Assembly: GCA_003971905.1 (NCBI GenBank) | Contig: RSEE01000078.1 | Coordinates: 124,001 to 188,000 of the forward strand | Direction: 5' to 3' | DNA from: Moniliella sp. 'wahieum' | Taxonomy: Eukaryota | Length of the DNA: 64,000 bases | Shown: positions 1 to 64,000 of the stretch, piece after piece | Position numbering within the stretch: position 1 is the stretch's first letter | Layout of the letters: every line of letters begins with the position of its first letter | Made by a program: the position numbers and the translations under genes | Notes under the pieces: model-generated | What the model was told of the DNA's origin: nothing | Seen by the model: only the letters and a program-made list of their open reading frames with translations | Databases searched by the model: none

Positions 1-1998
1 CGCCACCCAAACCGGTTTCCGCGCGCCTCGGAACGCCCGACTCGGACGAGGACGAGAGCGAGGGCGAAGGCGAGGAGGACGAGGAGGACGAGGATGAGCG
101 TGCGAAAGCGTCGTACTTTGGTAAAAACAAGTACGCCTATCATGGCGGTGACGACCTCGAGGCGCTCGAATCCGATTCAGAGATTGATGAGGAGACCAAG
201 ATCGAGCTCGAGGTGCGGGAAGCACGCAAAGTGCAAGCTCTTGCCCGGGAAGACATGACGGACGCCGACTTTGGCCTGGCCTATGCCATCCCCCCCAAGA
301 CAGGCACGGAGCAAGTGAAGCCTGAGGTGGCGCCGGCCCTGGCCGGATTCGTACTTTCAAAGACCGATCTGCCGGTGGCGCCATGGACAGTACCGAAGAG
401 CGCGAGGCCCGACGTGCAGCGTTCGAGGTAAACGTTGTGCCAGAGGCGGAGACGACACGACTGCCTATTGAGGTGGAAGGAGAGGACCTTCGTGCCAACC
501 CACGCAAAGCGCGGGCGGTTCTCCTTTCACTTTTACGTACCTCGGCGCCCGAAAAGATTGCCCTGGCGGGTGAATTTGGAGATGAGCTGGCGATGTATCA
601 AGAGGTGATGCAAGCTCTTCCCGCGCGCGTCCAACAGCATCGCGCCCGCCGAGCCGAACAGGCCGAGAAGAGTGGAGTGGAAGCTGTGGGCGATGACAAG
701 GACCCAGGTATGGGGCTGTTGCAGCTCCATGCACAGGTATACAATGCGTATGCGACCTGCCTCTCCTTCTTTATGTACCTGGCCACCCTTCCTTCCTACC
801 TCAAGGATCCAAGTAAGCTGCGTACACATCCCGTCATGGGCCGATTGCTCAAGTTCAAACGCACCCTCATGGCATTGGAGGAGTTGGGTCTTGGCCTGCA
901 TCCCAAAGCTGATCCCACCCATGCCGAGGACGAGGAAAAGTATATGGACCTGAGCGAGATGCTGGCGGGCGGATCAGAGGGGAGCGACGATTCGTTTGAC
1001 AGTTCGTTCGAAGAGTCGATGGACCAAGACGAGCTTGCCGACCTATTGGCCGAGCAGGAGAAAGAAAACACGATTCGTCCCCAGACCGAAGCTACCCAGC
1101 CCGAGCCTGAGCCCAAGACCCAAACCAAACCCAAACCTAAAAAGTCCAAGAAGGGCAAAGAACCTGCCAGTGTCGCACCCCTGGCCGAGGTAGGGGAGTT
1201 TGATGCGGCCAAGGAGGCAGAGGAGGTTATGGCCAACCGACCGACCGCAGGCTCAGCTAAGAAGCGGAAACGCTCGCTCCCAGGCGAGTCGGATGCGGTT
1301 ACAGCCCAAGGTCTTGGTGAGCCCGAGGCACTGTCGGAGTTCGACAAGGCCGAGCGCGCAGAGCGCAAACGAAGCTTGCAATTCTACACGACGCAGATCT
1401 CGGCCCGCGAGGCAAGGCGTGGCAAGGCCAAAGAGGAGAAGATGTCGGGCGATGCTGACTTGCCCTGGCGCGACCCAGCAGCGGCACGGGCGGCGATTGA
1501 ACGCAAGCGCCAGGCCCAAGTCTTGGCAGAGCGTGCTGCCCCCGCTGCCGGTACAGCCTTGGATGACACCGAGTTTGATGAGCGGGATGATGCAGACCGG
1601 AGGGCAGTTTTGGATGAAGGAGCAGATGAAGGAGCTGAGTATTACGACCTAATTGCCTCCTCTCGCAAGAAGGCGCGAGCGGACAAGAAGGCCGAGTACG
1701 AGGCGTCTCGCTTGGCAGAACGTGACGAAGCGATGGCCGTGGGTGAAGGAGAACTCGAAGACGGCGAGCACCGTGGGATTGGGCGACAAATCGAGAAGAA
1801 CAAGGGTCTCACGCCCAAGCGCAAGAAGGAGGACCGCAACCCTCGTGTCAAGAAACGTATGCGTTTCGAGCAAGCGAAGAAGAAGCTCCGCTCCATGCAG
1901 GCCACCTACAAGGGCGGGAGAACGCCATCGAGGGTGGCTATGGGGGCGAGAGCAGCGGTATCTCGAGTCATGTCATCAAGAGCCGCAAGTTTGCTTAG
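1..1998 (+). CDS. SAS10: Sas10/Utp3 small-subunit processome protein, 5'-partial, frameshifted
   Basis: Acidic N-terminus; C1D-like core (YLATLPSYLKDPSKLRTHPVMGRLLKFK); Sas10 C-terminal signature RGIGRQIEKNKGLTPKRKKEDRNPRVKKRMRFEQAKKKL, continuing after a frameshift as GYGGESSGISSHVIKSRKFA* (TAG 1996-1998). Confidence 0.93.
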
Positions 1999-2814
1999 GC
2001 GTCCTCTCATTCTGACCTACGTGATGCCTTGCGATATGGTGCTTTCCACCGTGCTGCATCCGTCCGCATCCTTCAGCGCATTATTCAATGGGTTACTCAG
2101 TATACTGAAAATTGGTTGATGCAATGAGAGAACCATATGGTACGCGTCGGCTGCTTGTCGGGCGATGATTAGTGCGGTAGAGCTACAAAGTCCCCAGGCA
2201 TCCTAATCGACCTCTCCGCCAATAGCCAAACACCAGAGACGAGCTGCCGCTTTTTCCTCCCGAGCCATCCATTGCAGATGTCAGAGGCGAGAGCTTGCGA
2301 AAACAAGAGGATGGAAGAGCGACTGTGGGACTCGGCCGTTTCGTCGGCCGTTTATTTGGCCGTTTCTTTCGGAGCTTCAAATGGCAGAATGCATTACAGG
2401 CAAAAGGATATATCAAGGTGGACCACTGATCATGCATTAATCACAGCCAGCCGAGACAGCCCCCTGGGGTGTGGACCATGCCGAAATGAGTGCCTGAAGC
2501 TTGAAGTGTTTTTGACCGGGGGTTCCGAGGGCCGCGATCACCTCTAACCCATGCTGACTTGCTCCTCATCCGAGGTGACCGGCGTCATCGCATTCAGCTC
2601 TGCTTTCAAACAGACACGCTGTGGGAGACGTAGGCCAATGAAAACAGGTACCCGATACCCGTACCGTCCTTTTGAAAACTCAGCTGAGCCGCTCGCATGG
2701 CTCACACCCTGGTCTTGAGCGCATGGTGGTCTTCATATCTCATCTGCATCGTCGATCAACGCCAGGAGTCAATCGATTTTAAAGAAAGCCGCGGAGGGTG
2801 GTAGCGACGTCCTG

Positions 2815-3290
2815 ATCCACATGGTTACGGAGACCGCAAAATATGTCTCATATGCCAGCTGAGGCGTATAGACCAGAGCTGTCACAGTCGGGGGTAAGGC
2901 AAGAGACCAGGGTCGGGAGTAGGCCAAGGGATGGAAATCGTTTGAGTGGGGAAGAAGCAAGAGCAGAGGTGCGAAGCGGAAGAACAGGGAAGGAGCCGGA
3001 CGCTAGAGATGAGAAATAATTGGAAATGGGAGCGAGATCAGCCAAACTATGACAGAATTGTAAGCGATCGATTATACGCGATTACGGGCGGATATTATGC
3101 GTTGGTTGTGTGTGCTAGGAAGAAGGACGAAGGAAGGTTAGTATCGCTGGCTTACGTGGTTATGCACGCGCCTCCAGCCTTCGAATACGTCCGCGGAGCC
3201 TCAGGGGCTGGTGAGGCCGGGGAGGCCGCCGACGTGCTCTACGATCCGTGAAGGCAGTCACCGGTCACCGTCGCAACAGTACTATGAGTC
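2815..3290 (+). repeat. Degenerate direct repeat, copy 1 (partner at about 4975-5225)
   Basis: Collinear shared blocks GGAGACCGCAA, GCGATCGATT..CGGGCG, GCGTTGGT, CCGCGGAGCCTC(A)GGGGCT and GTGAAGSCAGT..GTCACCGTCGCAACAG. Confidence 0.7.
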
Positions 3291-4067
3291 AGGGGGACCA
3301 GGGGAGAGGGTCTTGCCGCAAGCGTGGGACACAAATGGTTTTTGATCTTTGAGCGCGTGAGCGAGCGTTCTTCAAGCTTCAAGAGACACCGCATGTGCGC
3401 AATATACGCAAGAACAACTCCTGATAAGCTCGGCACTCTGTACGTTCAGTCTTCCACAAGTCACCCATGACGAGGAGAGTGGCTTGAAAAGGTAGTAGTA
3501 GACTTACAAAAAAGGAAGCAAGTGGGAAAGCTTCATTCCGTCTTTTTGCGCATCCTGGTAAGGAACAAAAGCACCCTGTAACTACCCCTCCCCTTGTCTC
3601 TACTGCCTGGGTTTGTACAACGACGTTCAGAAAAGGCAGTCCTGAAGCTTGACGTAGACCTATAACCCAGGCAACAGAGACAAGCGGGCAGGGTGGGCTC
3701 GGCCCCCCGCTGTCGTCCGTAACGCGCAAGACCGTATTATATAGATCCCGCAGCCATCCTACAAAAGTTAAACTGTTCTCTGTCAGTACTCAGTCAGGAA
3801 CTGTGTCCTATACCCCGTCTTTGGCTGTGTTAATTTTCCGGCGAAGAACCCTTCAGGATTAGTCCTCCTCGTATACCGGTGCACATACACAACCTTGCCA
3901 ACAGGAGAGCCGACGCTCCAATAGAACGGCCTCACCTCGTCACTCTAGCTTCGTTCGCTTAGCTGCCAGTAGTGTACGGGCTGGATCAACTGGCCTGTCC
4001 TGCTCCAAAGGAAAGTACCCCTAAACTGCATGGGTCGGGACCCAGTCCGGGGCCCGCCTGTCATGCA

Positions 4068-4778
4068 ATGGCAGTAGCAAAAAAGCAGGCTGCGAAAGCG
4101 CGATCTATCACCGCCGAAGCCATGTTTCGCGGCCATGTCAATCGTAAGTACCCTGAGGCCTGAGGCTCAGGCCTGAGTTCAGGTCTGAATATGTTGGCAC
4201 CGCGTCCCGTAGACCTCGCTTGGAGAGGACGTATGGACGACTTTCTCCATGAGCTCAGGAAGGTCCTGACTCCTCATTGGAATACTCTGCGGCATGATTT
4301 ACTGTATCGAGTGCGCATAATCTCTCATTATGTATCCAGGATTGCAGCTAATCCCTTCTAACCCATTTCCAGTACCGCCATCAAGGCCCTCATCCGACGC
4401 AGGCCGACAGGACGGGGTTCAAACCTGGACCGCTACATTCGTGAGACCTGGGGGAAGTTGCGCAACATGCGCAACACGCTCCCGGCTCATGTCATGCGGT
4501 TTCCAGCGTGTGCTGTGAAAAAATTTGCCCTTGTCCATATGGCCATGGTGCGCGTTCAGGCTTTCACGAACGGCAGCGACGCTATTGAGCGGGCAGCCCA
4601 GGCCCAGTGGACGAGGGTGGAAAAGGAGCTTCCAAGCTTGTGGTCGAACCCACCACCAGAAGCCGCTACATACGTGAACACGCTGCAGAGTCAGCTAAAG
4701 GTTGCAGGCGGCCCGGGGGACGTGTATCCGCATTGGTCGCTGCTGCTCCCGGAGCTGAACGCAGTTCCGCAGGCTTAG
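4068..4778 (+). CDS. Hypothetical 3-exon orphan protein (about 186 aa)
   Basis: Exons 4068-4143, 4213-4291 and 4373-4778 join in phase (561 nt). Intron 1 is GTAAGT..TAG; intron 2 is GCATGA..GCTAAT..CAG. Protein MAVAKKQAAKARSITAEAMFRGHVNHLAWRGRMDDFLHELRKVL...PELNAVPQA*. No family recognised. Confidence 0.6.
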
Positions 4779-4974
4779 AGGAGCTCCTCCCAGTGATATA
4801 GCACTGACCATTCATTCGGCCTGCGTAAGGACTTTGGTGCATCGTGCGTGAACATAAGAAGTCATGTGGTGCCCATTCACTTGAAGCTTGATGTAACACT
4901 TGATGTAACACCGTAGGTCACTAAGTAGTCACCACTATAGCTCAAGTGAGGATAATCGTGACCTGTATAGCGAT

Positions 4975-5225
4975 TCACCCGGCTATGGAGACCGCAATGG
5001 ATGCTGAAATGTTTGGTACAGTAGCGTAGGCGATCGATTGCGGGCGAGAGATAGGCGTTGGTGGTAGGAAGCAGAGGACGAGAGGGCTACTGGACAAGGC
5101 TACTCGTCGTTGACTTACGCGCGCATCAGCAGTCTTCGGAGCCCGCGGAGCCTCGGGGCTAGAGAAGCTGCAAGTGCGTCGCGTTCGGTGAAGCCAGTAA
5201 CTAGTCACCGTCGCAACAGACAACT
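4975..5225 (+). repeat. Degenerate direct repeat, copy 2 (partner at about 2815-3290)
   Basis: Same ordered blocks as copy 1, with a large internal deletion relative to it. Confidence 0.7.
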
Positions 5226-5352
5226 AGTACTACAGCAAGTCGCAAATAGGCAAACTCAAGAGGGCGCTCTTGAAGCTTGATTGATGATTAGACCCTCGAA
5301 CACTGCTGCAGGGGGCCGCTAGTGTTGCGGCGTTAGACAGATATTAGCTTAC

Positions 5353-5410
5353 CTAGGCCCCTGGTGTGGCCCAGGATTGCCTATAGGCCCCTGGCGTGGC
5401 CCAGATTGGC
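5353..5410. repeat. Two tandem copies of a unit of about 31 bp
   Basis: TAGGCCCCTGGTGTGGCCCAGGATTG followed by TAGGCCCCTGGCGTGGCCCAGATTG. Confidence 0.8.
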
Positions 5411-5845
5411 CTGTGCGCACAATTGGCTGCGCCACACGCGCCTCCTTTTAACCTCCTGCTCCTCTGTGGTTGCATCCTGTCCCTCACCACCGCCCTCTCA
5501 TTGCGCCCATAGCAACCAGTATCCCATCTCTGCAGCCAGCACATCGCAGAGTGCTCTGTCCCACGGCGCAACAGCACCATCTTCTTCCCTGGACATCAAA
5601 ATCACCATCGTTGCTGCCTGCACTGCTACTGACCGCCTTGCTAGTCCCGCCCCATCGCTCGGTTCTCCTCGCCTGGTCTCATTGCTGCCGTACGTCTCCA
5701 TTCCTCTCCCGCCACACTCCGTCCTCCTCGCCTCGTTAGTATCGCTGTTGAACGCCCCCTCTGCCTCTCGCCCCGGCCCCGTCTCACTGTCTGCATTGCT
5801 TTTGTCGTATGTGTTCTCTTGCCACCAGCGCTCTGTTGCTGACCC

Positions 5846-5906
5846 TTGACCTCATGTGGGCAAAGCGCTTGACCTCTTGGGCCAAAGCGCTTAACCTCAT
5901 GTGGCC
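5846..5906. repeat. About 2.7 tandem copies of a 22-23 bp unit
   Basis: TTGACCTCATGTGGGCAAAGCGC / TTGACCTCTTGGGCCAAAGCGC / TTAACCTCATGTGGCC. Confidence 0.8.
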
Positions 5907-7014
5907 ACAGTGTCCAAAAACTCCCGGAGGAACTTTATACGCATTTTTGGGTGATGTGGTCAATGACCTAAGCAAAATATTAATTTTTTACAACCCCCCG
6001 TGAAGTTACCAGTGGCAGCAAACTGAGTGTGGCTGTTGCGCTGATGCGACGCATCCACCCGCCCCACTCAATCTACACATCACATATCTGGGCCATGTTA
6101 TCCATTTCACAAATCATCAACATCAACCGTTGCGCGTTGGCTATAGATCATCGCTCCCATCCTGCGTCAACGCGCCCCGACGTTTGAAGTTCAACGTTCA
6201 ACACATTCAACGCGTCAACCATCCCGCTGCGCACAGGCTTCCGCGGGATGGGCCCCGCGCTTTGTAGCAACAGCTCCCGACGCGTTATATATCCTAGGCG
6301 TGCGCGTGACGATACTGACGGCACGCACATATGGGCCCACAAGTGGCGCGTCCGCACTGGGATTCGTCACGTCTATCACGCATCTGCGCACATCCCTGTG
6401 TCACCGCGTCACCGCGTCACCCCGTCATTTCACTCCGGCGACTGCCCCATGTCCTCTCCACCTCTGATCGATGATCGATGGTCGAGACGCGCGAGGACGG
6501 AGCACTGAACGTGTATTAGTTAATCATCGATCATTTCCTTGCGAGGCAGGGGCTTCTGGGACCGGGCGGGCGGACACATGCCGGGTGCATCCGCAACTAC
6601 AAACCCCACGGTAACATTCTGGCGTACAATTGACTCAATGGCCTGTTCCCAGTTTAGCTATACTGGGCCCATGCAGTGCCTCACCAACTTTTCTCCAACC
6701 CCTGGCGCCTCCGACTCCGTGGACTTGCGGACACGGTACTCGGTACCGCAGTGCGCGGGGATCAGATTCCAGACAGTTCTCATTGTGCATGCGCCGACCC
6801 GATTTGTTGTCCAAAAACGCCGATATGCTGAGCTGAAGACTTCAGGAGCTTCAGGTTTTTTCGGCGCTTGTGTACACTGGCCATTGCCGCACGCCTCGCC
6901 ATTGGAAGCCAACGTCCAACCACCACCTCCTCCCGCTATCTCTCGTCGTCCCGCCACTGCACACCCGCTTCTGCCCACGCCTCACCCTCCTTTGCGCTAC
7001 CCACATCCTTCACC

Positions 7015-8916
7015 ATGACCGCTGTTGAAGGCAAGAACGACGCTGTGGCAAGCGCACCTGCTGACAGCGGTGACACTCCTCGCCCTTCCTCCATTGCCAG
7101 TCCACCTCATTCTCCGCCTCGCCTGTTGATGCGACCCCCGCCGCTGACTCCAAGTCAGCCCCAGCCCCAGCCCCGGCCTCAGCGACTCCTGGAGTCGATC
7201 CGGCCTTCATCGTCACTGGGACGGGCCTGATGACCCAGACAACCCCCATAATTGGTCGCTTACCTATCGCTGGCGCTCACCATTCTTATGGGTATCCTCA
7301 CCCTCAACTCTTCCTTCACCTCCTCCATCCCTCGGGAACGGCGGTGGAGGAAATGGAATACTTCCATGTGTCGCAAGAAGTCATCACTCTCGCCATCACG
7401 GCCTATGTAATTGGGTGCGTCTTTCTTTGTCGTACTCTTTCACCCACGGTTCTGCTAACTTCTCGCTCGCACTTGATGCGAAACACAGTTACATTCTTGG
7501 CCCGCTCGTGTGGGCACCTCTGTCGGAACGTGTTGGCCGATACCCTACCTTCGCCATCGCTATTACATGTACACTGCTTTCAATTTGGGGTGTGCACTCT
7601 GCAAAAACATTGGCTCGCTCATTGTTTTTCGGTTACTGCTGGTTCTTTTGCCGCATGTCCTCTCACCAATGCCGCGGGTGTCCTGGCGGATATTTGGGAT
7701 GCCAACACCCGTGGAACAGCCGTGGCACTTTTCTCCGTCGCTCCATTTGCTGGTATGTCTTTTGGTTTTCCCCACTCCTTTCTCAACACCCGCATTGACT
7801 GACTCTATATGGAATCTACAGGCCCCGCTCTTGGCCCGACCGTTTCAGGTGCGATTTCAGTAACTCATAGTGGCGCTGGACTTATTACACAGCCACAATT
7901 TTCAGTGGGTGTGCGCCATTGCTGCCATCTTGTGTGTCAAAGAAACGTACGCTCCCATTATCCTTGCTCGCAAGGCCAAGAAGTTGCGCAAGGAGACTGG
8001 CGACGAACGCTACGTGGCGCGCATTGAGCTCAACCGCCTCGAGTTCGTTCCGTTGATGAAGGATACCATCTTGAAGCCCTTTGTGTTGCTGTTCAAGAGC
8101 CATGCTACTCGCTACCTCGCTCTATTGCGGGTACGTGTACGGCTGTTTGTACATGCTGTTTGAAGCGTTCCCACTGGTTTTCGGTGAGCTCCATCACATC
8201 AATGTCCTTCTCTCCGGTCTTTGCTTCATGCCCTTCTTTATTGGCGGTGTGATCGTTGCGCATCCACAGTGGTCTACTGGAATCCCCAATACATTAAGGA
8301 GGCTAAACAATCTCCCACGGGGATTCTCCCACCTGAAAAGCGCTTGCCTATGTCCTATCTGGGTGGGCCCATTGATCTCTATTTCGGCCTTCTGGCTTGG
8401 CTGGACAGCCTATCCGTCCATCTCAATTTGGTGCGGGTTGATTTCCACCTCACTTATGGGCGCAGGATTATTCTTGTGTTCCAAGGTCTGTTGACCTACG
8501 TTGTCGAAGCCTACCTTCTCAATGCTGCCTCCGCCATCGCCGCCAACACTATCGTGCGTATACACCTGTCGTTTCTTCCTCCCCCCCAACAAATCACTAA
8601 CTATAACGTTATTACAGGTCCTTCTGCCTTTGGTGCTGGCTTCCCTTTGTTTACTACACAAATGTTCCACCGTCTTGGACTGCACTGGGCGTTCACGCTA
8701 GTCGGGTGCCTGAGCGTGATTATGATCCCAATCCCATTGGTGTTGGGTTTCTATGGTCCCAAGTTGCGTGCCATGAGCAAGAACACCATGTCCTACGAGG
8801 AAGTAGCGATGATCATGGGGCTCTCCGTCCCCGCCCAAGCAAAGCAAGACCCGGAGTCTTCCCCCAGCGCCGAGCCCAAAGCAGGGAACGTCGGGACAGT
8901 GCACCAAGCCTCGTAG
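7015..8916 (+). CDS. MFS drug:H+ antiporter, DHA1 family (TPO/FLR1-like)
   Basis: Motifs GPDDPDNPHNW, GPLVWAPLSERVGR, ETYAPIILARKAKKLRKETGD, PPEKRL, AASAIAANTI..SAFGAGFPLF. Introns about 7415-7488, 7753-7821 and 8554-8617; several frameshifts. Confidence 0.92.
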
Positions 8917-9692
8917 GCTCCTATCGGTCTCAGCCCAAGTCCGAAACCGCGTAACGCGTAACTGCCCTTCACTGCTCCTCATGCACAAATCCTTTATTTG
9001 GTGATTCAATCTGTTCAGTGCACCTTAATGTCATTTGGACATGCACCTTCCTTGTCATTTGGACTACACCTTCATCTCATTTGAACCTACTCTTTTCCCG
9101 TTGTCAGCGCCATCATGCATCATGCATGCAGCAGATCACACACACACATCTCTCTGTTTCTATCCGACTCTCCCCTACGTTCTGCCATAACGGGCTCCTC
9201 TCTTGGAATAGGCCCATCAACTTTTCTCCCTTTCTCCTTCTCGAGACCTTGTCCTCATTAAAAACTGTGCATCTTTACTTGATGTGTCGTGACTCTGTGA
9301 CCAACTTGTTCTCTTATACACAGTCAAAATGAGGCCTGCTTGAAGTATATACGATACTTGGAGCACCGAGGGAGCAGTAAATCAACTTCCCACACTTAGC
9401 TCCCAGATAGTCATACAACATCCTCAGCACGCGCGGAAGAAAAACAGCTTCCATCTCTTCATCTGGGGTGGCTACGGTTGGGCTGGCATGTTTGACAGTC
9501 AATCAGGGACTGTGGTGGAGCAAAAATACAGAAGGTGGGGTGCGCTAACATCCACTCGAGCCGTCGCAAAATGCCCTAGGGTTTCCGATTGTAAACCGCG
9601 TGCCGTGATGGCTTCAAAGGATGGAAGGGTATGACCAAAAGATGTAAAGTACAACGACACGGATGCAACATGAGAAGGTCTGGAAGCCAACA

Positions 9693-10464
9693 TTAGGCCA
9701 CCATGGGTTTGGCCACCTTGCGTTTCTCTACAACTCCTGTGACGGGATCGAGCATCTGATCCAGCTGATCGGCACCAGCGCGTTAGACTTCACTCGCGGT
9801 TTGAACGGGCTGGAGAGTCGTCCAACAAGGCACGTCCGAGGGAGCGCTGGACGATGAAGCAATGGCGTAGACTACCCCCAGCTGATGGCTGCGGTGGAAG
9901 GAAGTAGGAGCGAGCATCGCCCAAGGAAATCTAGATATGAGAGGTAGCAGAAAATTGAGCGCCCGAGAGATCAATAAAACTGCGTATGTAGAGAAAGGGA
10001 GGGCACGCACCACCTCTGCACGAACGATATCGCCCGGACGGAAACAGTCTACCATCTTGACCGTGTCCTTCTGCGTCGAGCGCACATCGGGCGCGCGAAT
10101 CAGGCCTTGAAAGAGCGAGTCGGGATTGCCATCGTCGGCGGCGGCGACCGCCATAGGCGGGAGCCAGCAAGCCGCAGGGAGTCCCGTCGATTGCCAGAAT
10201 CACGCAGCTGGCTTGCCTTGGGGACACACGCACGATTCGTACCAGAACGCTGGAGCCCACTTCAGGAACAGGGAAGCGGACCCCAGCCCCACGCACCGAC
10301 ACGGCCGGGCCCGAGGTATCGAGGGTGCCCACTCGGCTCGCCACCATCCATCCTCCACGGGGAAATACGCCTTCTGCGGATAAAGCAGCGGCTGTGGCGG
10401 ATAGCGGAGCCTGAGGGATGGAGCTCACAGGCTGGCCAGGGAGCACAACAGGAGTGCGGAGCAT
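9693..10464 (-). CDS. CSL4: Exosome complex RNA-binding subunit Csl4
   Basis: N-terminal VVLPGQP; S1 domain [34 protein letters not shown], then SLGDARSYF after an intron near 9932-10010; C-terminal [17 protein letters not shown]. Confidence 0.92.
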
Positions 10465-10686
10465 CGTCAAATGTCGTTGTGGAGGTTCGGAGGGCTGGTC
10501 AGCTGCTACATTTTGGCCCAGTCAAAGCGAAATGGAGAGCAGCGGAATTGTCTGTTCCGCCGGCAGAATTTTTCAGCCTTCGCCTCCACCCAGCAAACAT
10601 AAATAGCAGCGAAATAGCTGCGTCTTCCGCTTCTTCCCAACCACCAACCACTATCGGGTAAGCATCTGATCCTCTTTTTCGCTGCT

Positions 10687-10766
10687 ATGATGCTTGATGA
10701 GTTGGCTGTATGAGTCCTTCGGGACTCGATGCCGAAAATATCTCGCTACCTAACTTTTTTGTCTGA
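10687..10766 (+). ncRNA. Candidate intronic box C/D snoRNA
   Basis: Box C-like ATGATGC/TTGATGA 10687-10700, D'-like ATGA 10710-10713, GAGTCC-TTCG-GGACTC hairpin 10712-10727, C'-like ATGCCGA 10729-10735, box D CTGA 10763-10766. Lies within GTAAGC (10658) .. GCTGAC (10800) .. CAG (10834). Confidence 0.6.
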
Positions 10767-11383
10767 GCCATTCACCTACCTGTTTGTTACGGACGGCACG
10801 CTGACTCTTTTTTATCTTGTGTGCGATGGCCCAGGCTTCGAATATACGCTTTTGCCCTCCTCAGTCATCCGTTTATGCATCTTCAGCCATGTAGCCCATA
10901 GTGATGCTGTCTCCCTTCTGTCGTCGTCCACACACCGTTACCCAGAACTCACATACCCAGGAATCAGGTTCCTCAACTCTCACACATCTCAACGAGAAAC
11001 TCGCAACTCACGGACCGTTCCGTCTTCATCTGTTACGCCCACACCAGACGGCGCAAGTTCTGCTTTCCGAGCCTCAATCCATTTGTCGTATGTTGATGTC
11101 AACGTTCAACGTTCAACTTGAATGTTCAGTACTGAACTGAACACTGAACTAACGTTTAGTCTGAACGTTTAAGCTCACTAAGCAATGACGCGATGACGAT
11201 AAACTCGCCCAATCAACTCTTCTTCTTGTCCGCGGGCGTAGGCCCTTTCCACGGACTTTGGGGGGAATAACCTGCCCCCACGATACAACACCTGACGCAA
11301 CACAGGCGGACAATGGTGACAGCCGGATGGAGGCAACGAGCATGAATTTTGGGCACGGACATGCCTACTTTTGTCGTCCAAAC

Positions 11384-12284
11384 TCATCGAGCGGTCGAAC
11401 CTCCTCGAGATCGATGCCGACAGTGTAGGAAGCGAGGTCCGTGTCTGGCTCCAAATCTCCCGTTTTCGTTGCGCTTAGCGGCAAAGAAAGTGTAGGAGAG
11501 AATGACCTCAGTCATATCTCGGCATGTTGGGTCGTCCAGCACATCCCGATCAATGAAGAAGAAGACGGGAAGGTCCACCTCCTCCCCCGCAAGAAGGCGC
11601 TGCTGTTCGAAGCAGAAACATTCTACCTTGGCAAAGTATGGTGCCACCTATCCACACATGTGTCAGTCAGTCAGGCAAGGAGAAATGGGGAGTGAGACGT
11701 ACGCGATCAGGAGCAACGTTGTAGGTGGCGATACCTACGATATCTTCTTAGAGTGGTTCTGGCCCGGAAGAAAGCGAGTGCCGTCTCGCCTGGGAGGATG
11801 AAGAGTTCCTTGGTCGAAGGGGTGAAGGCCCAGGGAGGTCGTCCGAAGTATCTGAGGTAAAGCGGACGCGGATCCTCCGCCGTGCGACACCGGAGCCAGG
11901 GACATTGGAAATGACGCCTTCGGGTCATACTGAGCCGGCACAAGACGGGAAAGGGGAGAAGCGGCCTTCCTCGTCGTCGCCGGCGATGGGGGTGCCGCCG
12001 TATCCGGTGGCCGAGCAGAAGGCCCGGTAGAAGGGCACCGCTGCGTAGCTTAGCCCAAACGCAAGGATAAATGTGGCAGACGAATAGAGGAACATGTTCT
12101 TGTTGCGCAGGCTGGCACGTTCCCGTTGCGACTCGTACGTTGCACGCACCACATCTTCCGGGGTGAGCTTGGAGCGGGCGGAGTAGGCATGCGAGATACC
12201 ACGAGCCGGCGCCACGCGTGCCATGTGTCCACGTAGGCTGCCTGCCACATGTCGGGCACCGAGGAAACGCCCCAGCATGCTCAT
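11384..12284 (-). CDS. COX11: Cytochrome c oxidase copper chaperone Cox11
   Basis: GLSYAAVPFYRAFCSATGYGGTP, PGETALAFF, APYFAKVECFCFEQQRLLAGEEVDLPVFFFID; mitochondrial-type N-terminus; intron near 11648-11703. 3' end approximate. Confidence 0.95.
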
Positions 12285-12469
12285 AGCGAAATGGGGATGG
12301 GTGGTGGTGGGTCGCTACCAGAGATCTATGTCAGCTATGGCTTCCTTCAGAGCTTCACCAGAACGTGGCCTGGGATGCCGGAAGCTCGATGATCAATGGA
12401 TGATAATTGAGCCGACTAACGCAGGCTGATCCGCTGGTCCTTCGGTCAGCGGCCAGAATATTGAAAGTA

Positions 12470-14777
12470 TCAATCGTGGATCCACCCCGATGTGCACCAC
12501 CAGCGGCGCTGCCTACCCCCATAGACCGTCCGGCCATCGAGCAGGGTGAGCACGACTTGGGCGCCTTCCGGCGTCACGTTCACATCCATAACGTCACGAT
12601 CCACAACCACAATGTCGGCACGGCTCCGGGCCGGAGCACGCCCCGCCACGACTCGGCAAATTCAGCGTAGGCCGCGTCGCGCGTAAAGGCCGCGAGGGCT
12701 TCGGCCCTGGACATGGTAGAATGTGCATGCCACTGATCGCCCTTGGTTGTGGGCCGTGTGGTGGCCGCAACAAAGCCACGCAACACATCCGGGTCCTCAA
12801 CCGGTACATCCGACCCAAATGCGATCCGTCCGCCCAAGGCAAGGATGGGGTGCCAGGCATATGCCCCCTGCGCCGCTCGAGTCCGATACGCGAAACAAGA
12901 TACGCCTTGTCGGAGGCATAGTGCAAGGGCTGCATTGACGCAATCACGCCCTGAGTGCCAAAACGGGGCAGATCCTCTACCCGAAGCAGTTGGGCATGCT
13001 CCATCCGATGACGCATACGCTTTCCCCTTCCTTGTGGGAAGAGCTGTGAATGCGCATCGAGAACCAACGAGTTGCACTTATCGCCAATGCAGTGAGGGTT
13101 GACTTGGAATCCGCGGTCGCTCCAGTGCTCGATAGTCGACTTGATCTCCTTCTCTGGGATTAGAAGCATCCCACTCGCCTCAGGCTTCGAAGCGTCTGGG
13201 TAATCCTCATACGGCTGCCACATGGCTGCGCCCCAGCTTCCCAGGGCACCATCGCCAAACAACTTGACTGCCCGCACAGCCAGCCGTCCGCCTCGTTCGG
13301 AAGATAAGGGCTGAATCGACTCACAGGACAGATTGCTGCTTTTGGCATTGAAATTGGCTGCAGAGGGAAGAGGGCACTCGATCATGCTATACACCCGCAA
13401 GGGCAAACCCACTGATGCATCTTGAGATAGAAGAAATGCCACAGAATCGAGCGTTGTGGCCGCGTCCCCGACAGATGTAATGCCTTGTGCAAGAAGACGT
13501 TCCGATGACGCACGGAGAAAGGTGGCGCGCTGCGCATCGGTCCAAGGCGGCAAGGCAGCGTAGACAATTTCCATAGCCTTGTCGACAAACACGCCCGTTG
13601 GATCCCCATTAGCGTCCCGCATGATCAACCCGCCTGGAATGTCGGTCCCAGCGGGGGGCAGAGCGCCGGCCTGAGCAAGCAGATCCAGCACAGCTTTGCT
13701 CACCCAGACTGCATGCACATCCACCCTCCGCAACACGATCTTTTTCCCCCCAGGTCGGGTGTAGCAAGGTCCTTCCATGTGGGGAACAGTGCCGGAGACC
13801 AGAGCGTCTGGTCCCATCCCAACCCCTCGATCCACTCGGAAGGCGAAGAGCGAGCATGTTCCTCGATGCGTTGAGCAATGCAAGATGTGGAAGTGCACCC
13901 GTTCAGCTTAGCTGCCGTAAGGGACCATCCATAATCCAGAAGATGAACGTGGGCATCGTGGAAGCCAGGGTAGGCCGCGTGGCCAGGAGGAAGGACGTGG
14001 AGAGGGGTCCCTTTCTTGTGGCGTTCTCTTGCTTCTGAATGGGAGGTATTGACCTACAGTACCATTCGCGAGGATAACACAGTCGACGGGAGCGGCCTCG
14101 CGGAGCAGACCCAACTGCACCCTGCGGGGTCCAAGGGCGGAGTAGCGCTCCCTCTGCGCCTCTGCCAAGGCGGGTGAAAGAGTGTAAATTCTTGGTCCCT
14201 TCACCGCCTCTGGGGCGGGGAGTAGGAATGGGCTCAAGAACCCATGCAGTGACAGAGAAGATTCGTCCCCCCATGCAGTCGGGAGTGCGGCAAGCCAGGG
14301 CAACGCCTTCTCCCACCACCGCAGCTCTTGGGCACGGATGCCATGGTACACCCATGTTTCGTCGTCGGAAGCAAAGCGGGAATGATGATGTGATGGTGAG
14401 CATAGAATGGCTTCCTCTTCCTGGAGGTCAATGTGCTGGAGAGGAGGCGAGAGCCAGAGGCGCAAAGCCGAATGTGGATGGGCTAGCATACGTCCCACGC
14501 CCCATAGCGCCGGGAGGGTGATCAGACCAAGCCAGATCAGAGAAAAGTATGTCACTGTTGTGGGCCCCCACAGAGGTCCATGACGAGGCCGTGGACGGTG
14601 GCGTGCTACCTCAGAGCGTGGGGCAGGGCGGCGGACCATGTCCTTTTTCTCGTTCGCGGGCGGAGGAATAGACGGAGGACTAGAAGCCTCCCCTGTCGCT
14701 GGAGGGTTGGCAAGCAACGTCTGCTCCATTTCGGCTGCAGCTCCGGACCCCTGCGGTAAAAGGTCGGGAGTGGACAT
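12470..14777 (-). CDS. Amidohydrolase family 3 (YtcJ-like) metallohydrolase with N-terminal TM anchor
   Basis: PGFHDAHVH, RVDVHAVWVS, GDPTGVFVDKAM, VKLFGDGALGSWGAAM, HCIGDKCN, RHRMEHAQ, FGSDVPVE, AFTRDAAYAEF; hydrophobic segment FSLIWLGLITLPALW. Frameshifted. Confidence 0.9.
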
Positions 14778-14842
14778 AGGATACCGGTGCACTGACAATG
14801 ATAATGGCGATGGTGCTGGTGTTGGTACTGTTGCTGGCGAGG

Positions 14843-14886
14843 GCGATGGCGATGGCGATGGCGATGGCGATGGAGATGGAGATGGC
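14843..14886. repeat. (GATGGC)n hexamer microsatellite
   Basis: About 7 units just upstream of the amidohydrolase ATG. Confidence 0.85.
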
Positions 14887-15342
14887 AATGTTCGCAGCTG
14901 TCTGACCTTTCTCCTGGGGGCTGAGCCGCGGAGCGTCAGCCAGCAGCCAGATACTAGAATCTCAGATCTCGGAGCTGCTACAAGCACGGCAATGGTCCCA
15001 GAACATTTCACTTGGCATATTCGCCCATCCCAAACTCCAAGGCATGTCCCAAATTCAACGTTCAACCAAACGTTAAGTTCAACTTGAGCTCAATGTTACC
15101 TCATCAACAACTCTTGTGGCCGCCTTTTTGGGTCTTCCGGCGTTCTGTCCCTAGTATCACTAGTCACTAGTAGTCACTAGAGTCACTAGTAGTAGCGATC
15201 ACTTCTATGGCTTAACGTTTACAAAGTAGGCCAGCGAATCAATCAGGTGCAAGGCTATGAGGAACGACGGAGACAATCCACAGCCCCTCGGGTGTAACAA
15301 TTCAATACCACAAGCCTATCCTGTTCCGAAATAGCCCCACAA

Positions 15343-16343
15343 TCAGAACAAGTCGTCCATACCAACAGGGATGGTCACAGTCTCGCCTGGCTTAAACACC
15401 GGGAGTCCCAAGAAAGGGCAAGAGGAGCAGCGGAAGGCGTCCCCTAGAGAGCACGAACCACATGACGAGGTAGCTCCCTTGGTCTCCACACGGATTCGCT
15501 TCACTTTTTGAGCCGCCCATCGGCTCCGGTCACTGTTTCGATAGTCTCGGTCCGTACCGCCGTACCTGGTGTTGGAGCAGGCAGGCCCTGCTCTTCCGCA
15601 AGCATGACAACGGCGCCTTGTTGAGCCTGCTCTCCTCAAGCTCACGCAAACCACAAGTGCAACCCTTGCATGCGCGTTTCCTCCTCGGGCCCGTGGAAGT
15701 GAGAGAGAAACCTGGCTGAAGCGGAGCGCAGTGTCCCCCCTTGCGGCGCGAAGGGTTGATTTTGTCGGCAGCGGTCAATAGGCTCTCGGGATCCACTGTA
15801 GTCGAATGAGGAGAGGTGGCCCAAAGAGACTTTTTGCCAGATTTGGTGCGGCGAAAAGAACGGGCCACAGGAGCGGCCGGGGTGGCCGCCTGAACCTTCC
15901 TACTTCGGATTGAGCCGTGCTCGATCGCAATTTCGGACAAGCCCGTCAACAACAGTTCTCCCCGTACCCGCTTGGCCAATGTCTCGTCCCACGTGCCAGC
16001 TGCAACCACTTTGAGTGGCGCATTTTCTACAAGTGCCGCGTGCACAGCCGTCAAGAGCGGGCGAGTTCGTTTCTTCACAATCTGAGCCAAGGGCATCACC
16101 AGAACCGCCTCGTCATAACTCGATGGGGAGAGGTCGGCGCCTAAACGCTGAGGGTCAGTATTTCTCCAGCATACGGTGAAGGCAGAAACACACACCTCCA
16201 TCAGTGATGCGGTCAGACATGTACATCTCAATCCTGCGTCCAAGGGCAGAGAGCTCCTCGACGACGCGCTGGTACGTGCCATCAGCCGCAGCCGTGAGCG
16301 TGCTGACGACCAAGACGGAAGGAGTGTTTGTCGCAGCGGGCAT
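15343..16343 (-). CDS. DRE2: Fe-S cluster assembly protein Dre2 (anamorsin)
   Basis: [11 protein letters not shown] and [31 protein letters not shown] motifs; start [13 protein letters not shown]; short intron near 16150-16195. Confidence 0.95.
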
Positions 16344-17084
16344 GGTCAATATTTGATGGTAGAGGGAGAATGATGGTGGTGGTGAGAAGGAGCGGGGAGG
16401 TTGATCGTATGCCAAAGATGTACGGGCTGATTAGGCGTCTTTAGTACCCTCCCGAAGAAACCCGCCCAAGTTGACAGTACAACATTGATACGATATAGAT
16501 GATCGGGGATCAATTGTCGGTGATGGGACGAGTGTGGCGCTTGGCGTCGCACATGGGTGGGCCTGCCAGTGAGGCCCAAGAGGTGGGGGGGAAGCGGCCG
16601 TCGCCGGGAGGTGAATATGGCGAATTCTGAGCCTCGGGCCCTCAGGAACTTCACTAGTCGGTGCTTCTCACCGGTTATCGTTATCTCAGTCATCAACCGT
16701 GATGGTGTAAAAAACCCCAACACTGCCCTTTCGCCAGGGGAGAGGGTGCGATAGGGTTCATTAATCATTAGTAATTGCTATGCAAATTCAGATTCTGATA
16801 TCTGTGTGCCACCTTGAATGGAGCCACGGCGGCAGGCACTACCTCCCCACTCTGTAGTTTCGCCTCTATGCAAGTACTATAGGGACTGCCTCCATCGGAA
16901 AAGAGAGATGGCGTTCACGAGGGTGAGTCAAACGTTGCATGTTGAACGTTGATCGTTCAGTATATTCCATTGCAGAGCAAACACCACGACAATCAGCATC
17001 GGTGGGTGGACCCACTGGCCCATTAACAAACCAAAGGGAGAGGGGAACAGAAAAGGAAAAGGGATAATCGGGGGCGAAATGACC

Positions 17085-18491
17085 TTATTCGTTCCCTGTC
17101 GGGTCTCCTCCGGTCAAAGAAATCTTCCACTCGCCCGAGCTGTCGTCGTCGCAACTGGAGCCTGAGATAGAAGCGTGGTCGCTTCCATCCGACTCATCCG
17201 ACCCATCGCAGTCTCCGTCATCCGAATCCTGGGACTCCGAACCGTCATCATCACAATCCTCCTCACTGTCGTCGCCCGAATCGCCCTCGTCGCAATCGTC
17301 CTCCGCATCAGAGGGAGAGTTCGCTTTCGCTTCCTCAGCATGTGCACGGGGGAGTACGTTGATCGGGGTCAAACTGGCCTCCGGCGCTGAGAGCGAAGAA
17401 GAGACGTGTACGGGGGAGGAGGAAACAGACTTGCTCTCACTTGCTGTCGGTGTAGCCTTGGGCAGGGATGAGCCTTGTGCGCTGGCGGGGATGGAGGTGG
17501 GTAGCGGGATAATGGTCGATTTGGAGGGGTGCTTCAGGCTGGTACTGGAACCGGGAGATGAAGATGCAGAACCATGGAACGGATGAAAGTACATGATCGC
17601 CCCAGTGGCACTGCTCTCCTCCAGAGTTTGGGAAGCAGATGCGCTACCCTCCAGGGAACTACTCCCCAGGGGTTGGGGAGCAGATGCACTACCCTCCCGC
17701 ACACTGGGGTAGACCAAGTGGGAGACAGGAGAGTAGGAAAATGTCTGACTCACCCCGTCTTGGACAGTTGTGGAAGAGGGGTGGCAAGCTTCCAGGGTGA
17801 AAGAGTAGAGCGCCGTAGTAACCGGGGAAAAGAGGGGGGCCAGAGGCCATGAGCTGGGTGTGTATGACGCACACAGCTTTGTGCCCCCGTAGCTCACTTG
17901 AACTTGCACCTCTTTTACTGTTGCCTTGGGTACCACTTTGGCCTTGTGATGGACCGAGCTGGCGTGCGCAGACGAGAGAGAAGTCTTGGTGTTGTTTCCG
18001 ACAGGGACCAGGTGAACATGTGCCGCGTCCGAGTGAGTGTCACTGGACCAGCCAAGAATCAGATCGCCCAACGGATTGCCCTTGAGATGCTCCGAGTTAG
18101 ACTGAGGGAGCCGATATCCAGCGCATGGCCCAAGATCTGCACCGGCGCGACGAGAGACAAGTGACCCTTCTCTACCGTTCCCTGAGACGGCGACGGTGAC
18201 GAAGAGGAGGCCGTGGGGGGGTCGACAGAGGCTGATGCATGAGGAGCCGAAGTGGACTTAATCGGATCCGGACGGGGGAGGAACGTAGCAGAGGCGACCG
18301 GATGGAGCGGAAGGGAGCGCGAGATCTTGGGTTGGGTGCTAAGTACCCATCCCGAGGACCCTGAACCCTGGAGTCCCTGCTGAATACCCTCTCGGGTGGT
18401 CGTAGGAGGTGTCCAGGGCTGCACGTGGGATGGGGTACGCCGAGCCAATGGCCGCCAGGGCCAGGGCAAGGAGGAGGGGGGCTTTGACCAT
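17085..18491 (-). CDS. Predicted secreted Ser/Pro-rich protein with acidic Cys-containing tail
   Basis: Signal-peptide-like MVKAPLLLALALAAIGSAYP; Ser-rich stalk; segment LCASY..FTLEAC..SQTFSYSP; tail DDCDEG..EDCDDD..DCDG..SCDDD. Two frameshifts needed to join the frames. Confidence 0.7.
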
Positions 18492-19399
18492 AGTGGGGAC
18501 GGGAGGAGCGCAGAGAACAGGGGGAAACTCGCCAGGAGTAGGGTTCACCAGGAACCAGGTGGAGGTAGAGGAGGGTGGAGGGGGGCTAGGCCAGCTAGCA
18601 GGGGGGAGATGGTGGGGGTGGGTGGTGGGTTGTAGGTGGTGGGTGGGCATCCGGCTGACGGCGGTTGCTGCTGAGGACTTTTATGTTGGAGCTCAGTTGC
18701 CCTAGCATCTACTTGTCTATGCGCGGTGCACGGAGAGGGCAGCACGGGGGAAGTGTCGGTGGAGCTACCATATGAAATTCCGCTCGGCTGCAGTTTCCAC
18801 GTGGCGGCCGCTCGATCGAAGAAAGCCTAACCCCTAAGCCTAACCGGCAACCCGGTAACCGGCAACCCTGAGACCCCGCAGGGGCCCGAGGGACAGCACT
18901 GCAGCAGCCACGGCAGATCAGCCATTGGTGTATATCACCGATCGATGTTGATTGATATTGATCGATCTGATCACAGATCTCAGACCGGCAGGGGGGGGGA
19001 CCGCCTGGCACAGTCCCGCGCTGGTACGCCAGCAAGAACACAGACGCCGCTTGGCATCGTCAGCGAATCGGCAGCAACCAAAGCCATGCGCTGGTACCCG
19101 GGTGGTGGTGGTGGTGGCGGGCGGGGCAACCTTACCGTTCGTGCCCACCATCCACACTCGATTGGTGCTCGCTGTAGAGACGAAGAGAGGTCATGTTTTT
19201 TTTGTCGCGTTGACTGACAGCAGAAACGATGAGTGTGTAAGACTTACATTCCACCGCATGTCCATGTCACCGCCTTCTGTGGAGAGGAGAGCATGGCCCC
19301 TTTCCTTTCCTTCATTGATATACATACTGGCCAGCGTCATGCACAAGGGACCTCCCTCACATGCACCTATGTATAGCGCTAGGCCATATGCTCCCGCAC

Positions 19400-22323
19400 T
19401 CCAGGTTTAGCGTATCAGATCCTTTGAATGGAGGGAAGGTGAACGTTGTCTTCATTGAGAACTCTTCCTTGAAGCGAGTGAGGGGAGCACATATCAAAAG
19501 GTTATCCAAAAAATGACCGGGCGTATATGAATTGGGACACGTGCACAGCGAAAAAAAGAGGGGAGAGAGGACGCAAATTTGTTGGAGTATACCATGGGAG
19601 GCCAACACAACTCACATTCGGGAAGCCCACATCTACCCAAAACAGCGGCTCATGTAGAACCAGGAGTGAATGGGACAAGAGAGGGAGAGGTGAGAGAGGG
19701 GGATTACAGAGAGGCCAATGCCCACCGACGAGAGGGATGAAGCGCGACGCGTTCAATGTGGCCGAGCTCGACTTCATTTCCCACATCCTCCTCGCCGCGT
19801 TCTGCATAGGACAGCTCCTTGTAGTGGTGCCAATTGGCTTTTCTGGTCGGTTGGAACCGATGTAGGTCTCGCAGGGCCTCGAGTTCTCGTGAGCTCGGGC
19901 CTGGGCTCATCTGCAGCGATGGCAACTTCCTGCCTGGCAGCATCGGTACGAGCGGCGATAGTGTCAAGCGCCTCTGCCATGCCGGCCTGATGATTGTCTG
20001 GTTTGCTCAGGTTTGAATCCCTTGAACGAGGCGAGGGTAGGTCTGCTGCATTTTTCGATTTTGTTTTCGCAACGCTTTGAGCGCAAGGCGTTTTTGTTCG
20101 AGTGGGCCGACAGTTCTGCGTCGTAGACTCGCCCTACAGACCCAATCTTTCCTGCCGTTTCAAAGGCAACCAAAAGAATGAGAAGGCATGCGTGAATAGC
20201 GAGGTAGTGGATCGTCTGCCAGTCATCCTTGATGGGCAAAAGAACAAAGATAATTGCAACCACGATGCGGGAGAGAATTCGGGTGTGCCGTGAGAGTAAG
20301 GGTGTTCCCCATTGGTCCAGAGAGGAGTGAATGGCCCCCAAGAGCGCGATGCACAACGAGAGACGGCGAGAGCGCCCGAATAATACCAGGTCACCCCCTG
20401 CGGCACGGTCCGGTTGGGGATGAGCTGAGTCAGCGTGGAGCTCATCACAATCAAGGAGACGGCCAATCTGGGTAGGATGAGTCAATCAGAGTACAGTTAG
20501 TCTTGTTACAGTTGAACCAATAACCAAATTGAGAGACGGGGAGAAACGTACGGGAAGTGGATAGTGGTGTACAAGGTGGATGTGAAGTAATGCCGTCTCA
20601 GAGCGTGAACAAAAGTGCGGGTGGCATCGGCGTCAAAGTAGACGAAGCAAAGGAAAAAGGAGACAATAACCGCAAGGCAGGCTCGTCCAAACCTTCGGTT
20701 CCATCCAGCAGCCTCGTGGCCACCATCGAAAAAGCCGTGGTAGGTGGTGTTCATGATTACCTCCCCCGTGATGACCAAAATGAGAAGCGTCAAGCGTTCC
20801 ATAATATGCTCAATGTTGATGGGGAATGTAGAACGTTCGTTCCCGCTTGCTGCCCCAATGGGGAGTGTTTTTGACCGAAGATGATAAGATATCGCACATT
20901 AATGTCAACCATAAAGCCAACAAGACACATGGCCATCACAGCTTTGGTATTAGTAGTGAAGAGAAGCGGGAGGAAGAATGAGGAGGTATAGACAGTGATC
21001 AACTGGGTCCACATTTTAGCATTTAAGAAGCACCAGTAGAGCAGAGAGGAAGGGCGCGTACTGATTGGAGCCAGAGGGCAAACCTAAAGTTGCGCAGTTG
21101 ACACCCCCAAGCAAAGAGAAGGATGACCTTGAATAACCGGGAGACTAACCAAAACGACATGGCGGCTTGAATGGACGTGTGCCATCCTTCGTTGAAATAT
21201 AGGGTCCAATGAGATCAGCATGGAGGTCCAGTTTGATCTCTTCTTCTGGAGCCTCCTCTTCTGCAAGCAACACTCTTCTTCCCAAGCCCATGACGGCACG
21301 TTTGACCGTGCGGACAGCCTCCTCCACCCCTTCCGTTGCTTCGTTAGGAAAATGGCCAATGTGCAAGTCACGCACATTGGAGATGTAGGCAATGATCTCA
21401 TCATCATGAACAGTAGAACGCCACGCTGATATATATCGTCCGTGCCAAACTGGTTGACAATCTTTTGTTGGTCCAGCCAAATGACCCAGGCGAGATAGAT
21501 CTCAAACGTCAGCAGTGCGACCGTCCATGCAGAGGGTGTCGATTCAGCCAAGTTTTCAGCTGCTGCATGGGCCAAGCCAGCAAAAACAAGATCAAAAACG
21601 AGTTCAAATCGAGACGTCTCGCGCTCATGGACCTCTCCGTAGTAACTGTCGGCCACTTGGGAGTTAGGCATTTTTCTCGTATATAAACGCCTAGGCGAAG
21701 GGTGAGAGGGACGTACTATCGGCCATGGATCCACTGACGGATGAGGGAGGTTTGACCAAATGACGCCAGGTGAGGGGGATATGAGGTCCCATGGGCGCAA
21801 CATATTTGTCCGTCTTACCGGTGTGGACAAAGTCGAAAATGTGTTCCATCTTCACCTCCTCGGCGGTGAGTTTGGACGGGATGGGATGGAGGCCATTGGC
21901 ATCTGAGCTGGCACCTTTCTCCTCCTGGGGCAAGGAGTCATCCAATGGTGTGTTACTAACCCACTCCCTCTTCCTGCTGGAGGGGAGCATTGGGGCTAGC
22001 GGGGCTGCTGGCATCATGTTGCTCCAGCTCGGTCACGAGCGGGTTCTGGGGGCTGGAAGTGTGGCGGCGGTGAAGCCAAAGAGGCGTTCCTCGTCTTCAG
22101 ATTCTGAGTCGGAAGAGGAAGAGGAAGAAGAAGACGAACTGTCGATAGGGTTGAGAACATGTCCGATGGCCCGCGCGTTACGGCGGACCGAGGCACGCAA
22201 ATGAGGCCACCTCCGGGCGAAGAGGCATGTGCAACAGAGGACGTTTGAGCATCAGTCTGAGCAGGTATGTGGTGGTGGTACTGGCGTAGACACGGGATGA
22301 GGCTGAACTTCGGGGTCGGACAT
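19400..22323 (-). CDS. Low temperature requirement A (LtrA)-family membrane protein
   Basis: ETSRFELVFDLVFAGLAH, NQFGTDDIYQR and ERLTLLILVITGEVI match LtrA consensus motifs; multiple TM segments and introns. Both ends approximate. Confidence 0.8.
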
Positions 22324-23092
22324 GACGATGGTGGTGGCAGCGGGAGTGCAGGCTATGCCACCGGAAGGCATGACATGGAGGGTGTGCGTTGCATCGTGCC
22401 AGGGGCACAGGACAACGGCAGGCTTGGCAGCGCCACATCTGCATTATTGGAGAAAAAGCGCCATGGGGGGGAGTGTTTCGGTGCAGACTGGGACCGGAAG
22501 ACGATAGGTGAGAACGGCAAAGCTTATATATGCCATTCGTCCCTCCGGTGGCCCTTGCCCCGCCACCCGCGAGGCGCGCCAAGCCTTAACAATTTCAGAA
22601 GCAACTGTTGTACTGATGCACTTGTTGGGGCCAACTGTTGATCGAGATGATCGGCGAGGGAGATGAGGCATCCCTTGGCATCCTGTTGACGCATGCTGGT
22701 GGTCGAGTTGCCACACGAACGCCCCACCAGTACCGCCCGCTTGTGGGTTAGCAGTCAGTAGTCACTAGTCAGTAGTACTCTACTGTGTGGGTACACAAAC
22801 TATAGGGGTTCTGCCTGCGCGGCGTTGAGACATGATGGGTCCCACCAGACACTAACGCTTCTCACGATCTCATGCTAAGTAGCAAGCCACCCCCAGGGTC
22901 AGCCTAGAGCTGGCGTGCACTTGCGAACATGCATGTGGATGAGGCACCAGTCACTGGTAGACCAGAACCACATTGGATCCACTGTGGAAAATAGACATAT
23001 GTATTGCCCGTTGCTTGGAGGTATTATACTTTTTGGCGGAGCAGGCGGAGGAACAGCTTCAAGTTCAGCGTTCAGCCTAAGCGTTCAGCGGT

Positions 23093-26000
23093 TTAGCCGT
23101 GATAGGGAGGTGGATAGTCGAGCAGACGCTGGTTTGGGGCAGCGTAATAGCTGGGCAAGTAGTCAGGGAAGTACATGTGCTGCCCATAGACCATGGCAGT
23201 AGGGGCGTAGAGATCTCGGTAGTAGAGCATGGGCGTAGGCCAGCCCGCCTCGCCGACCCGGATCGTGCGAGACTCGGTGTTGGGATCGATGCGTGTTCCC
23301 ACGGGTGGGATCCGCACCTTGGCCGATTGCAGCTCGGTGTCAGAGACAGTGTAACGGGAGATGCGTGCAGAAGCCACTCGTTCCACTCCACGGTAGAAGA
23401 TGTACTGACACCATCGGTCATCATCCGCCGGGTCCACATCGAGCATCTTGCCCTCGTCCACCAGGATGCCATAGGGGGAGGGCCGAGGTGCATGTGGCTC
23501 GGTCACCAAGTAGCCCAAGAAGACAGTTGGGTGGGGGAAAGCGGCCGCCAAATGGGTGGCAATGGCTGTACTCTGCAGTTCCCGATCCAGCGCATCTTCT
23601 TCCTGTCCATTGTGCGACACCCACACCATCGTCTCCACCCCGTACACGTCGAGCCAGGCTTCGATCGCGGGTGCAGTTCGCCCTGCGGCGATGGGAGCAG
23701 ATGGTGGGTTGAATTGATAATGGGGAAGCGAGAAAGAAGGATGGCACCCCATGTGTGTTTTTGCGGTCCGGGCCCATATCCGCATACACCCAATCGGTAA
23801 GAGAGCCATTGGGTCAAGCTGTTTCTAGTTAGACTATGCCCCGCTAAGAACAAGAAAAGGTTATAGAGAGGGGGACATACTCGCGATTACCATAGACGAC
23901 ACGTTGCAAGTCCGTTTCGAGCAGACCCACCACATCAAGCTTGTGTGGAGATAGAGGTCACTAAGACGGGTGCCGGACTCCCACATTTCTTGGTCCAGAC
24001 CAAAATGAACCGTGTGGATGCCGACAGTCATGACTCGGTGGTGAGTTTGAGCTGCATCAGGGGGTTGATGATGGGTTTGTGCCAAATTGGGACAGGAAGA
24101 CTCAGAAGGGATATCAGCACCACCAAGAGCGTCAGAACCGTCCCTGCAGCAGATTTGGCCTTGAGGGAAGGTGTTTGCCTCTCAGGCGAAGGCGCGCGAT
24201 CTGTTTTTTCCGCCGGCGTGGGCTCTTGCTTGCCTGTAGCTGCGGGCTCGATCTCGGATCTAGATGAAGGCAAGGCCACGGCGGCCGCCAAGAAAGCTTG
24301 AGAGATGATGATCATCATCCCCGACCGTTCCCGGAAGAAGGGGCCAATGATAGGAACGAAGGCATAGGCGACCGTCAATACCTGGAAGAAAGTGATTAGC
24401 GCCGACGCGAACCACATGGCGGCAGCAGGAGCAAATCCTTGACCCGCCATACGCAGCAAAACGTGCACGATCACTCTTGGGAGGCAGAGGGGCACTAGCA
24501 GCAGGGCAGGAAAGGCGGCCCAGTTATCAACCCAGTAAACCCAAAGAAGTGCTGAAGTCGCAACGGCCGTTAGCGAGAGAGAGGTGAACCGGGAAATAGG
24601 GCGCGACGAAAGGAAGATCCCAATAGCGAAGGCAAGCAGAACAATCCACCCGTGCTTCAATGGTTCGGACCAGAAATTGGGTACCCGGTCCAAGTCCAGG
24701 AGATGAGTGTCCCAGCATCCGAAAGGTACATGGGAAGCGTGTAGAGGGCTACTGCCGAGCCAAGGATCCCGACAAGACGATTGGCCCTTTCCACAGACTG
24801 CACCTCTCGGGGGCAGCGCCTCGGAGGCCTCAACAGAAGCATCATGTAAAGTGTTTCCAGGCCTCGACACACGTTCGGCGAAAGCGAGTAGAGCAACAAC
24901 GAGCCAAGACGGTTCCATCCCGCATGAGGTCCATTTCCGGTGCCTTCTCCATTGTTCATGCCCAATTAAGCATATCAGGAACGATGCCCATCGGGTTGCC
25001 TTCGTGCGGGCTGGCTGGGCGCATAAAGGGCGCAAGGGGGTGATTGCCAAAGCATGCGTACTTGGCCAACATGGTCAAGAGCAGGCCCAACAAAAATCGC
25101 ACCAGTTGGCTGCGCACGGCTTGGGGATGAGCAAGGGCGGCATGCCCCCACTCTAAGTGTAGCCGAATTGCTGCCGCACCAGCAGCCAATGTGACCAGCA
25201 GAGTCTGCCATGGGGACTTTGGACCCTCCAAGAGCCAGGGCAAGGAGTTCCAACAAGTGGAGCAAAAGGAATCGAGCCGAGGCATGGGTGGGTCCCTTGA
25301 GTCCCCTCAGCGGGGCGCCAATCAAGTCGATGCGTACCTTTCCTTGGGAGAAAAAGAGATTGCGCAGGAACGGGAGACAGAGCAGGACCAAACCAAAATT
25401 GGAAAAGTACCACCATTTCTTCCCCCCCAGCAGCGAGGTTGTAGACCGAGAAGTAAAACAGTACTGGAAAAACGTTGGTCGTACTGGTCCAAAAGAGGAA
25501 TTGCCAATAGACATCAGAAAGGAGAGCGAGGTAGGTACGCCAAGCCGGGATCGGTTCAGCCACCGGCCACTCCCTGAAGCCTCCTCCGCGGGCAAATGCA
25601 CCGCAGCACTCGCCACTGCTTTTCAGAGTGCTTCTGCTCGCTGGACGCAACGAGAAGCTCAGTTGCAGGATCGAAGACGTAGCCAAGGTGAAACGTGATA
25701 TGACGCAAGTCGAATCCCGAGGGGCGTCGAAGGCAATGTCGGTCAGGATCAGGCCCCATTCAAAACAAGAATAGATGGAGTACATGCCAGGCACCTCAAG
25801 AACCTTGTGTTGATAGAAAAAGTACACCATAAACGGAGTGCAGCAAAGAAGCGATGCACGAAAGGGCCCGCATGCGCCATCCAGTCATGCCCTTGCGAGG
25901 GATTAGCCCGTCCGGCAGCTGGGTCAAGCAGATGCCCATCCAAGGCACAGTCAAGGCAATGTAGGCACCCATGGCAATGTCGTGCACGTCGTGGTCGTCG

Positions 26001-26395
26001 GAGCTGGTGATGTACACCCATCCACCGCAGGAGATGGTGCGCAGCGTACCAACCACGAGCACGATCCAGGCAGCGCGACGCGAGCGTCTATCGGACGGAG
26101 GCTGGAGCGCGATGACAAGCGCGCAGAGACCGACCAGCAGGCGAGGGCCACTGGTCATGGCGATGAAAATCTGGAAAACGTTGCGCTCTGGGTACCAGTC
26201 GCCAATTGTGGCACTGACGCTGGGCCACCATTCGTCGGGTAAGCGGCCACTCCGTTCTTGACCACCTTGTGGTAGTGCAGGGCCAAGGCGAGCAGAGGGC
26301 TACGAGGAAGCCCAAGCCGCCCAGGAGGGTGTGGGCACGCTCACGACGCTGGCGCGGGCGGACCAGAGCGGGCGCTCGCCAGCGTAGGTCGCCAT
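23093..26395 (-). CDS. CWH43: Cwh43 GPI lipid-remodelling protein (Frag1/DRAM/Sfk1 domain plus PGAP2IP domain)
   Basis: EWWPSVSATIGDWYPERNVFQIFIAMTSGPR, CGGWVYITSSDDHDVHD, GIHTVHFGLD, GPGPQKHTWGAILLSRFPI, SHNGQEEDALDRELQS, DRWCQYIFYRG, SDTELQ. Confidence 0.95.
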
Positions 26396-26975
26396 GCGGA
26401 ACACTGCAGAGGACGGAGGGCCGGGAGACGGACGGAAGGAGGTGCGGATGCAACCGGAAGAAGAGAGGCCCGAACCGGAAGAGGCGGCGCGACAAGCGTT
26501 CGGCCTCTGGGCTTGAATATCCTGAATCTTTTGAATGAGCGCTTTTGAGCACTGCTCCACCGTCGCACACTGCCCGCGTGCTGACGCGCATACCAGGCAC
26601 TGGGGCTTGCATGCACGGCGTTCCTATTGTCGCACGTCGATCCAAACAATGCATCAGTGTGATGCACTGTCACAGTCACCGCCACGCGTCACGCTTCACT
26701 ATTCACTAGCTTGCAAGAGCTAGTCACTCGCATCTCGCCACTAGCCACTAGCACTCGCACCGGGTCTTCCTCAACTGGCTCCCCCTCCCTTGGCGTTGGC
26801 CACCAAGTACATACATGGCATCACGCGCGCAACGGTGCCACCGCCACCTATCCATCCCCATCATAATCACCATCACCGTCGCCATCCTCGGATCCTGGGC
26901 ACAAGTTTCACATTTCACGGGAGCCACCCCTGCACCACCCATCCGGCCATCACACACACATCCGCGTCTTCAAGC

Positions 26976-28264
26976 TCACGCTGGGTACTCCACCGCGCTC
27001 CAGCAGCGCGCGCCGCGGTCCGCGTCCCAGCCCAAGCGCGCAAAGAACCGCAAGCCCGCCGGGTTGTTGTATTCGGTCGAAGAGGAGCAAGCAGGCCGGG
27101 TGGACGCGACCCTCGGAGCCGAGGGCTGGAACAGGGATGGCCAAAGCTTCCAATGTCGGAGCCAGGGCGGCCCAGTATCTAGCGGCATAGAGAGCGACGA
27201 GGTCATGGCCTACCTGTTGCTTGCCTTGCCCACGGCGGTGAGTGGGGGTGACATGCAAGGAGGCCAGTGTGAGGGCCGAGTGAGTTGCTACCCATGCTAC
27301 TGGCCCTTCGTCCCTCAAGCAGGCAGAGAGACGGGCGGCGGTACGTAGGTAACTAAGTGGGAAGCCGATGTGGTTCCCCCCTGTACTTGAACCAGGTCCT
27401 TGGGTTTCAGGCAGTCGGCCACCAGACCATTCAGTGTCCCGTCCCGCCGGCTCTGCTCGTACACCTCCACGTCCGACAGAGCGGGCGGTCGATGAAACAA
27501 GAGACAAGAGGAACGGTACACCGGTCGGAGCCCAAGGGAGGGAAGGTTCATTGCCTCTCGTTCGACCAACCCACTCACCCCATGGAGATGTAGCGCGCCG
27601 CCTCCCGCCCGTCGGAACAAAGGCGGAAGAAGCTCGGCCAAAATCCACTCAATGGCGCGTTTGGTCTCTCTTGCGCAATGGGCCAGGTGAGGGTCATTTG
27701 GCTCCCAGCTCGGCCAACGTAGGCCCTCCCACCACTTTCTCTTCCTCGCCGGAGCGAAGTGATGCGGCTCGAATGTGGGGTCCAACCCTTGAATGTGGTA
27801 GGGTGTATGGTAGCATGCCCACACCCATGTTGGCCCAGAAGAGACTCGCTGCTCATCCACACATTGACAACGCCAACCGACGCCGCATCGGCATCTCCAT
27901 CCCGTGTTTCGGGATTGAAGTAGATCATGCCCCAAAACGGCTCGTCCTCCATTTTGTCGTGCGGCTTCGGTTGCGCTGCGCCATCGGACAGGAGATAGGG
28001 AGGGACTTGTCCGAAAGCGAGCCGGATCACTTGATCATCGGGCCAGGTGGGGGCCGGAAGATCCGTCTTGGCAAGGGGGCGGTGGAGGTCAGGCCATGCA
28101 GCCAGGTTGGTAACGTCCTGGGGGATGGCACGGTCGAACACGGCGGTAGTGAGAAGTAAATTGCGGAAGAGCTGAGAGCCTACATCTTGGGTCAAGTGGG
28201 CGACAAGGCGGTTAAAGTCCAGCTGGACTAGGGGGCGGGTGGGGAAATGCTGGGAAGTGGTCAT
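26976..28264 (-). CDS. FR47-like GNAT acetyltransferase
   Basis: Frames joined across frameshifts give PVAWVATHSALTLASLHVTPTHRR(G) (acetyl-CoA motif A-like) and EYNNPAGLRFFARLGW (motif B-like). Confidence 0.75.
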
Positions 28265-28710
28265 GGTGAGGTGGACGGGGACGCCGAATGGCGTCCGGTT
28301 CAGTCACTAGATTGATTTAGTGACTCCTTCAGGCTGGCACAGCTGCCACGCCAATTTCTATCTCCGAAAGGCGCTGAAATAAAGAAGACCTTTGAAATAG
28401 TTATGTCTCAAGCTTCCACTCTCCGAAGACATCCAATGAAACCCCAGTGGAGCTGCCCTCGCACCCTTCGCATTGGTCCGTCTGGGCATTCCCTCAGGCC
28501 TCAGGCCTGAAGCCCTCATCCTCATCCCTCATCCCTCAATCTCTCTCACGTATTGGACTGACCACCACACCCGTGACGCTCCTATACTCGCTGTTTGCTC
28601 GCAAACAGAGGGACAGTGGCGCCCATCCAACCGACGCAGGAGAGTGCCACTGTGCTAAAACAAACACAGATGCAGCATGGCAAAGCGACGTTACGAACTT
28701 ACTCGCACCT

Positions 28711-29190
28711 TTAGGCAACGGGCGTAAGGAAGACAACCGTCGAGTGGCCGTCCTGGATGTAAGGAGTGACGACACGGTTGAACTCCTTGCCGTGCTCGGT
28801 AGCCATGTGGGCCTTGAGGCATCGTCGCTGTTCACACGTTCGCATGTCAGTCGTACTGCTGGGTTCGATTTCGCAGCGTGCCTGTCTAGCCTTGCGTGCC
28901 CCGGGCACATGCATTGTGTAGAGACCAAGGGGAAAGAGAGAGGCATCAAGCACCAGGAGAAGATCCAAGCAAGGCTGACGGGGCTGTGGGAGGGGGCGGA
29001 CAACGTACTCAGCGTAAGTCTCCTCGACGTGGAACTCGTCTGGGCTGTCGGCCTTGGTGTAGACGACAAAGCGGACGTTGCCAGGCTCGTTGGCGCGGAT
29101 GGTCTTAGCCAGGTTGGAGAGCAGCTCGGCGACCTTGGCGCGCTGGCCGGGGAGCGCGGTCATGGTAGCGTACAGAACCTTGGCGGGCAT
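28711..29190 (-). CDS. Antibiotic biosynthesis monooxygenase (ABM) domain protein, about 100 aa
   Basis: MPAKVLYATMTALPGQRAKVAELL..RANEPGNVRFVVY..DEFHVEETYAD..KAHMATEHGKEF; intron 28828-29008; TATATA at about 29261-29266. Confidence 0.85.
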   Translation of the reverse strand: MPAKVLYATMTALPGQRAKVAELLSNLAKTIRANEPGNVRFVVYTKADSPDEFHVEETYAEYVVRPLPQPRQPCLDLLLVLDASLFPLGLYTMHVPGARKARQARCEIEPSSTTDMRTCEQRRCLKAHMATEHGKEFNRVVTPYIQDGHSTVVFLTPVA

Positions 29191-30830
29191 GGCGGTATGG
29201 GTGGGTAGGTGCAAGTGGCTGTGGAGAGGAGAGAGTGGCAGAGGCGAGAAGGTGCTGGGGTATATAAACACCAACTGACCCGTGCTCTGGCCCACGCGCT
29301 GAGCCGAACACGAGGGGGACGGGAACGTTTGAAATGGTGTGGCACCCCGCCCAGTTGGCTCACCCCCACTCGCCTGGGCCAGGCACGCAGGGCTCAGCCT
29401 GGGACTGAGAGCTGAGGCTCAGCTGGCTCAGCGGCTCAGCCCACAGTGGGACCGAGCACACTGCGTCTCAGTCTCGCCACCGCCGAACTTGCGCCGCTCC
29501 GGAGCATATCCGTCGTCAAATTCGTCGATGAGGTCGACGGGGGTCAGTCGTCACGCATCAGCTGACGCCCTGAAGCGGTGATTCGGATCGGGCACATCGC
29601 GCGTTCTTGATGTTACGTCATTAACATTTCATTCCAGGGCGCCCAAACCGCGTGAGTTCCGTCGCGTCGGAGAGAAGCCATGCCACTTCGACGTCTTCAA
29701 CTTCAACGGTTGAAGCTTGAAGCTTGAAGCTTCACGTTCAAGGTTCAAGACGTTCTAGCCTCCTCGAGAGCAATCTGGACTCCCGCTCTCAGCGCTGCTC
29801 AGCGCTCAGCCTCTCTCAGGTCTCAGCCCCCTAGGCCTTAAATAAGGCCACAGTATGCCTCGGCGACGGGGACGTCAAGGCAAAGGCAGGGCCCCGAGGG
29901 CACTGCGTGGCGTGAAACTGGGGCTGTGCTGCAAAACGCGATATATATTAAGTAGGGAGAAGGAGCACTCATATTTTGACGGTCTGCTGAGTTCGTCCAG
30001 TTCAACAGCTTCTCCACTCTTCTTCGGGTCTCAGATCCACCTATCTCGGAGAAAATTCAGCACCGTATTGAAAATACGGAGAGGGCAGAGATGGTTGGGT
30101 TGGACCGAGTTGACCCTGCCTGGGATCAAGCATGTGCTTTAAAAAGCTTTTTAGTAATTGGAGGTGCTTAGGTTGTGAGCAAAAAAGTGGTCGTGGGGGC
30201 CCCACGCCAAGCTATCTTCCGACGATCCACAATAACTGTTTAACGTTGAGGCTGAACCCTGAGGCCTGAGGTCAAGCCTGAGCGCCCGAGCATGAGCCCC
30301 TCTGGGATGTAACAACACATGTGAATCATCGATCAGCCCTCAGAAGACCTCAGGGGAGTTGGATACATACACGCGTACCAGGGGTATACTGGCCCACGGA
30401 GGAGATCAGGCGAGCCGAAGTAGATGGGGGTTATATAATAAGCGGGACAAGGAGGGTGGTTGGCGCTTTGCTATCTGAACTGCATTGTTAGTACCTGATC
30501 GCAGCCGGCCCATCTTGATATGGAACCACAAGAGCAAGGGACAGAACGGGACAGATAGAGGCAAGTGAACGGTCGATGAACATGATGAGGTCAACAGCTC
30601 ACGACAGATGTGCTGGGAACAGGAAAGCGAGAGCAAGAGCAACGTGAGCGACGTAACTAGTAACTAGTGACTAGTGACTAGCTCCGAGTCTCGAGTGCTA
30701 CTGAATGAATATACATCTTTGATGGGGGGGGGGGATATGTGGGGCATGAAACATGAAGCTTGAAGATTCAACGCAGAGCCGAAAGCGTAGGACGGGGCAT
30801 GAGAGGAAAACGAAAGAGGGATGTATGGGG

Positions 30831-33800
30831 TTAAGCAAGGTACCGTTCGTTGAGCAAGGTGATCTCGCGGGCAAGCATGCCCCACGTGAGGCGAAGCGAG
30901 CGCTGGGAGAGGGGAGAGGCATGACCAAAGGCCAACAGACCATATCCACACGGAGGCGTCTGCCCTTCCCACCGTCTCACAGCTGTACCGGCACCCAGAT
31001 CCACTTCCAGGTCCTTCTCCTTGTCCAAATCATAGATCTCTTCCAACACGGTGCCAGTGGAGGTAGGACGGGCAAAGAGCAATCCGCTTGCGGTGCTGTG
31101 GGCCACGACTTGATTTGACGCAAATGCTGCTGACACTCTGGAAGCGGGTGCAACACATCCCCACCGACCGGCGGCGACACTGGAGCGAATGGGCATGGGC
31201 CATATCATCGATGGGAGCTGCGGGGGCCAGGATGGGTGAACAGGACGCGGAGCGGATGAAGAAGTATACCTTCGGCCTCGCACAGGCTGGGGGGCAGGAC
31301 GCTCGACGGGAGTGGACGCGTGCAAGGTACGTCTCCCACCCACGAAGTTCCCAGAAGAAGAGAAGGTGGGGCTGAATGAGGATGTTTAGCCTTCGAGAGC
31401 GGACAAAAAGGTAGGCTTCCACAAGAGAGAGGTCGAGATGGGCCATGACATAGGCCAACGATAGTGGATGACCGAGATACTCCGACGCGACAGTGGACAA
31501 GCACTTTGCCCCCCTTGCGCCGTGCTGCCTCAATATACTCGACAGCTTCTTTCATTGTCGAACGCAACGGATCGATCCCATCGTCCGAAACGTTGAGCAA
31601 ATTCAAACCGACATACGTCCCGCCGCTTGCTCCGCCCAGAGGCAATTGGCCAACACAGCAGGCATCGCCTCCGTCGAAACTTTTCCAGGCTCTTTCCCAT
31701 GAACGTAGACGCTGTCGCAGCCTCCATGCCAGAGGGGAGGAGAGCGCAGACTCACCCACAGATACAACGTGAGTGATTCCCATGCGCGGAGCATGCCTGC
31801 GTTCATAGCATGATTAAGGTTGCCGAGATACAGAAAGTCCAAGATACGGGAGGGAAAGGATCCTTCAAAGAGCGGATCATAAAACCATCCATATTTGACT
31901 TGTGGGCTCGGGGTCGGCGCGGGCGATTCAAAGCGCTTTGCGATCCGTTCTTCAATGTGGCTGAGAAGGGTACCTCGTGTGGGTACACAAAAAAGGAGCG
32001 GCGAAGCTCATTTTGAAGAGTAAGATATGCCTCTGGTAAGGTGAGGCCAGGCCTTGTGGTCAATAAATACGTCAAGGCCAAGATGGACGTTTCAGTGTAG
32101 CCATCGCCACAGTGGATGAGCATTTTGCGCGGCAAAAACCCCTTCATCTGAGAGAAGGCTGGGTCGGTTTGCTGCTTGATCCATACAGCCAAGTTGATCA
32201 TATCGTCGGCATATGCAGTAGCGGAAGAGGCCTTCGACTCAGGCGTCGCACACTCTAGCAGCACCACATTCGTCAGAGGCACCGGCACGCTACCGGTTCG
32301 TTCCTGAGGGGGCGAGGTCGCGACGAGGCCCGCTTCTGGGGTCCAAAGGAGATCCCGTCTCCTTTTGTTCCTCTCTGGCTTGCAAAGTAGGCTTCTTGCA
32401 AAGTATCCATGTAGGTAGCGACTTGATCTAACCGCTCATCGCCGGGCATTCTGCCCCGATCATGTACCTCGATACACACAGCGTAATTTTGGGGGTTCGT
32501 CCGTGAAGCGGCCGCGACCGAGCTCCACTCGTTCTCGGACATGCTGCTGTCAGGGATGGGAAGGTCGCCATTGCTACCAAGAAAAACGTTGGTATCAATC
32601 TCGCTGACACGGGAAAGGGTCTCCATCTCCACCCGCTCCCGCTCAATGAAGTCGATTGGTTTGTCCGGTTGCCCTGTGAGTCCACCGCGACGAGGGAAGG
32701 ACACAGCTGCTCGAACTGCTTAAACGAATCTGCACATTCGGTCAGTCCTCTCCCTTGAGCTCGCTGCACATATGCGGGGCGGGGGGGGGGGGGGGGGGGA
32801 GAGAGAAGAACGACATACCCTTAATTACGAACACGTTGTAACGCAAGGAGCCCAATCCGCGTGCCAGACGCTGACGGTAGATCTGCTCCTGAGCATATTG
32901 GAAACGCTTCGCAAGGCGAATCATACCCTCATGGAGGCCAGTGGGAGCGTAAAGAACCAAATCGGAGATGGTGGCATATTTAGCGCATTGAATGTGGAAA
33001 TTGCGTAGACTTACCCCACTCGACGGGCGGGGGGTTAGGAAGCCGTCGTCGCCAAGGATCTCGGTGGGATAGACCGTAGAAGCCAAAAGAGAATGGCTGG
33101 GTTGGGCCTCGTACGCATACCAGTCCTTGTCATCCTCTTTTTGTGACTGGGGCACGGCAGGTGTCACAGGCGAGGGAGGGTAGCTGCTGAATGAGGAGCT
33201 CGAGGCCGGGGGGAAATGCTGAGACTACTTTGTCGCGAGGAGGCGATGGAGGTAGTATAGGCCGAAGCAGATGAAGCGCTGTCTTCCCTCTGCCGATCAG
33301 CGGAGGGTGGGCTAAGGTCAGAGTAAAGGGATTGGACGGAGGCCCGCTGGGGCGCAGACGGTGAAGAAATGTCGCACCCGTCGCTCCATGGGGAATGACC
33401 AGCACCAGCACCAAACACACGTTCGTCTGGACTAGGCATATCGGCTCGGACAAGTGTCAGACCACGGTAATTGGGTGTGGGCATTCCAGTCACGGGGGCA
33501 CCAAAGAAGAGGTTCTGTGCTGCATTCTCGCCCTCGACGCCGTGGAGAAAAGGAAAAACGACAGCATGGGGCACATCAAGAGCAGCATAGCGCGCCTGCA
33601 GATCAGAGAATTGGGCGGCGGACATCGTGCGCAACAGCGGTGGCGGGTCCTCGAGGTGACCTTGTTCGTTTGTGTCAGAGGTGAGAGGCAGGGGAGGATA
33701 TTGGTCCAGATCAAAGTGTTGGAGGCCCCAAGACGGTCGAGCATGATCGGGATGGATGGGTGGGAGGGTGGGCTGGTGCTCAGAGGAGGGGTTGTGGGGA

Positions 33801-34090
33801 GGTGGGAGGCAGAGAGGGCGGAAAGGGAATGGGAATGGGACTGAGAAGAGTGGCGGGCGACCGTCGACGGGGGCAGCATGGGGGTCGAGGAGGGGTCGGG
33901 TGCGCTGGCACGGGTGGGTTGGTGACGGTCTGCAGGGTGGTAGGCGGTGTTGGGCACGAGGGTGAGTTGGCCTGCGGGCTGGGGGGTCGGGAGGGTGTAC
34001 GGACATGGGTGGCGGGGTGAACTGCTGGGGCGGCTGCTGCTGGGGCGCACACGCGGGGCGACGGTGGAGGGGCACACTGAACTCGGGCAT
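30831..34090 (-). CDS. PPS1: Pps1-like dual-specificity protein phosphatase
   Basis: VVFPFLHGVEGEN, VSLRNFHIQCAKYATISD, degenerate IHCGDGYTETS, FLYLGNLNHA, catalytic VLVHCRVGVSRSSTI, RSRRLNILIQPHLLF, C-terminal WGMLAREITLLNERY*. Start uncertain. Confidence 0.9.
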
Positions 34091-36792
34091 GGCAAGCAGT
34101 GGGGGGCAGATGGAGCCGGTGCAGGGGGGAGGGGAAGAGGGCGGGGGGTGGCAGCGCAGACGCAGACGCGCGATGGGACAGGCGAGGTGGGCGAGGATGG
34201 AGAGAGAAGCGAAGAGGGTATATATAGCAGCAACACCCCTCCAGCGTCACGGACCAACGCCGCGGACACAGCACGTCGCCAACGCTGGCGCTGCGTACGT
34301 ACCAGCCCCACCAACAAGCGCCCGCCTGCGAGCTGGTATCGTCCCCGCGTCCTAAACCCCGCCGAGCGGCAGGCAGTGTGACGCGTGACGCATAGCGTGT
34401 GACATGCGAGCATGATGTGCGACACATGATGCATGACCTGTGCTGCATGTGATGTCGGCCGGTGGCGAGTGCGGGCTGGTGCGCAGCCCGCGGCCACCCT
34501 CGCAGCGGACCAGGCCCGCTTGGCGGGACACAGGCCGTGTGCCAGGTCCTGGTGGGTGGGATGAGGCCGGCATTAATGCATCGTGATCGATGATCGCTCT
34601 GACCGATGAGGGGCAATATAGTAAGTACCGACGAGAGCCTGAGGCCTGGGGGTAGGCCTAAACAAGGCTTAGCGCCACGGCTCTTGAGCGCCGGCCTGCC
34701 GGTGGCCGGCTCTGTGGGTGAGGTTATGAGGCACGCCAATCTGAGCGCAGCGTAGGGGCTCTGTATACTCCGCACGGCACAGGTCTCATGGATGTGTCTT
34801 GGAGCTTCGGTCTTGACCCTATCAAACATCTCCTCAAGTACCGTGGTGGGCACACACTGCATAGAGCACGTCTGCCTCCCCCTCCCCCGACTTGGCCTGG
34901 GCCGTGTGAGACGCCGCTGAGGCAGGCAGACTGTCGAAATACACTCGGAGGATACTGAGTTCCGTATTACTACTTAGTCCAGACGAGGGAGTCCTCCCCT
35001 CAGCACCTTCAGCGTTGGTGCAGCTGATGCATATTATTGATGGACTAATCCGTATGACTACTGTGATACGCAGAATCCACTGGTATTGTTAGGACAGCGT
35101 CAATTCTTGACCTAGTCCACGTGTTCAACGTTCAGGCGTTCACCGGCTCTGAACCGAACGTACCTTAACAACACGGTGGATACTTTGGGCGTATATGCAC
35201 CTACCACAACAGTGACGGCTATAGAGACCGGGTGTGTTTAGCGCCTATAATATGCTGCGCCGAAAACCTTGGTGCTCCGCGTCTCCATTGTCTTTCTAGT
35301 TGCATGTAATCTCGTGTGGTGTATATTCCTCCCCCCCAAAAAACAAAGTTCAATCTTGAGCTTCAAGCTCCAAGCTCATGATGGGAAGCGTTGGACGAAG
35401 AAAATAGGGTTGACAAACTCCCTTGATTGCCACGTCATGCCTTATAACCCACCGGTCCCCTGACTTCAAAGTAGGGATGAGTCGCGATCGGGGAAGAAAA
35501 GTCTTCGGGGATGACTGTCCTATCTCCATTGATATCAGAATGGGGGGTCCGTGGTGTTTGTTGATGTGGAAGAGTGCTTTGTCCTTTTCGAAGAACCGAA
35601 GGCACGTCTTGCCTCCTCAGGTCTCGGCCCCTCACCGTCTGTTGTTTTCCACTTCCTCGCATCCTACTGCAGACCATCCCGTGCAGAACCGACCCATGGA
35701 TATAGGCTTCCGTCTAAAAAAGCGACCCGCAATAAAAGATGAGAAGAAAAATGTGATACGTTTTGTGTACCTACAAAAACGCCCTAAACGGCAGGCGTAA
35801 CGCAGTGCCGCACACTGCAAACCCAATTCATGCAGGAAAATGGGACCGTAACGCGCAAAGCCACACCCGTGTGTTATCTCTTTCATCGATATCATCCCTG
35901 CATCAAGAGCATTATGGAGAGAGCAATTCAACCCCCCCGTCCCTCGCGCGTGGCCAATGAGCGGATATAGAGACGGGAGTGATATATACAACAGAGTGGG
36001 GTTCATCTCTACTGCAATGCCTTTGAAAGGCAGATATAGAAGACCCTCCCAGCGTAGCGGGCCGACACGTGCCCATGCTTACTTAGCGCGCACTTCAGTA
36101 GTCCGGCTGACTGTGAGCCCCCGGGCTCCTCTTGGCAGCACATATGTCGCTCAACGAATCAACGTCCTTATTAACGCGTCAACGCTCAATATATCTGGCC
36201 CGGCTAATCCCAATCGGACCAAGCCCTCCCTGTCCCCCCATCGTAGCGCCTCGATGGACTAGCCCCATCTCAGGTCCGTCCCGCCTCGCTCTCTGCTCCA
36301 CTAGAAGAACCCAACCGAGATAACTTCTTGACAGCCATGCTCACCCATCTCAGATCATCGATCCGATCTCAATCTGTCACATCGGCAGAGCCCCCTCGGC
36401 CCCATGTTCACGACATCCACTCTTCGTTCAAGCTTTCGCCTATGTAATAGTTTTGAGGGGTCCAGGAGGAGTGTAACAGGCCCGCCGTTAGGTTGGGCGC
36501 CTTTTTCACCTCGTAGGCCCTGCACAGCTCTTACCACGGCTCGGACCGTACGCGTTGTGGACAGGCTTTTGTATCGTTGGTACGGAGTACTATGATGGAG
36601 GTGAAGGATTGGCAAGATACCCCATTGTGGAATTTCTGCTGCCATTGGGTCAGAGCGGGAGCACATGATGCAGGATGAGTCTCTCGACAGTCTACAGGTA
36701 TAGGTTTTCGGGGGTTCGTTCCCCCCGTCTGTATTGCCCAGGATGAACCAGGCAGAGGTGAGCAAGCAAAGCAGGATGCATTTTGGGGGGGG

Positions 36793-39510
36793 TTACTCTG
36801 ACTCCGACGTCTGTTGGGCCACGGTGCGCGCCACATGGTCATAGTAGCCCTCGGCGAAGCGGCGAAAGATGCGCAGCATAAAGGCGCGTCGGGCCAAGGA
36901 GAGCAGATGCAAGTCTTCCGACGCATCGCGTGAGGTGGGTGCTTCGTCCCATGCTCCTGGGGGCGAAGGCAAGGGAGGTGCGCGCATTTGCAATTGCAGT
37001 TGCACGCGGTTGGCCTCAGCCAGTGCTTCGGCCCGCTTGGTACGATCGCGTTCTTGCATCAGCTCCTGGACCGAGTACACCTTGCTCGCCAGACGTACCC
37101 TGTCCGCCGACCCAATCGCATCCCCCTCGCCCGGCCAGAGGTCGGGTGTGGCAGCCGATCCACTAACGCCTCGATCCGTCGCCCCCACTTGTGCACATTC
37201 ACGTCCATCAGGAAGAACTTGCTATGCAGCACAGCGTCCGCCTCGACACCTTGCTGCAACGCCAGGGAGAGCAACTGCTGCAGGGCAAGAAACAATTTTC
37301 TCCGCTGCAGCTTGAGCAGCACAGTGAGTAACAGTTGCGGCGACCGGAGCCAGGCCGCGTCCTGGGTCGGATCCAGTAGGTTGGGTAGGCCCTCGGGATC
37401 GGTCAGGGCCAGCACCCTCTGCACCCGCTCCATCAAGGGCGAGGCCACCTCGGTTTCCGCGCCCAAGGCCAGATTGATGCCCAAGGTCGATAACTCATCC
37501 ACCTCTTCGCTTTCCAGCAACAGGCCAAACAGCGGTCGCATTTCCTCGCCTGCCAACGAAGATTTGCTGGCAGCGGCAATCAAGCGCGCCAAGAGTGGAA
37601 CCGAGGGCTGTGATGTCATACGTTTTCATAGCCGATTGCAGCAGTTCCCCCGCTTCGGCCAGACGGCCCTGGTGCAGACGTGCCTCCCAAAGGGTGCAAT
37701 GTGGCCGAGTGCAGTTTCTCACCGCGTTCTTGGAGTTGCGCAATGAGTTGCAGCCCGGCCTCTTCGTCGCGCTCCACCAGCACACGACGGCGCAGCAGGC
37801 GCGTCTCCGCATTGTACACCTCATTCATGACGGGCAGAACGGGAGCCGAACGCGGAGTGATGGGGGGCAGGGCGGAAGCGTCTTCCAGGGGAAAGAAAGG
37901 GTGGAGCCAGAAACGAGGCGCGGGTGTATTTGCGTTCGATGCGGCGCGTGCGCGCTCTTTTAGCCACAGCTCATGTTCCGGATCGTACCCCTTGGCAGCT
38001 TGGGACAGGATGGTCATCTGCTCCGGGGTAAAGAGCGGGCGGCAGGGGACACGAGTTTGCACTTGCCACGATTCGATCGACAGCGAGGTTTCGTCCGTGT
38101 CCATCATCATGTGGATCAAGCACAAAACACGCGCCCAGTTGGCCGTGCCTTCCTGAGGCACAGGCGAGCGCGGCGAACAGAAACGATCCAACAGAGGCAA
38201 CGAGAGAGCCTCCATTGCTGTATCGGCGGCCAGGCGTACCAGGCACGAGAAAAGAGTAGCGAGGCAATCCAGGTCCTCAACAGCGAGGCTGACGGCACTT
38301 CTCCTCGGGCCGCATACTCAAAGAAGACAAGTTCCAACAGCGCATAGCCTTCGATGGGGCTTCCTTTCCGCGCCCGGAGGCGTGGGCAGCAAAACAATGT
38401 CGGCCTGTCCAATGCCATGCGCCATCATGGTCGCATTGAGAAAGACATCTTCCAGACAGAGTGTACCTTGGGCGGGGGCTTGGTGGTATGTGCTAGCAGA
38501 ACGGTGGGCGGGTGGCGGCGGGCGGGCAGTGGGGAGGTGGCGCAGAGGACGGGGGGCGAACGCACGAGCGCCCTCGGCCAGATTCTTGGCCCGTAGGTTG
38601 CCCAATGCGTTTATGTTCCATTTCCGCGCTTGTTCCAGGTAGGTGAGCACCGAGGGCGGAAGTGAACGCGCATCTGCGACAGCACCTCTCCCTTGTGCCG
38701 AAGCGCAGTGTGGGCGACAATCTTGGCCAGATGGGGTTGGCGCATTTCCATCCCCAGTGCCGCTACCGAAACCCAAATCTGGGCCGGGATGGGGGTGTAG
38801 CAAGCCCCGGACGTGGGAAAGGACGTGGGCAAACATGGTTGGGTTGGTCGTGGTGCGGGTCCAGAGGAGGAGGAAGAGCTCGGCGAGGTGGTCGTCAAGT
38901 CGGCGTTCAGGAGGGTCATCGACACGGGCCAGGGGGGTCGGGTGTGCGTCCAAGGAGAATAGGGGGGCAAGGTGTGGGCGCAGGCGAGACCAGGCAGAAC
39001 GCATGGCAAGCACACGCATGTACTGGGCAATGGGGCCTGAAGCGAATTGAGCACGAATGCACCATGGGGCGTGGTCAGTCGGCATCGCTGGCGATACGGC
39101 CAGAAAGATCGGTAGAGGCAAATTGAGAGGGGAGAAAGTGGTGCTGTCGACTGTCGACAAGAGACCGTAGTTGTTGGGTGATCCTCTCAACGGGACATCG
39201 GGGGCAAGCGGTGTGCTGATGCCCATGGCCACCGCATCTTCGAGCACAGACAGAATGGCCTCGATGCGAGCGGTAGGTGAGCTGAAGGGGGCAGGGGGGG
39301 AGGGAGGCAAGTGGCGAGGCATGGGGATGGGTTGTGGATGTGGGTCCAGCGAGGGCGATGTGGGGAGGAGGAGGGGGGGAGGGAGAAGGCGATGGCGGGG
39401 GTGGGGCTGCGGCGAGGGGGATGGGGCAGCGTCGAGGCGCTGCGGACGCGAAGAGTGGAGTGCCTCCAACGGGCAGCGGCAAGGAGGGGGCGCAGCCCAG
39501 CAGCACGCAT
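36793..39510 (-). CDS. Hypothetical protein, probably mitochondrial, with possible helical (PPR/TPR-like) repeats
   Basis: Chain of long overlapping minus-strand ORFs; Arg/Ser-rich presequence-like start MRAAGLRPLLAAARWRHSTLRVRSAS; Leu/Ala-rich helical segments. Family assignment is inference. Confidence 0.6.
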
Positions 39511-40227
39511 AGCAGCTAGTGTGTCCGTTGCTGTACGGATGCTGCTACAGATGCCGCTGCCAATGGATGCGATGCCGGGCGCCGCTTAGGGATGTGGTGT
39601 TCCCCGGCCAGTATGGGTTAGCCAACCGGCAGCATCCTTCGCCGCTTAGCTCAGCCACGGTGCAACCAGCCTGGTGCTTATATTTACCCCGCCAATGTAA
39701 TGTTGCGCCAGACCGGCTCGCCGCAAAATCATTGGTCAGATGCTCACCTGTCACTGGTCACCCGAGACGGGCGGTGGAAGAAGAAAAGCGAGTAGGACAA
39801 CTGACCAAGACGAACGAGCTTGGAGGAGGAACAAAAGATCCAGTGCGAGTAGGGCCGGGGCACGCAAAAGAGATGAGAGGGGTAAGCTAACACGGGGGGC
39901 AAAGGAAGGCGCAGGTGTGTGGAAACAGCAGGGGATAGTGCCGCAGGAGGGTCTGTCTATATGTATGTGTGGTGATGAGATTCATCATCTCATGCCTCCC
40001 CAGCCCACCAACATGCGACCTTCTTGGAGGGAACCATCGCGTATCCTTCAGCCGCCAGTGGGCGAAGCACGTAACGTTGACCTGGCCGTTTCGCCTTTCT
40101 TCGTCCCGGCGACGAGTCCTCACCCCCGCGTGTCCTACATTTTACTATCACAATCTCATCTTCGCCTTAGTGCACATCAAGTCGAGAACACAGGAAAGAA
40201 GCTGACGATCCATTATAGCTTGACGCA

Positions 40228-42147
40228 TTACAACGCCTTGAGGATGCCTTCCACCAGAGCCACCACGCCCCATGCACCTGGGTCAGGCGGTGCGTCCTTC
40301 ACTTCTCCTACGTAAGTCGCGCGGCCAAGACGAGCGGTCTGGGTGCGGGTGGCCTCGGCTCCCTTACGTGCCGCCCCACCGCCTCCTTGAATGAGCCGGA
40401 CTTGGCAAACGTGCGGCACAACGGGTCCAAGGCATCCACCAAGGTCCGCATTCCTGGGCGGGCCGGCGTGTGATGACCCAGCGACTCGAGCGCCTGGAGC
40501 AAGGCGGTGGACCACTCCTTTGACGTCGCTTCCGCGCCCTTGGGCGCCGACGCAATCACGCTCTTGGCCAACGATGTAAAGAAGAGGGCATACAGTGCCC
40601 CACTGGTACCACCCATATTGTGCTCAATCACCTCGTCCACCGACAAGCACGTCCCTCCCGCCGACTTGAAGTCCAATTCTCCCTGTTCGGCCGCCTTCTT
40701 GACCGCCTTGGCTGCCTGGGCCAGCGTCTCCCCAGCATCGCCATCGCCCACGACCGTGTCAAAGCGCGTCATGTCGGGCTCGGCGGCAACGGCGGCATCG
40801 CAGGCCGAGATGATCACCTTCTTGACCAATTCGGGCGAAGGGTTGATCGGTCCCCCGGGTCCGACGCTGCCTGCGGGGCAGAAACTGACGTCTTCTTCGC
40901 CTGGGCCTTCTTGAGCGTCTCCCTGGCCTCGGCCAGTTGCTTGCTACGGTCCCGTGGCTTGCCCGTCGCGCCTGACCAGCCATGCGCCACGCCGGCCCAC
41001 CCCGACGCATCCGTCGGCGCATCCAACAACGCCAACAAGTCCACCCCAGTCTTCTTCTGGAACGCATGTTGGTTCACCAAGGTAATCCCAAAGCCGGGCG
41101 CATTGAGCGACGTCATGTAGGGGTGGGCATACACGCGGCTCGGGTACAGTCCATACCCTTCCAGTTGACCCAGAACCTCATCCACAACCGCGCTAATTTC
41201 AAGGTTGGACAGCCCTCCGAGGTTGTTGATCGCCACAATGGGCGCATCCTCCTTGTCAAACGCCACATACGCCCGGTCCTTATCGGTGGGGTCAAGAAGG
41301 TACTTGAGCATCTCCTTGATCAGTTCTTGTGGCGGTGGGGCGTGTTCAATGTGCTTCACTCCCGGCTCGTTGTGGATGCCCATGCCAATCTCAATGGCAT
41401 CGGGGGCGAGAGCGCCGTATTCCTCGGGGGCCTTGGGACGGCCCGGACATGAAGTGGTCCAGCGACGCTTGAATGTCACTGCCTGCGCAATAAACTCCCG
41501 CCCCAGCGAGGCCACCTTGGACAACGACCAGCCCAGCTCGGCCGCCGCACCCACCACCTTGCACGTCAAAATGTTGGCAGCGAGACCACGGCGGCCCACC
41601 AGCCCGCCGCGCGCCCGCCCCACCGCCACATCGTCTGCCACATTCACCACCTCCACACCCTCGTGGTCTTGGGCATTGGCATAGGCCAGCGCCGCACGCG
41701 TCTTCTCGGCTGCCAGGCCAAAGTTGAGCACATCACCGGTATAGTTGTTGACAATGATCAGGTACCCTTGTCCGATGGCGCCAGGTCAATGCCCGTGACA
41801 ATCGCCACCGTGGCGGGCGAAGCAAAATGTCACCGCTAATGCAGGCGCTTATCATGCCCTTGCCCACCACGCCGGCGTGACCAGGCTCATGGCCAGCACC
41901 ACCGCCGGCAATGATCGAGATCTTGCTGGGGTCGTGGCTGGCATCATACAGGACCTTATCCGGCTCGTACCTGGGGTGGCACCGGAAGGCAAGGCGAAAC
42001 GGAGGTTAGTAACAAGATCCGCAGGCGAGAGCAGAGCGGGGCCCAGCAGGAAACATACACGCGCAGCGACGGGTTCAAGGCGGCCGAGCCGCGCAGGGCC
42101 TTGACGACGAGGCCGTCGGGGTTGTTGAAGATGTGTTTGGTGGCCAT
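40228..42147 (-). CDS. DAK1: Dihydroxyacetone kinase (DhaK-DhaL fusion)
   Basis: MATKHIFNNPDGLV, GGGAGHEPGHAG, VNNYTGDVLNFGLA, GRRGLA, EIGMGIHNEPG, DTVVGDGDAG, MGGTSGALY, GRATYVG..PDPGAWG. Confidence 0.96.
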
Positions 42148-43855
42148 GAGGGGGGGGGGGCGTTGGTGGACAGAAGGAGAAGAGGGGCAAGGGCGGACGG
42201 TTAAAGGCTGCGAGCGCGCGTGGATGCTCAGCCTGAGAACGCTCAGGCCGGGAGAGAAGGCTAGGCGCTCTGGGGCTAGTGCCTGGGGGTGCTCGGGGGG
42301 CAGCCGGGAGCAGCTGAGAGCCGCGCACAGACACCCGCATGGGGGGCAGCACAGGGCAGCCTGGGCCGCCTGGGCCCCCCGCCACCGTCCGGACAAGGGA
42401 GACTAACGCGCTCCCGTCGAATCGGTGATCCCGCCGCTTGCCTCCGCCGCACCTCAGCGCCTCAGCGCTCGCTCCGGCGTGGGCTTGAGCAGCTTGAGCG
42501 CTTGAGCGCTGAGCATGCTCTGCTGCTGGGGTTGTGGCCGTGCGTTCCCAACCAACCCGCCAGGCGGCCCAAACCAATGCATGACGGCGTTGACTGATGG
42601 CTGGATGGCTGGATCGATGACTACCGCCGCCCGCCTCCCGGCTACCCCGCACCCCGCACTCGCGCCCCCTCTGGCCTTCCTCAGCCTCAGACCTCAAGCA
42701 GGAGATGCATGATTCGTAGCCGCAATCACATCACAAAATATCCATCCGAACGCTGGCGTGGGGAAGGCTTACCGGTGACCAGGTAACGACTCGTGGGTGG
42801 CTGTCTGGTCGCAGCCAGGGACCAGCAACTTCGGATGCCTACAGCTTGGCCCTGGCGCTGGCTACCGCCCTGGCCTGCTTGCCCGCGGCCTGGACTTGCC
42901 CGCATCCGGCGCCCCAACCGCCTGCGTCAATTCGGCGTCCGTTCCCGCCCCTCTTGTTCCACATCTCGCTCGGCCGCCGGACAAGCAAGCCAGAGCGGCG
43001 GGGCAGCAGCGCAAAAGCGCCCGCCCGGATTCGATGTGCCGGGTGGCAGGGCGGACGAGGGGCGTACATACATTTTTCTTCTACCCTAAGGCCTAGGGCC
43101 TAACATGTAACTGCTTAAGCCCCCCCCCCGCTTCGGCGGCGCCTGCTGTCGTATTCCGTCCGCGCAAGCCAAGCCCGCGCGGGCTTGAAGGCGATCATGA
43201 TCGATGTTCCGACTCACACTCACCGCTTGCCGTATAGGTCTAACATCCGAGAAGAACAGAGCCCAATAGTGTTTTCGCCGCATCTGTCGGCCAGCAGCCT
43301 GTCCAGCACACACCCTCTACCAAGTCCGCCGCTAGCTCCCCCCCCCCCCCCGCCTGCGTCGTTATCACTGTAGCCCCAGGACAGCGCCGCCGGCCATATG
43401 ATCTCACGGACCTAGTATCTTCCCGCTCCAATGGCGACACCACTGTCACATCTCCATCCGCCCTCTCTCTGCCTGGTTTGTTGCTTGGGTCGATCTCTCG
43501 CACATTCCCCGTGTGTTTGACATGTTGACAGAACTATGGGTTCACTAGCTCACTGCAGTACCATTCCAATCTATGTGAACTGGTGGAGAGCGAAATGGAA
43601 GGAGAGAGAAGAGACAAGGCACTCTGACTCCGTCACTTGCGCGCACACTGCAACCGAGATAGGGGCGAACGCCGAATTCTACGGCCACGGGCGACCCAAT
43701 ATCCGATGGGACCAACATGCTCGATTCGTTCCTTGCCCCCCCTCCGGCCGCACTACCGCTACACCAGGCCAACGACTCGGACAAGGAACCGATCCCGCTT
43801 GCTGCGGAATCCAATGCTGACCACGCCTCACACCCCCCACCGAGGAGCCGGAGCC

Positions 43856-43895
43856 TGAGTCCGAGTCCAAGCCCAAGCCCAAGCCCAAGCCCACG
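43856..43895. repeat. (AGCCCA)n hexamer microsatellite
   Basis: GAGTCCGAGTCCAAGCCCAAGCCCAAGCCCAAGCCC in the DAK1-ARC18 intergenic region. Confidence 0.8.
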
Positions 43896-44633
43896 CCCGA
43901 CGGGGAACCTGCCAAACCCAAGGGTTTGGCCAACCTAATGCAGCAAACGGCCACCGATGCGCAATCGCAAGCGAGCCAAGCATTTGTTTTTTCCTTCTTT
44001 GGCTTCTGACATCTGACATCTGAGATTTGAGGAGCCGGTGTTGGCGTTGGTTGGTTTGGTTGTCAGTTGTTCCTTTGCTGGCATTCGCACCATTCAATAT
44101 TCATCCCCTCTCGTGCTGGCCTTGGAGCTTCTTCCATGGGAGCTGCTCTCCACTTGTAATGAACACATTTGCACGACGATGACGATCTGGGGGACGATCT
44201 GGGGATGTGAGCCTCAGGTGGCCTGTTCTGGATGGAGATGAGCGTGATGGCCGGCAGAGCAGGAGAGCGTGGCCGTGCGAGGGGCGTGGGGCCGTGCTGG
44301 GCTGCTGGTTTGGTTTGGCGTGGCGCGTGGGACGGGCGGTGAATATTGACGGCAGAAGAGCTTTCAAGCCTAAAGAGGAGCTACGACGGCGAGAAGAGAG
44401 GGCCCGTGTCCAGCCGTCCGAGGCTCCATGGCAAAAATACGAACGTGGGGGCCTATCGGACGAGTCAACGCTTGGGCGCATTAGCCTCCACCAATCCTGG
44501 GCGCGGGCGTGCAGTAAACAAGCACTCAAGCACTCGAATATGAGCACCTTCCCAAGATATGCATTGTCTTACATTAACGCATCACACCAGCGCGGCGGAC
44601 AGCACCCCGGGCAAGTGTCCATTCGCTTTCGGG

Positions 44634-45380
44634 CTACGACAAGCTCTTGCCCATGCTAAAAACACAGTCAGCCCTGTCTTCTGCCAAAGGGGGGAGGGGA
44701 GGGGAGGGACGTACAACTTGCGTTTGGTGAAGGCCATCCAGTACTTGCTCGGCACACCATCGACGTAGATCTTGTCGACAAGGCGCAGGACGAGTTCCTG
44801 GCGAGCTTGGGTGAGGTACTGGCGAAGCAGGTCCGCGTCGTTCCGATCCCGCGGCGGCGCATACAGCGCGTTCAAGGGGAAATTGGCGTCGCCAGGCAGG
44901 GCGAATTGGTCGAGGGCCAGGGTGGTGAGCTGCTTGATGGCTTCGCCTTGGCTTAGCGGCACCCGGTTCGCCGCCACCTTGGCCAGACAGTCGCTGATAA
45001 AGAGGATAAAGTAGATCAAGTCCTGCACAGGGGGACAAAGGGGGGGGGGGTGGGGGAGTCAGTAGGGGTGGAGCTACGCAAGAGGCGGGGCCAAAGCAGG
45101 GCGTACTCGGTCGGCAGGACCCTTGATCTCAAAGTTGCGGAACAGCGAGTTGGCACGGAAGAGGTCAATCGACTCGTCGAGGATGTCAAACTGGGCAGGA
45201 TCGTCGGGGGGCGGGGCGGGACCGCGAATGCGCGTGCGCAGCGGTATGAAATGGCCATCGAGCCGCTGACCCGCACATTGGGGTCGTCATTGTAGGCGGA
45301 GTGGTAGGCCTGCAGGAGGGGTGGGTTAGCGAACGGCGGGAGAGGGGAGGGCGGGGCGAGACGGGGACACGTACAGGCAT
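44634..45380 (-). CDS. ARC18: Arp2/3 complex 21 kDa subunit (ARPC3)
   Basis: MP|AYHS.., LFRANSLFRNFEIKGPAD, FALPGDANFPLNALY, DLLRQYLTQARQEL, PSKYWMAFTKRK|FMGKSLS*; three introns. Confidence 0.96.
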
Positions 45381-45449
45381 GGCGTCGACGCAGAGGTGGT
45401 GGCGCTCAGCCTGGGCGCTGAGGCTCAGCACCCTCCGCTGCCGCCGCGA

Positions 45450-48016
45450 GCCAGCCGCAGGCGGAGGCGGCCACGATGCACCGCTGACGTAACAGAGTGC
45501 GCACGGTCACCGCGACCGCCCGCTGGCCGATGATCTCATCGATGACCGTCATCTGGTATGCATCGTCCGCGTCACACCTCAGGTCGCTTACATTGGACGT
45601 TCCGTTCACCTCGTCTATCGCTGTATTTGGGCGCGCCTGCAGCACTGAGAGCGTCCAGCTAGCTTCAAGCAACGCTCGTTTCATCATGGGACTGTGCAAG
45701 GCAGTGCGTAAGGCTCGGTTTCCGTCGGCCGGGTGAGTACGTCCTGCTGGGTATGCTCTTCCATCTAGCTCTGGCCAAGAACGTCAGGTGCCATGGAGGA
45801 GGTGCATGGTAGCCATGGGGTGCAACGCCCAAGTTGAGCAGGTAGGCTGCGTAGTCGGGACGGCCGAGCTGGAGTGCATGTTGGATGGCGTTCTGCAGCT
45901 CAATCGTGTTGGGCATACGGGGCTTGCGCTGCCCTTCGCGTTCCTCAGGCAGCTCCATTCCGGCGCGGGAGAAACGAGGGCAGTAGTTGGGAACCGAGTC
46001 CACCACTCGCACGGCTCCCGGCACCTCTACCAACTGGCAACTGTGCAGAAGACCGAGGGTGATGGCAGTCTGGGCATAGGTCTTGGCAACCTCCTCCCTC
46101 GGCCGGTGGCTTGCAACTGCCGTCGCTGACCTGCAAGGTAGGCACGCAGCTCCACCCGACGGTCGTCCCGCGGCAGACCCCGAACTGAGGATGGGGCTGG
46201 CACATTCTCTTGAGCAAGGATCAGTTCCAGTGGCATGGAGGAGATAAGGCTTGTCCGCCCAAGCCTATCCACCTCCCTGGCGATGCCATCCAGTGCGGAC
46301 AACACGCCCCCCTTGGAGGCGCAGGCAGAGCATACATCTCCTCCAATTGTCGCATCGCTTTCTGATGGGCGCCGGAAGAAAAAGGGTCAGGTCCTTCGTC
46401 CATCTCCACAAACCAGCCAGTCAGGCTGACAATCAGCTCAAAGCCCGCCGTCCAGTTCAGGTCGAGGGTGCGGAGGAGGAGCGTCTCAAATGCGCTCCTT
46501 CTCATGCTGGGCGAGAAGGCGGAGACCAGGAGAGGTAAGAAAAGACGGAGAATCCCCACGTCCCGTGCTGCCACTAGCGCTTCCAGCGCCTCTGCTAGCC
46601 CCGACCGAGGCGCCATGCTCTGAAACAGTTGCCCTCAAACCGCAGCCGGGCTGTTAAGAGCAGCTCAAGCGTGTCCTCATGCGGTACGCGGGTCGTGCCC
46701 AACTCCCTTAGAGGCAAAGGGATTTGGTCCTTAGGCACTCGTGTGCCTCGAGTGCCACACGCCGCAACAGGGCAGTAGGGAAGGAGGAGAGATGGACTCG
46801 GAAACATCGCCTTCTCCCCATCACGAGCAAAGACGGTAGCAAAGTCCCACGCTGCCCGTGCAACTCTTCAATAGACAAAAGATAGGCCTCCGCCTACCAA
46901 GGACAGAGGGTGTGCAAACGCCGCGTCCAAACCGCAGCGCAAATCCACTGGGTTCCAGTCTGATCACTCAGTGGTCGGGAGTGAGAGGTGCAAGGGATGG
47001 AACGGATCCCGCAACTTTTCTCGAAAGGGCCACTGACCTTCTTCCGTGTGTGGGGAAGCGCACCACGCGCTCCAGCTGAGCCTTGGGAAGGAATGCGGGA
47101 CTGGCACTATGTTTCACCCACTGCCCCCAGTCGATGCGCGGAAAGCGTAGGTAGGCGGGGAGGGGAGGGATAGGCAGTTGCCAAGCGTCCATCTTCAAAT
47201 GATCCGCACCCAGGCCAGATCGGAAGAAGGCTGGTGGGGAGGAAGATGAACGCAGTGGGGAGCGGCAAGAAGATGTTGTCGCCGCGTTCGATCTAGATCC
47301 GGGTCCTTGTTCTTGTCGTTCTCCTTGTCCCGTCGTTTTCCTTGTCTCTGGTCTTCTCGCGCGATAGTCTCTGGACTTGCTCTGTTCAGTGTGGGGGGGT
47401 CATGAGTGGAAGAGTGTGGCCTTGGCGATCGGGTACGTGAGCGAGAACAGGAGCGAGAGCGATTGTGGGAACGGGAATGGGAATGGGAACGGGATGGGAA
47501 TGAGAGGGAATGAGAATGGGGTATGTCGGAGGCGCGATTCGACCCCAGGTTCGTCTTGTTTAGAGGAACGTGATTTTTTATGCGAATGCCTTGAAGTAGA
47601 GGAGTGGTGATGCCGCTTTCTCTTCAGGTGTGAACCTAAGCAGGAACCATCTTGTGACGGCTGCACAGATCCTTCCCGGGAAGGTGTGATGGAGTGACCG
47701 TAGGGCTGGGCAACGAGCTACCATGGGGGTGTTGCTGGATACGCCTTCCACATAGCCCTCGAAGGCGGAGTCCAAAGGCGGATAAATGGCATACACGTTG
47801 CCTTGCAAGTTGAGTCCCGCGGCGTACCAGTTGGAAAACCAGCGGGACAGGAGATAGCGGGGCGCGGTACTCCACGCTCGTTGAGTCGGGCCGGAGCTTG
47901 CGGTGCAGCGTGCGGGACACAAGCGGCAAGACAGGAACGTGGAGGAGGATGTGGATGTCCTGCAGCACCTCCACCGGCAGCTTCTCGAGAGGTGCCAGGG
48001 GGGAGCTGGGCTCCAT
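45450..48016 (-). CDS. Hypothetical protein with N-terminal F-box-like motif and ankyrin-like C-terminal helices (one gene or two)
   Basis: LEKLPVEVLQDI..LPLVSRTLH at the start; His/Ser/Arg low-complexity linker; ALVAARDVGILRLFL and ALQLGRPDYAAYLLNLGVAP downstream. Many frameshifts; 3' end uncertain. Confidence 0.5.
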
Positions 48017-48454
48017 TGGTCGGTATCGCCCTCTGTACTGGTGGGAGTGTGGCGGCAATAGCAGTGCCCCTTGGGCGGAAAGAGCAGCGAAGCAGCGACG
48101 AGCGGGCCTGCCCACGGCCGTCAGCTGAAGCTTGCAGCGGCTTGCTCGCCTGGCTCCAAAAAAATTTGGCCCGCACCAGCTATCTATCACAAGTGCTGTC
48201 AGTGCTTATGTCACCTTGCGCCCGTCACGTGTTCTCATCACACTGCGTTATCTCATGAGTCACATGCCCATCACCACACAGCCTCGCCTTGCCTCGCCTC
48301 GCAGTCGCGGGTCGAATCAGGACTATGCGTCGTGACGCCCTAGGCTCAGGCGCTCAGCCTCAGGCCAGCTAAAACGCTAGTTTAGCCCTGAGCTGCAGCG
48401 TTAGCTCATACCATCTTGCTACCAACTCGTTGCATTTCTCGTCACGACCCCAGC

Positions 48455-48806
48455 ATGGTTCTCACCTCTGACATCCTCCTGGTCCTTTGCGCCATCATCT
48501 TCCCGCCGGCTCCCGTCCTGTTCCTGACAGGATGCTCGTGCGACCTGCTCATCTGCATTATCCTCACCCTCCTCGGCGCCCTGCCAGGCCATATCTGGGC
48601 CTTGTACATCATCTACAAGTACATCAAGGCACGGGAAGAGTTCGGCCTGCAGGGATTCGTGTACGTGGGTAGCGGCCACTACGAGGCCATTGGCACCAAC
48701 CAGTCCGCCCCTCCCCCTGGCGTACGTGTCACCAACCACCCTCCCCCCTTGGCATGCTGCGTTTGACTGACCTGATGGATGACCTCAGTACGGTGCTTTG
48801 GCGTGA
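48455..48806 (+). CDS. PMP3/Sna (UPF0057) proteolipid membrane protein
   Basis: DILLVLCAIIFPPAPVLFLTGCSCDLLICIILTLLGALPGHIWALYII; intron 48722-48788 gives the terminal YGALA*. Confidence 0.9.
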
Positions 48807-49339
48807 GCCCCTTCCTTCTTCCCGCGTTCCGTCTTGGTTCTCTCTGTCCATAAACACTGCCCGCGCTCGTCCTTCCCCGTCAGCGCTTCTGCCTGCAATG
48901 TATGATTTGCAGTCCAGCTCTTACAGTCCCTGTGGCTTCCATTTGATGATACTATGTAGCAATGACCGGGCGGAGGAGGTACGTGACCATACTTGCCGAT
49001 GAGGCTGAGCACGCTGGGCCTGTCGCACCTTTGATGTGGGGGCAACAAAGGAACGCACGTCGGTGGGTTGGAATGGTGGCGGTGATGTGCGCACAGGCGC
49101 CCCAGCGATGGATGATGTGTGAAGGATGACTCATCAGCCGCTGCTTATGTATTACGTAGGCCACGGCACGCGTATGAGCATGGCGTTTGGTAGGGTTAGG
49201 TGTTGATTGAGGAACGGGAGGGGTGATGGGTGATGTGCATGTTGAACTCAATCCACACCAAAAGACCAGCATTCTACTCGACGCCCACCACCCCCTCCGC
49301 TGCCTGCTGTCCGCAGACCGACCCAGTCGATTTGCTGCC

Positions 49340-51000
49340 ATGACATCCCGCCTCCCTTCCCGTCCCGAGCGCTTCTCCACCGCCCGCACCCACCAGAACG
49401 ACGACCCCGACACACTGTTTGTCCGCCAAGACCTCATTGGCAGGGCTCCTTTGGGTATGCCCTATCCCTTTCCCCTACGTCCCCCTTGCAGTCAGCACTG
49501 ACGCGTACAATCCAGTGAGGTTTATAAGGGGTTTTCAAAGCGTACCCGAAGCCCTGTTGCGATTAAGATTATCGACCTCGAAGCTGCCCAGGACGAGATC
49601 GACGACATCCAGGAAATTGCGATTCTCTCCCAGCTCGACAGTCCTTATGTGACCAAGTACCATGGATCCTGGCTCAAAGGGGCCAAATTATGGATCGTTA
49701 TGGAATATTGTGCAGCCGGTAGCTGTGCAGATCTGGTATGTTTCCTGTCCTTTGGATCGGACCGTATATGTGCTCAACGCTGACTCATTCCCAGTTGAAG
49801 CCCGGACGGTTCCCAGAAGCGTACATCGCCATTGTCTGTCGTGGTCTTCTGCAGGGCTTGACCTATCTTCACAACCAAGGCAAATTACACCGAGATATCA
49901 AGGCTGCAAACGTCCTCCTCACTGCTCGAGGCGACGTAAAGCTGGCCGACTTTGGCGTCTCTTCCCAACTGACAGCAACGATGACCAAGAAGAACACGTT
50001 TGTCGGTACCCCTTACTGGATGTCGCCCGAAGTGATCAAACAGTCTGGGTACGATGAAAAGGCTGATATCTGGTCATTGGGTATCACCGCCCTCGAGTTG
50101 GCTATGGGAGAACCGCCCTACGCAGACTTGCACCCGATGAAAGTCCTCTTCCTCATTCCGAAAAACCCCCCACCCCGACTCCCTGAAACCTTCTCCAAAC
50201 CGTTTCAGGACTTTGTTGCGCTCTGTTTGCAGCGGGACCCCACCCTTCGCCCCACGGCGGCCGAATTGCTCGACCACAAGTTCATCCGCCAAGCCAAGAA
50301 GGCATCCTATCTCACTGAGCTGATCGAGCGCTCCGAGCAGTACAAGACCACCCACCATCGGGAGACACTGGCCCCGCACAAGGATGCCACTCTTCTCCCC
50401 GAAATGGAGGCATGGGATTTTGGCACGCTCAAGGGCACGCTCCTCACGAACCCTTTGGACGAACCTATTCTGCCTCCTCCGACTGCACCGACTTCTTCCG
50501 TTCATCCCCCTTCTACTCCCGCGGCCTCCATTTCCACCTCCCGGGAAAACGTTCCCCCCGCTGTTCCCCCCACCACCGCCCCCCCTCCTCCCGGGGAGAG
50601 CAGTACCGTGCGCCGAGCCCCGCATGACTGGGACTTTGACACGTCCGCCTCCTTCCGAACCCAGCCTTCGCTAGGCCTTGGGAGCTTACGGGGAGCCTTC
50701 CCCGCGCCTCCGCCACGGCCCGACCTACCGCCTACGCCATCTCAGCCCGCGGCCAAGCCCGAGCCCGAGGAGGACACGGTGAGTGCCTACGACACCATCT
50801 TTGTGCCAGTGCTGCAACGCCTGCGGGAAGCCGTACTGTCTTCCCCCTCCCCCGGTGTGCCCCAGGAGGCGCGTGAGGCCAGCATCGACGCACTCAGCCG
50901 CGCACTGCTCCATGCCGAAGAACTCACGCCCGGGGTGGCGGGTGCGCTGGCGGTGGAAGTATTTCACGAGGTGGATGCGTGGCAACGGAACGAGGGGTAG
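49340..51000 (+). CDS. Ste20-group GCK-III/STK24-25-like Ser/Thr kinase
   Basis: N-terminal kinase domain: VAIKIIDLEAAQDEIDDIQ, LWIVMEYC, HRDIKAANVLL, DFGVSSQLTATMTKKNTFVGTPYWMSPE, HPMKVLFLIPKNPPP; introns about 49456-49514 and 49736-49794. No CRIB domain. Confidence 0.93.
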
Positions 51001-51510
51001 CGGAAGAGGGGAAATGTGCTTTGCCAAGTAAGCAGGATGGTCAGCTCAGTGCGGGTGCTTGAACCTATTGTGAACCCGCTGAGCATGAAGCACGAGATGC
51101 CTCATGTGCAGGCAGGAGGAGGGGGACAGGCGTGGGAGGGGAGCAAGGAGCAAGTCACTTAGACCTCTATTGGCGGCTCCACATCGAGATAGCAAGTCAC
51201 ATGTCACACACCTGACTGTGACCGTCGGAAGGGGGGGGGTGTGTAAAAAATTCGGATGTGATGTAGATTTGGCTGAACTTGAACTAATGACTAGCCCCGG
51301 GCGGGGAAGCGAGGCGCAGGCGCGTGCTTGCCCCAATTAGAAAGTAGGTGAGCACACCTGCCCAATAAGTACTGCTGACGAAAGCCTCTGTTGGCCTGAA
51401 TCGTGAATCCACCCACCACGCCCAGCTGCCTCCGCCGCTTCCCCCCTCCCCTTTCCCCCTCCCCCCCTGCCCCCTCCATTGCGCCCAAGCCCAGCCAGCT
51501 GCGACGGGCA

Positions 51511-53766
51511 ATGGCTCCTCCAAGCAAACGGCCGCGCTACTCGGACCTGGCGCTGGGAGTGGGCTGTGCGCTCGACGGCGCCTATGCGCCCTTGCCGCCC
51601 AACTCGCTGGGGCTCGTCACCGACCCCTCCTTCGTCAGCCCCCCGCTCCTCGCCCCCGCCAGCACCCCCGCCTGCATCGGTCTTCCCTGCCCGGCCGCCA
51701 CCCCCGTCTCGCCCCAGCCCGTCTGGGGCAGTGGTCCAGTCTCGCCGCAGGGGGCGAGGCTGGACAAACCACTGCGCCGTGCTGCCCCTTCGCCCCTGCG
51801 CGCCAGTAGAGGCACCCTCATCCACCGTGATGACATTGCTGCATTTGAACAGTGGGCCCAACCCTCGCCACCGACCATCCAGCTGCCCTCCGCCGCCGCC
51901 GCCTCTCCTCGTGTCTTCCCCGGAACAGGAGAGCATTACCACTACCACCCCTGTCTCTGCCACACCTGCCACACCTGTCGCTCGTCCCGCTCGGTCAGAG
52001 GGCCTGTTGCTCTGGAAGAACGACTGAATCAACTCACGCCGGAAAAGAAGAATCCATGGGCTGCTGTCCGTCTGCGGCCCATCCCGCCTCCACGCACCCC
52101 GCCGCCAGGCCCCACCCCGTCCCGTCCTTCGTCCCGCACCACCGGACCAAGAGACCGAACGAAACCGCCGTCATTGGCGGCTCAGTTGGCTCAGCAGTTC
52201 TCCCCTGCCATCCTCTCGGAGGCGTTGCGGCTTCATTCGCAAGCGCTTACTACCAACCCCCTTGCCTCTGACTCACCCTCGTCGATCCCCGCCCCACGTC
52301 CCGCGCCTCCCTCTGCACATCCCTCCGCATCTCCAGTGGCTTCTACCACAGCATCTTCGGTAGCTGCATTGGCATCAGTATCTGCCGCCGCACCTGCCTC
52401 TGCGCCTGCCTCCGCACCTGCCTCTGCACCTGCCTCTGCACTGCCTCTGCACCTGTCTCCGCACCTGTATCTGCACCTGCATCTGCATCGGCGCCTGCAC
52501 TTCCCATACCTGCGGCGCCTGTATCTACACCAATGCCTGCACGTACGATCCCATCAGTGCCTGCACCTGCACCCATTTCATTCGAGAAACAGGAGCGTCC
52601 TGCCCGGCCTGCTTCCCCTCCAAAGGGCCCGCGCCCATCCCGTGTTCCCCGTCGGCACTGGTGCGCCACCTTGCATCTACTTTTGCACCAGAGGAAACGG
52701 AAAAACCTTCTACGTCATCCTCCTCTACCAATCCTCCGCCTCCTCCTGTCCCAGGAGGTGTGGGAGACAGGATTCGAGCACTCTCCCTTCCCTTTTCCCC
52801 CTCTTGCGCCGCCCCAGATCGAGCCACGGCCTCGACAAACCTCTCAACCCGGGGTGGTCGTACGAATCAGGAGGGGGGAAGTGGTACGAGAGGCCAAGGG
52901 TCCGTTCCCGGCACAGCTCCAAAAGCGTCCCTCAACCACACAACCGTCTGCTTCTCAACAAGGTACTCAGGCACCTTTTCCCCTTAAGGCCCATCAAGCC
53001 TCGCCCGTCCGTGTCAATCTCCATCCCACACCGCACGGTCCCAACCATGCGTCTGGCCTTGGCACTGCTACTCGTGAAGCCGCCTGTTCCGGTGTACATC
53101 CTCCGGGCCCTCTACGGTCCACGGGAAAGGAGAGTCACCCTCTTCGACCCGCAGGCCATCCTGCCCACACGTCCCACCCCATCGGTGCGCATTCTCCCAC
53201 TGCGACTGCCCGATCTCCTACCGGTCCCTCCGACCTGCGTTCCGTACCAAGCATTCTCCTGGGCGCAAAGTCACTTTCTCTCTCCCCCACGCACGGGGGG
53301 AGATCCTGTACCGGCCCAACGACCGGCATGGCTCGATTCGCATTTAATACCGCGTGTCCACCGTGCCGCTGGCCAGCGCCATCAGCGCCATCAGCGCCAT
53401 CACCTGGGTCGGCCGCTCCGCGGGCGAGTCGTTCCCCTTCGAGCTTGCCTGGTGCGCGCCACCCGTCCACCCCGTTTCCACCCGGGGCTCAGCCGTCGCC
53501 AAATCACACTCACCATCGCATCCACCCCGCATCACCCCTTACCTTCCGAGCCGTCATGGACTCTTCCCCGACCCCCTGCCTCGTCCGCCCCTCGGCCCGT
53601 CAAGAGTCCCCCCCGCCCGCGCCTCGCTTCGTCCGTCCTCAAGATTGTCCAGGCGGTGGAGGAGAGTGAGAAGGAGCCCGGCACCCGTCCCCCCCGCACG
53701 GTCGGGACGCGAAAGCCGCCACCGCAAACCAAGGTGGGCTCGTTACGCTCCGTGTGGGAACGATAG
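51511..53766 (+). CDS. Hypothetical Pro/Ser/Ala-rich disordered protein
   Basis: Long open frames with internal frameshifts; starts MAPPSKRPRY (NLS-like) and ends KVGSLRSVWER*. Confidence 0.6.
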   Translation: MAPPSKRPRYSDLALGVGCALDGAYAPLPPNSLGLVTDPSFVSPPLLAPASTPACIGLPCPAATPVSPQPVWGSGPVSPQGARLDKPLRRAAPSPLRASRGTLIHRDDIAAFEQWAQPSPPTIQLPSAAAASPRVFPGTGEHYHYHPCLCHTCHTCRSSRSVRGPVALEERLNQLTPEKKNPWAAVRLRPIPPPRTPPPGPTPSRPSSRTTGPRDRTKPPSLAAQLAQQFSPAILSEALRLHSQALTTNPLASDSPSSIPAPRPAPPSAHPSASPVASTTASSVAALASVSAAAPASAPASAPASAPASALPLHLSPHLYLHLHLHRRLHFPYLRRLYLHQCLHVRSHQCLHLHPFHSRNRSVLPGLLPLQRARAHPVFPVGTGAPPCIYFCTRGNGKTFYVILLYQSSASSCPRRCGRQDSSTLPSLFPLLRRPRSSHGLDKPLNPGWSYESGGGKWYERPRVRSRHSSKSVPQPHNRLLLNKVLRHLFPLRPIKPRPSVSISIPHRTVPTMRLALALLLVKPPVPVYILRALYGPRERRVTLFDPQAILPTRPTPSVRILPLRLPDLLPVPPTCVPYQAFSWAQSHFLSPPRTGGDPVPAQRPAWLDSHLIPRVHRAAGQRHQRHQRHHLGRPLRGRVVPLRACLVRATRPPRFHPGLSRRQITLTIASTPHHPLPSEPSWTLPRPPASSAPRPVKSPPRPRLASSVLKIVQAVEESEKEPGTRPPRTVGTRKPPPQTKVGSLRSVWER
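52387..52500 (+). repeat. Coding 12-bp minisatellite (GCACCTGCCTCT)n, encoding APAS
   Basis: Repeated GCACCTGYCTCY units inside the Pro/Ser-rich gene. Confidence 0.8.
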
Positions 53767-54803
53767 GATAGCCTGGCCGTCTCTGTCTTGGACCTTGGTT
53801 CTCATCTTTCAGCTCATATGTATATACGCGCTTTGGACCTATCCTACAGGAGACTCTATAGGCAACGATTTAAAAGGAAAAGAGGAACAGAGGAAGAAAG
53901 AAGAAGCACCCAAAGGTGATAGGAGCGGGGATAATGAAGAAGCCGTGCTTTGTTGTCGATGATACTCATTCAGACTGTTGTTGAATGTACGAACTGGCAC
54001 AGTATAGGTTCGAGAGGAATTAAGGACAAACACTTATCAACGCAGGATGAGAACCAGAAGCAAAAAACGGATCAAAGAACATCTAGACCACAGGCCCATA
54101 GACATAGCCGTGGGTGGATACATGTGTGTCCCGTCAGACGACCTGGTGGTCTCCCCACACTGTGGAGAGGACCATCAATATATCAAATGGATCAATATAT
54201 GATGAAGTGGATCTGCGTCAACAGCCGAGAACGTTGTAAAGAGACTCTTGATGGTGGCCACCCCATTCCCCTCGTTTTTTGTCCAGGTGGGGTGCTCTGC
54301 TCTCTACACTTTTGTCCTTCTTGGCTCTTTCTGTACCGCATATTGTGACGGGCCTGGCGCGGGTTTCTCTGCGCTCTCTTCGTACAGCACCTGTGACTCT
54401 CCGATGCCGAGCTAGGCTCTCGGAGACCCAGAACTTCTTGCTGCAGCCCCATCATATTCTGGTCACATATATGCGCAAAGGCATACCAACGCAACCCTTG
54501 GAAAGCACTATTAACTTGTCAGTTATAGATCCCAGTGCAAGCCTAAGCCATGAGTGTGTCCCCCTCTACGAATGGAAACATCTTGCAGATATACTTCTCT
54601 GCCCCATGAATACCTCTCGCCTATTAGGCTACTAAGGATTAACGGCACGTCTCAGAAAAACCGAGTCCATCAAACAAGACGATTGCGATGCAAGATAAAG
54701 GTGCATGAGGATGAGAGAGGGAAAACCACAGACACCTCCAAAAAAGAAAGGGACTGAGACGAGACGCCAGCAAAAAGAGACAAGTGTCACCACACAATTC
54801 GCA

Positions 54804-56326
54804 TCAACAAGGATGGTACGACCTAGGCGAGTCCATGGGACCTAACGCAGAACCTCCATCCGGCCTCACGATCCCGCAAGATGCCCAACGAACCCGATCG
54901 TACGTTCTGCCTCCGTCCACATCGACTCCCCTGTCTTGCCTTGCGTGCCAGCCTGCTTCGTGCCGCAAAACGTGCTGAGTATGGGATGGAAGACCCATCT
55001 GAGGCCGCCGTGCATGCTCAGCTCCATATCCAGAACCAGAACCAAAACCAGCTTCAAATCCCGATCCAGTTCCCGATCCCGACCATGGCGCCGGCCCAGA
55101 TCCGTATGCGGCAGCGTCCTGTTCCATCTCCCAATTTCGCCCTGGGCGGTGAAAGGTTGAACGGGGCGGGGAATGGTAGACCAACTCTCGCCCTTGTTGC
55201 GGCGGCAGGTACGAGTGGGCGTTCTGGATGGGAGGGTGGGTGAAGGGCTGGCAAGGGCCGTAACGGCGGTATTCCGGACCATCATACGCTTGAGGGAAAT
55301 GGCCAGATTCGGACGGGCGCAGTCGGTCCGTCGGTCGATCATAGCAGACAGTAGAGTAGGAACGAGCTGGTCTGCCGCTTCTCCGATCCAGAGAACGGTT
55401 GGGGGACAAGGGAGGGAAGTGCGGTACGGCGGGGCAACCGAGCGCCGCGAGTAGTCGTTCCCCTCTTCCCAACCATTGGGAGCGCCATCATGGGAGCCGT
55501 TGGCATGGTAGGCAGGAGCGGAGCGGAGTAAGGCGTGTGCGTCCTCTGGGTGAGGGGGATACTGGGCCCCGTACGGATGCGGCGTAGGGTAGGAATTAGA
55601 GTATGAGGAATAGGGGCGGGATACGTGCGATGAGTCCCGAGGTAGCTGGTCGTGGAGGGAGGCGGGATAATAGTGATTGGTGTAATGCGCTGTGGGCGAA
55701 CGAGCGGCCAAGACATCGTCCTGTTGTTGCAATTGACGTCGCAGTTGGCGCACCGCCCTGCCTTGCCGTCGGTGCAGGCGGGGCAAACTGGACTGCAACT
55801 CCTCCTGGCTCATCAACGGCGCTGTCCGCACCTCTTCCTGTCTGGTACTGCAGACGGTAAACCCATATTCACGGCACAGCGTGCACCTTAGGTCCGCATA
55901 CGGGTCGGCACCCAACTGGCTCAGGATCTTGGGACGGTCACACGACCGCTTCAATCGTCGGCACGCTATGCATGACGTCCCGGGCCGGTTGCGGATGGGA
56001 GGGGTGTTCGCGTTACTGCTTTTGCGGCGCACAGTGGGTTGCTTCCGAGTGAGGCCGATGCTGGGATTGGAAGAAGAGGTGGGAGCTGGCGCCTGCTCTT
56101 CGGCCTCCTTCTCGGCTGTGAACTCAGGGGGGGGCACCTGCTCAAACTCGTCCTGCTCAGGCTCAAGCTCGTCCTGCTCAAGCTCACACTGACCATGCTC
56201 TTCTTCTTCAGCTTCGGACTTGGGAGAGGCGTCAGACCCCTCACGCTCCGAGGAGGTGGGGTGGGACAAAAGGGTGCGTTCAGGTTCTGTTGGAGAGGGA
56301 GACCGACGAGTACTGGGGACGGGCAT
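54804..56326 (-). CDS. Zn(II)2Cys6 fungal transcription factor
   Basis: SCIACRRLKRSCDRPKILSQLGADPYADLRCTLCREYGFTVC preceded by basic RKQPTVRRK; frameshift near 55470. Start uncertain (could be upstream near 56460). Confidence 0.82.
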
Positions 56327-59300
56327 CCGCCCAGAAAGGAGGTGAAGGTGGCGGTCTGGCGGAGGTGAGGCTGCAGAGGGCGGGTGGCGGCGATGGTGTG
56401 CGGCGAAATTGGGGGCTGGGGGCAGGGAGGCCCCAGGATGCGGGAGAAACTCATGGGCATGCAGGCAGGAGTTGAGGCAGTATACGTGGAGAAGGGGGGG
56501 GAAGGGGGGAAGCGGGTGTGTGGCTGTGGAGGGGAGGATGGGTTGGGAGAGTTGGAGCATGGGGGAAGGGTGACTAGGGAATGTGCTGCGATTGACGATG
56601 AGGGGTGCTGGCAGAGTGTGACTAGTAACGAATGAAGCGACAGGATGGACGGCTGGGTGAAGCAGCAGGGATGCAACCGGAAGACGGGGTTATATGGTGT
56701 AGCACGGCAGTAGTCCTGGGCGCTGCTCCTGTTAGGATGGTGCCCGAGCCCTGAACGACAGACGGTGCCGAGTTGCAAGAGAAATGTGCGCCGCGGCTGA
56801 GCGGTTGCCCCTTCAACGTCTTCAACGTTCATCGGCCTTGGGCCGTACACCCGTATTGCGCCGACGCTGCTATCCACGTACTATCGGAAGAACGACGGCC
56901 TGGTCCGACCGGCCCGCCCACAGCGGGCAGCACACTGACTATACAGCCTGCCCCATCTGCAGGCATCAACGGCAGCTGTATCCACAGTCAGGCTTCAAAA
57001 GCTTGACCGCTATTGATGCTTCACACTTGCCGGTTGAATGGGCCAAAAGTCGATGACGGATAAACAAGCGGATGAACGTACTGCTGCCCTATCGAGCCGC
57101 ATCATCGACCACGGTAGCTTTCCTCCACCACTCTCATTACGAGCATATCAGAACAGCAGGGACGGCACGGCGGCTTGGGCGCTTAGGGTGTGAGACCCGT
57201 GGTGTGTGTTTCATTTTGATGAGAATGCGATTACAGGCTGTGGTTCGGACTGGGCGGGCAGGAGGAGTGTGTACGGGGCGGGGGCTTTCGGAAGTAGACG
57301 GGACGAGGGATGGGGCAGAGGGCATGGCGCATGGTGGGAGACGCAGGATGGGCCAGGCGCTCCTTCCCTCCTCTTCTCTTCCTCGGGTGGGGAGCCGAGA
57401 AGGAGGGGCGATCGATTATCCGATGATAGTCGGCGGGCAGGGCAGCACAGCGCTCTGCTGCGGAGCAGCCAACACGCTGCTCTCGGCTGGCGTGTCTGAG
57501 GGTGTCATCGATGTCATCGATCTGTCATCCCATCACCCATCACACCAGCGGTCTCCGGTGGTTGGCAGTGGTGATGCGTGATGGCGTCAGCAGCTGCGGA
57601 TGTCACATGTCACGCGGTCAGCGCGTCAGAACATCACCTCCAGCGTGACCTCACCCGTCACGTCAGCCGTCATCGACTGGCCTTCGACCCATCCCATCAT
57701 GCGCTCAAGCTGATGAGGCGGGAAGGTGGGATTATCGATTGGCAGACCCAAGAAGGCGACACACACGACACTCACATGTCACATGCATTGCATTACACCA
57801 ACTCGCTTCTCCCGGGGCCCCGCTGCCCCCGCCTTGGCTTGATCTGAAGCTGGGAGTGTGAGTACCATGTGAGATAGATAGGAAATGAGCATGGGGGCAC
57901 CCGTAATATCCGTCGTCTTCCCGCTCCGCTCTCCTCTCTCAAGATGCATCAGATCTCATCCGTCCCATACTCTAGAGGGGTTATATACACCCTGCTCACT
58001 CATGGACCAGGTTTGTACCACATCGGGTGCAAGAAAGAAGCCTGCAAGCATGTCGTAAGCCCCCCGGCCACCAACTGCCAGCGCCGCCCCTTCTCTCGTG
58101 TTGCCTATGTCCACATTCCCTTCTTCCTGAGTGAGCGCCGCTCATATTTAAAACCCGTTAAACGTTATAAACGTACGTACCAAAAAACGTCTCCGCACGG
58201 TTCATCGCTTCAGAGCTTCAGCACCCAGTAACTAGTAACTGTAGGTAAGTACACTCACAGTGCTCTCAGGCCTCACATGCTCATAGTCGCTTTACGATAT
58301 GCTTCAAGTTTCAGCACAGTTGCTCGCCCAGCTGAACGTACCGAACGCTACTATGAACGTGTGAACGTTGAACTCAACGTCCTCAACACGTTGCACACGA
58401 TCCTATATTGAGTACGTTGAGTTTACTCTTCTCCCTCACAGGTCTCAGATCTCACACCTATATAATAGTAGGCCAGATCAGTAGGCCTCACTAGCTCATT
58501 CCTCGGAACTCCGTGCGCAGCCGGAGTCCTACGAGCACATGCAGGGTACTAGAGTAGTTCAGTTCAGCGAGCTCATGTTTTGCATGCTGTCTCGACGGTC
58601 AAAACGCTTCCTTCAAGCTTCAAGCTTCACGCTTCACCCTCAGATGGGAATGGTGTCACGGAATGGTGTGGAGCTAGTAGTGTGCATGGTCGAACCCATG
58701 TGGCGGGTGTGAATAAGATAACGGCCTATAGAGCTCTGGATGAGTTCAACTGCACGTCGCCATCAAGCTGGATCCCTCTACAAATTAAAACCCCCGAGCA
58801 CACTCTATATTACGTCTTGCTGCGCACTCTCGCTAAACCTCTACTGGCTTCGTGCGCACCTCCTCTCGGGTTGGAATACCCACAGGGCGAACATATCGAT
58901 AATGAGGAGTAGCGCCGTGCCGAACATGCACAGCTGTTTGACAAGCTTGCCAACTGAGGCAGCCCAGGTCCAACCATTGTACAGGGCATTTCACTCCCCG
59001 CAGTAACTGCTTTTGATATGACACAGTGTGTTGTATCTCCCGAGAAACGGTACTCCACCTGCTTTTCTCCCTCCTTCGGTTCAGAGAGAAGATGGGTACG
59101 GTGTCAACATGTCAACGAAGATAGACGTCATCATTCTCTCTCTAGAGTTTGGACTCTTCTCGGCACACCGTAGAGGAGAAGGGATTATCGCTTGTTCATA
59201 GATGAGAGCTTGCCTCTCCGTCGATAGGAGGTTGAATAAAGGCTACCCACTGTTCTTCGTGATATGCTCAAGCTAAGCAAGAGGGACAAAAACACCCCGC

Positions 59301-60228
59301 TGTACCTAGACCGACCTAATCATGCGACTCGTGCTGCTTGTTGGCGCCAAAAAACCCGTTTAAGAAACCAGGGAGTTGCTCGCAGTTCAGGGCTTCCTTC
59401 CGTCCGCCATTCTCGGTTACAAACTCGTGGTAGCGCGCGTGTATACGAATGAGCATGGTAGGCGTCGGTGCGGTAGAGGTTGAACCATATCCAATGACAC
59501 TCTTGAGCTAATTCTTCCTAGTGTCCAAACATCTTGGTCTCGTCATGGTGGCATATAGCATCCTCGCATCGTCATCGCGCCATAACCAAAGGGAAGAAAG
59601 GTCCTTGGGTGAGGTCCTGTGCTACTTGGCGTTACACTCGTATTCCGCCTGTTCTGGCACAGTCGGAGCAACTCCTTCCCCCGGCGTGCCAAAAAGGCTA
59701 CTTGCGGTTCTCTCATGTATACCACCATCGATCAATACGGAAACATCCCCTCCCATGTTCACCAGTTCCGCAACGTGGGGTCCACCTTTATTCCTGACCC
59801 TCCGAATGCTCCGGAGGTGCCATCAGTCAGTAGTTAGTACGCATCGCCTTCCTCCCCCAAACGTCTCGTGTCGTTGTCCTTCCTCTCCACCATCGGCTCT
59901 TTTTGTGGATGTGGATGGCAGGGATGGAGCGCATTAGCTGTGGAGGGTCGACTGGCCATAAAATTGCGGCCTCTACCATGCGGAGGAAGAGCACCGAGGT
60001 CAATAACGACCATCTTTTATTCTTGGTATCTTTGTCAGTATCCCCACCCGAGTTGCCTAGCATGGCCGGAATGTGCGCTTGGATTCATATGGGGAACCGA
60101 AGCGTGCGCGAGAAGAGAAGAGGTCATGTTGGTTTTTTGGTTGTGCCCCCTGATGAAGTCGATGAAGTGTGGTATGTGACCTTTTCATATGCTTCAACCT
60201 TCTCTCATCATCTCGATCAGATTAGTAT

Positions 60229-61091
60229 TGTCACGGGGGGGGGTCCCGAGGTGGGACCCCCCCTGTAGTTTAGGGGTATAAACCCTTGGACAGGTCAATC
60301 GGTGGCTCGTACGTTAGGTCCTGCTCCAGATCCTGGTTGAACCGAGCGGGTGTAGAGGCTAGGGAGAGACCCTCTAGTTTGGGTGGCTGCCTGCGTGCAA
60401 AGGCCGCAGTCCAGACCCTCCGAGGTAGGAGCCCGTGTACGTAGGTCGTTAGACCAGCTGAAGGGGTCCAGGAGCTCCGGAGCTACTCCGTTCCTCGCGC
60501 GCGTTACCACACCTGGTAAGCTATAGTTGGCGGGAACGGACAGAGTCCTAAAGAAGAGCAAGTGCTACTGATAGTAACCGCGACTTGCAGAGTGCTCGAC
60601 GTAAGTCGTAAATTCGTAAACGTAAGGGTGGTAGAAGGTGGAAGGGCGAGAGAGGAACTGGTAGTCGGGGAGACCAACGGTAGTAGACAGGATGGTCGAC
60701 AAGGACCACAGCTAGCAAGCCTTAGACATGGCTGCTTATATACACCACAGCAGAAGGAACCAGGCCTCGAGTGCCTCATGACAAGTATGGACAGAATGCG
60801 GGGCACTTCCCAGAAAGGTAAAGACTAATGTACAGCCCTTGCTTCCCAAGGCGCTGACGCTACGTAGTCGGGCGCAGCAGTAAGGGTTCTCCCAAGACTG
60901 GACGCAATAGTCACAAAGCATCGTACCGATAAGCCCATGCGACCATGGCGGGCCGCGGATGATATCCGCAGCAAGGATAAGGTGTCGACTGGCTCTCTCT
61001 CGCTAGCCTATCCGGACTGACGCGTGTTGTACTGAGATGTCTACGACATGCGGGGCTCAGCGTCCGGAGATAACCGGAGCGCCCCGTAACA
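60229..61091 (-). mobile_element. Solo LTR of an LTR retrotransposon (863 bp)
   Basis: Ends TGTCACGGGG..CCCCGTAACA (TG..CA, 9/10 inverted match), flanked by AGTAT at 60224-60228 and 61092-61096; no gag/pol. Orientation inferred from TATATAA on the minus strand near 60735-60741. Confidence 0.88.
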
Positions 61092-61827
61092 AGTATGATC
61101 CTCTGACCGAGGAGGGGGCTTACTGATTGCCTTTCGTGTTTTGGTCTTGAGGCGTTTCTGGTACGTGCTGTCGGTCCCCGCCTAATACGAGTCGAGGTGT
61201 GGAGGAGTGGTGATGGTTTGGGTACATCCGCGCTGGTTGAGGGAGGCCCGCGCTTTTCTTATCAAATTGTATGGTAAGTAAGGCCTAAGGAAAGGTCAAC
61301 ACGACTGTACAGATTAGCCGACCATCATTGCCTGATGTATGATTAGCCGTGGTGCAATGATCTTCGGCACGTGGCGAGAGACTTGGCGTTTGAATCGTGC
61401 ACAACGATGGTTACTGATAATGCAAATGATCGATGATCGATGATCGTCGATCGCTGTGAATAAATAGGGGTAGACGCGTATAGACGCTGCGTAGTCCACA
61501 ATGATGTCATGCGTCGCTCCTCTCAGATCTGTGCCCACCGTTTCCTAGTAGCTTGGTAGAATGGCCGCCATGCCATTGGCCTCCATTGGGCGGGCGCGAG
61601 TCAGCCAACGCCGCAGGAGCTCCATCAGACCCATCGAGTGGGCCTCGTGGGCGAAGCGTTGCTGTGTATTATGTGCGCCATCATTATAATGTCGACTCTT
61701 TCTTGATCATCTAATTTGTTGACGCAAGACCGCCCCTGACTCCCTCCACTACGATCATCGCTTCTCTTTGGCTCAGTACATCGCTCCTTCCCCAACACGC
61801 AGCCGGTATCCATCGCCAATCGCCTCG

Positions 61828-62910
61828 ATGCTCTTCAAGGCCAAGACCGACATTCCTGCCGACCAGCCTGTGACGCGCTCGGCAGCCGCCACGACAGCTG
61901 ACGCTTCCCCCGGGGCCGCCGCGGGCCAAGAACCACTACCGGGCTATGAAGTGCCAAGTGGAGCGGGCACAGATACTCGTCCGCCGCCGCCATGGCAATC
62001 GACCGAGTTGAGTCCGACGCCGACCAAGGCGCAGGGACCCCATGGCAGCCGGGCTCAAGACGAGGCCTGGTCAGGCCCTCCCTTGGGTGTGGACCAACGT
62101 TATATCCACGATACCACCACCCTCACCTTTCGTCCGGTCAAGTCACCCCTGTCGAAAGGAAAGTGGGTCGCTATGGTACGTGCTGAGCTATTGGCCTTGG
62201 GTGTGTTGCACCTCTGTCCTGCACCTGCCTGACTGACCTCCTGCTCTTCTCAGGACAAAGATACCAATACCACCTTGTTTGAAATGCACTCCATTGGCAA
62301 TTGGGCCACGCTCTCGGCCAAAAAGAGGCTCACTAGGGTGGTGGGGGAACCGGTCAGTGACGAGCAGGTCAAGGTTGTGCGATCTGCTACATTTTCAGTC
62401 GAGGACAGCACGTCGGGAAAGACGGTGCTGTATCTTCGTCGAATTGGCCAGTTGGGGCAAATGTCGGGTCAGCCGTTGGTGTACTTGCGACTGTACGATG
62501 CCTACGCGCCCGGCGGGGTCAAGCCCCTGTTTCAAATCACGATGCCAGATGCCGATTCGCCCAACCACAAACCTCACCTCTACCTCAACTTCTCCAACAC
62601 GTTGCATGGCGATGGCAACGTGGCTGCACCGACGACGATCAAGTTGGTCAATGCCGAGTGGGCGGATCGCTGGGCCATGCACGAGGTTTCGACCAAGCAT
62701 TGGATTGCCCAGTGCTGGCCGACTCAACATGCCATCCTATCCCGCATCCCCCTTTTAGGTTCGGATACCCTGACCCTCCGCACTGCTCCTAACACCGACT
62801 TGCTTCTTCTGGCCACCGTTGCGTTTTGCAAGCTGGAGGCGGACGCTGAAATTCGGGATACACTTCGCCTGCGCGCCTCCGAGGCCGACATGGGCAATGT
62901 TGCTATGTAA
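61828..62910 (+). CDS. Hypothetical protein, LURP-one/Tubby C-terminal-like
   Basis: Two exons (intron 62176-62253, GTACGT..CTGAC..CAG) in phase; LPGY motif, GVDQRYIHDTTTLTF, beta-rich core and terminal LRTAPNTDLLLLATVAFC helix. Fold assignment is inference. Confidence 0.7.
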
Positions 62911-63527
62911 GATAGATGGGCATGGGTAGCGCCAACGATCGGTTCAGCTGGCGCCCTCGCTCCTCCCCCCCCCCCCAAGCTCACGTTCATAATGGACAAT
63001 CGCCCGTACATACATCGACTTTGCCCTCCCACTCCACCCCCCTTCTCTAACTCTCGACCCAGCTTCGCCTCAACCAATCCGCGGATCCCCCAGGCGAACT
63101 AGGTTTGTTGCGTGCTACGTGACGTGTCCGCCCCATCTGTGGTAGATGCGGTCGCGAAGCGGTCGAACCCAGCCCACCTATAGGGTCCCATTGCACAGCT
63201 ACAGGCAATTAAGACCATGCCGAGGGCGCTCGCCTCACTGACCACCATACTTCACTTCCTATCTCCGTCCCATGGTTGGGTCACAATGCATCGAAGAAGT
63301 ACCTACAACAAGGATGATTGGCGCCACTCATGCTGGGAGTGGTACCCAGCTTGGTGGCAGGGGGGCAGAAGGTGAGGAACAAGACAACAAGACTTAGGCA
63401 CACGTATATAGCAACAGAGAATGCCGCCCACTCCAAGTCCCCAAGGAGGGGAGAGGCGAAGATGGGAGGAACGGGAAGAAGGAAGAAGGAGAAGGAGGGG
63501 TGCCAACTGAGCTTCCGCTCGGGTCGG

Positions 63528-64000
63528 TCATGGGTCTCGCACATAATTGCCTGGGAAGATACCCTGGACGCCATTCACCACTCCGGTCCACCAATCGTCC
63601 GCCGAGCCGGTCCGCTGTACCACTTGGATCCGATCCCCCGCCGAAAACGTAAGGTCGCCTCGGCTTGGGCCGTGTAGTCATACAGCGCAACCACATACTC
63701 GGCAGCAGGCTCCATGCCTGGCTTTTTGCTCGGGATCGGCGGGGGTGCCTTCTTGCCCAGGGTACTGCCACTGCGTCCGACGGCAGCGCCACCCCTTTGC
63801 TAGGTGCATTGGCGGCCATGCCATGGGCGCTGCCGCCGGCGCGGGACGCCGGTCCGAGCGACGCCCCGCCTGGCTCAGCACGCGGACGGGATGCAGCCGG
63901 CTGCGGATGGACAGATTTTCCAGCTGCTCCGTCACATCCCCCATCGCCGCCTGGTAATCGGACTCGATCTGGCCATGGGCCACATTGAGTTCGTATCTGC
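63528..64000 (-). CDS. RVS167: Rvs167/Hob1 amphiphysin-like BAR-SH3 protein, 3' part
   Basis: BAR-end-like [22 protein letters not shown], Ala/Pro linker, then SH3 [50 protein letters not shown]. Confidence 0.82.

Follow-up and report, generated by a model that had tools for sequence, protein, structure and literature searches.

A candidate intronic box C/D snoRNA in the spacer between CSL4 and COX11 of Moniliella sp. 'wahieum'

The spacer between CSL4 and COX11 in Moniliella sp. 'wahieum' appears to contain a real, ordinary and so far unannotated box C/D snoRNA at about positions 10683–10770 of the plus strand, a reading to which we assign a probability of roughly 0.6 to 0.75. Positions are those of the window, the whole stretch of 64,000 nucleotides that was analysed (GenBank assembly GCA_003971905.1, contig RSEE01000078.1, positions 124,001 to 188,000 of the forward strand). 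The best explanation, which we regard as probable, is that the snoRNA is intronic. The C/D assignment is supported in silico by the order of the boxes, a hairpin compatible with a K-turn, an intron-like setting and a significant antisense element upstream of box D'. What was observed directly is the set of motifs, the order and spacing in which they occur, and the base complementarity with fetched rRNA copies. The foremost alternative is a chance constellation of motifs in promoter or terminator DNA of the CSL4–COX11 spacer, giving rise to no stable RNA; we consider it unlikely, and the evidence on either side of it is given below as it arises.

The candidate lies in a spacer of 900 bp between two minus-strand genes, with the following features in and around it.

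9783–10464, minus strand: CSL4/EXOSC1 gene, the divergent neighbour, with its ATG at 10464 and Pfam domain PF10447.
10598–10606, plus strand: TATA-like CATAAATAG, read from the sequence, a possible core promoter, serving either the host or a snoRNA precursor.
10625–10657, plus strand: putative exon 1 of a non-coding host, very short and pyrimidine-rich.
10658–10834, plus strand: intron-like unit of 177 nt, with 5' splice site GTAAGC at 10658–10663, branch site GCTGAC at 10800–10805 and 3' splice site CAG at 10832–10834.
10835–11150, plus strand: putative non-coding exon 2, convergent with COX11; its longest ORF encodes 78 aa (10904–11137).
11384–12330, minus strand: COX11 gene, the convergent neighbour, with its stop codon at 11384–11386, assigned from the ORF list and Pfam domain PF04442.

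Pfam searches identified PF10447 on both exon pieces of CSL4 (E 5.8e-14 for 10011–10154 and E 1.9e-4 for 10171–10464) and PF04442, CtaG_Cox11, on the neighbouring gene (E 2.2e-22). Two apparent frameshifts in CSL4 point to possible indels in the assembly, and exact spacings at this locus are therefore uncertain. From the TATA-like word it is about 52 bp downstream to the 5' splice site and about 85 bp to box C. The same region carries a repeated word, AGCAGCG(A/G)AAT, which occurs at 10538 and 10605, in diverged form at about 10616 and in inverted orientation at 10674–10688.

An earlier note, made from the sequence alone, had described box-like motifs C, D', C' and D in the correct order within this unit, and all four are present. 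The elements of the candidate are as follows.

10683–10770, plus strand: predicted mature box C/D snoRNA of about 85–90 nt, its ends inferred from the boxes and from sub-threshold Rfam alignments.
10687–10693, plus strand: box C in the preferred reading, AUGAUGC, matching RUGAUGA at 6 of 7 positions.
10695–10700, plus strand: alternative box C, a perfect UGAUGA in the sequence.
10698–10709, plus strand: D' antisense element UGAGUUGGCUGU, in which G10705 is the fifth nucleotide upstream of D'.
10710–10713, plus strand: box D', AUGA, matching CUGA at 3 of 4 positions with the GA retained.
10711–10714, plus strand: D'-like alternative in the sequence, UGAG.
10712–10727, plus strand: hairpin GAGUCC-UUCG-GGACUC between D' and C', with the stem at 10712–10717 and 10722–10727 and the UUCG loop at 10718–10721.
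10726–10732, plus strand: box C' in the sequence, UCGAUGC, with the GAUG core retained.
10733–10762, plus strand: D guide region upstream of box D, with a run of six U and no target found.
10763–10766, plus strand: box D in the sequence, CUGA.

AUGAUGC is preferred as box C because it leaves a spacer of 16 nt to D', versus 9 nt for the perfect UGAUGA. A box C of the form AUGAUGC is also printed for Nc CD47 and Nc CD51 of Neurospora crassa (PMC2780460). With either reading of box C, the span from box C to box D is 72–80 nt, within the range of 60–120 nt for the class. The length of the U run in the D guide region is uncertain if the assembly contains indel errors.

The perfect 6-bp stem with a UUCG tetraloop that had been reported between D' and C' was recovered at 10712–10727, with a predicted energy of −10.2 kcal/mol. 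Its inner four base pairs (10714–10725) could provide the canonical stem in a K-turn formed by C' and D'. Textbook K-turn rules were used for this judgement. By inspection, D' and C' can be opposed so that their GA dinucleotides form G–A and A–G pairs and two U residues a U–U pair, and the 4-bp stem with its tetraloop completes the fit. No other perfect 6-bp stem with a UUCG loop occurs on either strand of the 64 kb, and the placement of this one exactly between D' and C' speaks against a chance constellation. The same holds for a composite pattern of the whole element (TGATG, 8–25 nt, NTGA, a stem-loop of at least 4 bp, 1–3 nt, GATG, 12–50 nt, CTGA), which was found at this locus only in the window and in 2 of 200 first-order Markov random windows. 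The significance of this pattern is overstated because it was written after the locus had been seen, and the after-the-fact design of the test counts on the side of chance, as does the choice of this site by the earlier note as the best-looking one in 64 kb.

The remaining structural evidence also leans towards chance. The terminal stem, about 4–5 bp long in this class, is weak: by inspection, only G10684–C10768 and C10685–G10767 pair when box C is placed at 10687, while the alternative box C allows 5 of 6 pairs with one mismatch, and duplex folding of the flanks gave no clean duplex. The fold energy of the element is ordinary (z = −1.44), with 18 of 200 shuffled sequences equally stable.

The element upstream of D' is a putative guide. 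Candidate targets were sought in eukaryotic rDNA contigs that occur as contaminants in prokaryote genome records and were annotated here with Rfam; the test set thus consists of rRNA from other organisms than the host species. The 11 rows retrieved gave 8 distinct rRNA copies, since two rows were chance 14-mer matches in bacterial sequence and one (L182) was the same contig as L184. The copy L184 is a complete rDNA unit, in which LSU positions 2178–2327 (150 nt) read N, as they do in every fetched copy that reaches this region. A search with a 14-nt LSU motif in viral contigs returned 118 loci, none of which was rDNA by BLAST.

The D' guide at 10698–10709 forms 12 contiguous Watson–Crick base pairs with LSU positions 2096–2107 of L184, and the duplex abuts the D' box AUGA. 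In the class, antisense elements measure at least 10 nt and end 1–2 nt from D or D'. In a scan against the fetched rRNA, none of 30 shuffled guides reached the score of the D' guide. When a match anchored in this way was allowed anywhere in the 13,408 nt of rRNA, 19 of 20,000 shuffled guides gave a 12-mer, odds that have to be multiplied by about 4 because four guide and box definitions had been tried. The anchored 12-mer was found only after the candidate had been chosen, which weighs against chance. Two of the alternative definitions were rejected: with UGAG at 10711 as D' the score was equalled by 1 of 30 shuffles, and with CUGU at 10706 only 8 bp formed and 17 of 30 shuffles did as well.

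The target tract consists of the 12 nt directly 5' of the invariant sequence GAACUGGUACGGAC and varies between taxa. The fetched copies pair with the D' guide as follows.

L184 and L190 (animal/plant-like): 12 Watson–Crick pairs.
L022 and L223: 10 Watson–Crick pairs and 2 G–U pairs.
L004 and L008 (fungal-like): 10 Watson–Crick pairs, 1 G–U pair and an A–C mismatch at guide position −4.
L188: 9 Watson–Crick pairs, 2 G–U pairs and an A–C mismatch at −4.
L224 (yeast-like): 8 Watson–Crick pairs, 3 G–U pairs and an A–C mismatch at −4.

The perfect 12-bp match is thus present in 2 of the 8 distinct copies, and the mismatch at guide position −4 adjoins the predicted target. The mismatch of the fungal-like copies at this position is a point in favour of chance. 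Because the tract varies between taxa, the fit of the guide hinges on the LSU sequence of this fungus itself. The D' guide is predicted, from complementarity, to be aimed at the LSU tract adjoining the invariant motif.

This tract is the target of a published snoRNA, which argues further against a coincidence. Nc CD40 of N. crassa (EU780963) is a 107-nt intronic RNA whose D' guide is directed at 26S-Am2062 (Liu et al. 2009, PMC2780460), and Table 1 of that paper gives no homologue for it in yeasts, plants or human. According to supplementary files 1 and 4 of the same paper, its guide UUCUAAGUUGG pairs with CCAACUUAGAA, and 26S-Am2062 is a predicted site. The Nc CD40 duplex and the duplex proposed here overlap by 8 nt. 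Both RNAs carry the guide core AGUUGG, directed at the same LSU tract (CCAACU...) just 5' of GAACUGG, and both have a hairpin directly after the D' region. Like the candidate, which is putatively intronic, Nc CD40 is an intron-encoded C/D RNA with a guide at D' only and a box-D element that has no assigned target.

The two nevertheless differ in register. On the rRNA, the candidate duplex sits 4 nt further 5'; with AUGA as D', the +5 rule points to the first C of CCAAC, whereas Am2062 of Nc CD40 is the second A, 3 nt downstream. Reaching the equivalent of N. crassa A2062, the target expected of a CD_40 member, would require UGUA as D' and leave only 8 bp. The candidate is also shorter (about 88 nt versus 107 nt), and the rest of its sequence has no similarity to Nc CD40 in a comparison made by eye only. 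We therefore regard the candidate as an RNA that would work like Nc CD40 on the same rRNA neighbourhood, and do not file it in the CD_40 family. In the fungal snoRNAome survey of Canzler et al. (2018) the family of Nc CD40 is named CD_40 and is reported as not detected in Eurotiomycetes.

Comparison with Rfam, one of the checks proposed in the earlier note, yielded no family at the gathering threshold anywhere in the window, a result that favours a chance origin. Three C/D families nevertheless aligned end-to-end on the same strand below threshold: snoZ30 (E 1.4), Afu_300 (E 2.3) and DdR11 (E 5), with alignments covering 10682–10770, 10683–10768 and 10694–10768. The best C/D family scores were 14.5, 12.7 and 11.2 bits, against gathering thresholds of 50, 40 and 65. 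Other hits were discarded. InvR (E 2) and a minus-strand sR18 match (E 6.4), obtained for 10400–11100 in E-value mode, are noise, and Vault (E 0.057) and ncS025 on 10672–10785 are spurious, leaning on the hairpin and the U run.

The closest architectural counterpart is Afu_300 (RF01509) of Aspergillus fumigatus, which shares with the candidate the succession of a C box, a guide, (C/A)UGA, a hairpin of the form G-CC-UUCG-GG-C, a degenerate C', a second guide and CUGA. The Rfam consensus of Afu_300 likewise has the D'-CCUUCGGG-C' layout of the candidate, which is familiar from fungi: several snoRNAs of N. crassa have it too, among them Nc CD6, CD13 and CD22 with a UUCG hairpin at that place (PMC2780460). 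The alignment of Afu_300 to the candidate, at 10683–10768, reaches 12.7 bits where gathering requires 40 (E 2.3), and the columns of its D' guide are deleted in the candidate, so that the target differs. Read from this alignment, the likeness is one of architecture and not of family membership.

The second guide region, upstream of box D, gave no anchored Watson–Crick match of at least 9 nt in the fetched rRNA, a result that, like the weak terminal stem, counts for a chance arrangement. Its best match, 11 A/U-rich base pairs at LSU 2801–2811 of L184, was rejected, as 7 of 30 shuffles scored equally, and so was a pairing of 9–10 bp with an SSU tract near the Nc CD49 site, which contains a G–U pair at position −5. 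The earlier note had drawn attention to two short elements, TTGGCT (10702–10707) and GCTACCT (10745–10751), as complementary to the conserved LSU motif AAGGTAGCCAA. They are indeed reverse complements of parts of that motif, and neither has guide geometry. By eye, GCUACCU, at positions −18 to −12 relative to box D, forms 7 bp with the quoted motif, beyond which mismatches follow on the flanks, and UUGGCU, next to D', forms 6 Watson–Crick and 2 G–U pairs with it. This tract falls in the N-stretch of the fetched LSU copies, and the comparison is with the quoted motif only. As a primary target it was rejected, both elements being weaker than the 12-bp LSU duplex elsewhere. The suggestion that the RNA may be an orphan guide fits the D guide only; the 12-bp LSU antisense element at D' had gone unnoticed.

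The splice-like signals GTAAGC, GCTGAC and CAG are all found where they had been described, reproducing the 177-nt unit, and its distance from the CSL4 ATG on the opposite strand, given earlier as about 200 bp, was measured as 194 bp. The further statement that the unit is roughly twice the length of most introns agrees with the 80-nt intron of CSL4 (9931–10010), a comparison that covers one intron. The 5' splice site lies 24–29 nt before box C, and the branch A (10804) lies 30 nt from the AG. Counted from the sequence, 38 nt separate box D from this downstream branch A and 68 nt separate it from the 3' splice site. For intronic C/D snoRNAs the optimal distance from box D to the 3' splice site is about 60–80 nt, and the 68 nt observed here is close to this. 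Consensus splice signals thus bracket the candidate at the distances of an intronic snoRNA, and such triples are common by chance: the window contains 17, versus 29.2 ± 6.6 in 30 random windows, so there is no enrichment. That random sequence contains such triples no less often than the window supports a chance constellation.

The surrounding sequence points to a plausible, putatively non-coding host transcript. The sole upstream ATG (10533) opens a frame of 24 codons that stops before the splice site, and no ORF runs across the putative exon junction. The earlier note had found no convincing coding exons, and this held up: the 78-aa ORF of exon 2 has no Pfam match, and its GC3 of 0.49, versus 0.55–0.73 in neighbouring coding exons, gives no coding signal. 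Hosts of the UHG/GAS5 type are short transcripts that lack a credible ORF and carry functional RNA in an intron. The putative host here would be a transcript of this kind, differing in having a single intron and a single snoRNA. In N. crassa most C/D snoRNAs are intron-encoded, some of them in non-coding, UHG-like hosts (PMC2780460). The Ustilaginomycotina are intron-poor, and conserved introns that they retain in RPL7 and NOG2 encode snoRNAs (snR59-like and snR191-like; PMC8476143). The candidate, as read here, resembles these cases in that the intron would be kept because it bears a snoRNA; the RPL7 and NOG2 hosts, in contrast, are protein-coding ribosome-biogenesis genes with conserved intron positions, whereas the host here is apparently non-coding.

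It is at this point that a second explanation must be weighed, namely that the candidate is a C/D snoRNA transcribed independently from its own promoter (the TATA-like element at 10598–10606) and trimmed at its ends, the splice signals being coincidental and no spliced host existing. In favour of this, the spacing between the TATA-like element and box C is suitable, splice-like triples often arise by chance, exon 1 would measure only some 30 nt and none of the exons shows constraint; some fungal C/D snoRNAs are, moreover, intergenic, as shown by the rows marked 'IR' in Table 1 of PMC2780460. The prevalence of intron-encoded C/D snoRNAs in N. crassa (PMC2780460), the retention of snoRNA-bearing introns by the intron-poor smuts (PMC8476143) and the position of a 5' splice site, a branch site and a 3' splice site around the unit at typical distances all favour the intron, and an independent gene is in our view distinctly unlikely. 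That the locus is instead a regulatory hairpin or a cluster of transcription-factor sites in a bidirectional promoter is scarcely credible: direct and inverted AGCAGCG(A/G)AAT repeats do surround the unit, but the repeats lie upstream of box C, and the hairpin, the D, D' and C' boxes and the rRNA complementarity would be left unexplained. Against the chance constellation, finally, stands the coincidence of several largely independent features, each of low probability.

Relatives of the locus were sought in metagenome contigs and in contaminated prokaryote genomes. In the metagenome contigs, no sequence matched a pattern that combined box C, the D' guide and D' with gapped GATG and CTGA. The S1 exon of CSL4, used as a query, retrieved 31 metagenome loci with 50–73% identity over at most 48 aa. 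When the intron and the entire spacer were compared with these 31 loci by BLAST, no match was better than E 0.74. COX11 was near CSL4 in 0 of 31, and a strict C/D scan upstream of CSL4 returned nothing in 18 of the 31. One locus (L220) had a 10-mer guide match 3.4 kb away from CSL4, which we attribute to chance. DNA of the intron gave only chance matches of at most 20 nt in 5 contaminated prokaryote genomes. The empty metagenome result reflects a lack of close or syntenic relatives, the loci being too distant, and is not evidence against conservation.

For the intronic snoRNA that we favour, we infer expression, splicing, RNA ends, protein binding and methylation along the following lines. Transcription of a short, non-coding host would begin at a distance of about 150–190 bp from the ATG of CSL4 and use the other strand. 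Splicing and exonucleolytic trimming would then probably release the snoRNA from the 177-nt intron at 10658–10834. In the released RNA, box C (AUGAUGC, 10687–10693) and box D (CUGA, 10763–10766) would form the terminal K-turn, and D' (AUGA, 10710–10713) and C' (UCGAUGC, 10726–10732), clamped by the GUCC-UUCG-GGAC hairpin, would form the internal one. RNAs of this class are stable species of 70–120 nt bound by Snu13, Nop56, Nop58 and fibrillarin. Through the 12 nt that precede D', the RNA would bind the LSU tract immediately 5' of GAACUGGUACGGAC and guide 2'-O-methylation, by fibrillarin, of the residue that faces G10705. This residue would be the first C of CCAAC, which lies 3 nt 5' of the predicted 26S-Am2062. 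The D guide would be left as an apparent orphan.

A more far-reaching interpretation can be formulated, to which we give little credence. The RNA would be a lineage-specific, smut-like snoRNA directing an LSU methylation that has been mapped in no organism, at the 3' foot of the expansion segment before GAACUGGUACGGAC and 3 nt from the predicted Am2062; it would be a register-shifted descendant of CD_40 or a replacement for it, and its host would share a compact bidirectional promoter with CSL4, coupling the supply of snoRNA precursor to the machine that trims it. A functional link to the exosome through a shared CSL4 promoter is, by itself, pure conjecture. Only a conserved association with CSL4 would give that pairing a wider interest; as it stands, the locus is a matter of routine annotation and introduces no new principle.

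The fungal snoRNAome survey describes apparent losses of snoRNAs in Basidiomycota that are possibly failures of detection. If real, the candidate would extend the poorly catalogued snoRNA set of the Ustilaginomycotina by one guide RNA that has escaped annotation and, probably, their rRNA methylation sites by one. It would also illustrate the retention of an intron, in a genome with few of them, for no other purpose than to carry an RNA gene.

The reading frame of the exosome-subunit gene CSL4 (9783-10464, minus strand), the divergent neighbour of the snoRNA candidate, changes at two places, neither explicable by any intron:

9880-9900, minus strand: CSL4 frame change
10150-10175, minus strand: CSL4 frame change

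The motif beginning AIDGTPCG and a 14-residue motif lie in different frames within ~20-40 nt, as do an 11-residue motif and HQLGVVYA, separated by 10 nt; this second pair forms a single uninterrupted frame in the metagenome relatives. Runs of G and C lie near the frame changes. Damage to this essential gene is the less likely explanation, and the frame changes suggest assembly indels. Homopolymer lengths within the snoRNA candidate are therefore uncertain.

A partial resemblance to the candidate was observed in L220, a metagenome locus carrying a distant CSL4 relative. At ~4339 on the locus minus strand, 3.4 kb from that relative, AATGATGCA is followed 11 nt on by GAGTTGGCTG, the two being similar to the C box and guide core of the candidate. 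The remaining snoRNA boxes are absent from the stretch displayed, and the resemblance was judged to be chance.

At 10692-10703, GCTTGATGAGTT overlaps the second C-box word and shows 92% complementarity with a 12-mer across the COX11 stop codon (11381-11392), probably by chance. The U-rich word CTTTTTTGTCT 5' of box D (10754-10764) returns 3' of the branch site as CTTTTTTATCT (10807-10817), the polypyrimidine tract. Between the 3' ends of the putative host transcript and COX11, imperfect palindromes rich in AACGTT/CTGAAC (11105-11172), with arms of 22 nt (73% complementarity) and 13 nt (85%), may mark a convergent termination or polyadenylation zone.

Upstream of box C, one word is repeated:

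10538 (within 10538-10548), plus strand: AGCAGCG(A/G)AAT
10605 (within 10601-10622), plus strand: AGCAGCG(A/G)AAT
~10616, plus strand: diverged copy, AGCTGCG

One inverted copy lies immediately 5' of box C (10674-10688), and 10603-10617 and 10674-10688 form a 15-nt inverted repeat with 93% complementarity. These repeats could be a promoter element common to the divergent pair or, given a transcription start further upstream, could form an RNA stem around the 5' splice site.
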